Positions 1 to 64,000 of a DNA stretch of 64,000 nucleotides are shown here, piece after piece. A program made the position numbers and the translations under genes. The stretch comes from Shigella phage Sfk20. Under the pieces are notes generated by a model, which made no database searches, was not told the DNA's origin, and saw only the letters and a program-made list of their open reading frames with translations. The DNA lies in the sequence record MW341595. One strand, written 5' to 3'. Positions within the stretch are counted from its first letter, which is position 1; the number at the start of each line of letters is the position of its first letter.

Positions 1-384
1 GCTATAGAAATTTTTACTTACACGAGCAAAAATATAACGACTTGCCGCTGCTTTTTGAACGGTACGAGAACCAAAGTTTCCTTGACCATCTAACAAAGGA
101 AAGTTATTATTCCAAGTATTAGCCATCAAAGCACCTGCGTCTTGTGCAGAGTTTTCACCATGATGATATCCAAGGTCTGCTACACCACCTGCAATAGAAG
201 CGAGTTTGTGAAACTTATCTTTATTTCCTCGTGCCAAATCAAGGGCTCGAGCAATAACAAATCGTTGAACTGGCTTAAATCCATCAATCATATTTGGGAT
301 AGCACGATTTTCAACCGTGTACATAGCATAAGCCAATGCTTCATTATCAATGATACTTTTTAAATCACGATTATTCAGTTGCAT
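1..384 (-). CDS. 52: DNA topoisomerase II medium subunit gp52, N-terminal part (gene continues past window start)
   Basis: Reverse translation from ATG at 382-384 gives MQLNNRDLKSIIDNEALAYAMYTVENRAIPNMIDGFKPVQRF..., matching remembered T4 gp52 N-terminus (GyrA-like). Confidence 0.9.
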   Translation of the reverse strand, partial: MQLNNRDLKSIIDNEALAYAMYTVENRAIPNMIDGFKPVQRFVIARALDLARGNKDKFHKLASIAGGVADLGYHHGENSAQDAGALMANTWNNNFPLLDGQGNFGSRTVQKAAASRYIFARVSKNFYS

Positions 385-388
385 AAAT

Positions 389-529
389 TTACCATACTAG
401 TGAATGTAGTGCCATAATAACATCAGAAATGAAAAGCACGACTTGAATTAATCCGAACATTACTCCATAATATAGTGCTACCAATAAAGTAGCAAGGGCT
501 AATGAATAGCCCAAGATTTTCTTAATCAT
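389..529 (-). CDS. small hydrophobic protein, 46 aa (MIKKILGYSLALATLLVALYYGVMFGLIQVV...)
   Basis: Hand-translated ORF ATG 527-529 to TAA 389-391; hydrophobic; overlaps stop of next ORF; below ORF-track size cutoff. Confidence 0.35.
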   Translation of the reverse strand: MIKKILGYSLALATLLVALYYGVMFGLIQVVLFISDVIMALHSLVW

Positions 530-680
530 TAGTAGATAACAACACAAATGTTAAATATGCACACATACCCTGGGCTAAAGCTTGTGAAAACACACTGCTA
601 GCATCGATACAGATAGTTAAAACACATGCTACTATCCAACAAATAAATGAAATAACTCCTAATAATTTTGCGATATTCAT
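522..680 (-). CDS. ac-family small membrane protein, 52 aa
   Basis: ORF-track ORF 522..710 begins at TTG; internal ATG at 678-680 preceded by GAGGAG gives MNIAKLLGVISFICWIVACV...; paralogous to 691..846. Confidence 0.5.
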   Translation of the reverse strand: MNIAKLLGVISFICWIVACVLTICIDASSVFSQALAQGMCAYLTFVLLSTND

Positions 681-690
681 AATATTCTCC

Positions 691-846
691 TCAACTATTT
701 TTAGAACCAATGTACGCGAATAATGATAAAATCGCTAATACGCCCTGAGCTGATGCCTGCAAAAATACTGAAGTTTCTCCAGTTATTACTGTTCCGACGC
801 ATAAAAAGAACCAGCAGAAAAAGGCTATACCGTGAACAAATTTCAT
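691..846 (-). CDS. ac-family small membrane protein, 51 aa (size matches T4 ac)
   Basis: Hand-translated MKFVHGIAFFCWFFLCVGTVITGETSVFLQASAQGVLAILSLFAYIGSKNS; ATG 844-846, stop 691-693; shares SVF-QA-AQG core with 522..680. Confidence 0.45.
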   Translation of the reverse strand: MKFVHGIAFFCWFFLCVGTVITGETSVFLQASAQGVLAILSLFAYIGSKNS

Positions 847-853
847 ATTTTCC

Positions 854-934
854 TCACTGGCGTCCGAAGACGCCTTTGGTTTTAAGATTGTTACGATAGA
901 ACTGCATCACATGTTCGTTATGGAAATTACTCAT
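854..934 (-). CDS. stp: Stp peptide, 26 aa (host anticodon-nuclease/restriction interplay)
   Basis: Hand-translated [26 protein letters not shown], matching the remembered T4 Stp; start overlaps ndd stop (TAATG). Confidence 0.8.
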
Positions 935-1389
935 TAATATGCCTGCAAAACAAATTTAAAGTTATCAGCCAACATACGGTTCATTTCTTCAAGCGTTTGA
1001 TACTCAGAATGATGATTACGAGTAAACGCTAAAGCTAACTGACCTTTTCCAAATCCCGTCGTCAGAGGTTTCATCTTAGAAGCAGGTAGATAAAATACCG
1101 TGTATGGAACATTGTTATTTACAATAGTACGCGCAAGCTGAGACCGACGTTGACGAATATGACTTAAAACTGCACTAAACCCTTGCTTAGAACGCTGATT
1201 ACCTACATAAAATCGTGCAGATACGCATGGACTACTAAATGGACCACCGAGTTTACTCACTAAAAAGTAAAATCCAGGTTTAGATAAAATATCTTTGTGC
1301 GGAGTTCCCAAAAACCATTCACCGCCCTTGATTGTACCAATAACAGTTGCGCCTGCATTATTCAAATCAGTAACAGTCATGTATTTCAT
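934..1389 (-). CDS. ndd: Ndd nucleoid disruption protein
   Basis: 151 aa, same length and map position (next to stp, before denB) as T4 Ndd; AGAGGA SD before ATG. Confidence 0.75.
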
Positions 1390-1420
1390 ATTAATTTCCT
1401 CTAATTATTTTCTACTCCAA

Positions 1421-1442
1421 GGCCGCATGAATACACACGGCC
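1421..1442 (-). terminator. GC stem-loop (ggccg...cggcc) between ndd.1-like ORF and ndd
   Basis: Inverted repeat ggccgcatgaatacacacggcc read from sequence. Confidence 0.35.
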
Positions 1443-1448
1443 GATAAA

Positions 1449-1664
1449 TTAATCGTCGCAGTCGACGCTCAATTCCCAGAACTCTTCTACAGTATAAGTT
1501 TCAGTATCATTTTCAATACAGAAACGTTCATTACTGTTGTTTGCTAAAGTAGCATTAACTGTCATTTTCTCGCTAGTGCTCTTAAGAGGTGAAATACGAA
1601 TTAACTGATCACCGCTATCCAAACAAAAAATTTCGCCAACTTTTACATCTTTAAAAATTTTCAT
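1449..1664 (-). CDS. hypothetical protein (ndd.1 position), 71 aa
   Basis: ORF track; ATG 1662-1664 with GAGGTGA SD. Confidence 0.5.
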   Translation of the reverse strand: MKIFKDVKVGEIFCLDSGDQLIRISPLKSTSEKMTVNATLANNSNERFCIENDTETYTVEEFWELSVDCDD

Positions 1665-1672
1665 AATTCACC

Positions 1673-1783
1673 TCAGGGAGTATAAAATCCAAATGCAGTT
1701 GTTGACCATCCCATCCAATACGGAAAATTTGCACCAACGTAAAACATGAGAATATAAAACCAACCACTCAGCAAATTTATCAT
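1673..1783 (-). CDS. small hydrophobic peptide, 36 aa
   Basis: Hand-translated MINLLSGWFYILMFYVGANFPYWMGWSTTAFGFYTP; ATGA start/stop overlap with upstream ORF. Confidence 0.3.
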   Translation of the reverse strand: MINLLSGWFYILMFYVGANFPYWMGWSTTAFGFYTP

Positions 1784-1977
1784 TTTACACCATTCCAAAT
1801 TGTTTCAACCACAGATTTTAAGCCATTTTGATGAATGTCCATTCCGACAACCGTCATCAAATAAATTCCAACTACAACTGAACCTAAGGCGAAAATCAGC
1901 ATGAAAATGAATAAAGCTGGAAAAATATTATCGAAAAACCATTCAATAAATGTAAAAGCACTGCGTTTACGCTTCAT
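1780..1977 (-). CDS. small membrane protein, 65 aa
   Basis: ORF track 1780..1998 trimmed to ATG 1975-1977 (MKRKRSAFTFIEWFF...) with GAGGAAA SD; hydrophobic core. Confidence 0.45.
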   Translation of the reverse strand: MKRKRSAFTFIEWFFDNIFPALFIFMLIFALGSVVVGIYLMTVVGMDIHQNGLKSVVETIWNGVK

Positions 1978-1984
1978 ATTTTCC

Positions 1985-2098
1985 TCACATAAATCCAAAG
2001 CAAGCGTTTAATACATCAATCATTAAAACGATTGGGAATATACTCAAAACTACTAATATTATAACTACATTCCATATAGCTTTAACAATCTTTTTCAT
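1985..2098 (-). CDS. small membrane peptide, 37 aa
   Basis: ATG 2096-2098 preceded by GGAGG; MKKIVKAIWNVVIILVVLSIFPIVLMIDVLNACFGFM. Confidence 0.4.
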   Translation of the reverse strand: MKKIVKAIWNVVIILVVLSIFPIVLMIDVLNACFGFM

Positions 2099-2126
2099 TT
2101 TGTGTTCCTCCGTAGTTGATAGGGTA

Positions 2127-2155
2127 ATAATACCACAGAGGAACAGTCTTGTAAA
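2127..2155 (-). promoter_or_regulatory. early (sigma70-type) promoter
   Basis: Reverse complement reads TTTACA-17 nt-TATTAT. Confidence 0.55.
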
Positions 2156-2163
2156 CAACTTTT

Positions 2164-2262
2164 TTAAAAATATTCGTAATAAATGTGAATACCAACTACT
2201 ACTGCTGAAACTTGCGCAACCCACCACGCACAAGCAATAAGCACAGAATTCAAAATTTTCAT
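2164..2262 (-). CDS. small hydrophobic peptide, 32 aa
   Basis: Hand-translated MKILNSVLIACAWWVAQVSAVVVGIHIYYEYF; GAGGT SD. Confidence 0.3.
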   Translation of the reverse strand: MKILNSVLIACAWWVAQVSAVVVGIHIYYEYF

Positions 2263-2373
2263 AATAACCTCATCACAAAAGTAAATGTTAAACAAATTAA
2301 TGGAATACTAATTAACCAAATAAAACACCACCACAATGAACTCATAGTTCAATCTCAACGATTTTCATTTTAC

Positions 2374-2580
2374 TCAATAATCTGCTAAAAGATCGACGAT
2401 TGCATCACGAAGACACTTATTCGCAATACGTTTAAGAGCAATTTCAGTTTCTGGAGCATTTTGAATAATCATTGAATTCAATTCAGCCTCAGCAAACTGA
2501 AGTTCTTTAACTAATTCAGCTTTATATTTTCCTTGCCCTTTCTTAGCTTTTGCTCGTTTTAATTCAGCTGTAGTAAACAT
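2374..2580 (-). CDS. hypothetical protein, 68 aa
   Basis: ORF track 2374..2592 trimmed to ATG 2578-2580 (MFTTAELKRAKAKK...) preceded by GGAGaataaa leader. Confidence 0.55.
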   Translation of the reverse strand: MFTTAELKRAKAKKGQGKYKAELVKELQFAEAELNSMIIQNAPETEIALKRIANKCLRDAIVDLLADY

Positions 2581-2614
2581 TTTATTCTCCAAATCCGTAT
2601 CAGTTGATAGTTGT

Positions 2615-2643
2615 ATAGTACCACAGTCCTTGTGGTATGTAAA
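2615..2643 (-). promoter_or_regulatory. early (sigma70-type) promoter with conserved leader
   Basis: Reverse complement TTTACA-17 nt-TACTAT; followed by repeated leader cassette. Confidence 0.55.
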
Positions 2644-2662
2644 CTGTTTTGTGAAAAATTTT

Positions 2663-3220
2663 TTAAATGGAAAGATACCATCCGTTGTAGTTGCTTTTTC
2701 TTACAACCTTACGAAGGTCTTCTCTATCACCGATGAACTTCGGAGTGTACTGGATGACACCTGGATGAATTTCTTTAGTGTTGAATATAATTATACAGTC
2801 AGCGACCTGATGATTCAGAATGGGCCCTAGATTTATTCCAGAACCGTATGGATACTCTCCGCTGCATCCGGTTGTTACCGAAATCCAACGTGAGTCAGTT
2901 TGATGTGTCTTAACTTCTACACGAAGCCCGCAGTATCTTGGATGCGCCAATACATCCCATGCGTATGTATACGGGTCATTAACATCCTCTTGGCCTTTGT
3001 TAACATACCCGCTTAGCCAATCTGCTACAAAAAACTCTGCGTACACCGCGATACGACATCTTTCGATAACTTCTGCTTTATCCTGGTTCGGGTTTTGTTT
3101 TAAAGAGTATCTTGCTGTATCAGCAATTTTGACCTTCATTTCACTAGTCAAGTCACTGTTCGATAGGGTAAATGTCGGAATCTGAAATAGTCTCTGTAAA
3201 CCCGGATTCGTTTTCTGCAT
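2663..3220 (-). CDS. denB: endonuclease IV
   Basis: 185 aa, same length and map position (between ndd region and rIIB) as T4 DenB. Confidence 0.8.
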   Translation of the reverse strand: MQKTNPGLQRLFQIPTFTLSNSDLTSEMKVKIADTARYSLKQNPNQDKAEVIERCRIAVYAEFFVADWLSGYVNKGQEDVNDPYTYAWDVLAHPRYCGLRVEVKTHQTDSRWISVTTGCSGEYPYGSGINLGPILNHQVADCIIIFNTKEIHPGVIQYTPKFIGDREDLRKVVRKSNYNGWYLSI

Positions 3221-3482
3221 TTAGACTTTCCTTTTTACCGCTGAGATAAGCGTTATATACTTTAAGAGTGCCGTAATAAATTCGGTCATTTTCGTCTAAA
3301 GACTCATGGTCGAGTTCATCAAGTTCCTTTTTATCCATGACTATAACATCATTACAGTAAAGAAACCCAAGTTTTTCGTGACCAAACTCAAATTTATTGC
3401 AGTACACAATATTAGCGTGATGGTTTCCGTGCAGTTTAATCTCTTTTATGTCGGAATCACTGATATTCATACAGTAAATCAT
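3153..3482 (-). CDS. hypothetical protein, 109 aa
   Basis: ORF track; overlaps denB start by about 68 nt in another frame. Confidence 0.45.
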   Translation of the reverse strand: MIYCMNISDSDIKEIKLHGNHHANIVYCNKFEFGHEKLGFLYCNDVIVMDKKELDELDHESLDENDRIYYGTLKVYNAYLSGKKESLNAENESGFTETISDSDIYPIEQ

Positions 3483-3500
3483 AATTTTTCCTTAAAACAA

Positions 3501-3517
3501 AAGGGCCGAAGCCCCTT
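3501..3517 (-). terminator. GC stem-loop (aagggccgaagcccctt) with A/T-rich flanks
   Basis: Inverted repeat read from sequence, just downstream of ORF 3521..3715. Confidence 0.5.
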
Positions 3518-3520
3518 ATT

Positions 3521-3715
3521 TTATTTGAATTGTGCAATTCTTTTTTCTAAACAATCTGCGTAAGATTTCATTGAGATGAACTGTGAAAGCAGTAATTCTT
3601 GCTCAACTTCATTAATTGTTAGAAACTTTGTACTTTCTAAAAATTTGCTCAGTGCATTAATTTTGAGCATTAATTGATCGTATTCTTCTTTTACTCGTGC
3701 TTGATAACCTAACAT
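3521..3715 (-). CDS. hypothetical protein, 64 aa
   Basis: ORF track; flanked by stem-loops at 3501-3517 and 3730-3745. Confidence 0.5.
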   Translation of the reverse strand: MLGYQARVKEEYDQLMLKINALSKFLESTKFLTINEVEQELLLSQFISMKSYADCLEKRIAQFK

Positions 3716-3729
3716 AATTTTCCTTAGTT

Positions 3730-3745
3730 AAGGGCCGAAGCCCTT
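3730..3745. terminator. perfect GC stem-loop AAGGGC-CGAA-GCCCTT overlapping the rIIB stop codon
   Basis: Palindrome read from sequence; orientation ambiguous. Confidence 0.45.
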
Positions 3746-4682
3746 ATTTAAATTGTTCAGTAACGTCTTCAACTACTTCGTATTGGCAGGTACGCATTTT
3801 AGCATCGTTGTAATCAATCGGAATTGATACTACATCGCGAGGATGTACTTTAACTTTTACAACTCGACTAGTTGAACTACCAAAGTGACGAATATAAGAT
3901 TTAGAACACACATGCAGACCACGAGAACAAGTTTGTGTATCATCATCGTTCACACGAGTACGTGGCATTTTAACTACTTTACCAGGACTGTTATCAAAAG
4001 TATTTGAATGACAGTCAAAGTAATTGCTGCGAACTACTTTCCAAGCATAGAAGTAGCCATCTTCTGTAATTTCAATATCGTTTGCTACCAAGAAATCAAA
4101 GAGTCGAGATACCGCTTTTTGGCTTGGGTTTTCCAACAGATTTTCCAGGAACGGAAAATAAAATTCAAAGTTTTCACCTTTTTCCATCGAATCGAGAATA
4201 CGATCAACTAAACCAGACCGCAATTCAATATTTTGATAGAACAAGCTTCCACCTTCAATTCGAACATCACCGGAAATATATTTTTCAACAGCGCGACGAA
4301 CATTAATTTTTTGTGCCGCTTCTTCCAATTTATCTGCAACAAGCAGATTAAGAATTTCCTGGAAGTTTGAATGAGTATTAGGAGTTGCGTTATAAGTTAC
4401 ACCGTCAACAGTAATTGAAATGAATTTTTTAGATGCATTCCAAATAATGTCAGATTTAGCAACTGGAGCAATAGCTACATCGCTATTAACTTTAACTGTA
4501 ATATCACCGCTAATAGTAACTTTAGAGCGCTCAGCTTCTTCAGCATTTTTCAAAACACGACGGATTGTGTCAACCGATACACCTTGCCAATCAGCCAATT
4601 CCTGTTGGGTATAATTACCACTTGAATACAGTTTGACAATTTCAGCTTGTTCGTTTTTGGTCAGGCATTTAATATTGTACAT
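3744..4682 (-). CDS. rIIB: rIIB protein
   Basis: 312 aa, same length as T4 rIIB and directly downstream of rIIA. Confidence 0.9.
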   Translation of the reverse strand: MYNIKCLTKNEQAEIVKLYSSGNYTQQELADWQGVSVDTIRRVLKNAEEAERSKVTISGDITVKVNSDVAIAPVAKSDIIWNASKKFISITVDGVTYNATPNTHSNFQEILNLLVADKLEEAAQKINVRRAVEKYISGDVRIEGGSLFYQNIELRSGLVDRILDSMEKGENFEFYFPFLENLLENPSQKAVSRLFDFLVANDIEITEDGYFYAWKVVRSNYFDCHSNTFDNSPGKVVKMPRTRVNDDDTQTCSRGLHVCSKSYIRHFGSSTSRVVKVKVHPRDVVSIPIDYNDAKMRTCQYEVVEDVTEQFK

Positions 4683-4693
4683 AATTTTCCTTA

Positions 4694-6871
4694 TTAGGCC
4701 GCAAGGGCCTTCATAGTTTTAGCGATTTGGGAAACTTCATCATCACTTAAAGAGTTGCGATAACCGATGAAGTCGGAAACAATACGGAATTTCTTGGTAA
4801 ACTCAGCAACCATTTTATCACTGTTTTTTGAAGCATTATATGATAGTGTTTCAAAAAGATTAGTTACTGTCCAGATGTCATGACCGATGGTACCTTTTCC
4901 ACCGTTGAAATATATACCCTGCAATGAACTAACCATATTACCAAGGCGAGTATATTCTTCGGAAACTTCATCTACACTGAAGTACTTCATCATAAAATCT
5001 AACTCAGGATACTTGATAATTTTATCAATATATCGTTTAGCTGAACTTGAATAACCTACATACTTATCATAATCTACATCATCAAAAGCATCTACATATA
5101 AATCACGTAGAGTTTCAAAAATACATTGGCACTGACCAAGTTCTTTTACCTTTTTCTGCAAAAGTGGACGAATAACATAAAATTCATTAATGCCAATAAG
5201 ATTAGCCATACGAGTCAAAATACTCGTAGACGGATTACAGAGCGATGTAGTACCATCCATAGAGAAAATATCAGAACGATGCATGTATGCTACATAACCA
5301 GTAATTTCATCTGCTTCTGACGTAAGTGTAAACAGTTCCTCTTTTTCCCAGCGCCCGTCTTTAATTTCAAACTTAAACGCAGTAGCAGCTTTAGGACGAG
5401 GAGCTTTACTTTTAACTGCCTTCGGAATATAACTTTTAACTAAAGCTTCAATTTCTGACAAATAATGAATGTTAACTTCATCACTTTCAAACATTGCCAT
5501 AATATCAGGGAGTAAATCAATCTGCGATTCTACTTCCGGATTAATAAACAAAAGACGCTCATTATGATGAATATTCAAAGTGTTATTAAATTCTTTATCA
5601 TCTAACGCATGCGCTAATCCACGGACAATATTAACACGATTTTTAATATTATCAATAACGATATTAATTTTTGTTGTATTAATACCGAACAGACGATAAC
5701 TTGATGCAACGGCTGAAGTTTCATGACTTTGCTTAATGCGTTTCAGTCGAGGGTCAAGATTTACTTCATACACAACTCCTGCATTACATAGTTTACTATC
5801 AGGTTCAAACATGCTTTGCATCTTCTTATATGACAGATTTTTAGTCGTAAATTTGACTGAATTACTAATCATATAATCTCGAGCAGAATATCCCATCTTC
5901 ATCAATTCACGGTATGTATGACGAGGAGATGTAGATTCTTTAAATCGTTTTACATCTTCATTGAATGCTTTCTCACTAAGCTCTTTAACACGCTCAATAA
6001 TATTTTTACGGGTACGATCATCTAGTGAAAGAGCTTCGCGTGATGGAGCAATATCAAGTGAACCCATTGGAAACTTAATGTAATTCACTTCATTGCGGAT
6101 GCTTAACCAGTTACGGTCTCTAATAACACCATCGATAGGATAAACAATACCACCATAGATAGCATACAATCCACCACGATCTGGCCAGTATCTTTCTGGA
6201 TTTACGCCGTAATAGTCATCAAAATCCGGAAAATAATCAATTTCGCGGTCAAGACCATTAATGATAGCTAAATCTTTGAATGGTCGCATGATATAAGAAA
6301 CTTCATAAGCAAAGTTTCTAAAGTCTTTTTCTTCAACTGGAACTACGATTTCAATACCAGTTTTATCATCTGGACCCATTTCTTTTACAAATGTAGGTTT
6401 AATTTGTGGACCATCGCCATCCATGTAAGCTACATAACCACGAATTTCGCCTTTATGATATGAAGTAATACTAAACGTATCAGTATAGCTAAACGGGGAT
6501 TTAGAACCTAAACCAAATCCGCCAATGAAATCATTAGATTCAGCCTTAGATGAACTAAAGTATGAATTATACAACCCAGGAGAATTATCATCACCTTGAA
6601 TATCAAAATCGCTCATACCTGGACCAAAATCTCGACAAACAAATCGCGGATCTAATCGTCCTGGAACTTGAATGATAAATTTTTCAGGATTTCCATTAAG
6701 AGCATGGGCATCAATCATGTTGGTAATCAATTCACGGACAACTGCGCGAATCTTGTTTGTATACAAGTCAGATGACAGAATTTTAAATACTTTAGGAGAT
6801 GCTGTGATGCTAAATGCTTTTGATTTAGAACCATTACCAAGAATTGTTTCTTTTTCAGTGGTGATAATCAT
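4694..6871 (-). CDS. rIIA: rIIA protein
   Basis: 725 aa, same length as T4 rIIA; N-terminus [27 protein letters not shown]... recognised. Confidence 0.95.
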
Positions 6872-6881
6872 AATTTCCTCA

Positions 6882-7085
6882 TTAATTCATATTGCGTTTA
6901 ATAACTTCAGCAACTTCTAGTAGTTCATCTTTAGTTGCGGTGTCGGATTGAATTTTATCTCTAATATCCTTAAAGCGGTTTTTAAACTCTTCAGCTTCTC
7001 CCATATCGAAAAAGCGTTGAATGATTCTATATTCTCGATGAACTGCTTTATCAAAAAGTTCTAAATTTACTTTATATGATTTCAT
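6882..7085 (-). CDS. hypothetical protein (rIIA.1 position), 67 aa
   Basis: ORF track; sits between rIIA and 39 as in T4. Confidence 0.55.
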
Positions 7086-7110
7086 TTCAATATCCTCATT
7101 TGCCCAATTA

Positions 7111-7139
7111 ATTATACCACATCCTTGTGGTAAAGTAAA
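7111..7139 (-). promoter_or_regulatory. early (sigma70-type) promoter upstream of rIIA.1/rIIA
   Basis: Reverse complement TTTACT-17 nt-TATAAT; -35 overlaps gene 39 stop. Confidence 0.6.
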
Positions 7140-8957
7140 CTACTGGCTCATCCATTCTTTACGAAGGTCAGCATTATCCCCCATGAGCATTTCAAAAAGC
7201 TCTTTCCAGTTCTCAGGAAGTTTAACAACATCATATACCGGGTTTTGAATCATCTCACGATATTCAGATTTTTCCAAAGAGCCAAGTCCCTTAATATAAC
7301 GGATGCTATGTTTAGGTAGAGCATCTTTGGAACTCTCATATTCAGCGACTGTATAAAACCATTCTTGTTTTTTACCGACCTGAGCGATGATTACGGGAGT
7401 TTTGACGAAGCGAATTCTTCCTTGTTCAAACAGTTCTGGCCAATTACTAAAAAATCCGAGCAGAGAAGGATAAATGCTTCCTAGACCATCGTGGTCAGCA
7501 TCAGTCATAATAGCAATATTATGATAATTCAAGTTTTCAGCCTTTTCACCAAGAACTAATCCAGTGATTGCGCAAATATCAAACAGTTCTTTGTTTTTAA
7601 GCATATCAGCATATGACATACCCCAACTGTTGAGAACTTTACCACGTAATGGATAACCGCCATGAAGTTCTTTATCACGAACATCAATAAGATATCCGAT
7701 AGCAGAATCACCCTCAGTCAAGAAAAGAGTCGTGTCAGCATCTTTACCACAAAGATTCGCTTTAATATGTTTATGAACCTTAGCTTTAGAGGCCTTTTTA
7801 GCTGCTTTAGTTTCTGCTGCTTTTTCTGCCGCCAATTTACGAGCCAAGGCAGCTTCAATAATTGGCATTAAAATTGCTTCATTATTTAAAATAGCGCGTG
7901 AAATCTTTTTAGCATCAAGCTGAATATGACTACGAATTTCACCAAATGGAGAAGTCAAACGCTCTTTAGTCTGAGAATCAAATCGCATGTTTTTCATATC
8001 ACGAACAAACATAACGATAGTCAAACATTCTTTAACACGTGCTTTAGTTACATCAATTTTGAACTTACGTTTGATTTGTGGAATAAGGTCTTCACAAATA
8101 TCATCCATAACGCAGTCAATATGATGGCCACCATTCTTAGTATGAATGTTATTGACGTATGTTAATTGACGAAAACCATCCGGTGAACGACCAACCGCAA
8201 TAGAACAATTTTCTTGTTCTTGAACAATAGCATGCTCATCATATTGGCGTGCATATTTCTTAAAATTACCCTGAACCTTTTTACCATTAAAGGTAAATTG
8301 AATATCAGGATAAACTACTGCAAGTGTCTGGAGACGATCTAATGTAATGTCAAGATAAACTTGAGATAGCTCATTAGTTTCAAATGACATAAAATCAGGA
8401 ATGAAAGTAACACGAGTTCCTTTCCATTTTCCAGGAATAGTTTCCCATGATTTATTTTCCATGCCATTTGAACAACGAACTACAATATTATTTTGACCGT
8501 CGCCAGTTTCACCGACAAACATCACAGAAAAAATGTTAGTTAAACTAGAACCAACACCGTTCATACCGCCAGTGACACGTTCTTTATCATCACCGAAGTT
8601 ACCACCTGCTTTTGGAATAGTCCAGGCGGCAACAGGACCGGGAATTTCTTCACCAGTAAGTGTTTTAACCATCGCTTGTGGAATACCACGACCGTTATCT
8701 TCAACTGTTACTTGATTGTTTTTGATAGTAACATTAATTTTATTCGCGAATTTAAACTTAGTACGAATACCTTCATCTACTGAGTTATCGATAATTTCAT
8801 CAATAAGCTTAACAAGACCAGGTACATACTGAACACTTTCCCATTTACCAAACAGAAAGCGCTCATGCATTTCATTAGCGGAAGAGCCAATGTACATGCC
8901 GCTACGCTTTTTGATATGTTCAATATCGCTCAGAATTTTAATTTCATTCTTAATCAT
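7140..8957 (-). CDS. 39: DNA topoisomerase II large subunit, unsplit 39 (39+60 equivalent), 605 aa
   Basis: ATG 8955-8957 (ORF track starts 3 nt earlier at GTG); MIKNEIKILSDIEHIKKRSGMYIGS... GyrB-like; continuous ORF covers the region split into 39 and 60 in T4. Confidence 0.95.
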   Translation of the reverse strand: MIKNEIKILSDIEHIKKRSGMYIGSSANEMHERFLFGKWESVQYVPGLVKLIDEIIDNSVDEGIRTKFKFANKINVTIKNNQVTVEDNGRGIPQAMVKTLTGEEIPGPVAAWTIPKAGGNFGDDKERVTGGMNGVGSSLTNIFSVMFVGETGDGQNNIVVRCSNGMENKSWETIPGKWKGTRVTFIPDFMSFETNELSQVYLDITLDRLQTLAVVYPDIQFTFNGKKVQGNFKKYARQYDEHAIVQEQENCSIAVGRSPDGFRQLTYVNNIHTKNGGHHIDCVMDDICEDLIPQIKRKFKIDVTKARVKECLTIVMFVRDMKNMRFDSQTKERLTSPFGEIRSHIQLDAKKISRAILNNEAILMPIIEAALARKLAAEKAAETKAAKKASKAKVHKHIKANLCGKDADTTLFLTEGDSAIGYLIDVRDKELHGGYPLRGKVLNSWGMSYADMLKNKELFDICAITGLVLGEKAENLNYHNIAIMTDADHDGLGSIYPSLLGFFSNWPELFEQGRIRFVKTPVIIAQVGKKQEWFYTVAEYESSKDALPKHSIRYIKGLGSLEKSEYREMIQNPVYDVVKLPENWKELFEMLMGDNADLRKEWMSQ

Positions 8958-8984
8958 CACTTATCCTCGTTTGGTTTCGGGAAT

Positions 8985-9009
8985 ATTATACTCCGGTAAT
9001 CATAAAGCT
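8985..9009 (-). promoter_or_regulatory. candidate MotA-dependent middle promoter upstream of 39
   Basis: Reverse complement aGCTTTA-12 nt-TATAAT (one mismatch to the MotA box). Confidence 0.35.
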
Positions 9010-9027
9010 AAAGGCCCGAAGGCCTTT
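9010..9027. terminator. perfect GC stem-loop AAAGGCC-CGAA-GGCCTTT
   Basis: Palindrome read from sequence between the 39.1-like ORF and 39. Confidence 0.45.
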
Positions 9028-9287
9028 TATTTAAAACGGATAGTCGAATCCTTGAAGAATAGACCAGAACATACGGTTCCTTCTACTTTCTGCCCGGTAG
9101 GTCCAATAGCACGAAATCCAGTATGTTGGAAATCATTTTCAGAGCAACCGAACCAATTGTATCCAGTGATTTCAATATTAGTAAACCCACTTGAAGACAA
9201 AACTTTGGTTGCATTATCAGCATCAGTACATCCTACTAAAGATACTGCTAATACTAATGCCGCGATAGAACGATTAACATATTTCAT
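9027..9287 (-). CDS. putative lipoprotein (39.1 position), 86 aa
   Basis: ORF track trimmed to ATG 9285-9287; MKYVNRSIAALVLAVSLVGC... signal peptide with lipobox-like LVGC. Confidence 0.5.
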   Translation of the reverse strand: MKYVNRSIAALVLAVSLVGCTDADNATKVLSSSGFTNIEITGYNWFGCSENDFQHTGFRAIGPTGQKVEGTVCSGLFFKDSTIRFK

Positions 9288-9291
9288 AATT

Positions 9292-9663
9292 TCACTCAAA
9301 TTTAATGGCTTGAAGGAGAATAATAATTCTTAAACGGCTTCTTTCATCTTTAACTGTAAAAGAAAGAGGGTCGCCAGATTTCATAGTGATAGTGCATTCA
9401 AAATCAAAATCTTCAGAAACTTCTTCGAAGAAGTCAAATTCTTCATCATAAATTAGAACATTACTCTGAAAACTGTGAAGAATTTTTCCATCATTTCCAG
9501 ATGCTGTACTAATCATTGTAACATTATTACCTTTCATATCTTCAACGATAAATTCGCTTGTAGATATTACGGCATTAATAGAACCATTCCTATAAATAGA
9601 AGAAAGTAGATATTTCTTTTCTTCACCTTCGCGAACACGATATTTCTTACCGATTTTAAACAT
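9292..9663 (-). CDS. hypothetical protein (39.2 position), 123 aa
   Basis: ORF track trimmed to ATG 9661-9663. Confidence 0.5.
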   Translation of the reverse strand: MFKIGKKYRVREGEEKKYLLSSIYRNGSINAVISTSEFIVEDMKGNNVTMISTASGNDGKILHSFQSNVLIYDEEFDFFEEVSEDFDFECTITMKSGDPLSFTVKDERSRLRIIILLQAIKFE

Positions 9664-9665
9664 AA

Positions 9666-9842
9666 TCACCCTTTAAGTAAGTCGTAAAATCCACCATTCA
9701 CATGCTTAGGAGCAGAAGGCCGACAAGTAGACAGACGATGACATTTAGGGCAAACATCATTTTCTCGTTCAGAAATCTTTTTAATTTTTTCATATTCATG
9801 CCCGCAATCTTCGGATTGGCATTTATAATCATACATTGGCAT
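9666..9842 (-). CDS. zinc-ribbon protein, 58 aa (CxxC-x16-CxxC, FmdB-like)
   Basis: Hand-translated MPMYDYKCQSEDCGHEYEKIKKISERENDVCPKCHRLSTCRPSAPKHVNGGFYDLLKG. Confidence 0.45.
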   Translation of the reverse strand: MPMYDYKCQSEDCGHEYEKIKKISERENDVCPKCHRLSTCRPSAPKHVNGGFYDLLKG

Positions 9843-9844
9843 AA

Positions 9845-10264
9845 TTATTCCTTAAAGTGAGCTTTCAACATCTGATACAAGGACCATGCCTGTTCATTAT
9901 TTTCAATAGTAACTTTCATGACAGGAAATTCTGTGAAATCTTCTATTTGTTCTTGCTCTTCCTGCTCTTGCTCTTCAGATGCCTGATATGGATTTTCCAC
10001 TTCATCAAAAAACCCAGCTTCACTTTTTGAAAGCCAAATAAAGTCTTCATCCAAAACATCTTTATCAGGAGATAGTACTAAATTTCCAGTAGATGACAAA
10101 ATTTTAATAGGACGCCCAAGAGAGTCCACATCTAAAATTTTAAAAGGATACATACCTAAACGGCGCGCATAAATTCCGTTATTAATATGGTCTTTAATAA
10201 AATTTTCTTGGGCTTGTTTATTTTTAAATTGATACCATTTATTAATTTCAAATCTAATAGCCAT
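9845..10264 (-). CDS. hypothetical protein (goF position), 139 aa, acidic EQEQEEQEQ tract
   Basis: ORF track; size and position similar to T4 goF, sequence not recognised. Confidence 0.45.
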
Positions 10265-10479
10265 TAATAAATTTCCTTCCAGTAAGTTGTACCGTCTTCA
10301 GTGATTTCACGGAATACACCATAAATTGGTTGTTTATCACCAACCTTTTCATACACATAAACCGAAGTCAAGTGAGTAAACTTAGCAGTGTTCTCTTTTT
10401 GAACTACTACCAAATCTGGATCGAATAATACATCTTCAAATTCGTCGTTGGTGCAATTTTGAACAATTTTACGTTTCAT
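10264..10479 (-). CDS. cef: hypothetical protein (cef position), 71 aa
   Basis: 71 aa, same length and position as T4 cef; GAGGA SD. Confidence 0.5.
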
Positions 10480-10579
10480 TACAATTTCCTCATTAATTGA
10501 ACATTGGAGCGATGTGTTTCAGAAGAGTAGTAGCACCTTTGGCAAATTTTCCATTTTATTCTCCAAGTTGTTTTCTGTA

Positions 10580-10620
10580 TCAGTAGTTGATATTGATATA
10601 GTACTATAATCAACTACTGA
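10580..10620. repeat. nested palindrome: 12-bp arms tcagtagttgat/atcaactactga around a 12-bp palindrome tatagtactata
   Basis: Read directly from sequence in the cef-motB intergenic region. Confidence 0.6.
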
Positions 10621-10651
10621 TGTATATAGTTTTATGAAAAAATTTTAAACT

Positions 10652-11140
10652 TTATGCATAGAGAGCTTTGCTATAGTGTTTAATCCAGCTTTCAGGAATG
10701 ACTTTGTATGTTCCTAAAAATACCACATTATACAGCTTAACACCGTCTTCTACCCACTGATCGGTAATGTATGCGCACATAGCACGAGTATAAACAGCCG
10801 CACCATCATCTTTGATAAATTTAAATTCACAAGGAGCAATGAACTTAATAGCCTGACCGAGTTTCCACTTAAAGTCTACACCTACGTGCGAAGTATCAAT
10901 CGTTTCAATTCCTTTAGCAGGAACAGCTTTCAAAAACGCAGACTCAAGAAATTTCGCGCGAACATAGCCAAACTGGGGTTTAGACTTTCCATCTTTAGGA
11001 ATGATACGCACTTTTACTTCAGAATCTTCATCTTTAACACCATGTTTAAGCTGAATGCTTACAATTTCAACCAATTTTCCTGCTGCTTTAGAACGGGATT
11101 TATCAGATACACGAGCAATTTCACCAATATTAATAATCAT
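10652..11140 (-). CDS. motB: MotB (modifier of transcription B)
   Basis: 162 aa, same length and position as T4 MotB. Confidence 0.65.
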   Translation of the reverse strand: MIINIGEIARVSDKSRSKAAGKLVEIVSIQLKHGVKDEDSEVKVRIIPKDGKSKPQFGYVRAKFLESAFLKAVPAKGIETIDTSHVGVDFKWKLGQAIKFIAPCEFKFIKDDGAAVYTRAMCAYITDQWVEDGVKLYNVVFLGTYKVIPESWIKHYSKALYA

Positions 11141-11184
11141 AGTTATCTCTCACTTGTTAAAAAGATTTTATACTCCACAGGACC

Positions 11185-11213
11185 ATTATACTCTGGTCCC
11201 AAGAGTTTGTAAA
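11185..11213 (-). promoter_or_regulatory. early (sigma70-type) promoter upstream of motB
   Basis: Reverse complement TTTACA-17 nt-TATAAT. Confidence 0.6.
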
Positions 11214-11216
11214 CTA

Positions 11217-11756
11217 TTAATTCAAAATAGCTACCACTGCACTACGAGGTACTACGCTAAAATCACCTGCATGAACAACGTTCAGAAGTTCAACACCATC
11301 TTCAATCCATTGGTCTGTTACCCAACCACAGACCGAAACAAATGGGGTCTTGATAGCTACAGCACGAGTTAGAAGGTCAGTAGGATCGCATTCTTGGAAG
11401 AGGATAAGCTCTGCTTCAAAGACTATAGTTTTAATTACTTCATCATTATCTAAGCGTTGTGCTCGAATCACATAAGCTTTATTCTTATCATGCCAATTAC
11501 TTTTTGAAAAACTTTTAACCACAAACTCGCCTTCACCCAAAACACTGGTCAATGCTTTATAACCCAAACTTAGTTCAGTAGTTTTAATTTCAGTTTCAAC
11601 CAGTTTGTAGATTTTGCCGATTTCAATAGCGGTAGTCATAGTAGGTTCCTTAATTTCCAGTGGTTTAACAGGGCATACATAAGTGCTTACAACATCAAAA
11701 TCAATCAGTTTAGCTACCGGATTTGGTGTGTATTCAGGATTATAATTAAATTTCAT
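11217..11756 (-). CDS. MotB-like paralogue, 179 aa
   Basis: C-terminal ITDQWIEDGVELLNVVHAGDFSVVP matches MotB ITDQWVEDGVKLYNVVFLGTYKVIP. Confidence 0.55.
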   Translation of the reverse strand: MKFNYNPEYTPNPVAKLIDFDVVSTYVCPVKPLEIKEPTMTTAIEIGKIYKLVETEIKTTELSLGYKALTSVLGEGEFVVKSFSKSNWHDKNKAYVIRAQRLDNDEVIKTIVFEAELILFQECDPTDLLTRAVAIKTPFVSVCGWVTDQWIEDGVELLNVVHAGDFSVVPRSAVVAILN

Positions 11757-11758
11757 AA

Positions 11759-12259
11759 TTATCTCATTTCAATAAAATCTATAAGTTCAGCATGGGATTT
11801 ACGGAACATTACTTGATGTCCGCCAATGATAACTTGGTCATCTGGCACTTCGTATACAGCAAGATAAAATCCTTTAGAAGATAATTCTTCACGCTCTTCT
11901 CGTGTGAACCATCTCATCATATCATATTCACTAGCGAAAGCAAAATGATAAAGAGCTATAAACCATCCTGGAATATGATATTCTACTCCAACATAATCTT
12001 TCTTGAACTTAGTATTAATTACTATATTAGCGTTTTTAACTAACAGTTTATCTTCATGTGGTACAGGAATTCTTTTATTATCATCACTATGATGCATAAA
12101 ATTAGGTCTACTATAACCTACCCGTAATAGCCACTCTTCGCTCCATGAATCTATTATACTCCTGTACGGCGTTATTTGAACACAAAGATTTCGACGTATT
12201 GTTATAGCATCTTCATAATCAAGAATACTAAACGATGATTCAACACGATAAATTTTCAT
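11759..12259 (-). CDS. hypothetical protein, 166 aa
   Basis: ORF track 11759..12298 trimmed to ATG 12257-12259 (MKIYRVESS...) with GAGGA SD. Confidence 0.5.
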   Translation of the reverse strand: MKIYRVESSFSILDYEDAITIRRNLCVQITPYRSIIDSWSEEWLLRVGYSRPNFMHHSDDNKRIPVPHEDKLLVKNANIVINTKFKKDYVGVEYHIPGWFIALYHFAFASEYDMMRWFTREEREELSSKGFYLAVYEVPDDQVIIGGHQVMFRKSHAELIDFIEMR

Positions 12260-12286
12260 TTTATTATCCTCAGTAGCTATGGTGTT

Positions 12287-12315
12287 ATAATACCACAACT
12301 AACAGAGGAAGTAAA
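12287..12315 (-). promoter_or_regulatory. early (sigma70-type) promoter
   Basis: Reverse complement TTTACT-17 nt-TATTAT. Confidence 0.55.
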
Positions 12316-12322
12316 CAACTTT

Positions 12323-13006
12323 TTATCGTTTTGTTGGAAGAGATAGAGGATCGCACTCTTCCTCTGACGGAGCATCTTCAAGACCCATAGCATATCGCAA
12401 AGCATACTTCATCATCAGGATGTCTTTTGCACAGTCATGAATAGAATCATGTGCAACGAATCCGTCTAAAGTTCCCTTTGGAAGAGGACATGTGGTCATA
12501 TCACGAACAAGCAGAAGTGCTTCAATTCTGGTACGAATATCACGTTGATTCCAGAATTTACAAGGTTCTAACTTAAACGTATCAAGCTCATTCTCGGAAA
12601 CGCCGTTAAGACGTTGAATATCACGAATGAGATCAACTAAAATTGGAAAATCAAACGACATTCCACGGCACCAGCCTTGAGATTTCCAAGGATCGATATT
12701 ATGCGCATTGATGTAATCATTAAATTTTGCAATACCATCGATGGTGCTTACATCTTCATCTGATGGTGCAATATTTTTTCGAGCTTCTGGAGATTGGTTT
12801 TTCCACCATTCGATAGTGCTTTTAGTAAAAAGACGATGTCCTTTTTGGCTTTTTAAATCAAATTTGATTTTAATGCCGCGTGAAACTAATTCATCAAATG
12901 TTTCAACTACTTCTGGATTAGGGTCAAAGGCAATAACAGCTAAGTCAATAACAGCTGCCTTTTCACCGCTTCCCATTGTTTCAAAATCTATAATAAAATC
13001 AAACAT
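12323..13006 (-). CDS. dexA: exonuclease A
   Basis: 227 aa, same length and position as T4 DexA; N-terminal DFETMG exonuclease-like motif. Confidence 0.8.
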   Translation of the reverse strand: MFDFIIDFETMGSGEKAAVIDLAVIAFDPNPEVVETFDELVSRGIKIKFDLKSQKGHRLFTKSTIEWWKNQSPEARKNIAPSDEDVSTIDGIAKFNDYINAHNIDPWKSQGWCRGMSFDFPILVDLIRDIQRLNGVSENELDTFKLEPCKFWNQRDIRTRIEALLLVRDMTTCPLPKGTLDGFVAHDSIHDCAKDILMMKYALRYAMGLEDAPSEEECDPLSLPTKR

Positions 13007-13248
13007 TAAATTTTCCTCGCTAAATCGCGAATTTGACCTACAGTATAATCTTGGATATAAACTTTATTAATGGGCTCATCAATAAATTTTGTCATAGATT
13101 CAATATCTTTTTGTATCTCTTCAAGACTGTATACTATCTTTAAAGCTTTTTCGCGAATAGTAACATTATCAGGTCCTGAATTTTCTTGAATGACAGCTTT
13201 AACATTTGCCATAAGAGACTTAAACTGATGCAAACTTAATTCAATCAT
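13006..13248 (-). CDS. small hypothetical protein, 80 aa; member of tandem small-protein set
   Basis: ORF track 13006..13281 trimmed to ATG 13246-13248; shares LEEIQKD and YTVGQI-like blocks with 13241..13501. Confidence 0.45.
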   Translation of the reverse strand: MIELSLHQFKSLMANVKAVIQENSGPDNVTIREKALKIVYSLEEIQKDIESMTKFIDEPINKVYIQDYTVGQIRDLARKI

Positions 13249-13501
13249 TAATAACCGCCTTATAAAGATGGCTAATTTCACCTAAAACATAATCACTGAT
13301 TGTAACAGTTTTCACTTCGCCGCAAAAGAATTCTAACGCAATCAAATCTCGTTCAATTTCTTCCAATTGAAGCATTAACTTGCCTGATTCAATTTTCACG
13401 TTTTTGCGATTTTTACTATAAGCTATTTCATAAATTTCGCTCACTTTATCTTGAAGCAGATAAAACTGGTCTTTAGTTATTTCCACGAATAGCTTCCTCA
13501 A
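13241..13501 (-). CDS. small hypothetical protein, 86 aa; paralogue of 13006..13248
   Basis: ORF track; start codon appears to be TTG. Confidence 0.4.
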   Translation of the reverse strand: MRKLFVEITKDQFYLLQDKVSEIYEIAYSKNRKNVKIESGKLMLQLEEIERDLIALEFFCGEVKTVTISDYVLGEISHLYKAVIND

Positions 13502-13733
13502 ATTTAATCAGCAGCTTACAGACACTTTCATCTAATGTAATTACCGTGTCTGTATTACTATGATATGATTGTTTTTCAATTCGTTTAATTGCTAGTATAG
13601 TATCACTTATAAGATTAAGCTTATAAAGGAGCTCAGCTCCTGTTACCATAACACTGAGGTTATCTTGCTTATCAGTGTGCTTCTTTATACCATCTATTAG
13701 ACGATTTAAATATTTTGAATTGATGTTAATCAT
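13473..13733 (-). CDS. small hypothetical protein, 86 aa
   Basis: ORF track; ATG 13731-13733. Confidence 0.45.
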   Translation of the reverse strand: MININSKYLNRLIDGIKKHTDKQDNLSVMVTGAELLYKLNLISDTILAIKRIEKQSYHSNTDTVITLDESVCKLLIKFEEAIRGNN

Positions 13734-13739
13734 ATATCC

Positions 13740-15059
13740 TCACACATAAAACACATCATAACGACCACGAGTGACACCAACATAAAGAAGCTGCTGAGCC
13801 AATTCAGCATCTGCATAATGAATACAAGGCGTATAGATGAAAGCCCGGTCTACAGACATGCCCTGAGCTTTGTGGAATGTTGATGCAGGAAGTGCTTTCA
13901 CTTTACTAAACTGTGATTTAGCATCCCAAAAATCACTCCACGGAGCTTTTCCACCTTTATTCCAATTTTTATAAGTTTCTGCAGTTTTACCTAAAAATAA
14001 GTTAAACTTATACAGCTCTTCATCAGATGAAATTATTTTAATCTTTTCACGATAATATTCATCATCGCCGTAAGTTTCTACCGTTAAATCCCAATGACGA
14101 ATTAGATATTCTCCAGAAACACCACGAGCTTTAACAAATGTTGATGTATACTCTGCTTCTATAATACGAACTAATTGTCCGTTATTAAAAATAATTTCTG
14201 ACACAGGCTTTCCATCAATTTTATATGTTTTAATTAATGGTTCCTGCATTACAATAATTTCACCAACGATAAAATCTTTATCAGTTTCAAAAATCTTTTT
14301 GCGAATAATGTTATTTAACTTATCAACAGATTTATTCGTAAATGCCATGACGCGATTTTCAAACAAATCATCTAGCGATTTTACGATTGAAAAATAATTT
14401 ACCATAAAATCGCGTAAAGCGGTATCACCAGTAAATCCACGTACTCCATGCCCGTCAACAACTTTATCATAAATCCACTTACCGTTGCGAACATCAGTAG
14501 CTACATCAATAATAGGAGCATTACTGCGTTTAACTTCAGTGAGTTCACACTGATAAAAATCTTTATGCGTAAAGAATGGACTGATATAAGCAGTGTTTTC
14601 TCCTGGGTCAACAGGTCTAATTTGCTTATTATCGCCTATTCCAATTATAGTACACCACGGCGGGATAGTTGAAAGCAGAATTTTAAATAGCTTTCTATCA
14701 TACATTGACACTTCGTCGCAGATTAATACTCTGCATTTAGCTAAATCCGGTACTTCTTTTTGTTCAAAAAGAACGTTTTCTTCATATGTTACTGGGTTAA
14801 TTTTAAGAATACTGTGAATAGTACTCGCTTCTTTCCCTGATAGTTTTGAAAGAATCTTTTTAGCTGCATGAGTAGGAGCTGCTAAAATAATGCCAGTTTC
14901 GCCTGTAGATATTAAAGCTTCAATGATGAACTTAGTAAGAGTAGTCTTACCAGTACCAGCAGGTCCATTAATAGTTACATGATGTTTCTTTTCTTTAATA
15001 GCCCTCATAACGATGTTAAAGGCATTTTTCTGGCCTTCGGTCAAATCATCAAATGTCAT
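13740..15059 (-). CDS. dda: Dda DNA helicase (SF1)
   Basis: 439 aa; Walker A GPAGTGKTT; sequence recognised as T4 Dda-like. Confidence 0.95.
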   Translation of the reverse strand: MTFDDLTEGQKNAFNIVMRAIKEKKHHVTINGPAGTGKTTLTKFIIEALISTGETGIILAAPTHAAKKILSKLSGKEASTIHSILKINPVTYEENVLFEQKEVPDLAKCRVLICDEVSMYDRKLFKILLSTIPPWCTIIGIGDNKQIRPVDPGENTAYISPFFTHKDFYQCELTEVKRSNAPIIDVATDVRNGKWIYDKVVDGHGVRGFTGDTALRDFMVNYFSIVKSLDDLFENRVMAFTNKSVDKLNNIIRKKIFETDKDFIVGEIIVMQEPLIKTYKIDGKPVSEIIFNNGQLVRIIEAEYTSTFVKARGVSGEYLIRHWDLTVETYGDDEYYREKIKIISSDEELYKFNLFLGKTAETYKNWNKGGKAPWSDFWDAKSQFSKVKALPASTFHKAQGMSVDRAFIYTPCIHYADAELAQQLLYVGVTRGRYDVFYV

Positions 15060-15367
15060 CGTAAATTCCCTGCAATTGGTATACTAACAATACGCCCAGT
15101 ATCTAAAATTCGCCGATATAATCTTTGTGTGTCTACATCAGGCTTAACATGTTTAACTTCTATTTTATTAAACCAAAACTTGCGTGGAGTCTCAACTAAT
15201 CTCGGAATTCCCATACCTAAAGCTAGTCGATACTGATCTTTAAGAGTGGTAAATACTTTATCAGCAATCTCCCTTTCAAAAAATACAGCAGGGCGGTGTT
15301 CATCAAGAGGAACAGGCACTGCAAATCCATCTTTGTCTCTATACACTATCGCATATACATAAAACAT
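15056..15367 (-). CDS. hypothetical protein (dda.1 position), 103 aa
   Basis: ORF track. Confidence 0.5.
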   Translation of the reverse strand: MFYVYAIVYRDKDGFAVPVPLDEHRPAVFFEREIADKVFTTLKDQYRLALGMGIPRLVETPRKFWFNKIEVKHVKPDVDTQRLYRRILDTGRIVSIPIAGNLR

Positions 15368-15368
15368 A

Positions 15369-16115
15369 TTATCCTCGGATAAGTTTAAAAATTGAACAAT
15401 TTAGCGGGTATCCTCTTTTCAGTTTAAGTTTATCAATAAAAGACAAGTTTTGATACCGCTCTACACCTTGAATAATTTTATCACACATATCATATTGCAT
15501 TTCTGCTTCTGACAACTTTTTCACAGTTTTCCAATCAGAGCCTTTAAGAAGAACGTTCAATTTAACAACTTCAGTGCCTTCTGCTATACGAGAACCATCA
15601 ATACGAGCTTTGAGTGCTACAATCGTTAGCTTAATGTCAGAGGTTTGTTTTGATTTAGAAAGCTGAGAAATGTGTTCAATTCGGTTTTCACGTTTTTTCT
15701 GTATAGCTTTAATTTGATTATAAGTCTTTTTGATTTTAGCCCATTTCTTTTCATCTAAATTTAGTTTATGAACTTTTTTCGCAGATGAACGACCAATTCG
15801 CAAAGCAAATAAATCACGCTTTTCAATCAACTCTTCTAAAGTATAATCAGAACGAAATGTATTGTACTTTTTCTTTACTGCAATAACATTCCCTTTAATG
15901 TATCCAACGTTATTATCAAAACGTTCTAATGATAATTTCTCTCCTTCAATACGATTATCAAAAGGTTCTCCTGAGTAAGCGCAAACTTTCTGATCTAAAA
16001 TGTTCTTAATGTAATTGAAGTCTAAGTTAAAATCTTTAGAACGTCTTTTAGCAGATGCCTGGGTATGCTCTAGACGACGTGTAATTTTACGAATTTGATT
16101 TTTAGACAGTTTCAT
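15369..16115 (-). CDS. srd: Srd-like protein (sigma-related), 248 aa
   Basis: Size and position between dda and modA as in T4; basic, coiled character. Confidence 0.6.
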   Translation of the reverse strand: MKLSKNQIRKITRRLEHTQASAKRRSKDFNLDFNYIKNILDQKVCAYSGEPFDNRIEGEKLSLERFDNNVGYIKGNVIAVKKKYNTFRSDYTLEELIEKRDLFALRIGRSSAKKVHKLNLDEKKWAKIKKTYNQIKAIQKKRENRIEHISQLSKSKQTSDIKLTIVALKARIDGSRIAEGTEVVKLNVLLKGSDWKTVKKLSEAEMQYDMCDKIIQGVERYQNLSFIDKLKLKRGYPLNCSIFKLIRG

Positions 16116-16146
16116 ATTTTTCTCACGGACGGGTTTAACTACTTAT

Positions 16147-16175
16147 ACTATAACATTTTCACTTCAGCTTGTAAA
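16147..16175 (-). promoter_or_regulatory. early (sigma70-type) promoter upstream of srd
   Basis: Reverse complement TTTACA-17 nt-TATAGT. Confidence 0.55.
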
Positions 16176-16232
16176 CAACTTTATGAAAAATGCTTTAAAA
16201 CTTTCATGGTATAATGAATCTAAGTCCTTCCA

Positions 16233-16835
16233 TTATAGATTAAATCCTTCAAAATCAAGAGTATAGATAGTGTATGTTGAATACTTTTTATACTCGTATC
16301 TATCCGCAATTCTAAATACGCTTCCAGCTGGTATCATTACTTCTTGTTCATCTGAAACTAATTCCATATTACGATAGCGATGGCTATCTGGAAACTTAAA
16401 ACTTGGACTATATTCTTTACAGCGTAGAGCTTTTATAGCATACTCCTGGAAATTAAACACCATAGGAGCTTTGAATTCAAAAATAACTTGCGTGTTGTAT
16501 TCTAATCCAGAAGCAAAATGTAGAGCTATATTTTTATCATATGAAGCTGATACTACTTTATCAAATGTAATAATATCAATTCCTTGATTTAACACCTGCT
16601 TAGTCTCAACTGGAACACCTCTCCAAAGAGGTTTATCGTTTGGTTCCAAACGAGATTTGATTATTTCATTTAACCAAGAATGATCGTCTGGCTTATTAGT
16701 AATACAATGAATTAAAAGTTCAATTTCGGATAAATTAAATCCTTCAGAAAGTAATTCTTCACGAATAGAAGCACGCACAGATGCATCCATTGATTTGATT
16801 TTAAAATCTTTTAATTGCATTGCTGAATATTTCAT
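16233..16835 (-). CDS. modA: ADP-ribosyltransferase ModA
   Basis: 200 aa, same length and position as T4 ModA; tandem with paralogue ModB. Confidence 0.75.
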   Translation of the reverse strand: MKYSAMQLKDFKIKSMDASVRASIREELLSEGFNLSEIELLIHCITNKPDDHSWLNEIIKSRLEPNDKPLWRGVPVETKQVLNQGIDIITFDKVVSASYDKNIALHFASGLEYNTQVIFEFKAPMVFNFQEYAIKALRCKEYSPSFKFPDSHRYRNMELVSDEQEVMIPAGSVFRIADRYEYKKYSTYTIYTLDFEGFNL

Positions 16836-17455
16836 TCAACTACCTCAATATCATACACTTTAAATGTTCCAAATGAATCGTGTAATTTTTCTTTTGAAAT
16901 AGAAGTTATTTTATACTTTCCAATTGGAATCATCCATTCTTGTTCACGCACAATCATCATTAAGTTATCAGTACGTTCTGAATCTAATCCATCAGTATCT
17001 TCATATGTATACTTAAACTCAGTATTAGGAGAAGAAAGTATAATATCACTGATATGGTCAGAATAATTAAAAGCTTTATCAGTTTTTAAGCGAAATATTA
17101 TTTCAGTGGAATATTCAACATAAGAAAAACCACATGCTGTGTGCAAACTAGTAGTAAATGAATCTACTCTGTTCGTTGAAAACACTTCTCCGACTTGTAA
17201 ATCTTTAATGAGTTCTTTTGTCGATTTTGATATACCACGATATAGCTGATAAGGCGATTTAGTTAAATGCTTTTTAACGATTTTATTCAACTGCCGGTGA
17301 AGAGCTTCATTCTTTTTGGCTTCCATACATTGCCAAAGAACTGACTGTTCAAAGTCAGTAAATTTTTCACAGACCTTTTTATACATATCATATTGAAAAT
17401 CGACACTTTCAGCTTTTATAGATAACTGTTCAACATCTGCAAGATTAATAATCAT
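16832..17455 (-). CDS. modB: ADP-ribosyltransferase ModB
   Basis: 207 aa, same length and position as T4 ModB; YRGIS...EQEWMIP pattern parallels ModA. Confidence 0.75.
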   Translation of the reverse strand: MIINLADVEQLSIKAESVDFQYDMYKKVCEKFTDFEQSVLWQCMEAKKNEALHRQLNKIVKKHLTKSPYQLYRGISKSTKELIKDLQVGEVFSTNRVDSFTTSLHTACGFSYVEYSTEIIFRLKTDKAFNYSDHISDIILSSPNTEFKYTYEDTDGLDSERTDNLMMIVREQEWMIPIGKYKITSISKEKLHDSFGTFKVYDIEVVE

Positions 17456-17481
17456 GATAGCCTCCGTATACTTCAGAAGCT

Positions 17482-17510
17482 ATCATATCATTGTTAGGAA
17501 GGAAAGTAAA
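17482..17510 (-). promoter_or_regulatory. early (sigma70-type) promoter upstream of modB
   Basis: Reverse complement TTTACT-17 nt-TATGAT. Confidence 0.55.
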
Positions 17511-17522
17511 CAACTTTTTGAA

Positions 17523-17705
17523 TTATTTTGCCCAGGGAGCCCAGGGCGGAGGGTCAAGATGGTATGAAGCTAGTTCTTCTAGAAGAGCATCTGGGGCTTC
17601 AATTCCATAATTCTGTAATACTATACGGTACTCTTTCTTATAATCACTAGAATCATTCTGGTTATTCGTAGAATGATTATCTTCTAACATCTCAAATAAA
17701 TCCAT
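17523..17705 (-). CDS. hypothetical protein, 60 aa
   Basis: ORF track. Confidence 0.4.
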   Translation of the reverse strand: MDLFEMLEDNHSTNNQNDSSDYKKEYRIVLQNYGIEAPDALLEELASYHLDPPPWAPWAK

Positions 17706-17713
17706 ATTAATTC

Positions 17714-18184
17714 CTAGCGATAAAAACCAAAATGACGATTAGCTTCAATAATCTTTCTTTCTTCTTCTGACATTCTCCAGCGTAGTCCAACATCAAAATG
17801 AGCCCAGACCATCTTAACAAATGCATTTATATCTTTAATATCTTCAATAATGAATGTTTTACTTTTATAAGGTTGACTAGCTAATTTAACTTTATCGTCT
17901 TCAAACAGGTCAAAAAGACCATATTCATGAGCTCTTTTATAGCCTTTAATAGTTAAAGCTTCAGAAGAAGAAAACGGTGAATCGGTATTCTGTAAAATAT
18001 CTTCAGTATGCTTTATAATTAGAATAACATTTTCTGGATATTTTCTTTCTTTTATATCTTTAATTAAAAAATCCGGATTTTCTGCTAAAGGAATAATTAA
18101 TGAGCAATTTTTATTAAGTGTATTTACTGATTTACCTTCTTTAGACATAAATTCTATTGAATATCGTTTTGCTACTTCAATCAT
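17714..18184 (-). CDS. hypothetical protein, 156 aa
   Basis: ORF track; ATG 18182-18184. Confidence 0.5.
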
Positions 18185-18329
18185 GTGATTTCCTTTTGCC
18201 TACTAATGGACCGTCAGGAATTTTGTTTTCCTGGATATATTTCTCATTTTCTTCCATCATTTTACTGCCAATTTTAAGAAGCAAATCCATTGCTTCATTT
18301 GCTTTAGCTTTAGCCTCTTCTAACGTCAT
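18177..18329 (-). CDS. small hypothetical protein, 50 aa
   Basis: Hand-translated [50 protein letters not shown]; overlaps downstream start. Confidence 0.35.
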
Positions 18330-18337
18330 ATCTCTGT

Positions 18338-18541
18338 TCACGATTTATCCCCATAGATGTCTCTCATCAATTTAAGCGCTGAGCGTTCTAATTTCTTTTC
18401 TTTCTCGGCACTAATCATTGATTTCATCCATTCTTCTGATTCATTCTGCATTTCTTTATTTGCTTGTTCAACCCAACCATCATCAATATACATTGAGTTT
18501 GGTCTATTGAACCATTCAAGCATTTTCTTCAGAACTTTCAT
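18338..18541 (-). CDS. hypothetical protein, 67 aa
   Basis: ORF track. Confidence 0.45.
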
Positions 18542-19013
18542 TTGTTTTACCTAAAATAACAGTAGGAGCATCATCAAATTCATGAATTTTTAGCAAATTT
18601 GGATGTAAACTATTCCATACAGAAGAAATAAAGTATGATAAAGCATCTTCACTTGCAATTATAAATTTATTTCCTTTATCTATTTTCCAACTATATACTG
18701 AATCATACGAATAAAAAGATAAAGGTTTATCATTATATTGTTCTGCGCTAACATTAATGTATTCTGATTTAGTAAATGCTTCAATTGCTCTAAATGGAAT
18801 ATTTGGTACAGTTTCAATAATACCAATCTTTTTAAGTTTTATTTCAGCATCTTCTGGAACTGGCATTGAAACGAAATTTTCTACGAGATACATTGGGTCA
18901 CAATAACCCTTATCAATCATTACTGCTACGGTAATTGGAACGTCTTTAGCAAACGACAAACTATTACTGCTAATATACATTTCAAACAAAATCGCTTCCA
19001 TAATTTTCCTCAA
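18516..19013 (-). CDS. hypothetical protein, 165 aa
   Basis: ORF track. Confidence 0.5.
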
Positions 19014-19348
19014 TCACAAGATGTAGATGAACAACTAGAATCACAAGAACTTCCACATGAATCGCCCGTCCATACATGAACAGGAACATTAGTATCATAT
19101 GAATCAGAACTAGACTGTGTATTCTGCGCATTAGATGATGTAGGTGTTGACCAACGCCAAGGATTTTTATAATATTCCTGGGCTTCTTCATAAGTCATAG
19201 TAACTGCTTCTACTGTTCCATCTCCCATATAAACATATTCAACTACAGTTAAAGGGAGGTAGTCATTTGAAATAGGAACTACACCTTCTCCGGGAGTCGT
19301 AGAGAAAAAATCCGTAAAGAAACTTTTAAACCAATTAAAGATAAACAT
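19010..19348 (-). CDS. hypothetical protein, 112 aa, Cys/Ser-rich C-terminal tail ([18 protein letters not shown])
   Basis: ORF track; low-complexity tail visible in translation. Confidence 0.5.
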
Positions 19349-19560
19349 TACAAAAAGCCTCTTTGAAATTCGACTCTTTGAAATCCACCCCAGTCAGTGT
19401 ATCGCATTTCAGCATTGAACTCGACTGAACCATCTGCATGCATCATGAATGAATGCGTGACGATATCACAATCCCAGCTTTTCATACCCCATTTATCAGA
19501 GATAGCTTTATCAAGAACCTTCTGGAGGTCTTCATTTGGTTTAATCCAACGATTTAACAT
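19348..19560 (-). CDS. hypothetical protein, 70 aa
   Basis: ORF track; preceded by early promoter 19587-19615. Confidence 0.45.
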   Translation of the reverse strand: MLNRWIKPNEDLQKVLDKAISDKWGMKSWDCDIVTHSFMMHADGSVEFNAEMRYTDWGGFQRVEFQRGFL

Positions 19561-19586
19561 AGTGCTCTCCTCTATAAGATAATTCT

Positions 19587-19615
19587 ATTATACCATACTT
19601 GTTTTGGAAAGTAAA
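19587..19615 (-). promoter_or_regulatory. early (sigma70-type) promoter
   Basis: Reverse complement TTTACT-17 nt-TATAAT. Confidence 0.6.
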
Positions 19616-19631
19616 CCGGTAAAATGAAAAA

Positions 19632-19651
19632 AGGACTCCCGAAGGAGTCCT
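19632..19651 (-). terminator. rho-independent terminator downstream of soc
   Basis: Stem aggactcc/ggagtcct, loop cgaa, followed on the minus strand by a U-run. Confidence 0.65.
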
Positions 19652-19658
19652 TGAATTA

Positions 19659-19904
19659 TTAACCACCAGTTACTTTCCACAAATCTTCGTTTGCAGTAAT
19701 CCATGCATCACGTTGATTTTCTTCGTATACAGTAGTATATGCTGCTTTTTCTGAAGGGAATGTCTGGTAATGAGCGCCAGAAATTTTGTGAACGTCAGAA
19801 TAAAGAGGGAAAGCTACAGAAATTTCCTTTCCTTCAATTTTCTTATTTCCATCTAATTTCTGCTCAAATGTTTTAATATTAACATAACCGCGAGTACTAG
19901 CCAT
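19659..19904 (-). CDS. soc: small outer capsid protein Soc
   Basis: MASTRGYVNIKTFEQKLDGNKKIEGKEISVAFPLYSDVHKISGAHYQTFPSEKAAY... recognised as T4 Soc-like. Confidence 0.9.
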   Translation of the reverse strand: MASTRGYVNIKTFEQKLDGNKKIEGKEISVAFPLYSDVHKISGAHYQTFPSEKAAYTTVYEENQRDAWITANEDLWKVTGG

Positions 19905-19934
19905 GTAATTCTCCTTTTATTTAAATTACATGAC

Positions 19935-19942
19935 TATTTATA
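19935..19942 (-). promoter_or_regulatory. late promoter TATAAATA upstream of soc
   Basis: Exact TATAAATA on minus strand about 30 nt upstream of soc ATG. Confidence 0.65.
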
Positions 19943-19976
19943 ATAAATTCTCACAGCTTTTAAGCCGTCGTTTATA

Positions 19977-20495
19977 TTAATAACCTCGGTCTTGACGAGC
20001 GAAGTTTTCAGCATTTTTCAGATAATAAAGTTTAAAGATTTCTTCAGCCGTAAGACCGAGACCTTGGAACATGTTCAGAACGAAATGAAGAATATCAATC
20101 ATTTCGAATTTAATTTCCAACTGGTCTTGTGGAGATAAGTCAGTAATCAGAGTTTCACGACGTTCACCGTGTTGCGACTTCCAAGGCTTCCATACAGCAG
20201 ATGCATCTTTTTCGCCATTGCTCATACCACCAAGAGAAGTCAGAAGTTCGCGGAATTCATCATCAATATAATCTTTCTGATTACGCAGCCAATCAACAAC
20301 TTCACCTGCAGTAGCCAAATCATCAGGATGACGGTTATATTCAGGTTTATCTTTAGCTAAACGAACCTGCAGAGATTTCTGCATATCAAGCATAACTTGC
20401 AACGGATCTTTTTCATCACCGAGAATATCCCAGTATTCATTTTGAGCTTTATCAGCGCCTTCAATCAGTTGACTACATTCATTAAAGTAAGCCAT
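19977..20495 (-). CDS. 56: dCTP pyrophosphatase gp56 (MazG-like)
   Basis: ORF track 19977..20588 trimmed to ATG 20493-20495 (MAYFNECSQLIEGADKAQNEYWDILG...), 171 to 172 aa as T4 gp56; AAGGAA SD. Confidence 0.8.
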   Translation of the reverse strand: MAYFNECSQLIEGADKAQNEYWDILGDEKDPLQVMLDMQKSLQVRLAKDKPEYNRHPDDLATAGEVVDWLRNQKDYIDDEFRELLTSLGGMSNGEKDASAVWKPWKSQHGERRETLITDLSPQDQLEIKFEMIDILHFVLNMFQGLGLTAEEIFKLYYLKNAENFARQDRGY

Positions 20496-20529
20496 TATTT
20501 TTCCTTTCAATTCATGGGTTAGTAGATTA

Positions 20530-20553
20530 ATTATACAATAAATATATAAAGCA
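20530..20553 (-). promoter_or_regulatory. candidate MotA-dependent middle promoter upstream of 56
   Basis: Reverse complement TGCTTTA-11 nt-TATAAT. Confidence 0.5.
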
Positions 20554-20566
20554 ATAAGGAGGACAT

Positions 20567-20767
20567 ATGGTACAAAAATTAATGGCACTTGTTAATGCCA
20601 TAAAAGGTAATAAAAAACGTATAGCTTTTACTATTTCTGCTATGGTAGGAATTTTACTCTGGAATTTTGTTTTATCACCAATTGCTATTGCTCATGGTGT
20701 TAATATTCCAGTAATTACTCTTGATACATTCGTAGATTTAGCATTTGCTTTGGTTGGGTTAATTTAA
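20567..20767 (+). CDS. small membrane protein, 66 aa, plus strand
   Basis: ORF track; AAGGAGGA 5 nt before ATG; two hydrophobic segments; convergent with gene 61, stop codons overlap. Confidence 0.4.
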   Translation: MVQKLMALVNAIKGNKKRIAFTISAMVGILLWNFVLSPIAIAHGVNIPVITLDTFVDLAFALVGLI

Positions 20768-21792
20768 ATCTTAGCATATTTAGATAGCCGCATTTTAGCC
20801 ATCAACCCTTGGGCAATATTATTTTTCATATATTCCATAATTTGTTCAGGGGTTGCACCTTCCTTTCTAATCATATCATTAACATCTTTTGATTTCCAGG
20901 GAGATTTATCCCAAAACATAACCCTTTCTCCTGCATCAACTAATTTAGTCATTCGTTTAATAGTGTCAGGGTGACGAGGTTCATTATCTAAAACCCACAC
21001 ACGTCTATCTTTAAATGGAACAATTTCTAGGTCTAATTGACCACCCGTAATAGCTATACCATTTTCAATAAAAAGTGAATCTATAGGTCCTTCTAGAACA
21101 TATACATCACCATCTTTGACTCGTTCAACTCCATAGATTTTTGTTGCCTCAGGATAAGCTTTGATGGTGATATATTTTTGAGGAGCATCTTTCTTTAATG
21201 CACGTCCTTGAAAAGACTCGGCTTTTCCGTTAGCGTTATAAATTGGAATAACAAGACGAGGCTCGGGCATTTCCTTTTTATATGTTCCTGGCGCTATACT
21301 ATTAACTAATTTAGGCCATTCGGTTGTAAACCAAAGATATTTCCATTTATTCTTTGGAATACAACGAGCTTTTACATATTTTATAATTGGATGGTCTTCC
21401 GCCAGTTTATCTAATCTAATGCATGACGGAAGAGATTTAATTATTTTCTTCTCAGGTTGTTTAGGAAGTTCTTTAGGTTTTTCTACTGGACGACTTTTAC
21501 CTTTTTCTTTTCTTATTTCAAAGATATACTCACGATATAAATCAGGTTCAAACTCCTTTAAATATATTCCAATTGGTGCATGATAGTTACAGTTATAACA
21601 ATGAATATTTCCTTCATTATTATCGCCATAATACCATCCACGGGCTTTATTTTGATCGGTTTTTGAATCTCCACAAACAGGGCATCTAAACCGTAATTTA
21701 AAAGTTGAACTATTATTTACTTGTGCGAATTTAGGTAAATGAGCCAATGCACGGTATGCAAACTCATTATCAATCCAAGGTATTGATGACAT
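20764..21792 (-). CDS. 61: DNA primase gp61
   Basis: 342 aa as T4 gp61; zinc-binding CPVCGDS...CYNC and Toprim-like region. Confidence 0.95.
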   Translation of the reverse strand: MSSIPWIDNEFAYRALAHLPKFAQVNNSSTFKLRFRCPVCGDSKTDQNKARGWYYGDNNEGNIHCYNCNYHAPIGIYLKEFEPDLYREYIFEIRKEKGKSRPVEKPKELPKQPEKKIIKSLPSCIRLDKLAEDHPIIKYVKARCIPKNKWKYLWFTTEWPKLVNSIAPGTYKKEMPEPRLVIPIYNANGKAESFQGRALKKDAPQKYITIKAYPEATKIYGVERVKDGDVYVLEGPIDSLFIENGIAITGGQLDLEIVPFKDRRVWVLDNEPRHPDTIKRMTKLVDAGERVMFWDKSPWKSKDVNDMIRKEGATPEQIMEYMKNNIAQGLMAKMRLSKYAKI

Positions 21793-21794
21793 TT

Positions 21795-21959
21795 TTACTC
21801 TTCTTTTTCTTTAGATTCCTCTTTTTTCTTTTTAGGAATCTGTTCAGGACCTTTATTTACTACAGCGCCTGACGTTGTTCCAGTAGAGATATTTTCAGGA
21901 TTACCACCTGAATCTCCAGCTACCATATCTTCTTTGATAAATTCTTTAAACGTTTTCAT
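21795..21959 (-). CDS. small hypothetical protein (61.1 position), 54 aa
   Basis: Hand-translated MKTFKEFIKEDMVAGDSGGNPENISTGTTSGAVVNKGPEQIPKKKKEESKEKEE. Confidence 0.35.
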   Translation of the reverse strand: MKTFKEFIKEDMVAGDSGGNPENISTGTTSGAVVNKGPEQIPKKKKEESKEKEE

Positions 21960-21971
21960 ATTAGCCTCTAA

Positions 21972-22265
21972 TTATTCACCTACCACTTCAGCGATGATAT
22001 TTTTATTATTAAAGTTTTTATCGCAATACAGAACATAATTATACTGCATTACACCACCAGACTTAAGCTGTTTTTGCACTTCGGCTTTCATTTCAGGGCG
22101 ATCACGCTCAACGATATTCATAATATCTGCTTCAATTTGAGTTTCAACCTCAGTCTGATCTGCAGTCATAGACCATTCACACAAATCTTTGTCATAACCC
22201 GCCATAGCAGGCTGAGCAGCACAAGAAGATAAAGCAAAAATTGTAGCAAAGATAAATTTTTTCAT
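21972..22265 (-). CDS. sp: Spackle periplasmic protein
   Basis: 97 aa, same length and position as T4 Sp; N-terminal signal peptide MKKFIFATIFALSSCAAQPAMA. Confidence 0.7.
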   Translation of the reverse strand: MKKFIFATIFALSSCAAQPAMAGYDKDLCEWSMTADQTEVETQIEADIMNIVERDRPEMKAEVQKQLKSGGVMQYNYVLYCDKNFNNKNIIAEVVGE

Positions 22266-22291
22266 GATAATCTCCTCAGTAGTTTATGTTT

Positions 22292-22320
22292 ATAGTATCT
22301 CAATTTCTAATAAAAGTAAA
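22292..22320 (-). promoter_or_regulatory. early (sigma70-type) promoter upstream of sp
   Basis: Reverse complement TTTACT-17 nt-TACTAT. Confidence 0.55.
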
Positions 22321-22323
22321 CAG

Positions 22324-22623
22324 TTATTTTAAAACTTCTGCATAATCACATGTTACAAACTGTTTCTCTAACTTGGCGATTTTACGAAAGTATCTTTTGC
22401 ATTGACGAATCTGTCGCTTTGTAGGGCGCACAGCAAACTTAATAAATTCCACTCGACCAAATGGAGGGCTTTCTTCTGCCGGAATATCTAATACTAATTC
22501 CCACGTATCTGCAATAAGTGCTTTGAATTGAGTATTTTTCCTGACGTTATACGGTGTAGGTTTAAATAAAACAATATGCATATTATCCTCGGCAATCCAC
22601 TTCGCATACTTTCTTGTCATCAA
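22324..22623 (-). CDS. hypothetical protein (61.4 position), 99 aa
   Basis: ORF track; synteny only. Confidence 0.45.
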   Translation of the reverse strand: MMTRKYAKWIAEDNMHIVLFKPTPYNVRKNTQFKALIADTWELVLDIPAEESPPFGRVEFIKFAVRPTKRQIRQCKRYFRKIAKLEKQFVTCDYAEVLK

Positions 22624-22765
22624 TGAAAGCTTTAACTAATGCTTTATTAACTTCAGCATATTGAGTAGTAGCCCATTGAACGTCATCTTTCATCATTGTG
22701 ATTTCTTTAGTAAACATGCTTTCATTCTTAAACCACCCCATAAAAACTACCTTTACCAATTCCAT
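22583..22765 (-). CDS. dmd: Dmd-like protein (61.5 position), 60 aa
   Basis: 60 aa, same length and position immediately upstream of gene 41 as T4 Dmd. Confidence 0.6.
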   Translation of the reverse strand: MELVKVVFMGWFKNESMFTKEITMMKDDVQWATTQYAEVNKALVKAFIDDKKVCEVDCRG

Positions 22766-22794
22766 AACAATCTCCTCATTTAACCAACAAGACT

Positions 22795-22823
22795 ACTATA
22801 CCATAGTCTTGTCGGCTTGTAAA
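22795..22823 (-). promoter_or_regulatory. early (sigma70-type) promoter upstream of dmd
   Basis: Reverse complement TTTACA-17 nt-TATAGT. Confidence 0.6.
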
Positions 22824-24251
22824 CTAAAATTTTAATTCATTTGCCAAAGCATCTAACTGAGCTCGAGCTGATTCGTTTCTTTGATAGCGATTCTGTTCAG
22901 CCTGAATCTGCTGTGAACCTGCTACTTCGTTCACTTCGGTTGGAGTAGAATCTTGCTCAATTTCTACCCATTTTTGATTTCCTTTTTGAACACCCATCAA
23001 AAACTTATTCCATTTATTCTTATCACCATATCGTGATTTGATTTGCTTAATGAGTTGTTGTTCAGCGGCTGCTAACTCCTCGGTTTCAATGACCGCAAGC
23101 ATAAAATCGGCTGTTGCTGGAAGACCGGCAGATTCTGCAATATCGCTCATGTTAACATCAGAAGAATCCCAAGCTTGTTTACCAACTTGTGCTGCGGTCC
23201 AAAGAACAGTTTCGGTTTCAACAGCCAGAGCACGCAATTCCTCTGCGATAGCTTTAACAGTTGTGTAACTATTTTCTGAATAAACTCTAATGCGGCAAGA
23301 TTTACAAATACCCAGATAGTCAACAATAATGATTGTTGGAACAAAATTCTTCTTGAGCTTCAATTCATTCAAGAGAGACCTGAATGTATTAGCGTCTGCT
23401 CCACCAGTAGGATACTGTTTAACGATTAAACGGCCGAGAGTAGATTTCTCACGCCATTTTTCCATTTTTCCTTTATACTCAGCGTAAGAAATATGCCCAT
23501 CATCAATGTCATCAAGAGAAACATCAAGCATATTAGCATCAATACGCTTAGCACAGACTTCTTCTGCCATTTCCATGGAAATGTAAAGAACATTATGTCC
23601 GAGCTGCAAATAATCTGCTGCCAATGAACACAATCCTAATGACTTACCGACGTTAACACCAGCCATTAAAACGTTCAGTGTTCCAGTTTCAGCTCCGCCT
23701 TTAGTAATTTTATTTAGAATTTTGAGTCTAAATGGAACCTTACGAGCTTTATTCATATAAGATAGCCAACGTGCTTCGTAGTCATCCATCCAATCATGAC
23801 CAACGTAACTATCAAATGAAATTGATAATGCTTGGCGCATGATGTCAGGAATAGCACCAACATCCGGCATTTTCTTATTTCGTTTTTCCGGAGGAAGCTC
23901 AGCATTAGTTTGAATTTCAATTATTTTAGATGTGGCGTTAAACATCGCCCTTTGCTGAACATATTTTTCTGTTTCTTTTACTAACCAGCTGTGGTCTTCT
24001 GGAGAATCGGCTAGTTTCGAAATAAGTGTTTTTACACCAGAATATTCTGTTTCAGTAAATGAACTATTTTCTAATGCAACATTTAACGCATTAATAGATG
24101 GAACGCTATGGTACTCATTAACATGAGATTTAATTAATTTGAATGTATTTTTAGCTGGACCACTTTCAAAATATTCTGAATCCATATATGGCCAAACTTT
24201 TGAAAAATAAGCTTGATCAAATATGAGATGAGAAAGAATAATTTCTACCAC
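22824..24251 (-). CDS. 41: replicative DNA helicase gp41 (DnaB-like)
   Basis: 475 aa as T4 gp41; Walker A GVNVGKS. Confidence 0.95.
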   Translation of the reverse strand: MVEIILSHLIFDQAYFSKVWPYMDSEYFESGPAKNTFKLIKSHVNEYHSVPSINALNVALENSSFTETEYSGVKTLISKLADSPEDHSWLVKETEKYVQQRAMFNATSKIIEIQTNAELPPEKRNKKMPDVGAIPDIMRQALSISFDSYVGHDWMDDYEARWLSYMNKARKVPFRLKILNKITKGGAETGTLNVLMAGVNVGKSLGLCSLAADYLQLGHNVLYISMEMAEEVCAKRIDANMLDVSLDDIDDGHISYAEYKGKMEKWREKSTLGRLIVKQYPTGGADANTFRSLLNELKLKKNFVPTIIIVDYLGICKSCRIRVYSENSYTTVKAIAEELRALAVETETVLWTAAQVGKQAWDSSDVNMSDIAESAGLPATADFMLAVIETEELAAAEQQLIKQIKSRYGDKNKWNKFLMGVQKGNQKWVEIEQDSTPTEVNEVAGSQQIQAEQNRYQRNESARAQLDALANELKF

Positions 24252-24260
24252 ACTTACTCC

Positions 24261-24605
24261 TTAAAAGAATTTAAATTTTTTCTTTGACCTTTTATTAAAT
24301 GCATCTTGTAGCTGCATTGTAATACATTTTTCTACATGAGGAGCTAACTCAGCTTTTCTTTCTTGGTCAAGAACAGCAAAGTCCATTACGACTTTTCCAT
24401 CAACCCAATCTAATTTTGTCACATACACAATGTGTGTAGAACCGTCTTCTAGTTTAATGACAATCTCCTGGATAACATTTTCCATGGCAGATTTAATTAT
24501 CTTAAGAGATTCATTAAAAAGACGTTCTTTTCTTTCTTCTTCCCCCTCCGAAGAGGGGGATTCGTCGATAATTTCTAGATCTAAATCCAAATCATCTTTA
24601 TTCAT
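24261..24605 (-). CDS. 40: gp40 head-assembly accessory protein
   Basis: ORF track 24261..24623 trimmed to in-frame ATG 24603-24605; 114 aa as T4 gp40; start overlaps uvsX stop. Confidence 0.65.
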   Translation of the reverse strand: MNKDDLDLDLEIIDESPSSEGEEERKERLFNESLKIIKSAMENVIQEIVIKLEDGSTHIVYVTKLDWVDGKVVMDFAVLDQERKAELAPHVEKCITMQLQDAFNKRSKKKFKFF

Positions 24606-25779
24606 TAAATTCTTCCATATCACTTAACTGATCTAGGTCAGTTTCTAAATCAGCTGCTGATTTACTTTTACTTTCTGGAGATTTAAATTTTTCAACCTTT
24701 GAGTTAATCAATTCATCAACTTCAGCTTCAACAATTTCATTACTATCAATAGCACCTAACTGATAAGCGCGTTTAATAGCATCTCGGAATGGTTGATGCT
24801 TAAATAAAGGACCCCAGAATGTAGTGCAGTTGGTATCTTTTGCACGCCAAGATTTTTCTTCGCGAATCATCTCGCCGGTTTCTTCGTCAAGAAATTCACG
24901 AGCATACCAGCCATTTTTAGGTTTTACCACAAATCCTAATTCAAGAGCCATATCTAACAATCCAGAATAAGGATCGATACCACCGTCAAATTTAACATCA
25001 ATAAAGAATTTACTTTTTTCTTTAACAGTGCGAGATTTTTCTACATTTAGAACAAATTGATACCCCTGAAGATCAGAACCATCTTTAATCTGGCGCTTAC
25101 CGATAATGAATACAGTATCAGCCGAATACATTACGCCTGTACCACCTGTCATCACGGTTTTACTAAACATTTCAATGGTTTCAATTGTATGGTTAACCGC
25201 AACACATGGAATGTTTTTAATACTAAAATAAGGAGTAACAATACGGAATAATGACTTCAGTGATTTAGCACGAGTCATATCTGCCACAGATTTTTCATTT
25301 AAGGCATCTTCCGTTTCTTTCTTAGAAGCCATATTACCAATTGAGTCGATGAATACAATAACTTTTTCACCGCGCTCAATAGCTTCAAGCTGATTCACCA
25401 TATCAATTTTCAGCTGTTCAACTGACTGAATTGGTGTATGAATTACTCGTTCCGGGTCAACTCCCATGGATCGCAAATAAGCTGGAGTAATACCAAATTC
25501 GCTATCATAAAATAGACATACCGCGTCAGGATATTTGTTCAAATACGCCGCAACCATAGTCAAAGACATATTTGATTTAAAGTGTTTAGAAGGACCTGCA
25601 AAAATGGTTAAACCAGACTGCATACCACCATCAATCGCACCAGAAATAGCGATATTAAGCATTGGGATTTTTGTACGGATTACATCCTTTTCATTAAAGA
25701 ATTTAGATGTAGTCAGTTCAGCAGTCATTTTAGAAGTGGAAGCTTTAATCAAACGGGATTTTAAATCTGCAATAGACAT
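24598..25779 (-). CDS. uvsX: UvsX recombinase (RecA-like)
   Basis: 393 aa; sequence recognised as T4 UvsX-like. Confidence 0.95.
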   Translation of the reverse strand: MSIADLKSRLIKASTSKMTAELTTSKFFNEKDVIRTKIPMLNIAISGAIDGGMQSGLTIFAGPSKHFKSNMSLTMVAAYLNKYPDAVCLFYDSEFGITPAYLRSMGVDPERVIHTPIQSVEQLKIDMVNQLEAIERGEKVIVFIDSIGNMASKKETEDALNEKSVADMTRAKSLKSLFRIVTPYFSIKNIPCVAVNHTIETIEMFSKTVMTGGTGVMYSADTVFIIGKRQIKDGSDLQGYQFVLNVEKSRTVKEKSKFFIDVKFDGGIDPYSGLLDMALELGFVVKPKNGWYAREFLDEETGEMIREEKSWRAKDTNCTTFWGPLFKHQPFRDAIKRAYQLGAIDSNEIVEAEVDELINSKVEKFKSPESKSKSAADLETDLDQLSDMEEFNE

Positions 25780-25856
25780 TCATTTTTTCCATAGGCAACA
25801 TTATATTTTCCTCACTGGTTAAAGATAGAATAATTATAACACAATAAATTTAGGCA

Positions 25857-26705
25857 TTAATCAACTGCTATTGGATGAATAGCATTAAACTTATGAAACG
25901 CTTCTGATTTTTCTTTGCGCGAAACACACATGCGAAGAACCTTTAATGGCTCGTCTTCTTCACCCAACGATTTTCTCTTTTCAATATTCGATGTTTTCCA
26001 ACGAGCTTGCTCTGGAAACTCTCTATTGATTTGCTCAAGAGCTCTATTATGTTTTGAATTACTACGAATTGAACTGCACCCGCCAGGAGCTTGCGCTTTT
26101 CCGGATACAACCAGATATTTGAACAAGGCCAAATGCGGATAACCTTGATTAATTAAATTGAGAAATGCATACATATCTTCGCATAAATCAATTTTTCCAT
26201 ACCCAATTTGTTCTGTTGTAAGTTTTCCGAGGTCATACCAAGTATTCGTGAATCCATATGAATTTTCACGATAATTACCCCAAGATGAAGTAATTTTAAA
26301 AATTGGTAAACGAGCATGACCATGATAATACCCGCAATCCATGGCATCTTCAACGTATTGAATCAATTCATAGAACTGTTCACGAGTTAACTGATTAATT
26401 TTATCTACGCAGCGACGATCATCTTTCTTTCGCATTGAACTCATACGAATAGTAGTATCATCATCAATCATCCAAATTCGTTGACCTGCATACATATCAG
26501 TAATTGCTTTACGAGTACCAGCAATTCCATTAACATCATCAGGAATAGTTATAATTTTAGCTCTAGACCCGTAAGCGTCATAATAAGCTTTTTCTTCGTG
26601 TTCACGTACTACAATATGAGGTTCATAATCAGTCGGAAACATATCAAGGGCAGAAACTGCCCCTACGCGTTGATAGCTTGGAATTACGAATTGAATCATT
26701 TCCAC
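25857..26705 (-). CDS. putative glycosyltransferase occupying the beta-gt locus (candidate beta-alpha glucosyltransferase), 282 aa
   Basis: Position between uvsX and 42; sequence does not match remembered T4 beta-gt (351 aa); DxD-like MIDDD motif. Confidence 0.5.
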   Translation of the reverse strand: MEMIQFVIPSYQRVGAVSALDMFPTDYEPHIVVREHEEKAYYDAYGSRAKIITIPDDVNGIAGTRKAITDMYAGQRIWMIDDDTTIRMSSMRKKDDRRCVDKINQLTREQFYELIQYVEDAMDCGYYHGHARLPIFKITSSWGNYRENSYGFTNTWYDLGKLTTEQIGYGKIDLCEDMYAFLNLINQGYPHLALFKYLVVSGKAQAPGGCSSIRSNSKHNRALEQINREFPEQARWKTSNIEKRKSLGEEDEPLKVLRMCVSRKEKSEAFHKFNAIHPIAVD

Positions 26706-27436
26706 TCACCATTATAATCTTTTTTCGCAATATGAGTTTCGCCAGTTTTCCACCAATGGTCAACCAAATAAAAATGACGGGAATACACATGAAGGCTTCC
26801 GACATTCCATATAATGGAACCTGCTTTATACTGACGAGTTGAATCACCTGCATTCAAATCAGATACTAATTTATCTAGTACGTATTTTTGCCATGCATAA
26901 TCATTACGGAATCCGAAGACCACGTCATTTGAACGCATGCTTACTACTGCATTGACTTTCTTATCACGAATCAGGTACTGTACTGTATTCGTACACATGA
27001 AATCTGACATACCATCTTTATTGTAGTCAAACTGCATGGATGGACGAGTATAAATCATGATACCACGTCGAGAATCAGGATTTTGACCAAGTTCAGCTAA
27101 ACACATATCATACTGGGCATAGTTATCTTCTGACCAGATGGCCCAACCATAATTCGAGTTAATTTCGCCTTTAGAAGATGCTACCTGTTGCCAAATCTTC
27201 GGTGTTTCACCCGGAATATCTTTAACAAACAAACTTTTAGATTTATACCATTCAAGTTCACGCTGAATGTATTCATCATTAAGAGCGCCAAAAATAAACG
27301 GTTCATCTGCTACAAATGATGCGCCAATAATTTCAATAGTTTTAACGCCAGTTTTATCAATTACGAAATCTTTTTCCTTTAACGCAATTCCCAAATGAAG
27401 ACGAGTTTCTTCAACTGTCAAAGAGTCATTAATCAT
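26696..27436 (-). CDS. 42: dCMP hydroxymethylase gp42
   Basis: 246 aa as T4 gp42; sequence recognised. Confidence 0.95.
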   Translation of the reverse strand: MINDSLTVEETRLHLGIALKEKDFVIDKTGVKTIEIIGASFVADEPFIFGALNDEYIQRELEWYKSKSLFVKDIPGETPKIWQQVASSKGEINSNYGWAIWSEDNYAQYDMCLAELGQNPDSRRGIMIYTRPSMQFDYNKDGMSDFMCTNTVQYLIRDKKVNAVVSMRSNDVVFGFRNDYAWQKYVLDKLVSDLNAGDSTRQYKAGSIIWNVGSLHVYSRHFYLVDHWWKTGETHIAKKDYNGEWK

Positions 27437-27443
27437 TTAAACC

Positions 27444-27593
27444 TCAATTGATACATTCATATTTAACTTGTAACAGTAATAAACTCCACCCTATAATAAG
27501 CGTTGGAATCATACAAGGAACCGTTACGCTATAGTATATACTTATTATAATCATCAAGATTAAAAGCAATACTGTTAAAATTTTGCTTTTCAT
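27444..27593 (-). CDS. small membrane peptide, 49 aa
   Basis: Hand-translated MKSKILTVLLLILMIIISIYYSVTVPCMIPTLIIGWSLLLLQVKYECIN; ATGA overlap with imm stop; GAAGGA SD. Confidence 0.35.
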   Translation of the reverse strand: MKSKILTVLLLILMIIISIYYSVTVPCMIPTLIIGWSLLLLQVKYECIN

Positions 27594-27841
27594 TCCTTCT
27601 CTCTGATGATAATTACTTGATTTGGTTGTGCGGATTTTTTAGTTTCACCCGCAATTGACCAAATAAATGTAATAAACCAACCAATAATTGACCAGTTAAA
27701 CAGTAAAGATGTAAAAAAGATTCCTACTGTCGATTTTGACCCGCGCATCAAGGCGATGAACCATGGAAGCATGTATATAATAATAGCCAACACGCCTGAT
27801 ACTAAAACCATAAAAATTGAACCTGCTACTAAAGTTTCCAT
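27590..27841 (-). CDS. imm: Imm superinfection immunity membrane protein
   Basis: 83 aa as T4 Imm; two hydrophobic helices. Confidence 0.9.
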   Translation of the reverse strand: METLVAGSIFMVLVSGVLAIIIYMLPWFIALMRGSKSTVGIFFTSLLFNWSIIGWFITFIWSIAGETKKSAQPNQVIIIREKE

Positions 27842-27848
27842 GCTTTCC

Positions 27849-28229
27849 TCACTTAGTCAAATTTTTTACACATGAATTATAAGAATTCACTACATACTCC
27901 ATCGGAGCATTTTTACCTGTGCGCCATTGGTAATTATTAGCCCAATTAGCCCAAAGTTCGGCGCAGTAGTTTTCAATTTTTTCTTCGCGTGTAATTACAT
28001 CTGAATTACGATATGCTTGAGCAGATTCATCTGGACGAATAGCTTCGTCAAAATTCGCCTGCATTTGTTCTACTGTCTGTTTTGGAGCCTCTTTATAACA
28101 CTTAACATTAGGATTATAAAATTTGCTTGAACAATTTACAATTTTTCCTGCATCAGACTGATTTACTACCGGTCCTTGAGCTACACAACCAGTAAGACCC
28201 AATGCAATAACCAAAATAGCGATTTTCAT
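27849..28229 (-). CDS. putative lipoprotein (imm.1 position), 126 aa
   Basis: ORF track trimmed to ATG 28227-28229; MKIAILVIALGLTGC... lipobox; GGAG SD in conserved leader. Confidence 0.55.
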   Translation of the reverse strand: MKIAILVIALGLTGCVAQGPVVNQSDAGKIVNCSSKFYNPNVKCYKEAPKQTVEQMQANFDEAIRPDESAQAYRNSDVITREEKIENYCAELWANWANNYQWRTGKNAPMEYVVNSYNSCVKNLTK

Positions 28230-28263
28230 TTCATTCTCCAAATCTGTATCAGTTGATAGTTAT

Positions 28264-28292
28264 ATAGTACCAAAGAGGAACAGTCTTGTAAA
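28264..28292 (-). promoter_or_regulatory. early (sigma70-type) promoter with conserved leader
   Basis: Reverse complement TTTACA-17 nt-TACTAT. Confidence 0.6.
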
Positions 28293-28382
28293 CAGTTTTG
28301 TGAAAAATTTTTTAATGAATTCCAAAGGTCCAGAATCATCTATTTTTTCCTAAGTATAGATTTATATTACTTGTATGAAAAA

Positions 28383-28398
28383 GGGACCCGGAGGTCCC
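28383..28398 (-). terminator. rho-independent terminator downstream of gene 43
   Basis: Stem gggacc/ggtccc, loop cgga, then U-run on the minus strand. Confidence 0.6.
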
Positions 28399-28411
28399 CA
28401 GATTTATTCTA

Positions 28412-31108
28412 TCAGCCAAACAGGAAGTCTAACGAAGCTTTTTCCTCATAGTCCATACCTGCCGATTCACACATACCAGCAAGAGGTTTAACAAACGATT
28501 TTTGGAACAAAGTTGAGTAGTCAATCCAAGACAGTACGTCAGAACGAATTTCTTTTGGAAGTTCTGTACCCGACGGCCAAGCAATGCACTTGTCACCAAA
28601 CGGATTTCCTTCGCGTAATGGAAGAACCATTACCTTATTTCCATCCAAAATTGGAGCTACACCTAAACCGCTAACAGCTCGACGATAAGTTAGCACACCG
28701 CGAATATGGAACGGGCATTTAAATCCTGGCCAGCCTTTATCATCATATTTCGCTATATCGTTCGCAGTTTTTACTTCAGCAATAACTTTATAGTCAAGTT
28801 GACGATATTCTTTCTCAAAGTTCTTGTAGTATTCTTGGACAGACTCTTCACCTTCCTGAAGAATACGACGAATACTTTCTTCGAGAGCTTCTTGTACTGC
28901 TTTTGGTGTTGAACTCTGTTGAGTTTCCATACCCATGATTTTTAAATGCGGTTCGGCAAATCGCTTATCTTCCATATCATAAACGTTCAGAGCATAACGT
29001 TTTTTCGCTTTCCAAAATCCACCAACACCCTTTGAACCAAGTGGAGGGCAAGAAATAGCTTCACGGTCCATATGCATCAGATGCTCGCGGTTATTCATAT
29101 AATCACATAACTCACGATATGCAACATCAATCATAGGTTCCATCTTTTTCTTACCAAACTGATTCATGAATTCAACTAAATCATTTTGTTCTTTAAAGCG
29201 ATCAAGACCTACTTTTTCAATAACTTTATCTACACAAACATATACCGAATCAGTATCACCTGCTGCGATGAAATCTTCACCATTAGTTCCACATACTTTA
29301 TTTAGATACTCATTAATTTTACGAGCAATCCATTGAATACCGACTTGACCGAAAATTGTGATAGCAGTAGCATTTCGCAAATCATAGTAGCGAAAATGAA
29401 TATTACCAAGAGCACCATAAAGACTGTTAATAAGAATTTTACGGTTCAGCTGATTTGTGTTAGCAAGCGTAGCTGCTTTTTCACATTCTTCGATCAGACT
29501 ATTAAGAACAGATTCAGTGTAATTCGATAATTCGTTTAAGAAATCATCATTGAACTTAACATATCGTTCAACTTCCGGTTTAGTTGAACAGGACCCTGCA
29601 CCTTTCATAATAATCTTTTTAATAGCTTCGGCATTCATTTCTTCCGCGAACATTTTCTTTTTCCAATCTTTACGCTGGAAAAATACTTTAGCGATTTCCT
29701 TTGGAATGATACCTTCTTGGTGCTTATCATACATCCATCCATTCGGAGAGCAAGAATATTCATCACTTGGCTTAGGAGCTGTTCCTGCGATATATTCATG
29801 AATTGGATGAACTTTAAACTGCCCACGAATAGTCTCAGGACTAATGTTAACCTGACGAATAATGCTAGGATACAGAGACGTCAAGTCAAAACTCATAATG
29901 TATCGACGAGCAATCGGTTTAGGTTCAAACACAAATGCACCTGGAAAACTCTGTTTAACGTGCGAACCTTGTTGAGGAATAACCTTATGTTCACCTTTCA
30001 GTGAGTTAAAAATAATAGCATCCCAAGTTTTAATAGGACTCATTACACCAGAAAAAGGCATTTTAGCGTAATAAGACATACTTAAAACTAGATCGATAAA
30101 CCCACGAATTTTATCAATTGCTTGAACTGATTCTACGTCAATGATGTTATAACTAATGTATCGTTGATGATTAGTCTCACGAAGTTTATTAATAGGACCA
30201 TCGTACGGCAATTTACCTTTTTTGGTTTCATGTTGAGCAACTGATTCCAAAGAGAACGATGGCAAATTAGTAAATGCGAATTTCTTGTACAAATCTAAAT
30301 AATCAAGAATAGATACGCCATCAATAGAATAAATTTCTTTACTACCGTACATATTTTGAATTAGTTTAGATTTTACTCGACCGATTGGAGAGAAGCGTTT
30401 CATACTACGTTCACCGAGAACCATTTTAACACGATTCATGATATACGGAACGTCAAATCCCTCAATATTCCAACCGGTAAAAATAGCAGGTCGTTTCTGT
30501 TCCCAGAGATTAATATATTCCATGAGCATATCACGCTCATTATCAAATGGCATATAAATTACTCGGTCAAGAATTTCTTGAGGAACTTCATCACCACCTT
30601 CACAGTCAAGCTTAGCAGCTAACTTTGCGTCCCATTTTGATACTGAACCGTACATTGAATTCAACAAATCAAAGACGTAAAAACGGTCGTCAATTGAATC
30701 ATAATGAGTGATAGCATCAATTTCATATTCTGCTTTCATTGGGTCAGGAAATTTATCACCAGTAACCTCAATGTCACAGTTAGCTACACGAACAAATTTT
30801 CGGTCATAAACAATTTCTGAACCATATGTATCACTGATATAAGCGAGTTTAAAATCGTTCATACCGAGAGCTTCGAGACCGATGTCTTCCATTCGCTTCA
30901 TCCAGTCTCGTGCATCTTTCATTGATGGAAATTTTTGAGGAGCACAGTTTTTACCATAAATGTCTTTGTACTTTGACTCTTCCTTACAATGCCTAAACAT
31001 AGTCGGAAGATATTCTACTTCACGAGTACGTTCCTTTCCATTTTCATCAATATAACGCTCAACAATATTATTTCCGACTGTTTCGATAGAGATATAAAAT
31101 TCTTTCAT
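28412..31108 (-). CDS. 43: DNA polymerase gp43 (family B)
   Basis: 898 aa as T4 gp43; sequence recognised (exonuclease and polymerase motifs incl. YGDTDS). Confidence 0.97.
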   Translation of the reverse strand: MKEFYISIETVGNNIVERYIDENGKERTREVEYLPTMFRHCKEESKYKDIYGKNCAPQKFPSMKDARDWMKRMEDIGLEALGMNDFKLAYISDTYGSEIVYDRKFVRVANCDIEVTGDKFPDPMKAEYEIDAITHYDSIDDRFYVFDLLNSMYGSVSKWDAKLAAKLDCEGGDEVPQEILDRVIYMPFDNERDMLMEYINLWEQKRPAIFTGWNIEGFDVPYIMNRVKMVLGERSMKRFSPIGRVKSKLIQNMYGSKEIYSIDGVSILDYLDLYKKFAFTNLPSFSLESVAQHETKKGKLPYDGPINKLRETNHQRYISYNIIDVESVQAIDKIRGFIDLVLSMSYYAKMPFSGVMSPIKTWDAIIFNSLKGEHKVIPQQGSHVKQSFPGAFVFEPKPIARRYIMSFDLTSLYPSIIRQVNISPETIRGQFKVHPIHEYIAGTAPKPSDEYSCSPNGWMYDKHQEGIIPKEIAKVFFQRKDWKKKMFAEEMNAEAIKKIIMKGAGSCSTKPEVERYVKFNDDFLNELSNYTESVLNSLIEECEKAATLANTNQLNRKILINSLYGALGNIHFRYYDLRNATAITIFGQVGIQWIARKINEYLNKVCGTNGEDFIAAGDTDSVYVCVDKVIEKVGLDRFKEQNDLVEFMNQFGKKKMEPMIDVAYRELCDYMNNREHLMHMDREAISCPPLGSKGVGGFWKAKKRYALNVYDMEDKRFAEPHLKIMGMETQQSSTPKAVQEALEESIRRILQEGEESVQEYYKNFEKEYRQLDYKVIAEVKTANDIAKYDDKGWPGFKCPFHIRGVLTYRRAVSGLGVAPILDGNKVMVLPLREGNPFGDKCIAWPSGTELPKEIRSDVLSWIDYSTLFQKSFVKPLAGMCESAGMDYEEKASLDFLFG

Positions 31109-31126
31109 AGATATTCCTTAGTTTAT

Positions 31127-31145
31127 AGCCCGAGTTATTAGGCTC
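31127..31145 (-). promoter_or_regulatory. stem-loop at the position of the gp43 translational operator
   Basis: Hairpin gagcc-taataact-cgggct about 20 nt upstream of gene 43 ATG; T4 gp43 autoregulates via an operator hairpin here. Confidence 0.5.
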
Positions 31146-31166
31146 TTGATATATTATACTCCAAAT

Positions 31167-31184
31167 AAGGGGCCGAAGCCCCTT
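31167..31184 (-). terminator. GC stem-loop AAGGGGC-CGAA-GCCCCTT just downstream of regA
   Basis: Palindrome read from sequence. Confidence 0.5.
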
Positions 31185-31186
31185 GC

Positions 31187-31555
31187 TTAATTACCAATCG
31201 TATATTTAGGAACGAGTTTCCATTCATGTTTTTGTTTAAAAGAAATAACTCGGAAGTTATTGGTTAAATCTTTCATAAAAGTTCTTTGACCAGGAACGAT
31301 TTCAATCAATCCCCAATCTTCTAATAGCCATGCAATCGAATCACGACGAACTTCATCTTCTTCTGTCATTTCAACCTGACGGCCATCCATACGAAGCATT
31401 TCTTTAAAATGGACGATATAGTATAGTCCTTTTTTCTGAAGAATGTGGCAGGACTGATACAGAACTTTATCTTTATTATTAGCAATTCCCATACGAGTCA
31501 AAGTTTCTTTTACTTTCAGAAAATCTTCAGGTTTTTTAAGAGTAATTTCAATCAT
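31187..31555 (-). CDS. regA: RegA translational repressor
   Basis: 122 aa as T4 RegA; sequence recognised. Confidence 0.9.
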   Translation of the reverse strand: MIEITLKKPEDFLKVKETLTRMGIANNKDKVLYQSCHILQKKGLYYIVHFKEMLRMDGRQVEMTEEDEVRRDSIAWLLEDWGLIEIVPGQRTFMKDLTNNFRVISFKQKHEWKLVPKYTIGN

Positions 31556-31556
31556 T

Positions 31557-32120
31557 TTACCATTCCAATGCTAGTTTTTTGAGTTGTTTCTGTTCTTTTA
31601 CGTTCTTAGTCACTTCTTTCAAAAAATCATCCGTGACTAAACCTTTTAGTTCTTTTAATACTAAAGGAAGTTTTCCATTTTTAGTAAGAATTGATTTATA
31701 GTTAATTGCATCATTTGTATTAACTTGATACCGCTTAGCAAGTAACTTAATAATCAATACTTCAGTAGAATCTTCGACAAGTTTTGCCCATTTACCATAT
31801 CTTTTACCCCGAGGAACAGCAGCCATCAGATAATTAAAATGGGCTTCATCGCTTAAACCTGATCCAATTAAATTCATAGCATATACAGCTGGCATGCATT
31901 CAGGAAATTGTGATAATGCATTCTCAACCATGTATTTTGAATAATCTTTTTGAACAATAGAGCATTTAGTTTTATTATTAATAGCTCCAATTATTTCAAA
32001 AAATTCATTTTCAGCTTTTTCCTTAAAAGAATCAGCAGCAGATTGGACAGCTGTCCAATCTTTTGAATACCAAGCAACTTGATGCTCGTTTAATTGAATA
32101 TCATCTTCAAATAAGCTCAT
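31557..32120 (-). CDS. 62: clamp loader small subunit gp62
   Basis: 187 aa as T4 gp62; position between regA and 44. Confidence 0.9.
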
Positions 32121-32121
32121 A

Positions 32122-33081
32122 TCACTTCCACTGCATTTCGCATGCTAATTGAATGAAAAGATATGCTAAATGTAATTCCGTATTAGCCGCAATTCCATGA
32201 TACTGGTTATTTTCACCAACAATTTCATACATACGAATAATACTTTGCGGAGTTACGCGTGTATAGATTTCTTCGGCAAGTTTACCAACGAACCACGAAT
32301 AATCAGCTGCATATTTTGGCGCTAAAGCTCTGAGCTGTTTAACATCTTTATTTTTGAGAGATTCAAGAACATCATCAATAGCACCACGATCGTTAGTAAC
32401 CAGTGATAAAATACCAGCATCCAAAACACCTTTAGATGAATAACTATCGAGCTCACCAATAGTTTTACGAAAATCAGGAAAATTCTTTTTAACCAAAGCT
32501 GCTACAACTTTCATATCAGCTATAGCAATTCCTTCATGCTTGCAGATTTCAGTCAATCGACGAATCATCTGCTTCATCATTTCAATTTTATCTTCATCGG
32601 TCGGTTGACCGAATGTAATAACTCGGCAGCGTGACTGAAGCGGTTTAATAATACCATCAATATTGTTAGCAGTAATAATAATACTGCAGTTTGAACTATA
32701 AGCTTCCATAAAGGAACGAAGATGTCGCTGAGACTCTGCTAACCCTGAGCGGTCAAATTCATCAATAACGATTACTTTTTGACGACCATCAAATGAAGCT
32801 GCACTAGCAAAATTAGTCAAAGGACCACGAACGAAATCAATTTTACAGTCTGATCCATTCACAAACATCATATCAGCATTTACATCATGACACAATGCTT
32901 TTGCTACAGTTGTTTTACCTGTTCCTGGAGAAGGAGAATGAAGAATAATATGTGGAATTTTACCTTTACTTGTAATAGATTTAAAGGTTTCTTTATCAAA
33001 GGCGGGAAGAATACATTCATCGATAGTAGATGGACGATATTTCTGTTCAAGAATGTGTTCTTTTTCATTTACAGTAATCAT
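32122..33081 (-). CDS. 44: clamp loader subunit gp44 (AAA+)
   Basis: ORF track trimmed to ATG 33079-33081 (319 aa as T4 gp44); Walker [11 protein letters not shown]. Confidence 0.95.
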
Positions 33082-33112
33082 AATTTCCTCATTCAAGTTT
33101 TAGTGTAAATTT

Positions 33113-33128
33113 AAGGGCCGAAGCCCTT
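33113..33128. terminator. GC stem-loop AAGGGC-CGAA-GCCCTT between 45 and 44
   Basis: Palindrome read from sequence. Confidence 0.45.
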
Positions 33129-33130
33129 TA

Positions 33131-33817
33131 TTAAAAGTCGTGGGTAGAATCAGCTTCAAGAGCTACTACATAATTCGCGTGTTCACCTTCAAATTTAGCA
33201 GCACCTTGTTTACCTTTTGCCCAGAGCAGAAGTTTATAATTTCCTGGTTGCATTTTCATATTTGCCATGTTGATAATGAAATTAAATGTATTTTCACCAT
33301 CATAATCACCAAGAGTCAAAGAATATTTAACACGGGTCAAAGCAGAATCTTCTACTTTATTAAAACCGTTAATTACGATTTTACCTTCTTTTACTGTGAT
33401 AGCAATTGTATCAATCTGCAGACCACGAGATACACGCAACAGCTGTTGAAGGTCTTCAGCTTTAATTTCAGTAACAACAGATGCTACCGGGAATGGAATT
33501 GGTTTATTAGGAGCAACTACTGTGCTCGGATCGGCTGCTGGCCAAAAAATTGTTGAACGAGCATCAGCAATTTTAATATTTCCATCTTCTGACTGGGAAA
33601 TTTCTGCATCGTCATTAACTAGGGACAGAATACCGAGAAAACCGTTCAAATCGTAAATTGCTACATCAAAATCAATAGTGTCAGAAATATTTGCTTCCGC
33701 ATAAGTTGTACCATTAACTGCGCGAGTCATAATAAATTGACCAGATTTAAGCATAATACCAGAGTTAATAGTAGCGAAATTTTTAAGCAGAGCAGTAGTA
33801 TCTTTAGACAGTTTCAT
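33131..33817 (-). CDS. 45: sliding clamp gp45
   Basis: 228 aa as T4 gp45; sequence recognised. Confidence 0.95.
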   Translation of the reverse strand: MKLSKDTTALLKNFATINSGIMLKSGQFIMTRAVNGTTYAEANISDTIDFDVAIYDLNGFLGILSLVNDDAEISQSEDGNIKIADARSTIFWPAADPSTVVAPNKPIPFPVASVVTEIKAEDLQQLLRVSRGLQIDTIAITVKEGKIVINGFNKVEDSALTRVKYSLTLGDYDGENTFNFIINMANMKMQPGNYKLLLWAKGKQGAAKFEGEHANYVVALEADSTHDF

Positions 33818-33848
33818 GTAATTTCCTTCAATTCAAATGAGATTTAAT

Positions 33849-33871
33849 TTTATAACTAATTTAATAAAGCA
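33849..33871 (-). promoter_or_regulatory. candidate MotA-dependent middle promoter upstream of 45
   Basis: Reverse complement TGCTTTA followed about 10 nt later by TATAAA; spacing slightly short. Confidence 0.4.
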
Positions 33872-33872
33872 A

Positions 33873-34262
33873 TTAACGATTAAAATCGGCAGCAATTGTT
33901 TCCGCGACAATTTGAGCAGCAACAATTAGACGTTCATCTGCATTACCGCAATAATCATCTTCAAGGCGTTCACCACATGAAGTCATAATAAATTTAGCAC
34001 CAGCATTTAAAGATTCTGTCGTATGTTTGCGCATTAGTTCAATCCATTTATTACTTACTTCACGATCGATAGCTTCATAATACGCATGACGAGCAGGTGC
34101 AGATTTAATTTTGTTCTGAATAACTTCCATCGCGTTATCAGAAAGAGACAAAACCCATGCTCGACGAATTTTATTTTGGTTTTGTGGATTTGAATCAGAA
34201 CGCACGTGTTTTGGCTGAATATCTTTTACATCAACAGTATAATTCACAGTAATTTTAGTCAT
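33873..34262 (-). CDS. rpbA: RpbA (RNA polymerase-binding protein)
   Basis: 129 aa as T4 RpbA; position between 45 and 46. Confidence 0.6.
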
Positions 34263-34271
34263 AATACACCT

Positions 34272-34460
34272 TTAGTCATAATAATCAGTAACAGTCCAAG
34301 CTTCATTTCTGTTGGACATTATTTTCGTATATTCTGCTTTAAATGCATTCTTAAGCATAGATTCAGTAACTATATGCTCTTCATTAGAAAAATTATTTCT
34401 CAGAATATATCGTTTTATTTCAGGAATAGTTAATAGATGCTGTCCAGTTGAATATTCCAT
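34272..34460 (-). CDS. hypothetical protein (45.2 position), 62 aa
   Basis: ORF track. Confidence 0.45.
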   Translation of the reverse strand: MEYSTGQHLLTIPEIKRYILRNNFSNEEHIVTESMLKNAFKAEYTKIMSNRNEAWTVTDYYD

Positions 34461-34477
34461 GTTTTTCCTCCATAGAG

Positions 34478-34501
34478 ATTATACTCTAATAAATTAAAGC
34501 A
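34478..34501 (-). promoter_or_regulatory. candidate MotA-dependent middle promoter
   Basis: Reverse complement aTGCTTTA-11 nt-TATAAT, both elements canonical. Confidence 0.55.
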
Positions 34502-34515
34502 TAATCTCTTATAAA

Positions 34516-36198
34516 TTAAACCATTACAGTAAATCGACCAACTTTCTTCATTTGAAGATGCTGACCATATGCTTGCGGGTCGTGGTCTCTATGTGAAATA
34601 ACAAAAACATTAGTATTTTTTAAACTATCTAAAATAGTTGAAATAGCTTTTACACCTTCAACATCAGTTGCTGAATCAAAAACTTCATCGAGAATTAGTG
34701 TGTTTATTTTAACACCTGAAACTTTTTCAGCAATATCACGCCAAGTAAATAGAAGAGCAATATCAATTCGTGCTTTTTCGCCTTGACTAAATGAAGCATA
34801 ACTAAAATCTTCGCGACCGCGGGATTTAATTGTCTCATTAAATTCTTCATCTAATGTAAACACATAATCCGCTTCCATTATTTTAAGATAATGGTTAATC
34901 TGCTTATTAAATAATGGAATGTACTTTTTAATAATAGCACCTTTAATACCAGAATCTTTGAGCATATCAGTCAAAATTCCTCTGTGGTATTTTTCCATTA
35001 CTAAATTAGTTTTTGTCTTAACAATTTTATCAAGTTCTTCTTGAAGCAGTGCTATTTCATCAGCATGGTCAATAAACTCAGATGATGCTTTTTCTATAGC
35101 TGCTTTAACTTTTTTAGCTTTATCTACAGTCGTGATTAGAGATTGCTTTTTATTGCGAATATCATTCGCCAACGTCTGTTGGGTTTTAATATTATCTCGG
35201 TATTCATCAACGAGAACTTTTAAATTATCACGATGTGTTGAAAGCTGTTCAAACGAATGCGTGCATTCAGAAACTTTATCTTTAATTTTAGAAACAACTT
35301 TATCGCCGGAACTTAATTGTGACAAACAGGTTGGACATAATCCACCTTCGTGATACATATTAATGACTTTATTATATGAGTCAATTTTTGATTTAATTAA
35401 AAATGCTTCTTGACCAATTTTATTAAATGCATCAGTCGGGTCTTCATCCAAAACAATATTAACTAATCTTTCATTAGCTTCTTCTATTTCCGATTTTAGC
35501 GTTCTAGCTTCTTTTGCCAAATCATCATACATATTCTGTAGACGAGTAAGGTTATCACCAGTTAATTTTTTCTGGCGTTCAACGTTATCATTATATATTT
35601 TAATTTGTTGGATAATACTATCTTTTTTAACATCAAGCACTTGGTTTTGTGAATTCAATTCACGTATTAGTGCTTTATTAAGCTTATCCATTTCAGCTAA
35701 TGTTCCTACCTCGAGCAGGTCTTCGACGAGTTTTCTTCTTGCAGGAGTGGATAGGCCCATAAAAGGGGTATATCCAGCCGTGCCGAGTACGACGATCTGT
35801 TTGAAACTGGCATATGACATTCCGATAAGCTGTTCAAATTCTGCTTGGAAATCTTTACTGCTGGCAGATTCATTAAGACGTGTACCGTTAACGGTGATTT
35901 CGAAAACGTTTGGTTTTTGTCCTCTTTTGATATAGTACTTTTTCTCATCATATTCCATCCACAGTTCAACTAAAAGTTCTTTCTTATTCGTGCTGTTTAT
36001 TAATTGACCTTTCTTTACATCACGAAATGGCTTGCCAAAAAGCCCAAATGTGATGGCTTCTAACATAGTAGACTTACCACCGCCATTTCGCCCAGTAATA
36101 AGAGTTTTTTGAACCTTATCTAGTTGAATGTCAATAGGATTTCCACCTACTGACATTATATTTTGATACCTAACTCGGTTTAGTTTAAAATTCTTCAC
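34516..36198 (-). CDS. 46: recombination nuclease subunit gp46 (SbcC/Rad50-like ATPase)
   Basis: 560 aa as T4 gp46; Walker A GRNGGGKST, long coiled coil, CPTC zinc hook. Confidence 0.95.
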   Translation of the reverse strand: MKNFKLNRVRYQNIMSVGGNPIDIQLDKVQKTLITGRNGGGKSTMLEAITFGLFGKPFRDVKKGQLINSTNKKELLVELWMEYDEKKYYIKRGQKPNVFEITVNGTRLNESASSKDFQAEFEQLIGMSYASFKQIVVLGTAGYTPFMGLSTPARRKLVEDLLEVGTLAEMDKLNKALIRELNSQNQVLDVKKDSIIQQIKIYNDNVERQKKLTGDNLTRLQNMYDDLAKEARTLKSEIEEANERLVNIVLDEDPTDAFNKIGQEAFLIKSKIDSYNKVINMYHEGGLCPTCLSQLSSGDKVVSKIKDKVSECTHSFEQLSTHRDNLKVLVDEYRDNIKTQQTLANDIRNKKQSLITTVDKAKKVKAAIEKASSEFIDHADEIALLQEELDKIVKTKTNLVMEKYHRGILTDMLKDSGIKGAIIKKYIPLFNKQINHYLKIMEADYVFTLDEEFNETIKSRGREDFSYASFSQGEKARIDIALLFTWRDIAEKVSGVKINTLILDEVFDSATDVEGVKAISTILDSLKNTNVFVISHRDHDPQAYGQHLQMKKVGRFTVMV

Positions 36199-36410
36199 AA
36201 AAGATTCCTTTTAATGTATCTTTTAGACCATTCTATCATATCATCATAATCTAAAAAGTATTCATCAAATTCAGCCATGCAAACAACACCTTGTGCTGCT
36301 TTTGATGTGATATAAATTATTCCAACATATCTAGAATCTTCTTCGGTGTAATCAATATTTGCTATGAATTCATCGTTAATGTCAAATGTCGAAAACTTCA
36401 CAGTATGCAT
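36195..36410 (-). CDS. hypothetical protein (46.1 position), about 71 aa
   Basis: ORF track 36195..36458 trimmed to an internal ATG; start uncertain. Confidence 0.35.
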   Translation of the reverse strand: MHTVKFSTFDINDEFIANIDYTEEDSRYVGIIYITSKAAQGVVCMAEFDEYFLDYDDMIEWSKRYIKRNLL

Positions 36411-36645
36411 CCTTAATACAAGATACAGCCATATCTTGTAATGATTTAGGTGTGTCATTATCTAAAATGTTGAAGTTAAAAGATACAGCCCAGTCAGTGC
36501 AGACCGTAACCTTTTTAATACAATTATCTTCAACCTCTAGCGGTTCAAACCAATATTCAATAATTTCTTTATGCCCAATATCATCTTTTACTTCGCATTC
36601 AAAATGCTGACTCATCATAACATTTTTAAATTCATCAAAAGTCAT
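36382..36645 (-). CDS. hypothetical protein (46.2 position), 87 aa
   Basis: ORF track. Confidence 0.45.
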   Translation of the reverse strand: MTFDEFKNVMMSQHFECEVKDDIGHKEIIEYWFEPLEVEDNCIKKVTVCTDWAVSFNFNILDNDTPKSLQDMAVSCIKDAYCEVFDI

Positions 36646-37661
36646 TGTGTTGCCTCTACATATAACTGATTTGCATATTGAATAAGTGCTTCGCGATCAG
36701 AATCAGTGATGTCTGGAATTGCATTAATGTATTCTTCCATCAATGTCTGGAGAGATTGAACTTCAACTTCTTCACTATCATCTGACTCGACAGAGTTATC
36801 AATCTTTGACACAACTCGTAATGAATGCACAACTTTTTCTAGTTCAGATTCGAACTTCGTTAGATTTTTGTCTACTTCAGTTACTATAACACGCACTGAT
36901 AGATTTGTAAAATCTTTATAGTCAATTTTTCCCTTAAATGGATATTGAATTCGACGATGCCAGGTAGTGTTGTTTGGAATAAATTCCATTCGTTCTGTTT
37001 CTGTATCAAACATCCAGAACCCACGAGGGTCATTCTCGTCACCCGCAGTTAGTGTCCATGGTGTCCCAATATATCTGACGTTAGCAGCCTCAGAGATAGT
37101 ATGGAAGTGACCAGACCACACCTCTTTATAAGTCTTAAGGAAATCAGGTTCAAGACCGTGAGATTTCATTCCTTTATAAAAATAAAATCCATTCAGTTCC
37201 CAGTGACCAACACAAAAAGAAGCAGATGAAGTTTTGATGTGTTCAAGAATTTCACCAGTATTTTCTTCGCACATCCAAGGAATTAAATCAATCAAACATC
37301 CGTCAAAATCTACTGTAGTAGGCTTATCATATACTTTAACATTAGGATATTTAGCCAAAAGCTCAGTAGAAGCATTTGGAGTTAAAGTATTTTTAAAGTG
37401 CATATCATGGTTTCCTACGACAGTATGTAGGGTAATACCAGCATCATCAAGCATTTGAACTATTTCACGAGCGAACTCCATAGTTTTATGTGTGATTGCT
37501 TTTCGCACATCAAAAATATCGCCGTATTGAATCCATGTAGTAATTCCGTTTTTCTTAGAATATTCTATTGCTTGTTTAATTCCATCCAACTGAATGGATT
37601 GAACCCACTCATCATCGGCTTTAACACCTAAATGCCAATCACCTAAATTTAAAATTTTCAT
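36642..37661 (-). CDS. 47: recombination nuclease subunit gp47 (SbcD/Mre11-like phosphoesterase)
   Basis: 339 aa as T4 gp47; N-terminal GDWHLG and GNHD phosphoesterase motifs. Confidence 0.95.
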   Translation of the reverse strand: MKILNLGDWHLGVKADDEWVQSIQLDGIKQAIEYSKKNGITTWIQYGDIFDVRKAITHKTMEFAREIVQMLDDAGITLHTVVGNHDMHFKNTLTPNASTELLAKYPNVKVYDKPTTVDFDGCLIDLIPWMCEENTGEILEHIKTSSASFCVGHWELNGFYFYKGMKSHGLEPDFLKTYKEVWSGHFHTISEAANVRYIGTPWTLTAGDENDPRGFWMFDTETERMEFIPNNTTWHRRIQYPFKGKIDYKDFTNLSVRVIVTEVDKNLTKFESELEKVVHSLRVVSKIDNSVESDDSEEVEVQSLQTLMEEYINAIPDITDSDREALIQYANQLYVEATQ

Positions 37662-37821
37662 ATATCAAGAACCGTCATTGAAATGCAAAATAAAATTATT
37701 GAAATAAATCCATCTGGAGTGCTAAAGAACCCAATCCAACATGCTCTAGTGAATAGATAAAACGCGAGAAAAAGTATCACATATCCAAGAAATATCATTA
37801 TATCAAACTCCGTATAAAGCT

Positions 37822-37839
37822 AAAGGGCCGAAGCCCTTT
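37822..37839. terminator. GC stem-loop AAAGGGC-CGAA-GCCCTTT overlapping the alpha-gt stop
   Basis: Palindrome read from sequence. Confidence 0.45.
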
Positions 37840-39040
37840 ATTTTGTAATAATGTCAAACTGTTCTTTAAAGCAGAAGCTTGAATCTTGATGCTGATACAA
37901 AAATTCATAAGCTTTTTCGCGTTCACGGTCATAAAGATTTCGGTCAGATGACAGTTCTTTAATACGCTCAAATGTTGATTCCATGTCATTTTCATCAAAC
38001 CAAACGATACCGCTATCATGAGAAATTAACGGAGTATTATCAACACGGAATTTTAAATTTTCGCCAGTAGATTTCCAAAATACTGGAATTGTTCCACATG
38101 CACCAAGCTCGAGATGAGTATATTCTAAAGAACGTTGTAGATATTTTTTATCCAACTTACTCAGCTGATAACCAAATCCGGATTTACTCATGCGTTCAAG
38201 CATTTCGCTATTTACATAACGGTCAAGAATTTGCGTTGGCAAATTAGGAGCAATTTTAATTTGGTCTACTTGATGAAGACGATAATACTCATATGGAATT
38301 CCTTTTTCTTTAATAGGAATGAACGCAGGAGAACGTTCCAGACCTTCCATAATAGTACTTAGCCCAGCAGGTTTAAGATGTTTTTCGTGAAAATCAAACA
38401 TCTGATAAAAACCTTTCCATGTAGTCGTACGACCAATCCAACGGTTGACATTCATGTTAATTTCAGAAACATCTTTCCAGTAGGTTGATCGAACTTTCGC
38501 AATATCCATAGGAGGCTGAAAGTTGTATACGGTCGGTGCTTCTTCAATATCATCAAACAGAGAAACGGTTTCTGGATACCATTCTTTCATCAGAACTTTA
38601 TTAAAATCACCATTATCAGAATGACTAAAAATAACATCTGCTCGACGAACAGTTTCTTCTAATCCCAAATTTCGGCGCAAAGAAAGAGAAGAATGGTCAT
38701 GTTGATAAACTACAACACGAACCGAAGGTTTAATGTTATCAATAATTTTTTTATAGTTATTAATAGTGTCTTCTTCGACTGAAGTAGCAGGAACTGAATT
38801 GATAATTAGAATATCACAATCATTTACCAGCTTAAGTGTTTTATCGTATTCTTTTGCCAATAAAACCGGAATTGAAAATGATTTATAATCATGCGCGCAA
38901 TTACGGGTAAATGATTTATCTTTAGCATAAACCAAAGTTACTTCATGACCATTTTTAATAAACCAATCACGCTGCTCGAGAGAAAATTTAGTTACGCCGC
39001 AACCTTCAAGACCTCGAGCCATAAAAATGCATACTTTCAT
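37838..39040 (-). CDS. a-gt: alpha-glucosyltransferase (hydroxymethylcytosine DNA)
   Basis: 400 aa; MKVCIFMARGLEGCGVTKFSLEQRDWFIKNGHEVTLVYAKDK... recognised as T4 alpha-gt-like. Confidence 0.9.
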   Translation of the reverse strand: MKVCIFMARGLEGCGVTKFSLEQRDWFIKNGHEVTLVYAKDKSFTRNCAHDYKSFSIPVLLAKEYDKTLKLVNDCDILIINSVPATSVEEDTINNYKKIIDNIKPSVRVVVYQHDHSSLSLRRNLGLEETVRRADVIFSHSDNGDFNKVLMKEWYPETVSLFDDIEEAPTVYNFQPPMDIAKVRSTYWKDVSEINMNVNRWIGRTTTWKGFYQMFDFHEKHLKPAGLSTIMEGLERSPAFIPIKEKGIPYEYYRLHQVDQIKIAPNLPTQILDRYVNSEMLERMSKSGFGYQLSKLDKKYLQRSLEYTHLELGACGTIPVFWKSTGENLKFRVDNTPLISHDSGIVWFDENDMESTFERIKELSSDRNLYDREREKAYEFLYQHQDSSFCFKEQFDIITK

Positions 39041-39064
39041 TTAATATCCTCATTGTTTTGGTTT

Positions 39065-39088
39065 ATTTTACCAAAAATTTATAAAGCA
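39065..39088 (-). promoter_or_regulatory. candidate MotA-dependent middle promoter upstream of alpha-gt
   Basis: Reverse complement TGCTTTA-11 nt-TAAAAT. Confidence 0.45.
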
Positions 39089-39090
39089 AT

Positions 39091-39110
39091 ATAGGAGCCG
39101 AAGCTCCTAT
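39091..39110 (-). terminator. GC stem-loop ataggagc-cgaa-gctcctat
   Basis: Palindrome read from sequence, overlapping stop of small ORF 39107..39280. Confidence 0.45.
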
Positions 39111-39280
39111 CCGCATAATACACCATACAGAGGCTCATTAGAGCTTCTAAATTTTATACGCTTATATGTTATAGTTCCTTCTGCTTTAGCTTTATCATGA
39201 GACTCTTTAAAGCGTCTCATCATTTCTGCTTTAGAGGAACGAATTTTATTATAATCTATTTCAGAAGTCTGGGTGTTCAT
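39107..39280 (-). CDS. small hypothetical protein, 57 aa
   Basis: Hand-translated MNTQTSEIDYNKIRSSKAEMMRRFKESHDKAKAEGTITYKRIKFRSSNEPLYGVLCG. Confidence 0.3.
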   Translation of the reverse strand: MNTQTSEIDYNKIRSSKAEMMRRFKESHDKAKAEGTITYKRIKFRSSNEPLYGVLCG

Positions 39281-39283
39281 CTT

Positions 39284-39490
39284 TCACAGTTGCCACCATT
39301 TTTTGACTTGATAGGAATCAACCCACACTTTCATATTAGGGTCTGCTCTTACAATAGGAGGATTAACTTCTTTAATTGAACTATCATGGTATTCTTTTTC
39401 AGAAATTTTCACACAAAGATGACCGTTCAAAGATTCAGTAAATCCTGCATTAATTTTAAGACGCTTGAATTTTACGTGTGTAAGCATCAA
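39284..39490 (-). CDS. hypothetical protein, 68 aa
   Basis: ORF track. Confidence 0.4.
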   Translation of the reverse strand: MMLTHVKFKRLKINAGFTESLNGHLCVKISEKEYHDSSIKEVNPPIVRADPNMKVWVDSYQVKKWWQL

Positions 39491-39773
39491 TCATATCCTC
39501 AATCTGCGATCTAGTAGTCTTCCAAAGAATACTAATGAGTTCATCGTTATATGGCTGTTTTAGAATATCCCGACTTTTCTTGATAGCATATTCGTATTGA
39601 GCAAAATTATTGTTTTCAGCTGCAATCTGAGCGTGTTTATAAAGACGGTTCAGTTCGCGTTTGTTTTTAGACAATAACTTATTTGCTTTTCTTTCTGCTT
39701 CAAGACGGTTCTTTTCTTCAATAGAAGAAATAAGCTTTTCCACTTCATCATTAATTTCGGGTTTATCAGTCAT
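39456..39773 (-). CDS. hypothetical protein, 105 aa
   Basis: ORF track. Confidence 0.45.
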   Translation of the reverse strand: MTDKPEINDEVEKLISSIEEKNRLEAERKANKLLSKNKRELNRLYKHAQIAAENNNFAQYEYAIKKSRDILKQPYNDELISILWKTTRSQIEDMIDAYTRKIQAS

Positions 39774-39774
39774 A

Positions 39775-39993
39775 TTATTTCTCTAATATAAAATAAAAAT
39801 CATCATCTGTTAAATGATACCGATAGTTTAATTCTACACCATTAGATTTAAAAGCGGTATCGTACGGATTTTCTGGATCAATATCAATGTCAAGAGCTAA
39901 AACTTCCCTGAGATACATTTTAAGTAAATAGGGAATAGCTTCAACTTCAGGTATTTCTTCCAAGAATCCGGAGAGGTTAATCGTTAGCCTCAT
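39775..39993 (-). CDS. hypothetical protein, 72 aa
   Basis: ORF track. Confidence 0.45.
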
Positions 39994-40534
39994 ATAAAAA
40001 ATCCAAACTAGGAGAATCGTCTACAACACTTTTCTTTTCAGCCCCCGGTGTTCTATAGGTTGATTCTTCGTAATGCGTCATTTTATCGTAGATGTCTTGA
40101 ATAAAAGTTTCATCTACTAACGCAACCATATCGTCGTCACGACTGTCATAGACATTGTGAACGAAGTAACTGTATTTCTTTGCAACTTCCTTACGTTCTT
40201 TTTTAATACGTTGGACGAATGCATTAAAACAAGCTTGAGTTATATATGCATGCGGGTTTTTATATTTCGTTTCATCAAAATTATGAAGCCCCTTAATAGA
40301 AGCTTCTATACCATCTGCAATCATTTCTTGTTTCCAGGATTGGGTGTATCCTGAAAAGTTGAAACGTTTAGATAAGCCTTCTGCAATAAGCATAATGGCT
40401 AATCCGATAGTATCATTCTGACGAACTACTTTATTTGGGTCTTTATTATTTGCTAATTCTGTTTTCCAATCAATAATAGCTTGTAAAAGCTCTTTATTGT
40501 TTACGTAATTATATTTAGGCTTAGTTTCTGACAT
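39977..40534 (-). CDS. 55: late sigma factor gp55
   Basis: ORF track trimmed to ATG 40532-40534 ([24 protein letters not shown]..., 185 aa as T4 gp55); AGAGGTGA SD. Confidence 0.9.
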
Positions 40535-40612
40535 TTTCACCTCTTAGCTCAATTCATAGATCTATTATATCATAATATTTGAAGATCTATCTTAAAGCAT
40601 AGAGGATATCAG

Positions 40613-40882
40613 TTATCTAAGTAAGCAGTATGCTTGGAACACTTTCTCCATCATCTTTTTAAATTCATGAATATCTATGTAATGACTAGTTAAATCAGCG
40701 TGATATAAAAAGTCTAAAAACTTTTCATGCGTGCTAACATATTCACTTTCATTTAATTCAGAAACATGGCTTTCCCAATATCCAACACCAGTCTTATTTG
40801 GGAAAAATGAAATTTTCATGTATTGATCAACATAGAAAATGCCATAATTTTCAATAGTAATAGAAATATTAATAAATTTCAT
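40613..40882 (-). CDS. hypothetical protein, 89 aa
   Basis: ORF track. Confidence 0.45.
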   Translation of the reverse strand: MKFINISITIENYGIFYVDQYMKISFFPNKTGVGYWESHVSELNESEYVSTHEKFLDFLYHADLTSHYIDIHEFKKMMEKVFQAYCLLR

Positions 40883-41100
40883 GCATTCATCAACTTAGCC
40901 GCTTCAAGAGCTGCATCTAGTGAATCAAACTGGTCAACGTATTCAATCAATTCGCCATAATTAGCGTATAACCACCATTGGCTAAATTCATACTCAAGGA
41001 TGAATCCATTTCCTTCAATTTGAGTTAAACCAATGCCATTTGTATTTACTTCATATCCGGCAAGACGTAAATCGTTAATAAGAGCTTCGTTCATATTCAT
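40879..41100 (-). CDS. hypothetical protein, 73 aa
   Basis: ORF track. Confidence 0.45.
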   Translation of the reverse strand: MNMNEALINDLRLAGYEVNTNGIGLTQIEGNGFILEYEFSQWWLYANYGELIEYVDQFDSLDAALEAAKLMNA

Positions 41101-41423
41101 ACCTTAGCAATTTTCAGATCAGCAAATTTTTTCTTGCGTTGATTTTTCATACGACGAATAGTTTTATCAGAAATTTCATGCTTTTGATAAGCTTTAGATT
41201 CTACGCCAAAAGCTTTAACATCAAATTCTGACAAGATATATTGAACCAACAATTCACGGACAGTATTGCGACCAATTTTCTGATCATTCTGTTTCATCGT
41301 CTGATGAAGCTCTTTTTCCCATTTATCCAAAATTTGAGGAGTTACAATATTGCCTTTTTCTAGCAAAGAAACTACTTTATCATATGCGTAAGAATTGATG
41401 GCGTTTTTAATTTGAATAGTCAT
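41097..41423 (-). CDS. hypothetical protein, 108 aa
   Basis: ORF track. Confidence 0.45.
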   Translation of the reverse strand: MTIQIKNAINSYAYDKVVSLLEKGNIVTPQILDKWEKELHQTMKQNDQKIGRNTVRELLVQYILSEFDVKAFGVESKAYQKHEISDKTIRRMKNQRKKKFADLKIAKV

Positions 41424-41461
41424 ACATTATCCTCAATTTCATTAAAATTTTATTATCCAAA

Positions 41462-41477
41462 AAGGGCCGAAGCCCTT
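41462..41477 (-). terminator. GC stem-loop AAGGGC-CGAA-GCCCTT with A-rich downstream flank
   Basis: Palindrome read from sequence at the stop of ORF 41476..41676. Confidence 0.5.
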
Positions 41478-41676
41478 AGCTAAACTGTTTGGCACCCTTC
41501 CAGCCTTCGTACATCATTGCAGCTGATATTAATATTGCTCCTGCGCATTTTGAATATTTGTGATTCCAAAACCAATTTAGAAAAACTTCGTCATCAATAC
41601 CTTGGGCTATCATATTTTCAAAGAACTGACGACGAGCTTCAGCAATTCGTTGCGATAATTTAGATTCAGGATTCAT
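41476..41676 (-). CDS. hypothetical protein, 66 aa
   Basis: ORF track. Confidence 0.45.
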   Translation of the reverse strand: MNPESKLSQRIAEARRQFFENMIAQGIDDEVFLNWFWNHKYSKCAGAILISAAMMYEGWKGAKQFS

Positions 41677-41808
41677 TTAAATTTTCCAGTTACCATTTTC
41701 ATCAATAAATTTAATCCAATCATTTACTGACCACTTGGTCGTATCGCCTTTTGGAGCAACATTTAAAGTGTATAATCCTTGTTTAAAAAGCATGCGTTTG
41801 ATATTCAT
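41677..41808 (-). CDS. small hypothetical protein, 43 aa
   Basis: ORF track 41677..41892 trimmed to ATG 41806-41808 with GAGGA SD. Confidence 0.35.
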   Translation of the reverse strand: MNIKRMLFKQGLYTLNVAPKGDTTKWSVNDWIKFIDENGNWKI

Positions 41809-41815
41809 ATTTTCC

Positions 41816-42109
41816 TCAGCTGTAACGATAGCACTCGTTTGATTTGCGCTTAGCAACTCGTTGAGAAGTATTATAATCAAAATCATCATCAATGTAAACT
41901 GATTTTTTCAACTTTCTTACTTCACCACGTAATTGGCGATTTAGCTCATCTTTAACTTCTGAATCAATGCCTTTCATTCTACGCCATTTATCTGAGCGAA
42001 AAATGTTTTCAACCATATCTTTATGACTTACACCATCAGGAGCTTTACGCTTTCCGAAATAGTCATAATCACGAACTTTCAAGTCTTTACGACGATACGT
42101 TTTACCCAT
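41816..42109 (-). CDS. hypothetical basic protein, 97 aa
   Basis: ORF track 41816..42148 trimmed to ATG 42107-42109. Confidence 0.4.
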   Translation of the reverse strand: MGKTYRRKDLKVRDYDYFGKRKAPDGVSHKDMVENIFRSDKWRRMKGIDSEVKDELNRQLRGEVRKLKKSVYIDDDFDYNTSQRVAKRKSNECYRYS

Positions 42110-42278
42110 GGAGTTTAATTTCCTTAGCAACTGAACTAAATACAGCACGATCGCAAATCATCTGTTTATTCCATTTAAGTACAGTATAATGAACATCTAG
42201 ATCATCTACTGCTGTAACAATAACAATATGTCCGTTAACACGATAATACTGATCTCTTTTAATCTCTTTATCAACCAT
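42102..42278 (-). CDS. small hypothetical protein, 58 aa
   Basis: Hand-translated MVDKEIKRDQYYRVNGHIVIVTAVDDLDVHYTVLKWNKQMICDRAVFSSVAKEIKLHG; GAGGA SD. Confidence 0.35.
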   Translation of the reverse strand: MVDKEIKRDQYYRVNGHIVIVTAVDDLDVHYTVLKWNKQMICDRAVFSSVAKEIKLHG

Positions 42279-42308
42279 ATCAAATCCTCAAAGGCAATTC
42301 ATATGTTA

Positions 42309-42337
42309 ATAATACCACAGTTTGAACTTGTTGTAAA
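42309..42337 (-). promoter_or_regulatory. early (sigma70-type) promoter
   Basis: Reverse complement TTTACA-17 nt-TATTAT. Confidence 0.55.
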
Positions 42338-42418
42338 CAACTTTGTGAAAATTATTTTAGGGAATGATAAGAAGGGAACGATAGTTAGAATGGTAATATA
42401 CAGAATGTGAGAAAGAAA

Positions 42419-42431
42419 GGCCCAGAGGGCC
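42419..42431 (-). terminator. GC stem-loop ggccc-aga-gggcc downstream of nrdH
   Basis: Palindrome read from sequence. Confidence 0.45.
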
Positions 42432-42435
42432 CATC

Positions 42436-42744
42436 TTAGTCTTCTATGATATCTCTATCATATCCAAGTGAAATGAGAGTTTCTTTGAAGTGTTTAATGT
42501 TCTTTTGTCTAGAATCATTGATGAAAATGACTGGATAACGAATGTTAAGAGATGTGAATCCAGCGCGTTTAGCAAGAGATACAATCAGTGGACGATCATA
42601 CTCAATCTTACCATTATTTGTAAGAACTTTATAGAAAGTAAAAGGAGCATTGAGCTCCTTTAGAAGTTTTGTAACTGATTGACATCCAGGACAACGACCT
42701 ACTTCATCTGGAATTCCATAGACTTCAATCTTGTTCTGTTTCAC
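42436..42744 (-). CDS. nrdH: glutaredoxin-like protein NrdH
   Basis: 102 aa; CPGC redox motif; position upstream of nrdG/nrdD. Confidence 0.8.
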   Translation of the reverse strand: MKQNKIEVYGIPDEVGRCPGCQSVTKLLKELNAPFTFYKVLTNNGKIEYDRPLIVSLAKRAGFTSLNIRYPVIFINDSRQKNIKHFKETLISLGYDRDIIED

Positions 42745-42746
42745 AA

Positions 42747-42959
42747 CTATTCCTTACTAAGAGCAGAATTCAGCTTATTAGTAATTTTATCCAGACGCTC
42801 ATTGAACTCGCTAGAAGACAGTCCTTTTTCTGGAGAAATCAAACTAATCACGAAAAATATAGCAATAAAAGGAATAAGGAAAATAGCTCCAACTGCCATA
42901 AACAGAAAGAATGTTACAGTTGTAAGAAAATCAGCTAAACCTTTGCGAAATTTATACAT
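42747..42959 (-). CDS. small membrane protein, 70 aa
   Basis: ORF track; hydrophobic segment. Confidence 0.45.
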   Translation of the reverse strand: MYKFRKGLADFLTTVTFFLFMAVGAIFLIPFIAIFFVISLISPEKGLSSSEFNERLDKITNKLNSALSKE

Positions 42960-43074
42960 ATTTTACCCTTAATTGATTAACCAAGCATTGATAAGCACTA
43001 AACTATATTGCGAATAAAATTCTGGACCAAAATGAAAAATCATATCATTTATAGTGTCCATAATATAATTCAAT

Positions 43075-43545
43075 TTAATCATGTTTCCACACCCCATCGG
43101 TATTTGACCAAAGTCGCTGATTATCTGATCCTCGCCACAGCTTTTTAGTCGGAAGATTTTTCTCATACTTCCCATCAATAATAACATCAACATATTTAAG
43201 CATTTCTAGTTGTTTAATATCTTCAAATTTATATCCTGTCCACAACCAAATGCTTTTATTGGGATAAAGATTTTTTACTGTTTGAACCACAGAGTGAACA
43301 ACATCTCGGTTATCAGGATAGAGAGGGTCTCCTCCAGTTATAGTTAATCCTTCTATATAATCGTTATTCAAACATTCAATTAATTGTTCCAGTGTTTCAC
43401 CAGTGAATGGAACGCCATTTCTAGCATTCCATGTTGATTTATTATAACACCCTTCGCATTTATGCAAACAGCCTGTGACGAAAAGAACGACCCTGCATCC
43501 AGGGCCATTCACAAAATCGCATGGATAAAATCTATCATAATTCAT
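43075..43545 (-). CDS. nrdG: anaerobic ribonucleotide reductase activating protein NrdG (radical SAM)
   Basis: 156 aa; radical SAM cysteine cluster CLHKCEGC. Confidence 0.9.
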   Translation of the reverse strand: MNYDRFYPCDFVNGPGCRVVLFVTGCLHKCEGCYNKSTWNARNGVPFTGETLEQLIECLNNDYIEGLTITGGDPLYPDNRDVVHSVVQTVKNLYPNKSIWLWTGYKFEDIKQLEMLKYVDVIIDGKYEKNLPTKKLWRGSDNQRLWSNTDGVWKHD

Positions 43546-45359
43546 TGGTGTTTAACCCTATGCATGATTTCTTTATTTTTGCCGAGATTAAATCCGCGTT
43601 CGTTCGGATTTCCTAAATAACCGCAAGTTCTTCTTATTGTGTTCATCTTTTTAGGATCAGTTTCTCCACAAATAGAACAAACAAACCCGTTTTCAGTAGG
43701 AGTCATTTCATGTGTACTTCCGCATGTAAAACACTTATCTACTGGCATATTAACGCCAAAATAATCTAAATGCTGTGCAGCATAATCCCATACAGCCTCA
43801 AGACCTTTTAGGTTATTTTTCATATCAGGAAGTTCAACATAAGAAATGTGACCACCTGTCGCAATGAAATGATATGGAGCTTCGCGGGAAATCTTTTCAA
43901 ATGGAGTAATATTTTCTTCTACTGAAACATGGAAACTATTAGTGTACCAGCCTTTATCAGTAACATCCTTTACACTTCCATATTTTTCAGTATCAAGTTT
44001 ACAGAAGCGATAGCACAGGTTTTCAGCAGGTGTAGAATACAAACTAAAAGCAAAACCGGTTCTTTCAGTCCACTGCTTAAGACGAGCATTCATTTTAGTT
44101 AAAATTTCCTGTCCAATATCACGACCGACAAGAATATTCAATTCGTGAATACCAATGTATCCCAAAGACACTGAACTTCTACCGTTTTTAAATAACTCAA
44201 TTATGTCGTCATCAGGTTTAAGACGAACCCCGAATGCACCTTCTTGGTAAAGAATAGGAGCAACAGTCGCTTTAACTCCTTTTAAAGAATTAATTCTACA
44301 CATCAAAGCTTCAAAGCATAAATCCATTCGCTCATTGAACAATTCGGCAAATTTTTGTTCATTGAACTGTGTTCCAATATAAGAATCTAACGCAATGCGA
44401 GGAAGATTCAGTGTTACAACACCAAGATTATTACGTCCATCAAGAATTTCATTACCAGTCGAATCTTTCCATACGCTTAAGAAACTACGGCAACCCATTG
44501 GAGAAACAGGAATAGATGAACCAGTGATAGCTTTATTGTTCTTAGCTGAAATAATATCAGGATACATTCTTTTGCTTGCACACTCTAGAGCAAGCTGCTT
44601 AATATCATAGTTCGGATCATCTTTATAAAGATTAACACCTTCTTCAACGAACATAACAAGCTTAGGGAAAATAGGAGTTATCCCATCGCGACCAAGACCT
44701 TTAATACGATTTTTCAGAATTGCTTTCTGAATCATTCGTTCAGTCCAGTCAGTTCCCGTACCAAATGTAATTGTTACAAAAGGCGTTTGTCCGTTTGAAC
44801 TAAAAAGAGTATTTACTTCATATTCATAAGCTTGGAATGCATCGTATACGTCTTTTTCTGTTTTAGATTGAGCATAATTCAACGCATCAGCGATTTGCCA
44901 TTTTTCTGCGTCCTCAATATGTTTTGCATAGGTGCGTTTAACATAAGGAGAAAGTACTTTATCTACATTCGCAAAAGTCGTTCCACCATATTGGTGAGAA
45001 GCAACCTGTGCAGTAATTTGTGCCATAATTGCAGTAGCAACGCCGATTGATTTAGGAGTTTCAATCTGTGCATTACCGAGCTTAAATCCGTTTTCAAGCA
45101 TTCCTTTTAAATCTACTAAACAGCAATTAGTAAATGGAAGAGCAGGGGAATAATCAATATCATGGAAATGGATAATTCCGCTTTCATGCGCTTTCATAAT
45201 AAAAGACGGGACCATATTTTTGGCAATGTGTTTAGACACAATACCAGCCATAAGGTCCCGTTGAGTTGGAAAAACACGAGAATCTTTATTAGCATTCTCG
45301 TTCAAAAGGTCTTTATTAGTTTTATGAATCAATCCTTCAATTTCTTTTTCAATTGTCAT
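43542..45359 (-). CDS. nrdD: anaerobic ribonucleoside-triphosphate reductase NrdD, uninterrupted
   Basis: 605 aa continuous ORF; C-terminal glycyl-radical motif RRTCGYLG and zinc-ribbon cysteines; overlaps nrdG by 4 nt. Confidence 0.95.
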   Translation of the reverse strand: MTIEKEIEGLIHKTNKDLLNENANKDSRVFPTQRDLMAGIVSKHIAKNMVPSFIMKAHESGIIHFHDIDYSPALPFTNCCLVDLKGMLENGFKLGNAQIETPKSIGVATAIMAQITAQVASHQYGGTTFANVDKVLSPYVKRTYAKHIEDAEKWQIADALNYAQSKTEKDVYDAFQAYEYEVNTLFSSNGQTPFVTITFGTGTDWTERMIQKAILKNRIKGLGRDGITPIFPKLVMFVEEGVNLYKDDPNYDIKQLALECASKRMYPDIISAKNNKAITGSSIPVSPMGCRSFLSVWKDSTGNEILDGRNNLGVVTLNLPRIALDSYIGTQFNEQKFAELFNERMDLCFEALMCRINSLKGVKATVAPILYQEGAFGVRLKPDDDIIELFKNGRSSVSLGYIGIHELNILVGRDIGQEILTKMNARLKQWTERTGFAFSLYSTPAENLCYRFCKLDTEKYGSVKDVTDKGWYTNSFHVSVEENITPFEKISREAPYHFIATGGHISYVELPDMKNNLKGLEAVWDYAAQHLDYFGVNMPVDKCFTCGSTHEMTPTENGFVCSICGETDPKKMNTIRRTCGYLGNPNERGFNLGKNKEIMHRVKHQ

Positions 45360-45829
45360 TTTAAACTCTTTCTAAGCTGCTTCTTAAATGAAGCTATTAA
45401 TTGTGTTTTAGTGTCAGATTCATTATATTCAAATCCTCTTTGAAGCATCTCAGCCATCATTTCCTCTTTTCCTAAACGAGAAAATTCCTTTGATTTATCT
45501 CCAACGAAGTTAGGGTGAATATTATTTTGGGTGTAATCGGATTTTAAATAAGTAAGTAAATTTTCTAACCATTCAAGATAATCAACGCCTTGTCCCTTTA
45601 AGCCAGAACGATTAAATTTGTGCTTCATTTGACCTTCCGCTGCATTGCAAAGATTACAGAGCAATCCACGCACCTTTCCTGCTTTTGGTCCATTTAATTC
45701 ATGGTCATGGTCAAGGTGATTAGCTTGAACATCAGGATTTAGTTCTCGTTGGCAAATTAAGCATTTACCATTTTGTGCATTATAAAATTTTTGTTTTTCT
45801 TCTTTGTATAATTTGCCAGTCAATAACAT
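45356..45829 (-). CDS. 49: endonuclease VII gp49 (Holliday junction resolvase)
   Basis: 157 aa as T4 gp49; N-terminal zinc-binding cysteines. Confidence 0.9.
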   Translation of the reverse strand: MLLTGKLYKEEKQKFYNAQNGKCLICQRELNPDVQANHLDHDHELNGPKAGKVRGLLCNLCNAAEGQMKHKFNRSGLKGQGVDYLEWLENLLTYLKSDYTQNNIHPNFVGDKSKEFSRLGKEEMMAEMLQRGFEYNESDTKTQLIASFKKQLRKSLK

Positions 45830-45835
45830 AATAAA

Positions 45836-45860
45836 ACCCTTACCTTGAATAGATAAGGGT
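45836..45860 (-). promoter_or_regulatory. stem-loop immediately upstream of the gene 49 start
   Basis: 7-bp stem accctta/taagggt with 11-nt loop; only a U-run lies between it and the ATG, no SD visible. Confidence 0.45.
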
Positions 45861-45871
45861 ATTTATTATTT

Positions 45872-46048
45872 TCAAGTATTGTAAAACATTCGATGCAATC
45901 GCTTATATTGCCGAATCATCTTTTTAGTAGGACGAGAATAAGTTCCTACACAAGTGGTCATATTAGAGTCGGTATGACTTCCTTTAATAAAAAGTTTCCA
46001 AACCTTACCACCATTTAACTTTTCAGTATAAATTAATTCGGTTTTCAT
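45872..46048 (-). CDS. small hypothetical protein, 58 aa
   Basis: Hand-translated MKTELIYTEKLNGGKVWKLFIKGSHTDSNMTTCVGTYSRPTKKMIRQYKRLHRMFYNT. Confidence 0.3.
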   Translation of the reverse strand: MKTELIYTEKLNGGKVWKLFIKGSHTDSNMTTCVGTYSRPTKKMIRQYKRLHRMFYNT

Positions 46049-46512
46049 TAAAACGCTCGGTCAGAAAAAGAATTTTGAGTTTCAAGCCATTCAATATATT
46101 CTGCCGCAGCTTGCATCAAATTTCCTTCATAACCATCGTTATTTTCTTGTGCAGCTAATTTAGCTAATGCGTATGAAATACGTTCACCTTGAAAAGCGGC
46201 TTCAGGTTTATGAATAACTTGATCAACTCGTTCTACGACCTCTTCAATTTCGCCATTTTCTACTGATTCAGTATTCCATAAGCACCAATAGGCAGTTGGC
46301 TTATCGTAGATGTTAATAATCTTTCCACCAGAAAGTTCAATTTCAATAATTCCAGTATCAGGTTCTATATCATCTTCACATTCTTTTACAAGTTCACGAA
46401 CTTTAAAGACAGTACCTGCACCAAGTTCCGGCCAGTAATTACACAGCTCTTTATCAGCACGATTAATTTTAAACCACTTATCTACTGCAATCATATCCCA
46501 TCTCCATATCAA
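46048..46512 (-). CDS. hypothetical protein (pin position), 154 aa
   Basis: ORF track; synteny with T4 pin only. Confidence 0.4.
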   Translation of the reverse strand: MIWRWDMIAVDKWFKINRADKELCNYWPELGAGTVFKVRELVKECEDDIEPDTGIIEIELSGGKIINIYDKPTAYWCLWNTESVENGEIEEVVERVDQVIHKPEAAFQGERISYALAKLAAQENNDGYEGNLMQAAAEYIEWLETQNSFSDRAF

Positions 46513-46617
46513 TTAAGTCGTTTATCGTTGGTTCATTATATACTGTTTCTTCATCAGTGTAAACCGGTTCTTCCGGCTCTGGCTCTACAGTTTCCCATCT
46601 AGCCGCCCACCAAGGTT

Positions 46618-46938
46618 TTATAGCGTAATCCATTCTCGTACTGTCTGAGTTACTACACGTTCACGGGGCTCGACTAGTTCAACAGTCGGAACTGCATAAT
46701 ACCAGTCAGAATGGTAAGAACCTGAGCGAGTTTCATTTACTGAAACATGTACATTGTGTTTTGGACTAAAATAAACACACTGGCGATATTGGCATTTACC
46801 ATCTTGTACCCAATCTTCTATTTCGATAGGTTTAAGATAATCCGAAAAATCGAAATCATAATTTTCTGAAAATGCATCATGGTCTTCGATGATTTCACTC
46901 AGAACTGCATCAACATCTAATTTATTTTCAATATTCAT
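46618..46938 (-). CDS. hypothetical protein, 106 aa
   Basis: ORF track. Confidence 0.45.
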   Translation of the reverse strand: MNIENKLDVDAVLSEIIEDHDAFSENYDFDFSDYLKPIEIEDWVQDGKCQYRQCVYFSPKHNVHVSVNETRSGSYHSDWYYAVPTVELVEPRERVVTQTVREWITL

Positions 46939-46948
46939 TTTTCACCAA

Positions 46949-47158
46949 TTAATTTCGCAATTTATTAAGTTCTTCATAATCAATCCAGGATTCTAGTCCT
47001 GATGGCAAATCAGATTCAATTTCCCAAAGAAGTTCTTCAATTTTCTGAAGACGATCCAGTTCTTCAGCTGGAATAGTAACCATTGATGGAGCTCTTGATA
47101 CACTAATATCGTAAATCATATTTACCCCAGTTTGACCATACAATCGCCATATTTCCAT
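46949..47158 (-). CDS. hypothetical protein, 69 aa
   Basis: ORF track. Confidence 0.4.
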   Translation of the reverse strand: MEIWRLYGQTGVNMIYDISVSRAPSMVTIPAEELDRLQKIEELLWEIESDLPSGLESWIDYEELNKLRN

Positions 47159-47337
47159 TTAGAAATAGACTTTTCACCATTAGAATAATAAACTTCGAGT
47201 TTAGCGCGGCCATTTTTAATTTGAATAACCTTTGCTGTCATCAAAGTTCCATATCCATAATAAACTGCAACCTCATCACCTACATATACCGCGCTTCCGC
47301 GGTAGTCATGGATATAATCAGTTCTTTCGAGCATCAT
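47122..47337 (-). CDS. hypothetical protein, 71 aa
   Basis: ORF track. Confidence 0.4.
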   Translation of the reverse strand: MMLERTDYIHDYRGSAVYVGDEVAVYYGYGTLMTAKVIQIKNGRAKLEVYYSNGEKSISKWKYGDCMVKLG

Positions 47338-47597
47338 TTAAAGTATTCCCGCAATTGATCAAATCCACCAATATGACTTCCATCAGGAGCAAATACTTGT
47401 GGCATTGTCAAACCAATTTGAGTATCACGACCTAGTTTCGTCAGAAGCTCAGCGATTTTCTCATCATCAAAAACACCTTTTTCCGGCATAATATTGATAA
47501 ATTCAAACGGTTGTTTCTTAACAGTCAAAAGACGTTTTGCATTATCGCAATACACACATTTGTGGATGTTGCTATCATAACCATATACTTTAAACAT
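47334..47597 (-). CDS. nrdC: thioredoxin/glutaredoxin NrdC
   Basis: 87 aa; MFKVYGYDSNIHKCVYCDNAKRLL... with CVYC active site, recognised as T4 NrdC-like. Confidence 0.9.
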   Translation of the reverse strand: MFKVYGYDSNIHKCVYCDNAKRLLTVKKQPFEFINIMPEKGVFDDEKIAELLTKLGRDTQIGLTMPQVFAPDGSHIGGFDQLREYFK

Positions 47598-47598
47598 A

Positions 47599-47856
47599 TT
47601 ATTCCTTAATTCCTAGTACTTGTTTAAAAGTCTCGTCGTAATCAAGACTTTGGCCCGTTTGTTCTTTATGTTTGTATATAATATCACTTACTTCTGATAG
47701 CATATTTTTATATGAACGAGTTAAAGCAGATTTAAGCACGCTGTATCTATCAGGAAATTTACCGTGTTCATTATAATACGCTATTGCTAATTCACGGACT
47801 GCCTTTTCAGCAATCTCCATATATTCTTTACGCTTGGTCATTTTCTTCTCGGTCAA
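47599..47856 (-). CDS. hypothetical protein, 85 aa
   Basis: ORF track. Confidence 0.45.
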
Positions 47857-48145
47857 ATCGGTGTTTGCAATGACGGCATTTATAACGAAGATTACTAGTC
47901 TGCCAATGGACTAATTGAACCTGTTCAGTACCGCATTCAGGACAATTAGGAACGTTTTTAGAAGCCCTTTCGCGACGTTCAACCATAGTCATAATAGCAT
48001 CCCAGGCTGGAGGTTTAAAATCTAAATCATCACAACCATGAATCTTTCCACGCATTTCCAGATCGTCTTCTTCACCATCCATAATAATTTTAATTAGACT
48101 GGAATTACTTGAAGCTGCAATGTCTTCTAATAGACGCTTTTTCAT
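47828..48145 (-). CDS. zinc-ribbon protein, 105 aa (CPECG...CRHC)
   Basis: ORF track; CxxC-x17-CxxC visible. Confidence 0.5.
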
Positions 48146-49071
48146 TTCAATACCTCAATGGCATTACGTAAACCATTTGCTTTTGCATTAAGAGCTTTTA
48201 ACAATTTGGTGTGTTCTGCAATTTGGGCTTCAACTTCAATCAAACGAGCATTGAGATATTCGCGTTCTTCGCTCAGGTTATCAACCTTTTCTACTTTAGG
48301 TTCTTTTACAACTGGCTTATACGTATTAGGGTTCTTCAGTTTAATTAGAATGCGTGAGCTGTATAACATTGAACCATTATCTTCGGTTTCATCATACATT
48401 TCCACTACGTCCATGATTTTTAACATCATGCGGAGTTTATAAGACAACGAACGAATAGTTTTGTTGTGCTTATTAATTTCTCTAGAGTTCATGGTGCCGA
48501 GATTACGTGAGTAATAATAAGGAACCTGGATATTAATTAACACTGATGAACCACCTGACTTGTGTGTTACTTCATCAGCAATAACCCAATCCTTAACATG
48601 AACTGTATTTGTACGGTCATCGCCTGCGGTAAATAGTTTGCGAGCATGCTTAAAAAGCATATTCACTTGGGTATTGAATTGACAAGCAAATTTATCAGCA
48701 AATTTAGTTTCAGGAATGGTAGATAACCAATCAGCTAAATGGGTCTTTTTAACATCGTTAACAATAGTAAATTCAACCAAATCGGTTATAGATGTCGCAG
48801 ATTTAATGAAGCTCGGCTTCATAAAGTTTTTAATGTTATCGCGAGCTACAGTAGAAGATAACATACGAGAACGTTTAAACCATTCAAGCAAATTGCCTAA
48901 CGAATGAGAATAAGCGTTTTGAGTATCTTTACAGATATGATTTTCCTGGCCAACATATTGAAGGAAATCACGAAGAATATTATTGATTACTGCTCTGTGT
49001 CCGATCTGATAATTACGGTGTTTAGTAATAAGACTGTCAAAATAATCAATATAATGTTTACGAGTTTTCAT
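48142..49071 (-). CDS. hypothetical protein with C-terminal coiled coil, 309 aa
   Basis: ORF track; C-terminal heptad-like segment; first of four similar-architecture genes. Confidence 0.55.
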   Translation of the reverse strand: MKTRKHYIDYFDSLITKHRNYQIGHRAVINNILRDFLQYVGQENHICKDTQNAYSHSLGNLLEWFKRSRMLSSTVARDNIKNFMKPSFIKSATSITDLVEFTIVNDVKKTHLADWLSTIPETKFADKFACQFNTQVNMLFKHARKLFTAGDDRTNTVHVKDWVIADEVTHKSGGSSVLINIQVPYYYSRNLGTMNSREINKHNKTIRSLSYKLRMMLKIMDVVEMYDETEDNGSMLYSSRILIKLKNPNTYKPVVKEPKVEKVDNLSEEREYLNARLIEVEAQIAEHTKLLKALNAKANGLRNAIEVLK

Positions 49072-49123
49072 GTTCTTCTCACTTGGTTAATGATTTATAC
49101 TCCGAGCCATCCTTGGCTTTAAA

Positions 49124-50125
49124 TTACTTAATTAATTGTAAAGCTTGTTCAAGACGATCCAGGCGATTAACAGATTCTTCCCAAATCCTTTTAGCCTGCT
49201 CATATTCTTTCTGCGCTTTATTAGAAATTTCTAGAACTTCCTTATAAGCTTTTTCTAATGCAATAACTTCTGGACGAATTTCTACCGGTTCAGGTGAATC
49301 ATCAAGATTATCCATTAGTTCCTCAAGGGTAGTTTCTTCTTTAGGAGTATTCACAATTTCTTCACATTTTTGTTGGTAAATTTCTTTATCAGTCGGTGAG
49401 TACGCACATTTCACTTCACGAAGGCTAATTATAATTTTATATCCTTCCCAACCACACATATTTTTGAAAGGATATGTATGAATACTTTTTACAGTTTCCA
49501 TACAGCCCAAAGCCGCCTCTAATTGATAAGTTATAGTGCTAGCAATTGAGAAAAATTTATTAATATTCTTTTGGTTAGCGTTTGGTGTAAAAAATCCATA
49601 ATTCACAAAAATAGCTACTTTATTTTTATCAAGCTCATTTTCTTTTACGATAATCATATCAGAAGCCAAAGGATGAATTTGACGATAATCGCCATAACAT
49701 AATTTAGAAGCTGATTTTAGAATTTGTCCTTTGAAAAGTCTGAAATTACTAATCCACCGACGAGTAAAAATATTCTCAGGGTCTTCTTTATTATTAAGAT
49801 GATAAGAATTAACATCACCGAACCAATTATATCCTACTACATCTTTAGTTCGTTTAATTTCTTTCCCAAATTTACTAAGAATATCTCTGTTGACTAAGTA
49901 TGAAAGAAGACGAGAACCTTTAAAGGTTTCCTTAATGTCATCTTTATATGTACGACTAGAAATTTCACAAACTTCATAAATAAATTTGTCGGAAGAAACA
50001 ATACTTGCACTAGTATTATTGATCCATTGATTGATAATAGAAATCACACTATTCTGACTAGACATAGGTTTAACTTTATCATCAATAACGCTATTGAACG
50101 ATTTGATATATTCGTTACGAGTCAT
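49124..50125 (-). CDS. hypothetical protein with C-terminal coiled coil, 333 aa
   Basis: ORF track 49124..50176 trimmed to ATG 50123-50125 with GAGGAG SD. Confidence 0.55.
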   Translation of the reverse strand: MTRNEYIKSFNSVIDDKVKPMSSQNSVISIINQWINNTSASIVSSDKFIYEVCEISSRTYKDDIKETFKGSRLLSYLVNRDILSKFGKEIKRTKDVVGYNWFGDVNSYHLNNKEDPENIFTRRWISNFRLFKGQILKSASKLCYGDYRQIHPLASDMIIVKENELDKNKVAIFVNYGFFTPNANQKNINKFFSIASTITYQLEAALGCMETVKSIHTYPFKNMCGWEGYKIIISLREVKCAYSPTDKEIYQQKCEEIVNTPKEETTLEELMDNLDDSPEPVEIRPEVIALEKAYKEVLEISNKAQKEYEQAKRIWEESVNRLDRLEQALQLIK

Positions 50126-50153
50126 ATTAATCTCCTCAGTAGAAAGTAAGAAC

Positions 50154-50182
50154 ATTATACCACATCCTTGTGGCAAAGTAAA
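50154..50182 (-). promoter_or_regulatory. early (sigma70-type) promoter
   Basis: Reverse complement TTTACT-17 nt-TATAAT. Confidence 0.6.
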
Positions 50183-51205
50183 CTAGTTCAGTGCATTTAG
50201 TGCATTGTTCAGTTTAGAACGTTGCTTTGTCAGATTTTGAACCCTTGACTGAGCTTGTTCTAACACCTTTTCAGCTTCTAGCACTTCATTGGTCGCTTTA
50301 ACGAGTTCATCATCTACTGCCTTAAGAGACTTCTCAATCGCGTCAGCGTGCCATTTTTCTACAGGTTTAAAATTTGAATTTTCAGTAGGAAGAAAACTCA
50401 CTTTATTAAGTTTACATGCATCTATATTGCTTGAGCTATACATCCAAAATTTAGGATCGTTTGATGAGTAATTGGATAAATTTAAGTTATCTTGCACTTC
50501 CTGCTTTTTCTCTTGCGGGACTTCGTCCTTTCTCAAAAAATCGTATTTAAATGAAACGATCATATCAAGTTCATATGTTGTTGTGTCTAATTTAAATCGC
50601 TCAAAACGAGGTAAAATCTTAGACTGAACAGCGGCAACAACATTCATATACTTAAATGCTTCTGTCAACTGCGATTTAAGGCATTCGCAAATTGAAAGAG
50701 AATTTTTTGTATTAGGTTTAAAGCTAATTCGCGCAGTTCTGTTATTTTCTTTTAATGGTCTTACTTCCATCTGAAGAGTATAACCATCAAATTTCAGGTT
50801 CTTTAAGTTAATGTCAGAACCTTTTAATCGACTAGCAGTCGACAAAATTTGCTTTAATTGTCTACGGAACAGAGCAATAAATCTCCATTCAATACGATAA
50901 TGATTTGGATTAAAAAATCCAGATGATAAATCGACCTTACTTTGACCAACACCTTGAACAAATAGAGGATTTTTATAATCAATAGTTTTACAGAAATTGG
51001 TGAGTTGCTCACGAGCCGTCATTTGTGTAATATACCCCGCTTTACTAAAATTACTCACCCATTCACTGCTATTTAGATATTTAAAGTGATGAATAGCACG
51101 ATTAACTTTATCAGGGTCTAAATTATTTTCGCACAAAAATGTCATAACATTACGAGTATCGCTGGCAGTACGAACCATATCTTCAATTTGAGAACGAGTT
51201 TTCAT
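50183..51205 (-). CDS. hypothetical protein with C-terminal coiled coil, 340 aa
   Basis: ORF track; C-terminal heptad-like segment. Confidence 0.55.
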   Translation of the reverse strand: MKTRSQIEDMVRTASDTRNVMTFLCENNLDPDKVNRAIHHFKYLNSSEWVSNFSKAGYITQMTAREQLTNFCKTIDYKNPLFVQGVGQSKVDLSSGFFNPNHYRIEWRFIALFRRQLKQILSTASRLKGSDINLKNLKFDGYTLQMEVRPLKENNRTARISFKPNTKNSLSICECLKSQLTEAFKYMNVVAAVQSKILPRFERFKLDTTTYELDMIVSFKYDFLRKDEVPQEKKQEVQDNLNLSNYSSNDPKFWMYSSSNIDACKLNKVSFLPTENSNFKPVEKWHADAIEKSLKAVDDELVKATNEVLEAEKVLEQAQSRVQNLTKQRSKLNNALNALN

Positions 51206-51213
51206 GGTATTCC

Positions 51214-52119
51214 TTAAGATTTAAGTAAATCGACAATTTTAATTAACTTTTCACGCTCAGATTTAGCTTTACTACTCAGTCCAGATAGTCTGAAAATTTC
51301 ATCATCATATTGTTGAATAGAAATATTCAGCTCTTCAATCTGTTTATTAAAATAATCAATTTGTTCAGAATGTTTTTCGTTACTACGAACTGGTACAGGT
51401 GTCGTAGGCAATGTAGTTGAACTGGATTCATCCGGGCGATAAATTAAAATACAACTTGAACCAATAGGGCATTTTGCACCAGATGAATATTCTAATGTTC
51501 CAGCTTCTTTTAAAACTTCAAAAGCTAAACAGAGATGATGACCCATATTGACATAATCTGTAGAGTGAGCTCTGATATAATAATCATCGCCACGAGTAAT
51601 AAATTTAAAGCATTTAAGGTCTTCTGTATTATTAGTCTTAAAAATCATTTGTTTATCTAGACCTTTAGCTAATCGAGCGCCTAATGCTAATAATCGTCTT
51701 TGATTTTCCCACAAATCCACAATCATTTGATCGAATGATAATTTTGGCATTAGTCGACCATAAAGGTCATATCCTTTATTATAATTACGAAGGATTTCAC
51801 TCGCGTTAATACGAGACAATGCTCCAATTTTATTAAGGGCTTTCATAATGCGATTAGATAAACTCATTCCAGACCCATTTGTTCGCTGCAAATGTTTTTC
51901 TAATCCAAATCCAATATCAACTTTAAACTTATCTAAAATTTCTGCATGAACATCTCTGTCAATAACATTCAAATCCAAAGTTGGGTTAAATCTATGAAAA
52001 AATTTATCCGGCTCTCCACGGCGAAATACAGTCCATTCATTCATCATTTTTTTATTAACTAAAGATTTAATTACTACATTGACATTATTAATTACTACTG
52101 ACATATTTTCCTCACTCAA
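51214..52119 (-). CDS. hypothetical protein with C-terminal coiled coil, 301 aa
   Basis: ORF track; C-terminal heptad-like segment. Confidence 0.55.
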   Translation of the reverse strand: MSEENMSVVINNVNVVIKSLVNKKMMNEWTVFRRGEPDKFFHRFNPTLDLNVIDRDVHAEILDKFKVDIGFGLEKHLQRTNGSGMSLSNRIMKALNKIGALSRINASEILRNYNKGYDLYGRLMPKLSFDQMIVDLWENQRRLLALGARLAKGLDKQMIFKTNNTEDLKCFKFITRGDDYYIRAHSTDYVNMGHHLCLAFEVLKEAGTLEYSSGAKCPIGSSCILIYRPDESSSTTLPTTPVPVRSNEKHSEQIDYFNKQIEELNISIQQYDDEIFRLSGLSSKAKSEREKLIKIVDLLKS

Positions 52120-52513
52120 TTTTACTAATTACGCGAAATAAGATTGAACAGACTATATAAGTACCGCATATAGACTGAACTAATGCCATTCCAAAGAACC
52201 AAATAATATTATCAAACCATGTCTGTTTTACGTCGAAAGGACGTAAACTTACAGTAATATTATCACCTTTTTCTATTGAAGAATACATCTCTGGGGAAAT
52301 ATATTCACTAAATCTATAACCGTCTTTGAGTTCATATACGGCAATAAACGATAAACTAGACCCTTTTCCTTGTGTTCCTGTAATGGTATTAACTACAGTA
52401 GCATCATAATCTTTATAATGCATATAATCATTAATTGCGTAATAACCATATGCAATTACTACACATAAACAACATATCAATAAATTCAATCTTTTAATTA
52501 TCAACTGTTTCAT
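52112..52513 (-). CDS. membrane protein, 133 aa
   Basis: ORF track; N- and C-terminal hydrophobic segments. Confidence 0.5.
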   Translation of the reverse strand: MKQLIIKRLNLLICCLCVVIAYGYYAINDYMHYKDYDATVVNTITGTQGKGSSLSFIAVYELKDGYRFSEYISPEMYSSIEKGDNITVSLRPFDVKQTWFDNIIWFFGMALVQSICGTYIVCSILFRVISKIE

Positions 52514-52568
52514 AATAATCTCAATTAAAAGGGCTTAGAACCATTATACCATCCTTGGTATAAAGCGG

Positions 52569-53096
52569 TTATGCGAGTACCGTCTTTAACCGTTCTTCAA
52601 ACTTCCGAAGAGTATTTTGGCGTTCAGCTCTTTGCTTTTTGTAAGTTTCAATACGCTCTGAAATGAGAGTGTATCGTTCATTTACCGATTCTTTCATAAA
52701 ATCAGGAATTTCACGAGAAGCTTTAATCTCGTCAAATTTATCAATAACAGCTTGCTCTTCAGCAATTAAGTTATCATACATCAAAATATCTTTCTTGATG
52801 AACTCAATATCTTCTTGAGTTACACGAGATAATTTAGATGCTTTATCCTTTTTGTACTGTTCATTAGTATCACGAGACCAGTGTAATGTACGATTTTTAT
52901 TCGTATTCTTGTAAATTTCTACAATACCGATCTCATCGATAATAACGATCCAATTCCAACGGGATTTGTAAATTTGTCCTCCATCAACAGTGATTTCACC
53001 TCCGATTGAGATGTCATTAAAGAACTTGCTTTGTGCCTCAGATTTAAATTTACCATCGTTGTAATTTACCAAGTTGAAAATATCTTTAGCGTTCAT
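52569..53096 (-). CDS. hypothetical protein, 175 aa, C-terminal coiled coil
   Basis: ORF track; ATG 53094-53096 with GGAGG SD. Confidence 0.5.
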   Translation of the reverse strand: MNAKDIFNLVNYNDGKFKSEAQSKFFNDISIGGEITVDGGQIYKSRWNWIVIIDEIGIVEIYKNTNKNRTLHWSRDTNEQYKKDKASKLSRVTQEDIEFIKKDILMYDNLIAEEQAVIDKFDEIKASREIPDFMKESVNERYTLISERIETYKKQRAERQNTLRKFEERLKTVLA

Positions 53097-53124
53097 TTTC
53101 TGTTCCTCCGTAGTTGATAGTTGT

Positions 53125-53153
53125 ATAGTACCACAGAGGAACAGTCTTGTAAA
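53125..53153 (-). promoter_or_regulatory. early (sigma70-type) promoter
   Basis: Reverse complement TTTACA-17 nt-TACTAT; cassette near-identical to 2107-2156. Confidence 0.6.
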
Positions 53154-53156
53154 CCA

Positions 53157-53471
53157 CTAAAAGAAACTTCTTTCACAATTTTTTCCACTGAACCATGCAC
53201 TTACCGCTTTCTTAGTCTCAGGAGCAGTGTTATCCATAAACCATTCAAAGGCAGCCTTTTTGTGATTCTGGAGGGCTTCTCGGGCTTTAATCTGCTCACG
53301 GTCTATTAACACTAACATATGAGCCTTTCTTGTCACCATGGGCTTCTTATGATTTTTTGAATACTCCCAGTCATTTGTCCATCGCATTGTCGTTGCGAAC
53401 TGAAATACTGCTTCTTTAATTTTAGTTTCGTAAATTTCACGAGCCTTTGAGTATAACATCACTACCTCCAT
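53157..53471 (-). CDS. hypothetical protein, 104 aa
   Basis: ORF track. Confidence 0.45.
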   Translation of the reverse strand: MEVVMLYSKAREIYETKIKEAVFQFATTMRWTNDWEYSKNHKKPMVTRKAHMLVLIDREQIKAREALQNHKKAAFEWFMDNTAPETKKAVSAWFSGKNCERSFF

Positions 53472-53560
53472 TCACCAGTTTAATTCTAGTCATCTTTTTA
53501 ATGGCAGTCCATATAATCTATTTCTGAACTGCCTTTTTGTCATAGAAGTCCTCTTATGAA

Positions 53561-54529
53561 TTATTTCAGAAGAGTAACCTCAGCGATTTCTTCCCAACCA
53601 TTTTTGTCGGTCATAATAAAGTCAGCAAGATAAAGAGCAGTACGCAGTGAAACATTGCGTAAACGATTAACATTAACTTTCATCCATGATAATGCTTTAT
53701 AAGTTTCTTCATCAGAAAGACCACGCTTTTGCATCATGTCAGTTGAAAGAATAACATCTTCAACCCTGACCATAATTTCTTCATTAGTGTGAACACCCAA
53801 ATCTAAATAAACTGAGCGGGACACTAATGCTTGTAAATGTGGAGCAAGTTTAGTACCACGGTCTAATTCGCGGTCAATGTCAACGTTTGTGATAAAAACA
53901 ATCGTTCCTTTAAATTCAAACTCACGCTCAATGCCTTTTTCTTCTAAGTAAGAAGATGCAGTGCTCCAGCAGACTTTACGGGTCTCTCCAGTGTCCAGAG
54001 CGGCTTTTAGAAGATTAAGAATGTCCATATCAGAGAAAACATCCACATCATCAATCAAAAGGACAGAATTCTCTTCACGATTATTCCAAAGCTGCTCATA
54101 AAGACCAATACCAGAGATTTTACCATTAATGCTTTTATATTCAATGTATCCAATATCATTTGCTTTATTTAAAGCTTTATCTAAAGAATACGTTTTACCA
54201 ATACCTGCTGCGCCAGAGATAATTAATGAACGAATATTTCCGTTAATAATACCATTCGTCATCATTCCCATAACATTAAATCTTTTATTAATGCGGGTTT
54301 TCATATCTTCATATGATTCTTTAACTTCTTCAACTTTTACACCATCATATGAAATATCTGATTTGTAAACCCAAACACCGCGACGTTTACCGTCAATTTC
54401 AACAAAAACTTTACCATCTCCTTGCGCATCTACTGGAGCATTATCTGGGAACCATTCGCCTAAGAGCTCAAAAGTTCCAGAGATTTCTTTACCGAAGTAG
54501 ATACCCTTATTGATAGTTACAGTTTTCAT
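53561..54529 (-). CDS. P-loop NTPase, 322 aa
   Basis: ORF track 53561..54598 trimmed to ATG 54527-54529 (GGAGaataaa leader); Walker A GAAGIGKT, Walker B LLIDDVD. Confidence 0.6.
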   Translation of the reverse strand: MKTVTINKGIYFGKEISGTFELLGEWFPDNAPVDAQGDGKVFVEIDGKRRGVWVYKSDISYDGVKVEEVKESYEDMKTRINKRFNVMGMMTNGIINGNIRSLIISGAAGIGKTYSLDKALNKANDIGYIEYKSINGKISGIGLYEQLWNNREENSVLLIDDVDVFSDMDILNLLKAALDTGETRKVCWSTASSYLEEKGIEREFEFKGTIVFITNVDIDRELDRGTKLAPHLQALVSRSVYLDLGVHTNEEIMVRVEDVILSTDMMQKRGLSDEETYKALSWMKVNVNRLRNVSLRTALYLADFIMTDKNGWEEIAEVTLLK

Positions 54530-54574
54530 TTTATTCTCCAAATCCGTATCAGTTGATAGTTGTATAGTACCATA

Positions 54575-54592
54575 GGGAGCCCGAAGGCTCCC
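54575..54592 (-). terminator. GC stem-loop gggagcc-cgaa-ggctccc
   Basis: Palindrome just downstream of the NTase stop, directly abutting a -10 element and conserved leader. Confidence 0.45.
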
Positions 54593-54594
54593 TA

Positions 54595-55608
54595 TCATTT
54601 ATAATAACTTCGGTGGTTTTCAAGATAAACCCTCTCAAGGAAGTCATCCCAGAAACCCATGTCTACTTTTTGCTGCATACCGTTCTTAGAAGCTTCAATG
54701 GATGCTGCTTCTACTTGATCGACCACATCTTCCAAAAACTCTTGAACAGTTTTAAATGGATGTTTACCCAACTTCACGTCGAGAATAAATGGAGCGTCTT
54801 GAAGTGGATAGACTAAGTCACCAGTTTTGTAAATTTCCAATAGTTGGAGCCCACCACGACAAGCATGACTCAGAGCTTTCCAGTCAATGCCCTCATTCGC
54901 TTCAGCCTTACGAGCACGTTCGCCGTATTCAGCATCAAGTTTATTCAAAGATTGCTTAAGCTCGATAAGAGAAAGTGTTGTTTGATATTTACGACCCAAC
55001 ACAGTGTAGAACGTTTGTGGACCTGTTTTCTCATGATTATGGAATACCCATTCACAGAATTCGTTCTCTGGAAGACGATGCTTAATATCTTCAACTTTAG
55101 TTCGACGCTGCTTAATGGAACCGTCTTCTTGGTAATCAACCCATTGCTCAGGGATTTGATTAACTACTTTCAATACATCACGTAATGCGGCCAAACGAGA
55201 ACCCTTAACACCGTATTTAGAAGCTTGCTTGCGAACATATCCTAAGTAGGATTTCATGTTAGTCGTATAAAAACGAGAACGATTGTCTTGAATAAACTTC
55301 CATACATCAGGCAAATCAGATTTAATTACTAGTTCCGGTGGAGTGTGGAGCATATCCAATGCTACAGTTTCACCATCTGCTGCTAATTTAAAGAAATACT
55401 TAAGACTGTATAGTTCATGGTCAATATCATCTTTAGTGTTTTTAGATGATGTGTTGTTAGTGTTTTTACTCATATGCTCTTTAACATTTCCGATAAGAAT
55501 ATCACGAGCAGGAGGAACAAAGATTTCTTTAAAATCTACATCAGATTCTGGAGTAGAAGTTCCATAAAGATGACTACCAAAATAGCTTTTCATTACTGTT
55601 TTCATCAT
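54595..55608 (-). CDS. putative nucleotidyltransferase (Pol-beta superfamily fold), 337 aa
   Basis: N-terminal GS-x9-DxD signature (GSHLYGTSTPESDVDF) in ORF-track translation. Confidence 0.55.
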   Translation of the reverse strand: MMKTVMKSYFGSHLYGTSTPESDVDFKEIFVPPARDILIGNVKEHMSKNTNNTSSKNTKDDIDHELYSLKYFFKLAADGETVALDMLHTPPELVIKSDLPDVWKFIQDNRSRFYTTNMKSYLGYVRKQASKYGVKGSRLAALRDVLKVVNQIPEQWVDYQEDGSIKQRRTKVEDIKHRLPENEFCEWVFHNHEKTGPQTFYTVLGRKYQTTLSLIELKQSLNKLDAEYGERARKAEANEGIDWKALSHACRGGLQLLEIYKTGDLVYPLQDAPFILDVKLGKHPFKTVQEFLEDVVDQVEAASIEASKNGMQQKVDMGFWDDFLERVYLENHRSYYK

Positions 55609-56066
55609 TCAGCCTTATATTCAATAACAGGACATACTTTAGCTTTACGCACTTTTAAAAATTCGACGATAATAGATTTCTTGGGTTGAATAGGAGGTAA
55701 ACCTTTATACGCCCTATCAATATTTTCTACATGTAAAGCATAATCCTTTTTCCATTTATAATCTTTATATTTTTCATGCAGTTGTGCAGGAATAACAAAT
55801 GAACCAATAATAAGTAAAACAAGCAAAATGGCAAGTATAAATGCTGATGGAATAAGAGTCCATAAACTACCAAAAATAAACCATTTCTGCATGATTTCTG
55901 CACAGATAATAGTTAGACCTGTGAGTATAGTACATCCGAAAAAAGAAACGAAAAATGTAGGGATAACAATAGACCAAAAGTATGCGCACAGTGTCTTAGG
56001 TCGTTTCCATTCATCATTAAACAGTTTGAATAATTTATAGTGCCAAGAGTTTTCATTAATAATCAT
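55605..56066 (-). CDS. membrane protein, 153 aa
   Basis: ORF track; several hydrophobic helices. Confidence 0.5.
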   Translation of the reverse strand: MIINENSWHYKLFKLFNDEWKRPKTLCAYFWSIVIPTFFVSFFGCTILTGLTIICAEIMQKWFIFGSLWTLIPSAFILAILLVLLIIGSFVIPAQLHEKYKDYKWKKDYALHVENIDRAYKGLPPIQPKKSIIVEFLKVRKAKVCPVIEYKAE

Positions 56067-56068
56067 AA

Positions 56069-56590
56069 TTATCCTTTCATTGAAGGTGTAACAGTTGTTA
56101 AATACTTAATCATAGCTTCAGCTTCTGATTTTGATAATGAAATTTCTCCATTGTTTTGACGAATAGAAATAAAATCCGGATGACGGTCACCACCAGCTTT
56201 TAAAACACACATATAAGTATCAGTTTCATCTTCAATATCTGAAATAATTGAAGCAGTTCCGCATGAATGTGGTTTTTGATAAATCAATGCAGCTTTTCTT
56301 CCACCGTTTGACTGTTCATAAACTTTTAACACATCAAACAAATCGCTTCTTTTATCAATAGCTAAGATGTTGTTTTCATCTTCAATGTTAAATCCTTCGG
56401 ATACTTCATAAAGTGTCACCCATAAATCACCTATATCGATAGTAGCATTTCCTTTTCCACGACTTTCAAGAATGTGACAAATTTTCTTAATTTCATCATA
56501 ACTCATTTTAATAATATCATCTCCTTGACTAAGGAAGATGTCATTTTTAAATTCAACGCGAATTAAACCACTTCCACTTGAAATAAACAT
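56069..56590 (-). CDS. hypothetical protein, 173 aa; paralogue of 56597..57154
   Basis: Shared GFNIE(D/S)E and C-terminal I-RQ...E(A/E)...YL..V.P.M blocks. Confidence 0.5.
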   Translation of the reverse strand: MFISSGSGLIRVEFKNDIFLSQGDDIIKMSYDEIKKICHILESRGKGNATIDIGDLWVTLYEVSEGFNIEDENNILAIDKRSDLFDVLKVYEQSNGGRKAALIYQKPHSCGTASIISDIEDETDTYMCVLKAGGDRHPDFISIRQNNGEISLSKSEAEAMIKYLTTVTPSMKG

Positions 56591-56596
56591 ATTTCC

Positions 56597-57154
56597 TCAC
56601 TTTGAAATCATAGTTGGAATGACAGAATCAAGATAAGTCTTTAGCGCAATAGCTTCGTCTTTGGTAAATGTGACAATATGCGATCGAAAATCATCAATTT
56701 GACGAATAGTTAAGACATCACCATCTTCATAGCATTTTGATACGTTTAAAACAGTTTCATCATTCTGATTGCAAGCGTTAGTAATAATAGCATTGCAATT
56801 TTTGAGCCATTTTAAACTATGTTTTCTTTCATTAGAATAATAAAAATATTTAATCTTATCTATAAAACTATCCCAATGAATAACTGATAAACATATTGAC
56901 TCGCTTTCAATATTAAATCCTGGGCATGAAGAATAAAAATGAATTTTATGCTCATCATTAATGCTTACAATTTTATCAGTATAAGGATTTTCAATTTGGG
57001 TTAAATGAATGATTTCACTAGGCGTAAAATACATCATATCATCTTCTTGCGTCAAACGATACATATTATTTACTTTTTCTATAGCTAATTCACCAAAAAG
57101 TGAACTAACTTCTAATACTAATCGTTTCATATTGATTCTCTTCGACTCACTCAC
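56597..57154 (-). CDS. hypothetical protein, 185 aa; paralogue of 56069..56590
   Basis: ORF track (GTG start; alternative ATG at 57130). Confidence 0.5.
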   Translation of the reverse strand: MSESKRINMKRLVLEVSSLFGELAIEKVNNMYRLTQEDDMMYFTPSEIIHLTQIENPYTDKIVSINDEHKIHFYSSCPGFNIESESICLSVIHWDSFIDKIKYFYYSNERKHSLKWLKNCNAIITNACNQNDETVLNVSKCYEDGDVLTIRQIDDFRSHIVTFTKDEAIALKTYLDSVIPTMISK

Positions 57155-57156
57155 AA

Positions 57157-57261
57157 TTACATACTCCTTTGAATAATATCAATAATGTTGTTCACCAGAT
57201 TATAAGTAAACATTGGGTAATTATATTGAATCATCACATACACAACAAACAAAACTTTCAT
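57157..57261 (-). CDS. small upstream ORF, 34 aa
   Basis: AAGGAG SD and ATG 57259-57261; stop 2 nt before the GTG start of the downstream gene. Confidence 0.3.
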   Translation of the reverse strand: MKVLFVVYVMIQYNYPMFTYNLVNNIIDIIQRSM

Positions 57262-57289
57262 TCTCTTCTCCTTGACAGTTGACAAGATT

Positions 57290-57318
57290 ACTATACCATA
57301 ACCTTGCCAACTTGTAAA
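57290..57318 (-). promoter_or_regulatory. early (sigma70-type) promoter
   Basis: Reverse complement TTTACA-17 nt-TATAGT. Confidence 0.55.
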
Positions 57319-57321
57319 CCA

Positions 57322-57495
57322 TTAAATGACGTTTTCAATAAAATTCTGAAGCTTTGTGTGAGCATCAACCATGATTTTCATTTCTTCCTTTGCGAAAGCT
57401 GTACCTCTTTCTCGAGCAGAATACTCATAGTCAGAAACTGCATTAGCATATTCTTCAATTAGCTTCATTAAAAACATCTGCTTTTCAGTTTTCAT
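57322..57495 (-). CDS. small hypothetical protein, 57 aa
   Basis: Hand-translated MKTEKQMFLMKLIEEYANAVSDYEYSARERGTAFAKEEMKIMVDAHTKLQNFIENVI; AGGTGG SD. Confidence 0.4.
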   Translation of the reverse strand: MKTEKQMFLMKLIEEYANAVSDYEYSARERGTAFAKEEMKIMVDAHTKLQNFIENVI

Positions 57496-57679
57496 TATTC
57501 CACCTAATCATTTCAAGATATTGAACTAACTTAGCTTTGGATTTATCCAAATCCTTTTTAGCTGCTTCTATACCATCGTATGAGTATCCTTCACAATGCT
57601 CAACTGCTAATTGGTATGAATCTATTTCAATATCACGTGCTAATTTAATGATTTTTTCAAACTGTTCACGTGTTAGCAT
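57485..57679 (-). CDS. hypothetical protein, 64 aa
   Basis: ORF track. Confidence 0.45.
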   Translation of the reverse strand: MLTREQFEKIIKLARDIEIDSYQLAVEHCEGYSYDGIEAAKKDLDKSKAKLVQYLEMIRWNNEN

Positions 57680-57681
57680 AC

Positions 57682-57921
57682 TTAAACTCTCGTATTATGA
57701 TCGATAATTTCATCAAGAAACATATCTAAAGCTTCTACAGCATTATCAACTTTAGCTTCAAGTTCTTCAGCACCTTTATTTGCAATGCCCGACGAAAACC
57801 AAGCAAAGTCACTAAGTTCCTCATCTGCTTTGCGAATTAAAGCTACCAATTCTTTAATTTTATCTGCTTGTTCAATGCTAATCATTATTCCACCACATAT
57901 GAAAGAGAGAATATTGCACAC
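57682..57921 (-). CDS. hypothetical protein, 79 aa
   Basis: ORF track. Confidence 0.45.
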
Positions 57922-58073
57922 GCCATGTGAGTTGCAGCTTCATCACACATATCATAACGTTTCTTAAGAAGTTCTACAAGTTCTTCACTAGTAACGTCAT
58001 CCATGTTGACGAAAAAATCACCATTAATGATGACGTAGATGTTTCCTTCTTGATTGAGTGCTTCAATTTTCAT
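57885..58073 (-). CDS. hypothetical protein, 62 aa
   Basis: ORF track 57885..58118 trimmed to ATG 58071-58073 with GAGGAG SD. Confidence 0.4.
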
Positions 58074-58100
58074 GATGTTCTCCTCTTTATCCGATAGTTG

Positions 58101-58129
58101 TATAGTATCACAGCTCAAATGGAAAGTAA
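58101..58129 (-). promoter_or_regulatory. early (sigma70-type) promoter
   Basis: Reverse complement TTTACT-17 nt-TACTAT. Confidence 0.6.
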
Positions 58130-58145
58130 ACCGGTAAAATGAAAA

Positions 58146-58163
58146 AAGTCTCCCGAAGGAGAC
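58146..58163 (-). terminator. rho-independent terminator
   Basis: Stem gtctcc/ggagac, loop cgaa, U-run on the minus strand; same module as 19632-19651. Confidence 0.6.
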
Positions 58164-58168
58164 TAATG

Positions 58169-58555
58169 TTATTCGAGGGAAAGAAGATATTTGCTCTGGT
58201 AAAACATCCCAGTAATATCATCTATCGTGCTTTGAATGGCTGGAGGCATTTCTTTATAAATGCTGTTAGATTGGTCTAGTATGCGATCAATCATTTTAAT
58301 TGTGTCGGTAGGAAGTTTACTGGCATCTGGAATAGAAGGCGTGTATTTTCTACCAGAATACCCCAAATATTGCTCACCAAATTTATCAATCAAATCTGGC
58401 AACTCAGAGAAAATAAAATCGTATGCTTTGTGTCTAGCATAACTTTTAGTTTCAAAATGCGCAGAATGAAAATAAGCTTGTGCAGCCATTAATAAACCTA
58501 AGTATTCATCTGCCTTTGAAGGTTTTCCACTTTGTGAAAAGTCGCTGAATTTCAT
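58169..58555 (-). CDS. hypothetical protein, 128 aa
   Basis: ORF track. Confidence 0.5.
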
Positions 58556-58845
58556 TCAGTCTCCAATTTAATGTTCATAATTCTAGCGTATGATTGTGCC
58601 ATCTCCGCGCCTCGCTCTATACATTCAAAATCGGAAGAGCACGGGTCATTTTTATAAGTCGTTCGCATAAAACTATAGAACTGTTCAGATGATTCTACGC
58701 TTTTATTTTCAAAAAGCGTGTAAACATGTCTAATACCAGATTCCATAAATTTATCAAAATGAGGATCGACATTCGCTTCAATTGGTGGAGATAAAGCAAA
58801 CGCTAATCCTAGCATGGCAAATAGTGCCGTTGCTTTTAAGGCCAT
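58552..58845 (-). CDS. rI: lysis inhibition regulator rI
   Basis: 97 aa; MALKATALFAMLGLAFALSPPIEANVDPHFDKFMESGIRHVY... recognised as T4 RI-like. Confidence 0.9.
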   Translation of the reverse strand: MALKATALFAMLGLAFALSPPIEANVDPHFDKFMESGIRHVYTLFENKSVESSEQFYSFMRTTYKNDPCSSDFECIERGAEMAQSYARIMNIKLETE

Positions 58846-58857
58846 AAAGGCCTCCTA

Positions 58858-59070
58858 TCATTTTTGTCCTGTATTTACTTTATGCCGATGCACGGCCTTA
58901 ACTTTATCAAGGTATTTTTCAAAATTTCGCAATCTAGTATAGTCTGCCGGAGATTGGTTGAGTGATACTTCTCGACGCAAAGCTGAAATGATATTTCCAA
59001 CTTCCCTACGAATTTCATCTAATTGAAGAACAGTAAGATTGCGAAGTTGCTTTTCAGTTAATTGTAGCAT
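58858..59070 (-). CDS. hypothetical protein (rI.1 position), 70 aa
   Basis: ORF track; AAGGGG SD. Confidence 0.5.
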
Positions 59071-59095
59071 ATATACCCCTTTAGTTAGATAAACC

Positions 59096-59103
59096 TATTT
59101 ATA
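59096..59103 (-). promoter_or_regulatory. late promoter TATAAATA upstream of rI.1/rI
   Basis: Exact TATAAATA on minus strand about 26 nt upstream of the rI.1 ATG. Confidence 0.6.
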
Positions 59104-59112
59104 ACTTTTGCA

Positions 59113-59694
59113 CTAACCGAGCTTTTTAGTTAATTCATTCCAATGTTTTCTACACAAAGAAACATAAATTTCATCACCAATACAGATTTGATTACCTTCT
59201 TTAACTGGTGTTCCATCTTCCATTAATCGAGCTGTCATAATCGCTTTTTTACCACAATGACAAACTGCCTTTAGTTCAATAAGTTTATCTGCAATCGCCA
59301 AAAGTTCTTTAGAACCTTCAAATAATTTTCCAGCGAAATCAGTCCTTAGCCCATAAGCCATAACAGGAACATTATATGTATCAACAATTCGGCTTAATTG
59401 ATGCACCTGTTCAGTTTTTAAAAACTGGGCTTCATCTACAAATACGCAATGAATATCTTTTTGTGCTTCAGCCCATTTATAGAACTCAAAAATATCCATA
59501 TCATCCGTAATAATATTCGCTTCCTGTTTAATTCCAATGCGAGAAACGACTTCACAGACAGAATCGCGAGTATCAATAGCAGGCTTAAGAACTAATACAC
59601 CCATTCCACGTTCTTTATAATTATGTGCAGCAGTCAAAAGAGAAGCAGATTTTCCAGCATTCATTGCTGCATAAGTAAAAATTAAACTCGCCAT
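59113..59694 (-). CDS. tk: thymidine kinase
   Basis: 193 aa as T4 Tk; P-loop AAMNAGKS and C-terminal zinc cysteines. Confidence 0.95.
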   Translation of the reverse strand: MASLIFTYAAMNAGKSASLLTAAHNYKERGMGVLVLKPAIDTRDSVCEVVSRIGIKQEANIITDDMDIFEFYKWAEAQKDIHCVFVDEAQFLKTEQVHQLSRIVDTYNVPVMAYGLRTDFAGKLFEGSKELLAIADKLIELKAVCHCGKKAIMTARLMEDGTPVKEGNQICIGDEIYVSLCRKHWNELTKKLG

Positions 59695-59695
59695 C

Positions 59696-59884
59696 TTAGT
59701 CCTTAGTTAAATTTTCTAAATATGTTTCTAAATCATTTTCAGCTTTATCGATAGATTTTACTAATTCGTAATATGTTTCGGCATCTCCATAATCTGAAGC
59801 CGCTTCAAAAGATAAATCTCGTTCTAAACTAATAATTTCACCAACTAAAAATAATATTTCGTTCTTTTGTTCGCGGGTAATCAT
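59696..59884 (-). CDS. hypothetical acidic protein, 62 aa
   Basis: ORF track. Confidence 0.45.
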   Translation of the reverse strand: MITREQKNEILFLVGEIISLERDLSFEAASDYGDAETYYELVKSIDKAENDLETYLENLTKD

Positions 59885-60066
59885 AAGGAATTTATATAAT
59901 CAATAAGTTCTTGTTCTTTATCGTCGAAATCTTTACACAGTTCTTCGTATTCGTCAGTATTAAAAGGACCGCATTCATCACAAACTTTTTCCAATTCACT
60001 GTTTTTATCCATAACTTCGTGAATAAGAGAAAACAGCTTGTCTTTTTGTTCTTTACTTAGGCTCAT
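59881..60066 (-). CDS. hypothetical acidic protein, 61 aa
   Basis: ORF track. Confidence 0.45.
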   Translation of the reverse strand: MSLSKEQKDKLFSLIHEVMDKNSELEKVCDECGPFNTDEYEELCKDFDDKEQELIDYINSL

Positions 60067-60236
60067 ATATTAATTTCCAAAAGTTTTAAAATAATTCGCT
60101 TTTGCTTAAATATTTCCATAGTTAAATGATCAGTATCTTTTTGGCCAATTCCAATTGCAAAACCTTTATTAACAGCTAGTTCAATTAAATTATCAAGTTC
60201 ACGTAACACTTCATATTGTAGCTCAGAACTATTCAT
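60063..60236 (-). CDS. small hypothetical protein, 57 aa
   Basis: Hand-translated MNSSELQYEVLRELDNLIELAVNKGFAIGIGQKDTDHLTMEIFKQKRIILKLLEINI. Confidence 0.3.
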   Translation of the reverse strand: MNSSELQYEVLRELDNLIELAVNKGFAIGIGQKDTDHLTMEIFKQKRIILKLLEINI

Positions 60237-60460
60237 TTCGGTTTACCTTCTTTAACGAAATCAGGATAAGGATAAAATCCTGAATAAAATCCTTCACCTT
60301 TATGATTGATGCATCCTTTATTAGAACAATAGCACCAATAATCGAAATCACAAGCCATTTCATCATTACATAAAGCAAAAACAACCGGCCATTCACACTT
60401 TTCGCAGTGGGCATTTTTAAGAATACTAGTTTGACTCATAACCATGTAACCTTTAAGCAA
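60233..60460 (-). CDS. Cys-rich small protein, 75 aa
   Basis: ORF track; 8 cysteines (CEKCE, CNDEMAC, CYC, GC). Confidence 0.45.
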   Translation of the reverse strand: MLKGYMVMSQTSILKNAHCEKCEWPVVFALCNDEMACDFDYWCYCSNKGCINHKGEGFYSGFYPYPDFVKEGKPK

Positions 60461-60648
60461 TATTCTTCTACATGTTGTTTACGACCTTTTTTATCAATAA
60501 AGGTATATTCAACGAATGTTCCAATATAATCTTTATCTACATCATGTGGACTATTAATTGGGCATTTAGTACGGCAAATGCGTTCCCATTGACGAATAAT
60601 TTCCACTTTGTTTTTAGGATCAAACGGATGCGGGTAATGTACTTTCAT
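60436..60648 (-). CDS. hypothetical protein, 70 aa
   Basis: ORF track. Confidence 0.45.
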   Translation of the reverse strand: MKVHYPHPFDPKNKVEIIRQWERICRTKCPINSPHDVDKDYIGTFVEYTFIDKKGRKQHVEEYCLKVTWL

Positions 60649-61099
60649 AATCCACCACTATTAAATCAATATCAGGAGTAAACATGTCGATTAATTTAGA
60701 AACCTTATCCCAATCGCCGCCAGCAATACCACAACCGATGCGTGGAATGTAAATTACTGGTTTAAACAAAAGGGTTTCTGCCTGTAGATTTAATTCTATC
60801 ATACAGTTTACTAAAGCACCATAATCAAGATTAGGACCCGGTTCGTATTGCGTATACAAATTATAGCACATACTAAATCCTGTAGGATTATGTTTAAAAA
60901 CAATAGACATATCGCCTAATTTATCACGAGAACCGTACTCGGTAGTGGTTTTATCTATTTCTAAAATTTTGGGATAGGCTCTTGCTAATTGACCTGCTAC
61001 GCCAGAGCCCATTGTGTGGAAGCAATTACACCCGTGCGCAATAATATTACCTTGAAGAAATAGGGCGACAATATCGCCCTTGATATATTTTACAATCAT
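60620..61099 (-). CDS. macro-domain-like protein (predicted ADP-ribose binding/processing), 159 aa
   Basis: N-terminal GDI...IAHGCNC...GSGVAG and later GCGIAGGDW resemble the macro-domain ligand-binding loops. Confidence 0.5.
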   Translation of the reverse strand: MIVKYIKGDIVALFLQGNIIAHGCNCFHTMGSGVAGQLARAYPKILEIDKTTTEYGSRDKLGDMSIVFKHNPTGFSMCYNLYTQYEPGPNLDYGALVNCMIELNLQAETLLFKPVIYIPRIGCGIAGGDWDKVSKLIDMFTPDIDLIVVDYESTLPASV

Positions 61100-61443
61100 C
61101 TAGTACTCAATCCTCGATTATAAGAATCTACTAAACGGTCAACCATTGAATGACAAGCGGCTTTATCTTTCTCCTCCGCAACTGAACATTCTAAGGTATT
61201 CCACTTTTTAGCATATCGTTTTAACAATGTATCATTTTTGTATCTGCTTGATTTATCTCTTTCTCCGTCTTTATATGCATATATTAATTTCTGTGCAAAT
61301 TCAGCTTGGCATGCTTTATTTTTCCCGCAATAATCTGCGGCAGTACGGTTTACATACTCTCTAATTTCAGTATATGATGTATCTGCTGATGCAGAAGCAG
61401 AAAATGAAATTAATCCTATACATAAAACCAAAATTTTAGTCAT
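61096..61443 (-). CDS. secreted/periplasmic protein, 115 aa
   Basis: ORF track; N-terminal signal peptide MTKILVLCIGLISFSASASA. Confidence 0.5.
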   Translation of the reverse strand: MTKILVLCIGLISFSASASADTSYTEIREYVNRTAADYCGKNKACQAEFAQKLIYAYKDGERDKSSRYKNDTLLKRYAKKWNTLECSVAEEKDKAACHSMVDRLVDSYNRGLSTR

Positions 61444-61981
61444 TTACTATTTCCAAAAGTTTATTATTTTTAAGGTAATTAGCCTTTTCTAGGACTTCAG
61501 AAGCATATTTAGAACCTGCTTTAACGTTCCATCCCGAATTATAAGAGGATATCGCCTTTCTTATATCGCCCTTATGTATATTTAACCAATAAGAAAGTTC
61601 AATGTACGCCCAGGAAGCTGAATTGGATCGTTTATTCAACATTCTTTTTATTTCAGCATCGGTCATATTATAACCAAGTTCCTTAACTCTCGCTCGCATA
61701 GTCGGCAAATAATTTTGGAACATTCCATAGGCATGATGCTTTGGTTTAGATTTTAAATTAACTCCGGCAGAGCTTTCTTGCCATAAAATAGCAGCCATTA
61801 TATGACCCAATCCGCTCTTGTGGATATTTTTGTGTGTTTTATATTTTCCATCCTTAGAAAATTGTTCCCCGAATTGATATGCGTAGCGCATGTTATCGAG
61901 TTGGACATTACTGAAAGTATGCTCGGAGCTATGTGCCATCATTGAAATGGCCAATAGACCAGCGAGTAGTGCTTTTCTCAT
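61436..61981 (-). CDS. periplasmic lytic transglycosylase-like protein, 181 aa
   Basis: Signal peptide plus ILWQESS...YGMFQ resembling the SLT catalytic E-S / G-MQ motif. Confidence 0.5.
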   Translation of the reverse strand: MRKALLAGLLAISMMAHSSEHTFSNVQLDNMRYAYQFGEQFSKDGKYKTHKNIHKSGLGHIMAAILWQESSAGVNLKSKPKHHAYGMFQNYLPTMRARVKELGYNMTDAEIKRMLNKRSNSASWAYIELSYWLNIHKGDIRKAISSYNSGWNVKAGSKYASEVLEKANYLKNNKLLEIVND

Positions 61982-61988
61982 GCTTACC

Positions 61989-62450
61989 TCATTGAGTTTT
62001 AATTACTGCTTTAGAAGCCTTTCCTGGTAAACGACGACTGTTGATAATTGCCATCCTACATTGAAGCGACGGGTCTTTGAACTTCGCATTAGGTTTACAA
62101 ACTGTAAATCCAAGCCAAAGATTTCCATCTGTGATTTCTAAACGTCCAGGGCGATATTCAACCCCATCAATAAAATCCTCGTCAATGTCAGGACGCGGAG
62201 GCATACTCAGGAATTCATTAACTTCTAAAACATGGTCTTTTATTTTGTGGAATAATTCAAAAACATATGTCTCATCAATCTCTCGTTGAATTGCACGATC
62301 AAGAAGATGCTGAGAATATTTTAGATGAAACGATGAGACCCCTGCTGCTTTTGATGCCTCACGAATCTCATTGTTAATTTGACGAAACTCCGACTCAAAG
62401 TGACGACGAAGCTTATTTCGACGGATAAAAACTTCTGTGTTGATAGTCAT
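61989..62450 (-). CDS. regB: RegB site-specific endoribonuclease
   Basis: 153 aa as T4 RegB; position downstream of the tk block. Confidence 0.8.
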   Translation of the reverse strand: MTINTEVFIRRNKLRRHFESEFRQINNEIREASKAAGVSSFHLKYSQHLLDRAIQREIDETYVFELFHKIKDHVLEVNEFLSMPPRPDIDEDFIDGVEYRPGRLEITDGNLWLGFTVCKPNAKFKDPSLQCRMAIINSRRLPGKASKAVIKTQ

Positions 62451-62477
62451 GTTATTCTCCTCTTAACTGATAGAAAA

Positions 62478-62506
62478 ATTATACCACAGTCAAGAGGAAA
62501 AGTAAA
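62478..62506 (-). promoter_or_regulatory. early (sigma70-type) promoter upstream of regB
   Basis: Reverse complement TTTACT-17 nt-TATAAT. Confidence 0.6.
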
Positions 62507-62509
62507 CAG

Positions 62510-62830
62510 TTATTCTTTAAATCTAATCAATTTATTCATAGACTTTGAAACTTCTGCACGGACCTCATGTAGGTTTTTAAGCTGTTCAAGACGTTGCTCA
62601 TAATAAGCAATTTCATCTTCTTCAAGACAGTCCTGTGAATCTTCTTTAAGATAACGCGCATAGTCCTGGAAAGCTTTACGGACTACTTCCTGGAAGTCAT
62701 CAAGACTTTGAATTTTCTTAGGAGCAACAGATACACGACGAGGGGCAGTATAATACTCATAACCAAACCCTGCGCTTAATTGAGCCATTAATATTTTTCC
62801 TCTGGTTGGAACACAGCACGACAAGCCCAC
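62510..62830 (-). CDS. hypothetical protein (vs.3 position), 106 aa
   Basis: ORF track. Confidence 0.45.
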
Positions 62831-63090
62831 ATACTGGCTTCTTTGAGTTTCGTTTTAGCAATAGTTAACTGATCGAGGCTTTCAGCATAATTCTTCGCGA
62901 ATTCACAGTCTTCACAATTATCCAGTGCTTCCCAGAATTCATCGTATAAAGCGTCAAAGATAAGTCCTAAACGAACTTCAGCATCTTTGATAGCATTCAC
63001 TTTACCGATTTTCTCTTCAGTATGTGGCTTATAACCTTTAATATCTTCAATCATATTTGACTTCCTCACCAGTACATAAATCATATTCAA
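62788..63090 (-). CDS. hypothetical protein (vs.4 position), 100 aa
   Basis: ORF track; synteny only. Confidence 0.45.
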
Positions 63091-63268
63091 CTAAACGAAT
63101 AGGTTCATGAATGCCATATCCTTGAACAGAAATTTCTGTCGTAGGATAAATTCCATCAATATCACCCATGGTCCACGCTTCATTAAATTGCTGTTCGCCT
63201 GAATTACTAAACCACTCGGCGAAAGCATTTAACACATCTTTAGAACCTTCAATAATTATCTTTGCCAT
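63047..63268 (-). CDS. hypothetical protein, 73 aa
   Basis: ORF track. Confidence 0.45.
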   Translation of the reverse strand: MAKIIIEGSKDVLNAFAEWFSNSGEQQFNEAWTMGDIDGIYPTTEISVQGYGIHEPIRLVEYDLCTGEEVKYD

Positions 63269-63630
63269 TACAAGCTCTCAGTAAAGGTACGAGCGATAAC
63301 GTCGCGCTGCTGTTCCGGAGTCAGAGAGTTAAAGCGAACTGCATAACCGGATACACGGATGGTCAGCTGCGGATATTTTTCCGGATGCTTAACTGCATCT
63401 TCCAGAGTTTCACGACGCAGAACGTTAACGTTCAGGTGCTGACCACCTTCAATTTTAACTGTAGGCTGTGGTTCAATTTCAATTTCACGGGTGTGCAAAC
63501 CGTAGAAAATTTCTGGGTCTACAAAAGAGTCCTCTTTAAAGGTTTTAGAAACAATAATTCGTGCTTGAATACCATCTTCAAAATAAATAGTACCTTTATG
63601 TGTGCCTTCAAGAATTTGATATGCTTTCAT
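63268..63630 (-). CDS. autonomous glycyl-radical cofactor (GrcA/YfiD-like), 120 aa
   Basis: C-terminal 59 aa [60 protein letters not shown] match remembered E. coli GrcA incl. RVSGY motif; 3' part visibly GC-rich. Confidence 0.85.
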
Positions 63631-63636
63631 ATAACC

Positions 63637-63966
63637 TCAATTAGAAAATAAATTTATCCAAGACTGTTCTTTAATTAAAAATGGCTCAGAATCATATGCC
63701 ATTAAACTTTGGGTGATTAGTCCTTTAAAAGGTCCATCAATAAATTCCATGGTAAAATATGGAATTTTATTCATTAATCTTGCATTAGGAGCAGTACACA
63801 AAACTCTGCATCCTTTGAATACACCTTTTTGTAATTTGTATTGCTTAGGATAAAATTCGCTCAAGACGTTGTTATTTGCCAAAATTTCAAAATGATTCAC
63901 CAATTTATTTTTAATAGTTTTTGGCGAAAAATAAAGATATTCGAAAAGCTGTGTGTCTGTCATCAT
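63637..63966 (-). CDS. hypothetical protein, 109 aa
   Basis: ORF track. Confidence 0.45.
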   Translation of the reverse strand: MMTDTQLFEYLYFSPKTIKNKLVNHFEILANNNVLSEFYPKQYKLQKGVFKGCRVLCTAPNARLMNKIPYFTMEFIDGPFKGLITQSLMAYDSEPFLIKEQSWINLFSN

Positions 63967-64000
63967 TGCATTCCGATTACGAAAAACTGCGGACGAGTAA

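Follow-up and report, generated by a model that had tools for sequence, protein, structure and literature searches.

Host DarTG2 ADP-ribosylates thymidine in DNA (bioRxiv 10.1101/2025.11.20.689424). T4 without both adfA and adfN stays resistant to DarTG2, and a further factor was predicted (Johannesman et al., PMC11825919). In a preprint of November 2025, transposon mutants of T4 were screened on a host that expresses DarTG2, and tk.4 was the single significant gene. A clean T4 tk.4 knockout was sensitised to DarTG2; T4 depends on tk.4 only where this system is present. The tk.4 product is structurally similar to the macro domain of M. tuberculosis DarG, and the gene was named adfM (anti-DarT factor Macrodomain), whereas enzymatic removal of ADP-ribose from DNA is described there only as what 'seems likely' (bioRxiv 10.1101/2025.11.20.689424). 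A second phage protein, gp104 of PhiKZ, strips DarT2-made ADP-ribose from a TNTC oligonucleotide in vitro and was independently named 'AdfM' in a 2026 Cell Reports paper which does not mention T4 tk.4 (PMC13309987). The evidence is split between the two proteins of this name, in vitro work being available only for gp104 and T4 genetics only for Tk.4. The A1pp (macro) domain of tk.4 orthologues had already been reported in 2006 (PMC1524935).

Several cellular macro domains are also described. SCO6735 of Streptomyces coelicolor (PDB 5E3B), which has a glutamine (Gln85), strips DarT2-made ADP-ribose from DNA in vitro and reverses the thymidine ADP-ribosylation of DarT more efficiently than DarG or TARG1. 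According to the mechanism proposed by its authors, water attacks and the glutamine positions the substrate (PMC9411070). Gln85 is essential, and activity is lost in the mutants Q85A, N27S and G128E (PMC9411070), as it is in N23A of PhiKZ gp104 (PMC13309987). The catalytic residue of DarG from M. tuberculosis (5M3I) and T. aquaticus (5M31/5M3E) is Lys80 of a PTK motif, and human TARG1/OARD1 has a Lys84/Asp125 dyad. Yeast Poa1p is an ADP-ribose-1''-phosphate phosphatase; Poa1p and TARG1 are eukaryotic and unrelated to phage defence.

The window analysed here, a stretch of 64,000 nt from Shigella phage Sfk20 (MW341595), is a T4-like (Tequatrovirus) genome. An ORF on its minus strand (60620..61099) is translated into a 159-aa protein with a single macro domain, which starts with MIVKYIKGDIVALFLQGNIIAHGCNCFHTMGSGVAGQ and contains the internal sequence PRIGCGIAGGDW. 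In a sequence search, the 2-kb region around this ORF showed 97-98% identity to many Escherichia and Shigella phages. Compared with the T4 annotation, the gene order of the window is tk-tk.1-tk.2-(two extra ORFs)-tk.3-tk.4-vs-vs.1-regB. In the T4 reference (NC_000866), the gene flanked by tk.3 and vs is tk.4 (NP_049723), and since the ORF of the window lies between the same two genes, it is the orthologue of T4 tk.4. The two proteins (155 aa in T4) are 57-58% identical end to end over 155 aa (E = 8e-71), share the family-invariant residues and fall in the same PHROG 335 (4e-71 for the window protein). They differ in the C-terminus, which is four residues longer in the window.

T4 NP_049723 is annotated as 'phosphatase; contains A1pp phosphatase motif', a label of the A1pp kind being in place since the 2000s, and a protein 100% identical to that of the window, a protein of phage Ec_MI-02 carries the GenBank label 'macro domain-containing protein'. 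Thus, the recognition of a macro domain in this ORF is correct but not new, as it rediscovers a known gene annotated in hundreds of T4-like genomes. In another GenBank record of T4 (OL964745.1), the tk.4 region matches in two pieces, with two 'macro domain-containing protein' CDSs. This suggests that tk.4 is frameshifted or split in that stock.

The preliminary description of this DNA had pointed out the resemblance of the 159-aa ORF to macro domains and had proposed profile searches and structure prediction as a check of the fold. Both bear out the resemblance. The match to the Pfam Macro profile (PF01661) covers positions 2-117 of its 118 and scores 33.8 bits, with the gathering threshold at 22 (E = 3.7e-8). 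When the PDB was searched with the sequence, macro domains alone reached significant E-values, namely BT1257 (9e-11), Poa1p, SCO6735, M. tuberculosis DarG (2.5e-5) and TARG1. With a family profile of 55 sequences, the E-values were 6e-20 for BT1257, 1.7e-16 for TARG1, 2.3e-15 for SCO6735, 4e-14 for Poa1p and 1.3e-11 for DarG. The AlphaFold2 model based on the 55-sequence alignment is confident (pLDDT 94.1, pTM 0.89) and has the three-layer alpha/beta/alpha macro fold. Up to 122 homologues retain the asparagine and the two glycine-rich loops (N25, G31-S-G33-V-A35 and G122-C-G124-I-A-G-G128), which align with those of DarG, TARG1 and BT1257. The tk.4 product of the window is a genuine macro-domain protein, and in every testable respect it agrees with the macro superfamily and the tk.4/adfM orthologous group. 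Judged by its sequence, it belongs to the ALC1/TARG1/DarG-like class and consists of a macro domain alone.

Conservation was followed in 122 family sequences aligned with MAFFT: 120 homologues from the database, T4 Tk.4 and the protein of the window. The HGCNC motif (residues 22-26; 61022..61036, minus strand) includes the conserved macro-domain asparagine, N25. All 120 family sequences covering these columns have H22, G23, N25 and C26. In hhalign, N25 is on the asparagine of the DarG 'VNxVG' motif and is the equivalent of DarG N22. H22 corresponds to the histidine of the H-x-C-N-C motif (H23 in Poa1p), where 'IHSCNC' of Poa1p aligns. The predicted first glycine-rich ADP-ribose-binding loop, MGSGVAG (residues 30-36; 60992..61012, minus strand), has G33 and A35 in 122 of the 122 members, in common with DarG and TARG1. 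The predicted diphosphate-binding loop (residues 119-130; 60710..60745, minus strand) is nearly identical to PRIGCGLAGGTW of SCO6735 and PRIGCGLAGGKW of BT1257. Its G122 and G124 are present in 120/120 covering sequences and W130 in 121/121. The respective loop of T4 is PRIGAGIGKGNW, with GAGIGKGNW versus GCGIAGGDW in the window.

The NLYTQ motif (residues 80-84; 60848..60862, minus strand) has Q84 at the position of the catalytic lysine, that is, K80 of DarG and K84 of TARG1. When the macro domains of M. tuberculosis and T. aquaticus DarG were compared with the family profile (hhalign), N80-L-Y-T-Q84 paired with N-F-P-T-K80. In the hmmsearch alignment, NLYTQ pairs with L-I-T-K84 of TARG1, whose Asp125 is replaced by Ala126. 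This column holds glutamine in 122/122 family sequences and in BT1257, and lysine in both DarG proteins, TARG1 and PhiKZ gp104. As the glutamine is found in the whole family, Tk.4 proteins are, on this alignment, without the lysine on which catalysis by DarG and TARG1 depends. Q84 and N25 were matched to Gln85 and N27 of SCO6735 indirectly, through BT1257, DarG, TARG1 and the alignment described in PMC9411070. Four other residues, D49 (60953-60955), Y82, C26 and G23, are invariant where covered (120-122 of the 122 family sequences), but DarG, TARG1 and BT1257 do not have them in these columns.

Among the characterised proteins, SCO6735 and Bacteroides BT1257 (PDB 2AFC/2FG1) are ~25-29% identical to the window protein. 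The equivalents of SCO6735 N27, Q85 and G128 are conserved as N25, Q84 and G124, and the combination typical of ALC1-like proteins of the glutamine type (glutamine at the lysine position, the conserved asparagine and a GCG[IL]AGG loop) is found as Q84, N25 and GCGIAGG. On the other hand, the longer, positively charged mobile loop that follows the glutamine in SCO6735 and BT1257 is absent from the Tk.4 family. In BT1257 it amounts to an insertion of six residues relative to the family profile, whereas the segment of the window protein, YEPGPNLDY, has the length of TARG1. The Tk.4 family is further distinguished from the two by its own invariant residues (D49, Y82 and C26), by being phage-encoded and by its use in counter-defence.

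DarG differs from the window protein in its lysine (Gln84 here), in its C-terminal DarT-binding domain and in the adjacent darT gene; the neighbours here are vs and tk.3. The NCBIfam DarG model (NF048014) gives 28.9 bits against a cut-off of 250, and only the macro part aligns (model positions 2-142 of 338). An orphaned DarG antitoxin was rejected because of the missing catalytic lysine, DarT-binding domain and darT neighbour and because the score is far below the cut-off. Like Tk.4, PhiKZ gp104 is encoded by a phage, consists of a macro domain alone and counters DarTG2. Still, gp104 is of the DarG-like lysine type (FPTKDNW; VNVVGVMG) and Tk.4 of the glutamine type (NLYTQ; HGCNC). By these motifs, the two 'AdfM' proteins are non-orthologous members of different subfamilies, which suggests that they were acquired independently. 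A homologue of Pelagimonas phthalicica with 40% identity (5001-5459 of the stretch examined) is a gene on its own in a neighbourhood of unrelated housekeeping genes that lacks darT. This single example hints at stand-alone cellular macro domains of the glutamine type, and not an orphaned DarG, as the origin of the phage family.

The tk.4 gene lies between thymidine kinase (tk, 59113-59694) and regB (61989-62450; Pfam REGB_T4), as was initially described. The additional statement that two signal-peptide proteins flank it is inexact. The two proteins whose N-termini resemble signal peptides, vs (61096-61443) and vs.1 (61436-61981, with an SLT domain), are both encoded upstream of tk.4, and the downstream neighbour tk.3 (60436-60648; DUF7202) has an N-terminus that does not look like a signal peptide. 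Between tk.2 and tk.3, an insertion of ~370 bp relative to T4 (60066-60435) carries two small minus-strand ORFs. The one at 60063-60236 encodes 57 aa (PHROG 3452). The other, at 60233-60460, matches Pfam PF23895 'Phage zinc binding domain' and PHROG 2306; the ATG at its residue 8 is probably the real start codon.

Direct reading of the sequence shows that the stop codon of vs and the start codon of tk.4 overlap in an ATGA (61096..61099, minus strand), which suggests that tk.4 may be co-transcribed and translationally coupled with vs. At its 3′ end, tk.4 overlaps tk.3 by 29 nt (4 nt in T4). A consensus scan found no convincing promoter directly upstream of tk.4, and promoter-like sites in the region are fewer in total than expected from shuffled sequence. 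Of the well-matching sites on the coding strand, the one nearest to tk.4 is located upstream of regB (62478..62506, minus strand); it is a sigma-70-like candidate from the consensus scan only (TTTACT-17-TATAAT with TG). It is weak evidence for a possible start of a regB-vs.1-vs-tk.4 transcript, and from such a transcription unit tk.4 would most likely be expressed. In M9-glucose, also the medium of the DarTG2 assays, vs is the most depleted T4 gene (HIDEN-SEQ preprint, bioRxiv 10.1101/2025.11.20.689424), and vs and tk.4 may influence each other through polarity or coupling. Within codons 7-13 of tk.4 (61062-61080, minus strand), an 8-bp GC-rich hairpin, AGGGCGATATTGTCGCCCT, is followed by a T-rich tail. 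The stretch that holds it has ~98% identity to T4; directly 3′ of the hairpin, this identity collapses. The hairpin may be due to chance, or it may serve as a weak terminator or form a structure in the RNA.

The divergence from T4 is confined to a cassette of approximately 60600..61050. In sliding windows of the MAFFT alignment with NC_000866, identity falls there from 97-100% to ~45-75% and returns to 59/60 on the vs side. The flanks (59000-60060 and 61060-62560) are 97-100% identical to T4 at the DNA level, and the first 15 codons of tk.4 are still T4-like. By gene, tk.4 shows 57% aa and 65% nt identity to T4, a level at which synonymous sites are saturated, and the ten neighbouring genes compared show 87-100% aa identity (rI.-1 100%, rI 96%, rI.1 100%, tk 99%, tk.1 94%, tk.2 87%, tk.3 93%, vs 100%, vs.1 99% and regB 99%). 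A tblastn census of 50,697 phage records found the window-type allele (at least 90% identity) in 312 records, the T4-type allele (at least 90%) in 224 and a third type, 80-90% identical to T4, in 159. Hence, there are at least three common allele classes among T4-like phages. Homologues that are more distant are present in ~2,700 records, spread over many groups of myoviruses. Replacement as a cassette would suit a locus with an accessory or anti-defence role.

Given the genetics of the T4 orthologue, we consider it likely that the window protein is the tk.4/adfM anti-DarTG2 macro domain, which removes DarT2-added ADP-ribose from thymidine in phage DNA. By analogy with its characterised relatives, the window allele would have the same activity and mechanism. 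Host DarT2 would ADP-ribosylate thymidines in single-stranded phage DNA and block replication. Tk.4 would bind the ADP-ribose through its two glycine-rich loops, MGSGVAG and GCGIAGG, and hydrolyse the N-glycosidic bond between ribose and thymine, so that unmodified DNA is restored and ADP-ribose released. Catalysis, in which no lysine would participate, is probably that of SCO6735 and not that of DarG: Gln84, positioned by Asn25, would orient the distal ribose for the attack of a water molecule. Tk.4 would thus probably be like the DarG macro domain in outcome but without its chemistry.

Several points stand against the anti-DarTG2 role. The allele is only 57% identical to the T4 protein that was tested, the catalytic lysine required by DarG is missing, the DarG model score is far under its cut-off, and the extended mobile loop, to which the SCO6735 authors tied high activity on DNA, is absent. 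However, SCO6735 is active with the same glutamine, so the missing lysine is no argument against a hydrolase activity of Tk.4. No usable DarTG2 sensitivity data were found in the literature for phages with the window-type allele (BASEL collection).

The preliminary description had instead connected the macro domain with the phage's own ModA and ModB, which are encoded where it placed them (16233-17455). In detail, the ORFs at 16233-16835 and 16832-17455 both match PHROG 832, 'RNA polymerase ADP-ribosylase', which fits ModA/ModB. With these writers in the same genome, the macro domain could erase or tune the marks of Alt, ModA and ModB on RNA polymerase, ribosomal and other host proteins, and the RNAylation of ModB; writers and erasers often co-occur in ADP-ribosylation systems (PMC9503650). 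Nevertheless, this role is very improbable. The modA/modB genes are not adjacent to tk.4 but ~44 kb away, and the sole reported condition-specific phenotype of T4 tk.4 is DarTG2 sensitivity. Alt, ModA and ModB make arginine-linked ADP-ribose, and we know of no cleavage of this linkage by SCO6735, DarG or TARG1. The linkages cleaved by the nearest characterised relatives are to thymidine or Glu/Asp (PMC9411070). A functional link of tk.4 with ModA/ModB was rejected, as they share only their occurrence in one genome. The general idea of a reversal of ADP-ribosylation survives within the conflict with host defence, where the T4 genetics point to DarTG2, and the partner is therefore host DarT2 and not the phage enzymes. 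Substrates of low molecular weight are unlikely too. The 'A1pp phosphatase' annotation and the similarity to Poa1p would argue for a Poa1p-like ADP-ribose-1''-phosphate phosphatase, for an enzyme that deacetylates O-acetyl-ADP-ribose, or for a protein that degrades or soaks up immune signals derived from ADP-ribose (e.g., those of Thoeris). Yet, this label comes from domain naming and not from an assay, the NCBIfam deacetylase model scores far below its cut-off (16.5 vs 291 bits), and the specific DarTG2 phenotype of the T4 genetics would be left unaccounted for. To our knowledge, DarTG2 does not use a soluble ADP-ribose signal. Nothing was found in support of the proposal, made at the outset, that signals derived from ADP-ribose and used by host defence are degraded.

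The replacement of the catalytic lysine by Q84, and of TARG1 D125 by A126, could also mean that Tk.4 only reads or binds ADP-ribose. ALC1 is a known binding module. It also has glutamine at the Q84 position (PMC9411070), although the same Gln and Asn arrangement makes SCO6735 a highly active hydrolase (PMC9411070). Moreover, a stoichiometric binder is not expected to rescue the replication of DNA with covalent adducts, and we regard a non-catalytic reader as highly unlikely. The cassette raises a different question, as its replacement is not accounted for by the anti-DarTG2 role: a hydrolase whose substrate is the modified DNA should have no need of co-evolution with the toxin. Tk.4 could be a broader nucleic-acid de-ADP-ribosylase whose allele classes have different targets (e.g., uridine-linked ADP-ribosylation of RNA or other ADP-ribosylating toxins), with the window allele not equivalent to that of T4. 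The 57% aa identity between flanks of 97-100% DNA identity, the number of common allele classes and the difference of the diphosphate loops speak for it. A paper of 2026 reportedly describes a reversible uracil ADP-ribosylation of RNA and mentions SCO6735 (PMC13036486). Against it, both alleles carry all family-invariant residues, and mosaic cassettes are common in T4-like genomes without change of function. The mRNA ADP-ribosyltransferase system CmdTAC still restricts the T-even phages, all carriers of tk.4 (PMC11618068), so that at least the T4 allele does not counter it. We consider allele-specific targets of this kind doubtful. There is a similarly small chance that the cassette reflects a functional diversification of the glutamine-type macro domain, either in substrate range (e.g., ADP-ribose linked to RNA or to other bases) or as an escape from a host factor that senses or inhibits AdfM; the allele that would differ from that of T4 is the window type with its SCO6735-like GCGIAGG loop.

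With the anti-DarTG2 macro domain as the preferred reading, the T4 orthologue of this gene now has a genetic function as a DarTG2 counter, and the locus has little discovery value. The additions of the present analysis are minor, namely the invariant glutamine, as in SCO6735 and in place of the lysine of DarG and TARG1, and the sharply bounded divergent cassette. The two phage 'AdfM' proteins represent mechanistically different macro-domain subfamilies, the glutamine type in T4 Tk.4 and the lysine type in PhiKZ gp104, so that catalytic mutants of Tk.4 should target Gln84 and Asn25 and not a lysine. Within T4-like genomes that are otherwise nearly identical, tk.4 is an exchangeable allelic cassette, which fits an anti-defence role. 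If the cassette does reflect functional diversification, the adfM alleles would be an arms-race locus and not interchangeable copies.

What the first reader, a model, noticed from the sequence alone, without database searches (positions are those of the whole stretch)
62510..63268. Small ORFs downstream of regB at the vs.3-vs.5 positions as candidate immune-evasion genes
Three ORFs of 73-106 aa follow regB on the minus strand. Recent literature reports that a small T4 protein from the vs region acts as a sponge for cyclic-oligonucleotide immune signals. I cannot recall that sequence well enough to confirm identity with 62788-63090, so this is a positional hypothesis only.
Basis: inference. Interest (0 to 1): 0.45.

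Follow-up and report, generated by a model that had tools for sequence, protein, structure and literature searches.

The report
Two known phage immune-signal sponges

Summary
The window comes from a Tequatrovirus about 98% identical to T4 in this region. The three minus-strand ORFs are real, conserved genes. They lie upstream of regB in the direction of transcription, not downstream.

- **Vs.4** is 88/88 identical to PDB 7UQ2, T4 Vs.4/Acb2. That protein is a hexamer that sequesters three 3',3'-cGAMP molecules (Kd about 30 nM) and blunts CBASS.
- **Vs.3** is 98% identical to T4 Vs.3, published in 2026 as TadIV-1. TadIV-1 is a dimeric sponge for N7-cADPR that blocks type IV Thoeris. The long N-terminal loop and residues R17, R18 and K24 are all present here.
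- **Vs.5** shows no sequence or fold similarity to any known sponge. It belongs to a conserved, strongly acidic family with no conserved basic residue. Across genera it tracks vs.7, not the sponge genes. Its function remains unknown.

In passing, the T4 reference Vs.5 (58 aa) looks like a one-base sequencing error. Verdict: already known, low interest.

The parts
63047..63268 (-). vs.5: 73-aa conserved acidic protein of unknown function (PHROG 1986). Its ATG shares one base with the vs.6 stop, and its last 8 nt overlap the vs.4 start.
   Evidence: ORF. PHROG 1986 at E 2.8e-43, with no Pfam, NCBIfam or PDB sequence match. 988 phage records, 986 of them near full length. AF2 model at pLDDT 90 with no fold match. 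pI 4.1 and net charge -10. No conserved basic column in 53 sequences.
62788..63054 (-). vs.4 = acb2: 88-aa cyclic-dinucleotide (3',3'-cGAMP) sponge directed against CBASS. The TTG start at 63090 in the ORF list is a spurious extension.
   Evidence: 88/88 identical to PDB 7UQ2 Vs.4. Pfam PF24729 at 71 bits. T4 annotation. Annotated 'anti-CBASS protein 2' in phage Ec_O157kw. Function taken from PMC10097602, PMC10312549 and PMC12657218.
62510..62788 (-). vs.3 = tadIV-1: 92-aa long-form N7-cADPR sponge directed against type IV Thoeris. The GTG start at 62830 in the ORF list is a spurious extension.
   Evidence: 98% identical to T4 Vs.3, differing at N38K and T64E. E 4.9e-38 to PDB 9WIW, the UPEC07 homologue. 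9WIW belongs to PMC13243611, which names T4 Vs.3 as TadIV-1. R17, R18 and K24 are present in the sequence.
62450..62508 (-). Intergenic region between vs.3 and regB. It holds the regB early promoter (TTTACT-17-TATAAT with an extended TG, 62506-62478) and a hairpin whose 3' arm covers the regB GAGGAG Shine-Dalgarno (62462-62457). The -10 hexamer sits in the loop.
   Evidence: Promoter scan. RNA fold at -23.1 kcal/mol, z = -5.0, with 0 of 200 shuffles folding as well. An inverted repeat and a -10 region are annotated at the same place in X04567. The sequence is identical in T4.
61989..62450 (-). regB endoribonuclease. This is the downstream neighbour and is not part of the sponge pair.
   Evidence: ORF. 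T4 annotation.
63268..63630 (-). vs.6, a GrcA-like autonomous glycyl-radical cofactor. It is the upstream neighbour in the same gene string.
   Evidence: Pfam Gly_radical at E 2.6e-18. T4 annotation.
63637..63966 (-). vs.7: 109-aa protein of unknown function. In most Tevenvirinae genera it lies directly next to vs.5.
   Evidence: ORF. PHROG 2049. Synteny table. The AF2 model was unusable at pLDDT 50.

Best explanation
This is the 3' part of the vs.8-to-vs.3 early gene string of a T4-like phage. According to PMC13243611 the string is driven from a promoter upstream of vs.8, which lies outside the window. The genes are packed with overlapping stop and start codons: TAATG between vs.6 and vs.5, ATGATTGA between vs.5 and vs.4, and TAATG between vs.4 and vs.3. 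That packing suggests they are made together early in infection.

Two of the three products are nucleotide-signal sponges. Vs.4/Acb2 assembles into a hexamer. Each of its three dimer interfaces clamps one 3',3'-cGAMP (or another cyclic dinucleotide) between Y8 and F82, with contacts from H11, K23 and R79. This keeps the CBASS second messenger away from its effector. Vs.3/TadIV-1 forms a two-helix homodimer. Its flexible N-terminal loop (R17, R18, K24) captures N7-cADPR, the TIR-made signal of type IV Thoeris, so the caspase-like effector is not activated.

What is shown and what is inferred:
- Shown here: the sequence identity, the conserved functional residues and the gene layout.
- Taken from published experiments on the identical (Vs.4) or 98% identical (Vs.3) T4 proteins: ligand binding, oligomeric state and phage phenotypes.
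- Inferred: that the proteins of this particular phage behave the same way, and that the overlapping codons mean co-expression.

Vs.5 is not a recognisable sponge. It is a conserved, highly acidic small alpha/beta protein. My best guess, at low confidence, is that it binds a protein partner. That partner could be Vs.7 or a host factor.
For: - **Vs.4:** 88/88 identity to 7UQ2, and Pfam PF24729 at 71 bits against a cut-off of 27. Every residue that Jenson et al. showed to be needed is therefore present: Y8, H11, T12, K23, L29, F33, A66, A73, S74, A77, R79 and F82. Independent work confirms T4-Acb2 binds cyclic dinucleotides with Kd about 84 nM and is needed to escape a V. cholerae CBASS.
- **Vs.3:** 98% identity to T4 Vs.3 and E 4.9e-38 to 9WIW. 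The paper shows that T4 lacking vs.3 becomes sensitive to type IV Thoeris, that Kd is about 216 nM, that the protein is a dimer, and that R17, R18, K24 and the long N-terminus are required. All of these features are present here.
- **Selection:** against resequenced T4, vs.4 has 12 synonymous and 0 non-synonymous codon changes, and vs.3 has 9 and 2.
- **Layout:** identical to T4.
Against: No binding or infection assay was done on this phage's own proteins.

Vs.3 carries two substitutions relative to T4, N38K and T64E. Neither position was among those mutated in the paper. E at the second position is also found in the active UPEC07 homologue, so loss of function is unlikely but has not been excluded.

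Co-translation is inferred only from the overlapping codons. The promoter of the string lies beyond the window end, so operon membership rests on T4 literature.
Confidence: 0.92

Rival explanations
1. Vs.5 is a third anti-defence or host-takeover protein of a new fold. It would act by binding a protein (a host defence component, or Vs.7) and not by soaking up a nucleotide signal.
For: It is small (73 aa) and very acidic (pI 4.1, net charge -10). It is encoded in an early gene string next to two proven anti-defence genes. It is conserved in about 988 Straboviridae genomes. Its predicted fold is confident but has no structural match.
Against: It behaves like backbone, not patchy cargo. It is present in all eight genera sampled, including Gelderlandvirus, which lacks acb2, tadIV-1 and grcA, and it stays next to vs.7. 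Expressed alone it did not inhibit type IV Thoeris. No paper on its function was found.
Confidence: 0.25
2. Vs.5 is itself a nucleotide-signal sponge, so the locus would be a three-sponge cassette.
For: Only its position and its size. Known sponges are mostly under 100 aa and some sit next to each other, as vs.4 and vs.3 do here.
Against: It has no sequence or fold similarity to Acb2, Tad1, Tad2, Acb4, Sequestin, Lockin or TadIV-1. In 53 homologues no basic column exceeds 60% K/R, and net charge ranges from -6 to -14. Acb2 and TadIV-1 both depend on conserved Lys and Arg residues. It was negative against type IV Thoeris.
Confidence: 0.05
3. The Vs.3 of this phage is an inactive TadIV-1 variant, because of N38K/T64E or weak expression. 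Phage T2 shows the expression case: it is sensitive to type IV Thoeris despite carrying a functional homologue.
For: There are two amino-acid differences from the tested T4 protein. The paper notes that T2 is sensitive although its homologue works when over-expressed.
Against: All long-form homologues tested were active. R17, R18, K24, K48, E49 and H74 are retained. E64 matches the active UPEC07 protein. The upstream Shine-Dalgarno and the coding context are identical to T4.
Confidence: 0.05
4. The ORFs are chance open frames or annotation artefacts.
For: The ORF list does include spurious N-terminal extensions and antisense ORFs in this region.
Against: There are hundreds to more than a thousand syntenic homologues. 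Substitutions are mostly synonymous. Solved structures exist for Vs.4 and for a Vs.3 homologue.
Confidence: 0.01

Closest known systems
T4 Vs.4 / Acb2 (PDB 7UQ2; Jenson et al. 2023, PMC10097602)
   Same: The amino-acid sequence is identical (88/88), and so are the gene position, neighbours and start-codon context.
   Different: Nothing at protein level. There are 12 synonymous nucleotide differences from resequenced T4.
PaMx33 Acb2 (p26; PDB 8H2J, 8IXZ)
   Same: Same family (Pfam PF24729). The cyclic-dinucleotide-binding Tyr and Lys align, with Y8 and K23 here matching Y11 and K26 there.
   Different: Identity is only about 24%. T4-type Acb2 lacks the second pocket and does not bind cA3 or cAAG.
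T4 Vs.3 / TadIV-1 (Chen et al. 2026, PMC13243611; UPEC07 homologue, PDB 9WIW)
   Same: It is the 92-aa long form and 98% identical to T4 TadIV-1. R17, R18 and K24 are retained, and the gene sits in the same position directly 5' of the regB promoter.
   Different: Two substitutions relative to T4, N38K and T64E. The UPEC07 protein used for the crystal structure has a 9-residue longer N-terminal loop.
Sequestin (T4 Y16O), Tad1, Tad2, Acb4 and Lockin sponges
   Same: These are also small phage proteins that neutralise immune second messengers. A Sequestin homologue lies elsewhere in this window, at 3521-3715.
   Different: They are unrelated in sequence and fold to any of the three ORFs. None of them appeared among the sequence or fold matches returned for Vs.5.

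Membership tests
Acb2 (anti-CBASS 2) sponge: ORF 63054-62788 | Sequence membership: matches the Acb2/Tad1 hairpin profile above its curated cut-off and is homologous to a solved Acb2 | tested here: met
   PF24729 at 71.4 bits against a cut-off of 27. 88/88 identical to 7UQ2. E about 0.03 to PaMx33 p26 over the full length. PHROG 717, the group Jenson et al. used to define homologues.
Acb2 (anti-CBASS 2) sponge: ORF 63054-62788 | Cyclic-dinucleotide pocket residues (T4 numbering Y8, H11, K23, R79, F82) | tested here: met
   All are present, since the sequence is identical to the crystallised protein.
Acb2 (anti-CBASS 2) sponge: ORF 63054-62788 | Hexamerisation interface residues (L29, F33, A66, A73, A77) | tested here: met
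   All are present.
Acb2 (anti-CBASS 2) sponge: ORF 63054-62788 | Forms a hexamer, binds three cGAMP with nanomolar affinity and rescues phage from CBASS | not testable with these tools
   Shown experimentally for the identical T4 protein. Not assayed for this phage.
[quoted passage not shown] | Homology to T4 Vs.3 and to the solved UPEC07 TadIV-1 | tested here: met
   98% identity to T4 Vs.3. E 4.9e-38 and full-length alignment to 9WIW.
[quoted passage not shown] | Long form (over 80 aa) with the N-terminal flexible loop; short forms of about 70 aa are inactive | tested here: met
   92 aa, with an N-terminus identical to T4 over residues 1-37.
[quoted passage not shown] | Residues R17, R18 and K24, needed for N7-cADPR binding in T4 TadIV-1 | tested here: met
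   The sequence reads ...[12 protein letters not shown]..., which places R17, R18 and K24.
[quoted passage not shown] | Forms a dimer, binds N7-cADPR and inhibits the caspase-like effector | not testable with these tools
   Shown for the T4 and UPEC07 proteins.
Any known signal-sponge family (Acb2, Tad1, Tad2, Acb4, Sequestin, Lockin, TadIV-1): ORF 63268-63047 (Vs.5) | Sequence or profile similarity to a known sponge | tested here: not met
   No Pfam family at E up to 1. The only PDB sequence hit is SurE at E 0.008, over 38 residues. PHROG 1986 has unknown function.
Any known signal-sponge family (Acb2, Tad1, Tad2, Acb4, Sequestin, Lockin, TadIV-1): ORF 63268-63047 (Vs.5) | Fold similarity to a known sponge | tested here: not met
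Any known signal-sponge family (Acb2, Tad1, Tad2, Acb4, Sequestin, Lockin, TadIV-1): ORF 63268-63047 (Vs.5) | Homo-oligomer with a conserved, positively charged ligand pocket | tested here: inconclusive
   Oligomer modelling was not available. No basic column exceeds 60% K/R in 53 homologues, and net charge ranges from -6 to -14. This argues against such a pocket but does not exclude it.

The most novel reading that the evidence does not exclude
Vs.5 is a previously unrecognised counter-defence or host-manipulation factor with a new fold. Here Vs.5 means the true 73-aa protein, not the 58-aa frameshifted product in the T4 reference. It would work by binding a protein and possibly acts together with Vs.7. 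It may have been missed because the reference annotation of the model phage is wrong from residue 18 onward.
Probability: 0.2. Interest if true: 0.5.

Novelty: already known. Interest (0 to 1): 0.18.

Why it matters
The result confirms that this phage carries intact, wild-type copies of two adjacent immune-signal sponges. One is Acb2, directed against CBASS. The other is TadIV-1, directed against type IV Thoeris. A Sequestin homologue lies elsewhere in the window.

That is useful for predicting host range. The phage should evade cGAMP-type CBASS and type IV Thoeris. It should also be vulnerable to Panoptes, which is triggered by T4 Acb2.

It adds no new biology for vs.4 or vs.3. Two points may be of modest value. 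First, the two sponges sit side by side in a variable slot between the vs.7/vs.5 backbone and regB. Second, the T4 reference Vs.5 protein appears to be a sequencing-error artefact, which matters to anyone cloning or modelling that gene from the reference.

Tried and rejected
- **Vs.5 against known families.** Pfam, NCBIfam and PDB sequence searches found nothing meaningful.
- **Vs.5 homologue search.** The first single-sequence search returned only 5 proteins. I re-ran it with an 8-sequence alignment built from phage loci and obtained 76.
- **Exhaustive profile search with Vs.5.** This found only a few more small phage proteins, plus large FG-GAP-repeat, Ltp-lipoprotein and other long secreted or surface proteins. 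The FG-GAP hits come from a short repeated 'W-F-x-N-x-G-x-Q-x-F' motif that is multiplied across repeats. I rejected them as motif coincidence, because AF2 places most of that stretch of Vs.5 in helix and loop, not in a beta-propeller blade.
- **C-terminally extended Vs.5 homologues.** They carry no informative domain. The one exception is a single metagenomic fragment with a PG_binding_1 domain, which is probably a fusion artefact.
- **Vs.7.** It had only 9 homologues, mostly fragments, and the AF2 model was unusable at pLDDT 50. Nothing can be said about a Vs.7-Vs.5 partnership.
- **Literature on Vs.5.** One search returned only statistics papers containing 'vs.5' and another returned nothing.
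- **Rfam.** No RNA family matched in 61000-64000.
- **Promoter for vs.5 to vs.3.** The only convincing minus-strand promoter in range is the one for regB. The promoter of the vs.8-to-vs.3 string lies beyond the window end.

Full report
**What is in the sequence**

The window is from a T4-like phage (Tequatrovirus). The 2.1 kb around the finding is 98-99.4% identical to many Escherichia and Shigella T-even phages and co-linear with T4.

On the minus strand, transcription runs from high to low coordinates. The genes in order are:
- vs.7 (63966-63637)
- vs.6, GrcA-like (63630-63268)
- vs.5 (63268-63047)
- vs.4 (63054-62788)
- vs.3 (62788-62510)
- a 59-nt intergenic region
- regB (62450-61989), then vs.1 and vs

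Two of them were taken at their longest extent, from GTG 62830 and TTG 63090. The biologically validated starts are ATG 62788 (92 aa) and ATG 63054 (88 aa). The ORFs also lie upstream of regB in transcription, not downstream.

Stop and start codons overlap throughout. vs.6/vs.5 and vs.4/vs.3 share TAATG, and vs.5/vs.4 overlap by 8 nt (ATGATTGA). I read this as a sign of co-expression. That is an inference.

**Vs.4 is Acb2**

The 88-aa product is identical at every residue to PDB 7UQ2 'Vs.4' (E 1.9e-57). It also exceeds the Pfam Acb2/Tad1 hairpin threshold (71 bits against 27).

Jenson et al. 2023 (PMC10097602) found vs.4 in a T4 mutant screen. They showed Kd of about 30 nM for 3',3'-cGAMP and a hexamer holding three ligands. 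Ligand contacts come from Y8, F82, H11, K23 and R79. Mutants at the hexamer interface (L29, A66, A73, A77) lose function. Knocking out vs.4 gave about a 50-fold lower titre on a conjugation-defective (Cap2-mutant) CBASS strain.

Later work adds two points. T4-Acb2 binds cyclic dinucleotides but not cA3 or cAAG (PMC10312549). Its binding of the decoy 2',3'-c-di-AMP triggers the Panoptes system (PMC12657218).

Because the protein here is identical, all of these residues are present. Against resequenced T4 the gene has 12 synonymous and no non-synonymous codon changes.

**Vs.3 is TadIV-1**

A PDB sequence search with the 92-aa product hit 9WIW, deposited under the name 'Endoribonuclease', at E 4.9e-38 over the full length. 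That entry belongs to Chen et al. 2026, Nat Commun (PMC13243611).

The authors used T4 x T6 phage mating to map resistance to type IV Thoeris to T4 vs.3, and named the protein TadIV-1. Their main findings were:
- It sequesters N7-cADPR with Kd of about 216 nM, without degrading it.
- It is a two-helix homodimer.
- It needs its flexible N-terminal loop. Short homologues of about 70 aa are inactive.
- R17, R18 and K24 matter in the T4 protein.

The window protein is the long form and 98% identical to T4 (N38K, T64E). It retains R17, R18 and K24. Glu at position 64 is also the residue in the active UPEC07 homologue.

The same paper expressed Vs.3 to Vs.8 singly. Only Vs.3 blocked type IV Thoeris.

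**Vs.5 is not a recognisable sponge**

It has no Pfam, NCBIfam or PDB sequence match, and PHROG 1986 has unknown function. tblastn finds it in 988 phage genomes, and 986 of those matches cover at least 80% of the 73-aa query.

A 53-sequence alignment gave a confident AF2 model: pLDDT 90, with a short N-terminal strand, two helices and a beta-hairpin. The model has no structural neighbour:
- The best Foldseek PDB E-value is 2.2.
- BFVD returns only its own uncharacterised family.

The family signature is W-F-S-N-S-G-E-Q. Every member is net acidic, from -6 to -14. No column is more than 60% Lys/Arg. That fits poorly with binding an anionic nucleotide in the way Acb2 and TadIV-1 do.

An exhaustive profile search added only a few small phage proteins, plus spurious hits to large repeat-containing proteins, chiefly FG-GAP.

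**Context across genera**

I compared loci from eight Tevenvirinae lineages. Seven keep the vs.5-to-regB arrangement; the eighth, the 289-kb Klebsiella phage AM_K4, has vs.7 and vs.5 adjacent but regB rearranged onto the other strand. vs.5 lies directly after vs.7 in six of the eight. In Mosigvirus, as in T4, grcA sits between them, and in Gelderlandvirus no vs.7 was found.

The content between vs.5 and regB varies:
- Gelderlandvirus: nothing
- Dhakavirus and Winklervirus: acb2 only
- Kanagawavirus: acb2 plus short tadIV-1
- Jiaodavirus and Karamvirus: grcA plus acb2; Karamvirus also has an unmatched 76-aa ORF before regB
- Mosigvirus: grcA upstream of vs.5, then acb2 plus short tadIV-1
- T4-like phages: grcA upstream of vs.5, then acb2 plus long tadIV-1

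So the sponges behave as exchangeable cargo in a hotspot next to regB, while vs.5 behaves as backbone. This weakens guilt-by-association for vs.5. Record counts agree with different distributions: Vs.4 in 1235 records, Vs.5 in 988, and Vs.3 in 724, of which 628 are full length.

**Intergenic region**

Positions 62506-62478 hold a T4-type early promoter, TTTACT-17-TATAAT with an extended TG. The surrounding RNA folds into a hairpin of -23.1 kcal/mol (z = -5.0) whose 3' arm pairs with the regB GAGGAG Shine-Dalgarno. The -10 hexamer lies in the loop.

I infer that read-through transcripts from the vs genes would mask the regB ribosome-binding site, whereas transcripts started at regB's own promoter would not. 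The repeat was already noted in the 1986 T4 entry. No Rfam family matches here.

**Verdict**

The genes are real, but the starts and the 'downstream' orientation needed correcting. It is not supported for vs.5.

Everything established here is already published, so novelty is 'already known' and interest is low. The only open item is the function of Vs.5. I put about 0.2 on it being a new kind of counter-defence or host-manipulation factor, and about 0.05 on it being a sponge.

Noticed in passing
window 63047-63268 (vs.5); L001 (NC_000866) 3382-3558; L013 (X04567); L012 (KJ477684): The T4 reference genome and the original 1986 sequence lack one C (TTTCGC-GAGTGG against TTTCGCCGAGTGG). Their annotated Vs.5 is therefore 58 aa and frameshifted after residue 17. 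Resequenced T4 'wild', T4_ev151 and this window have the intact 73-aa ORF, and about 986 other Straboviridae genomes align over nearly its full length. The reference protein (UniProt Y06H_BPT4) is most likely a sequencing-error artefact.
   Followed up: yes
window 3521-3715 (-): A 64-aa ORF (MLGYQARVKEEYDQL...) matches the cloning primer for T4 Y16O with one mismatch. Y16O is the T4 member of the Sequestin family of 3'cADPR sponges against type I Thoeris (bioRxiv 10.1101/2025.07.12.664507). The window therefore carries at least three signal sponges. No solved structure matches it by sequence.
   Followed up: partly
window 62450-62508 (-): A strong hairpin (-23.1 kcal/mol, z = -5) pairs the regB Shine-Dalgarno GAGGAG with sequence upstream of the regB promoter's -10 box. 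This suggests regB translation is masked on read-through transcripts from the vs genes and open on transcripts from its own promoter. There is no U-tract, so it is not a canonical terminator.
   Followed up: partly
loci L003-L010 (eight Tevenvirinae lineages), region between vs.5 and regB: The slot between the vs.7/vs.5 backbone and regB is a variable cargo site. In different genera it holds nothing, acb2 alone, acb2 plus short or long tadIV-1, or grcA plus acb2. Karamvirus EnC07 has an extra 76-aa ORF (L009 3390-3620) there with no match to any of the window genes.
   Followed up: partly
Vs.5 residues about 16-30 (F..WFSNSGEQ.F.E); proteins P0086, P0091, P0096-P0098: The most conserved Vs.5 motif resembles the repeated 'IAWFENNGSQSFTE' core of bacterial FG-GAP/VCBS repeats closely enough to give E about 1e-13 against multi-repeat proteins. 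This is probably motif coincidence, because AF2 puts most of that stretch of Vs.5 in helix and loop.
   Followed up: partly
window 60620-61099 (-): A 159-aa ORF is the tk.4 homologue. It is annotated in T4 as an A1pp/macro-domain phosphatase, a domain type that acts on ADP-ribose derivatives, and it lies only 1.4 kb from the N7-cADPR sponge. I did not examine it.
   Followed up: no
window 63637-63966 (-), vs.7: Database homologues of Vs.7 carry a precomputed Pfam tag, PF26834, that is absent from the local Pfam copy. Some records annotate this gene or vs.3 as 'endoribonuclease' or 'RegB domain-containing'. That looks like annotation spill-over from neighbouring regB, and the PDB name of 9WIW carries the same label.
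   Followed up: no

Follow-up and report, generated by a model that had tools for sequence, protein, structure and literature searches.

The vs.6 gene of Shigella phage Sfk20 appears to be an old phage homologue of bacterial grcA, encoding a spare-part cofactor, in which the part for the structured domain has been overwritten by E. coli grcA in the Tequatro- and Mosigvirus phages, likely by homologous recombination. A probability of roughly 0.85 is given to this reading, which concerns an open reading frame (ORF) on the minus strand at positions 63268..63630 of the window, as the whole analysed stretch of 64,000 nucleotides (sequence record MW341595) is called here. The gene itself and its biochemical role were already known; the interest lies in its evolutionary anatomy, with 175 nucleotides in the 3' half that are base for base those of the E. 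coli gene.

Identity of vs.6 and its host-identical tract

The ORF begins with ATG, encodes a product of 120 aa and is the vs.6 gene of a T4-like Tequatrovirus, its product being an autonomous glycyl-radical cofactor and a homologue of GrcA/YfiD. T4 vs.6 and the protein Y06I are presumably one and the same. The T4 counterpart lies at the same position (vs.6, NC_000866 63557-63919; RefSeq product name GrcA, NP_049730 'autonomous glycyl radical cofactor GrcA'), and the gene order is as in T4, with denV, vs.8 and vs.7 on one side and vs.5, vs.4, vs.3 and regB on the other. The closest isolates were KNP1, with 99.9% identity over the 1-kb region around vs.6, and ECp13, in which the gene itself is identical (100%); vs.6 is present in full length, at 90-100% nucleotide identity, in over 600 phage records. 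Its stop codon and the start of the downstream ORF (63047..63268) have 1 base in common, and a putative ribosome-binding site GAGG (63635..63638, minus strand), read from the sequence 4 nt upstream of the ATG, shares bases with the stop codon of the upstream ORF at the vs.7 position. A promoter and terminator scan of 61800-64000 returned sites no more numerous than in shuffled sequence.

The original prediction of a 120-aa GrcA-like glycyl-radical protein at this place was confirmed by the ORF list, by the PDB GrcA chain 6OWR, which matches the product with E=8e-42, and by the NCBIfam model TIGR04365 (spare_glycyl), with E=3.4e-45 over protein residues 20-120 and profile positions 25-126. The score against TIGR04365, 153.4 bits, is lower than the curated equivalog cutoff of 170, a shortfall presumably due to the diverged N-terminal half. 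The architecture is that of a small stand-alone protein, 120 aa long, in which a Gly_radical-type match to pyruvate formate-lyase (PFL) structures covers residues ~58-120, and the C-terminus is of the PFL type and not of the NrdD type (match to PFL 697-759, E=5e-26). The glycyl-radical motif RVSGY was located at residues 92-96 (63343..63357, minus strand), with G95 as the radical glycine; it is the same in E. coli GrcA and falls within the alignment to PFL 697-759.

Within the gene, a phage-type 5' half (codons 1-60; 63453..63630, minus strand) is AT-rich and, as judged from GC and GC3, blastn, BLASTP and the tree, is the diverged counterpart of GrcA's disordered N-terminal region. It is followed by a tract of 175 nt encoding the structured glycyl-radical domain (63278..63452, minus strand), which its identity to E. 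coli grcA positions 200-374, its dS and its GC mark as a probable host-derived conversion tract, and by a phage-type 3' end (63268..63277, minus strand), where the last codons read GAG AGC TTG TAA. When the 3' segment was aligned to E. coli grcA, as had been proposed for positions 63268-63450, identity over gene positions 179-363 (window 63268-63452) was 97.8-98.9% in 5426 of 5426 complete E. coli genomes, and in the core at 63278-63452 all 175 of 175 nt were identical to the host gene, without a synonymous difference. These 185 nt contain just 2 mismatches to grcA, both in the last three codons (GAG AGC TTG in vs.6, GAA AGC CTG in grcA), at window positions 63277 and 63273. With a 174-nt query taken from the core, grcA was matched at 100% identity in the E. 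coli genomes listed first and at 99% or more in 2823 of the 5426. At the protein level, vs.6 residues 61-120 and E. coli GrcA residues 68-127 are identical throughout, RVSGY included; the match and the motif had been correctly recognised from the sequence alone, although the number of residues is 60 and not 59.

This similarity is confined to the tract. The 5' 178 nt of vs.6 had no blastn match in E. coli genomes, and a control megablast of window positions 1-39000 against the 5426 E. coli genomes returned no match. The same control with positions 39001-64000 gave the tract as the listed best place in every E. coli genome and yielded 10838 places, the same number as the 174-nt tract query alone. 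The tract is the only part of the 64-kb window that matches any of the 5426 E. coli genomes, and the observation is confirmed far beyond chance. Among 85 host grcA genes, the closest to the tract was that of E. coli, and the earlier view that about 180 bp at the 3' end are host-derived was upheld by a segment that is E. coli-specific at the nucleotide level and has a sharp junction. Two other E. coli genes were rejected as donors, pflB with only 80% identity and tdcE with only 75%. An assembly or laboratory artefact was likewise rejected given the full-length gene in more than 600 phage records, and is also contradicted by the E. coli-like tract in every Tequatro- and Mosigvirus allele checked.

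The tract is also distinct in composition. In a sliding profile, GC was 0.47-0.52 across 63260-63470 versus 0.26-0.34 in 63500-63900, with a step from about 0.30 to about 0.50 at the junction, a compositional discontinuity inside the gene of the psbA type. The 175-nt tract has a GC of 0.497, compared with 0.347 on average in the window (sd 0.04, z=3.8), and outside 63264-63474 no 175-nt stretch of the 64-kb window reaches that value. The visibly higher GC and E. coli-like codons that had been pointed out from the sequence proved to be the GC maximum of the window, with a GC3 of 0.44 in the tract (GC 0.49-0.50) versus 0.20 in the 5' half (GC 0.34). CTG, CGT, CCG and CAG, the codons chosen in the tract, are in keeping with E. 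coli and out of line with the phage, and the non-preferred codons AAG, CAT, TAT, TTT and GTA are common to the tract and E. coli grcA.

Ancestry of the two halves

A host segment fused to phage sequence had originally been proposed; the host segment and the sharp junction stand, but the 5' half is itself homologous to GrcA. Taken alone, the N-terminal 60 aa, compared in BLASTP with GrcA 1-67, aligned to residues 28-67 with 33% identity (13/40) and E=1e-5, a weak but significant similarity, and the alignments to 6OWR and TIGR04365 both run from residue ~20-22 to the end of the protein. In the multiple alignment, the elements AR.IV.K..ED and RE..(I/V)E..P.V are common to phages and hosts. Full-length homologues of vs.6 were found in Tequatro-, Mosig-, Jiaoda-, Karam-, Slopek-, Krisch- and Nanhuvirus, in T5-like and in jumbo phages, and those of RB49, T5-like phages, Nanhuvirus and other phages have no host-like nucleotide tract. 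An N-terminal half made of unrelated phage sequence is contradicted by the GrcA 28-67 alignment and by these full-length homologues. As the 5' half aligns to the N-terminal region of GrcA and full-length phage homologues exist, the comparisons point to an old phage homologue of bacterial grcA whose 3' half would have been replaced by the host copy.

The state before such a replacement may be seen in RB49 (Krischvirus), T5-like phages and Nanhuvirus, the homologues of which belong to the same family and share the layout and the conserved C-terminal domain with vs.6, but have 3' halves only 73-80% identical to any host grcA and of phage-like GC. In the wider unconverted set, consisting of RB49, T5-like phages, Nanhuvirus, Slopekvirus and many IMG/VR contigs, the vs.6 3' segments were 70-84% identical to the best host among the 85 host grcA genes. 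At the protein level, strong conservation of the C-terminal domain extends to every phage and host version.

Trees were built from protein for the 5' half and from nucleotides for the tract, with supports given as split frequencies counted directly in the bootstrap trees, and the phylogenies on the two sides of the breakpoint were in conflict, again as in the psbA type of mosaic. In the tree of the 5' half, the phages form one clade apart from all hosts (split support 1.0), with a Tequatro, Mosig and Jiaoda subclade (support 0.93). In the tree of the tract, the Tequatro- and Mosigvirus alleles fall inside Escherichia (split support 1.0), and the Klebsiella Jiaodavirus allele joins the K. variicola-type grcA (support 0.88). 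The dS of the window tract was 0 to the E. coli O157-type allele, 0.07 to Escherichia sp., 0.35 to Citrobacter, 0.55 to K. variicola and 1.03 to Salmonella, so that a near-zero dS to the donor is combined with a normal divergence among host orthologues (host-host 0.35-1.03). Between E. coli and Citrobacter, Salmonella or Klebsiella, the tract of grcA and the 5' half of that gene have diverged alike, the dS between E. coli and Salmonella being 1.03 in the tract codons and 0.94 in the grcA 5' half. By all of these sequence comparisons, the host origin of the tract and its specificity to E. coli are firmly indicated.

Comparison with related T-even phages added a Klebsiella-phage case that was absent from the original prediction. 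The last 186 nt of the Jiaodavirus gene were 96.5-97.2% identical to K. variicola over positions 4-146, while the last 40 nt were 75-80% identical to it and resembled the phage-type end of Slopekvirus. Residues specific to the host were seen as well, with ETLEDAVKH in E. coli GrcA and E. coli phages and ETLLDAVEH in Klebsiella GrcA and Klebsiella phages, and the latter phages carry synonymous variants that are specific to Klebsiella. The E. coli- and Klebsiella-phage lineages share one 5' junction, which falls at the beginning of EGGQHLN, the point from which phage and host are similar; on the 3' side, the Tequatro/Mosig and Jiaodavirus tracts stop at different places, the Jiaodavirus tract being the shorter. 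Among the grcA genes compared, a set with K. pneumoniae sensu stricto outside it, the closest Klebsiella donor was ~97% identical (K. variicola-type) and not 100%, and an exact 50-mer from the Jiaodavirus tract had no match in metagenome contigs. As the trees conflict and the Jiaodavirus tract has a Klebsiella affinity and a different 3' end, these alignments give good support to two or more independent conversions from host to phage across genera. A third host-like phage case, IMG/VR locus L123 (91% to Yersinia), turned out to be a full-length bacterial grcA on a 'viral' contig and was excluded.

Origin of the mosaic and alternative explanations

From the sequence pattern we infer the recombination mechanism, the recurrence in E. 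coli phages and any selective benefit. T-even phages possess a very active homologous recombination system. Recombination between phage and host during infection would likely have left a gene-conversion patch over the C-terminal domain, with host DNA fragments present during infection serving as the template and the first event seeded by the roughly 75-85% identical homology in the conserved domain. The patch would end on its 5' side where phage-host similarity stops, at the transition from the diverged N-terminal region to the conserved domain, and on its 3' side a few codons short of the stop. The same 5' junction with differing 3' ends is as predicted for homologous patch replacement inside an existing homologue. 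Once conversion had taken place, 175 bp of perfect homology should ease further exchange, which would explain why the phage alleles stay within the allelic diversity of E. coli and share its polymorphisms.

As composition changes sharply and nucleotide similarity breaks off abruptly at gene position 178/179, the gene might instead be a chimeric fusion, in which illegitimate recombination made a new gene out of a host grcA fragment and an unrelated phage ORF. This was considered very unlikely: the 5' half is homologous to the GrcA N-terminal region (E=1e-5, with alignments from residue ~20), full-length homologues without the host-identical tract are present in many phage genera, the junction lies exactly at the end of phage-host homology, as expected for homologous exchange, and the last 10 nt are again phage-type, which makes the tract a patch inside the gene and not a fusion at its end. 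That no transfer took place at all, the identity having come from protein constraint and convergence on E. coli-optimal codons or from a function at the RNA level, can be argued from the extreme conservation of the C-terminal domain protein in phages and hosts and from the strong codon bias of grcA, yet it is improbable in the extreme. Host orthologues whose peptide is the same or almost so diverge freely at synonymous sites (E. coli-Salmonella dS 1.03 versus 0.94 in the 5' half), the E. coli phages RB49 and T5-like, in which the domain is conserved and highly similar, reach only 73-76% identity to E. coli grcA, GC3 is 0.20 in the 5' half of this mRNA, and the codons shared with the host include non-preferred ones, with Klebsiella-specific synonymous variants in the Klebsiella phages. 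Transfer in the host-to-phage direction is indicated because the tract composition fits E. coli, the E. coli tract is ordinary and the phage alleles nest in Escherichia. For the reverse, a phage that donated the 3' half to E. coli grcA, there is a precedent in the phage-to-host intragenic transfer proposed for psbA (PMC1484495), but it has next to no probability here, since the GC and codons of the tract are an outlier in the phage (z=3.8), relative to Citrobacter, Salmonella and Klebsiella the E. coli tract is as diverged as its 5' half, as under vertical descent, and it is the phage alleles that nest within Escherichia and not vice versa.

How often an E. coli allele was copied was approached by setting ~10 alleles from E. 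coli phages beside 4 from E. coli itself, base by base. Between Tequatro- and Mosigvirus alleles, 20 of 178 sites differ in the 5' half (dS 0.39-0.44), compared with 1-4 of ~172 (dS 0.07-0.10) within the tract. The phage tract alleles are 0-4 substitutions from E. coli alleles, the window allele having 0 and the others 1-4, and as the dS between two E. coli alleles is 0.048, the phage alleles are about within the allelic range of E. coli itself. Sites 213 (G/A), 240 (T/C) and 303 (C/A) vary with the same bases among both the 4 E. coli and the 10 phage alleles; these are third-position changes, two transitions and one transversion, for which chance recurrence was put at ~1% as a rough, informal estimate. 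One phage allele (L098) was 99.4% identical to 485 E. coli genomes carrying 213A and 303A. The last 10 nt mix host-like and phage-like bases variably, with GAA AGT TTG in T4, GAG AGC TTG in the window and GAG AGT CTA in Mosigvirus, and the phage-private changes in the tract, as read off the alignment, are mostly from G/C to A/T, which fits a decay toward phage composition. For recurrent exchange within E. coli phages, these patterns are suggestive but not decisive.

A single old conversion from E. coli, spread afterwards through Tequatro- and Mosigvirus by phage-phage recombination in co-infections and with no ongoing exchange with the host, would account for the same 5' junction and near-identical tracts in all Tequatro and Mosig alleles examined, and the low Tequatro-Mosig divergence of the tract also fits spread from phage to phage. 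T-even phages recombine readily with one another, and the few phage-private changes toward A/T are as in decay. A single event was nevertheless judged unlikely, while still a serious contender: the phage alleles lie within E. coli diversity with three shared polymorphisms of the same bases, the window allele has 0 changes versus 1-4 in the others, the pattern of host- and phage-like bases in the last 10 nt varies between phages, and the Klebsiella tract shows that the process can recur. Rather tentatively, at a little under even odds, vs.6 may serve strictly virulent T-even phages as a standing homology patch, letting them copy the current grcA allele of their host again and again by homologous recombination with its chromosome, independently in E. 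coli and Klebsiella phages and possibly under selection for an exact match to PflB and PflA, a process that could be termed host tracking.

Function, precedents and significance

In E. coli YfiD, residues 1-60 are disordered and promote both binding to cleaved PFL and activation, and the structured domain of residues 61-127 mimics PFL 693-759 (PMC8683613). The tract coincides with the structured residues 61-127 and the phage-specific half with the disordered residues 1-60. That T4 Y06I is a published spare glycyl-radical module, as stated in the original prediction, agrees with PMC8683613, which cites Wagner 2001 for Y06I acting like E. coli YfiD/GrcA, receiving a radical from PFL activase and restoring O2-cleaved pyruvate formate-lyase. 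The vs.6 product would dock onto oxygen-cleaved host PFL after installation of the radical by host PFL activase; by published biochemistry, activation by PFL activase and PFL rescue would carry over from the T4 protein, from which the window allele differs at two residues. The window also encodes the anaerobic class III glycyl-radical ribonucleotide reductase NrdD (43542..45359, minus strand; NF006732, 908.8 bits versus a cutoff of 657) and its activase NrdG (43075..43545, minus strand; TIGR02491, 199.2 bits versus a cutoff of 126), both as first annotated and both NCBIfam equivalogs above cutoff; nrdD is no part of the mosaic and had no nucleotide match to E. coli genomes. Formate, which PFL produces, is reportedly the hydrogen donor of E. 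coli class III ribonucleotide reductase. It is plausible, as a speculation, that active PFL keeps formate available for the phage NrdD, which would link vs.6 and NrdD physiologically.

Compared with T4 Vs.6/Y06I, the window gene, which comes from a different Tequatrovirus isolate, has the same position, length of 120 aa and E. coli-like tract, and differs by 2 residues and 8 nt over the gene; the T4 tract carries R73H and one synonymous change, whereas that of the window reproduces an E. coli allele exactly. E. coli GrcA (6OWR) likewise consists of an N-terminal region and a glycyl-radical domain, and shares the 60 C-terminal residues and 175 nt identically, but the vs.6 product is 7 aa shorter and its N-terminal 60 aa are ~33% identical, encoded by AT-rich DNA and phage-specific, and grcA sits in an ung-grcA context whereas vs.6 sits in a phage gene cluster. 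Host-phage intragenic recombination has reportedly been seen in cyanophage psbA and psbD. Like vs.6, psbA/psbD are phage copies of host metabolic genes with patchy GC and segments that cluster with hosts, and intragenic homologous exchange between host and phage has been described for them (Sullivan 2006, PMC1484495). The vs.6 case differs in its carrier, a strictly virulent, host-DNA-degrading T4-type phage, in its short tract (about 145-175 nt) with a sharp and reproducible 5' junction, in its 100% identity to a present-day host allele and in its host-specific recurrence in sister genera (E. coli versus Klebsiella). Nolan 2006 reports only a Gly_radical Pfam match, and in the literature searched, the T4 genome review aside, no description of a nucleotide mosaic or host-specific replacement of vs.6 was found.

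The gene presents an unusually clean, base-exact segment of the host chromosome overwriting some of its homologue in a lytic phage, one that breaks down the DNA of its host, with defined junctions, a clear direction and, in a sister genus that infects a different host, an independent replicate. For annotators and host-prediction tools it is a caution that a perfect host match of 175 nt need not mean a prophage or contamination. If the exchange is recurrent, vs.6 and grcA offer a simple system in which to measure the sampling of host DNA by virulent phages, and could be used to test for selection for an exact match of a spare part to host enzymes. If host tracking is true, the gene would be a natural, measurable reporter of gene conversion from host to lytic phage in the best-studied phage, with the phage spare part staying identical to the PFL-repair domain of its host.

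E. coli-like sequence, the vs.6 protein and the adjacent open reading frame

Outside the vs.6 tract (63278-63452), a comparison with 5426 complete E. coli genomes found no megablast-level match to any of them in the 64-kb window (1-64000). This search returned zero matches for positions 1-39000, and the glycyl-radical ribonucleotide reductase and activase genes, nrdD (43542-45359) and nrdG (43075-43545), were likewise without a match at this level. Within the E. coli genome collection, five or six grcA/pflB-like matches were located on plasmids rather than chromosomes. Against the NCBIfam spare glycyl-radical profile TIGR04365 (spare_glycyl), whose curated cutoff is 170, the protein encoded by vs.6 (63268-63630, minus strand) fell short with 153.4 bits; its T4 orthologue nevertheless carries the RefSeq name GrcA. 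The upstream open reading frame at the vs.7 position (63637-63966, minus strand) had no NCBIfam match. It encodes 109 aa in the window, as in T4, whereas only 55 aa are annotated in phage IME339, and Tequatrovirus records are not annotated uniformly.

GrcA-like genes in other phage groups and bacterial records

GrcA-like spare-part genes were common in unrelated groups of Enterobacteria phages, namely the T5-like Demerecviridae (loci L089 and L136-L162) and jumbo phages of 345-357 kb (L119-L122). The N-terminal halves of these genes are different, and the host-identical tract was absent from the genes of both groups. A 19-kb IMG/VR contig (L123, IMGVR_UViG_2706794630_000006) was rejected as a case of phage vs.6: its full-length, bacterial-type grcA is a host gene, Yersinia-like (86% and 91% identity to Y. 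artesiana in the 5' and 3' halves, respectively), on a contig classed as viral. The record 'Vagococcus sp. WN89Y' (L035, NZ_JBQPOM010000029.1) carries a Firmicute label despite containing an Enterobacteriaceae-type grcA (91% amino acid identity to E. coli GrcA), which probably reflects contamination or a mislabelled assembly.

A host-derived tract in vs.6 of Klebsiella phages

The vs.6 gene of Jiaodavirus, as seen in Klebsiella phage vB_KpnM_5N (L004:1518-1880) and in an IMG/VR contig (L121, IMGVR_UViG_2974754850_000001; a 359-nt match at 601-959), contains a host-derived tract of its own, with 96.5-97.2% identity to K. variicola-type grcA over approximately 143 nt. In the contig, the 5' half of vs.6 is out of frame and contains stop codons; this copy is either frameshifted or a pseudogene, or the sequence contains an error. 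The last 40 nt of Jiaodavirus vs.6, directly after the host-like tract, are phage-type, and the 3' end point of the tract thus differs from that in the E. coli phages. The event that introduced host sequence into Jiaodavirus vs.6 is separate from the E. coli one.
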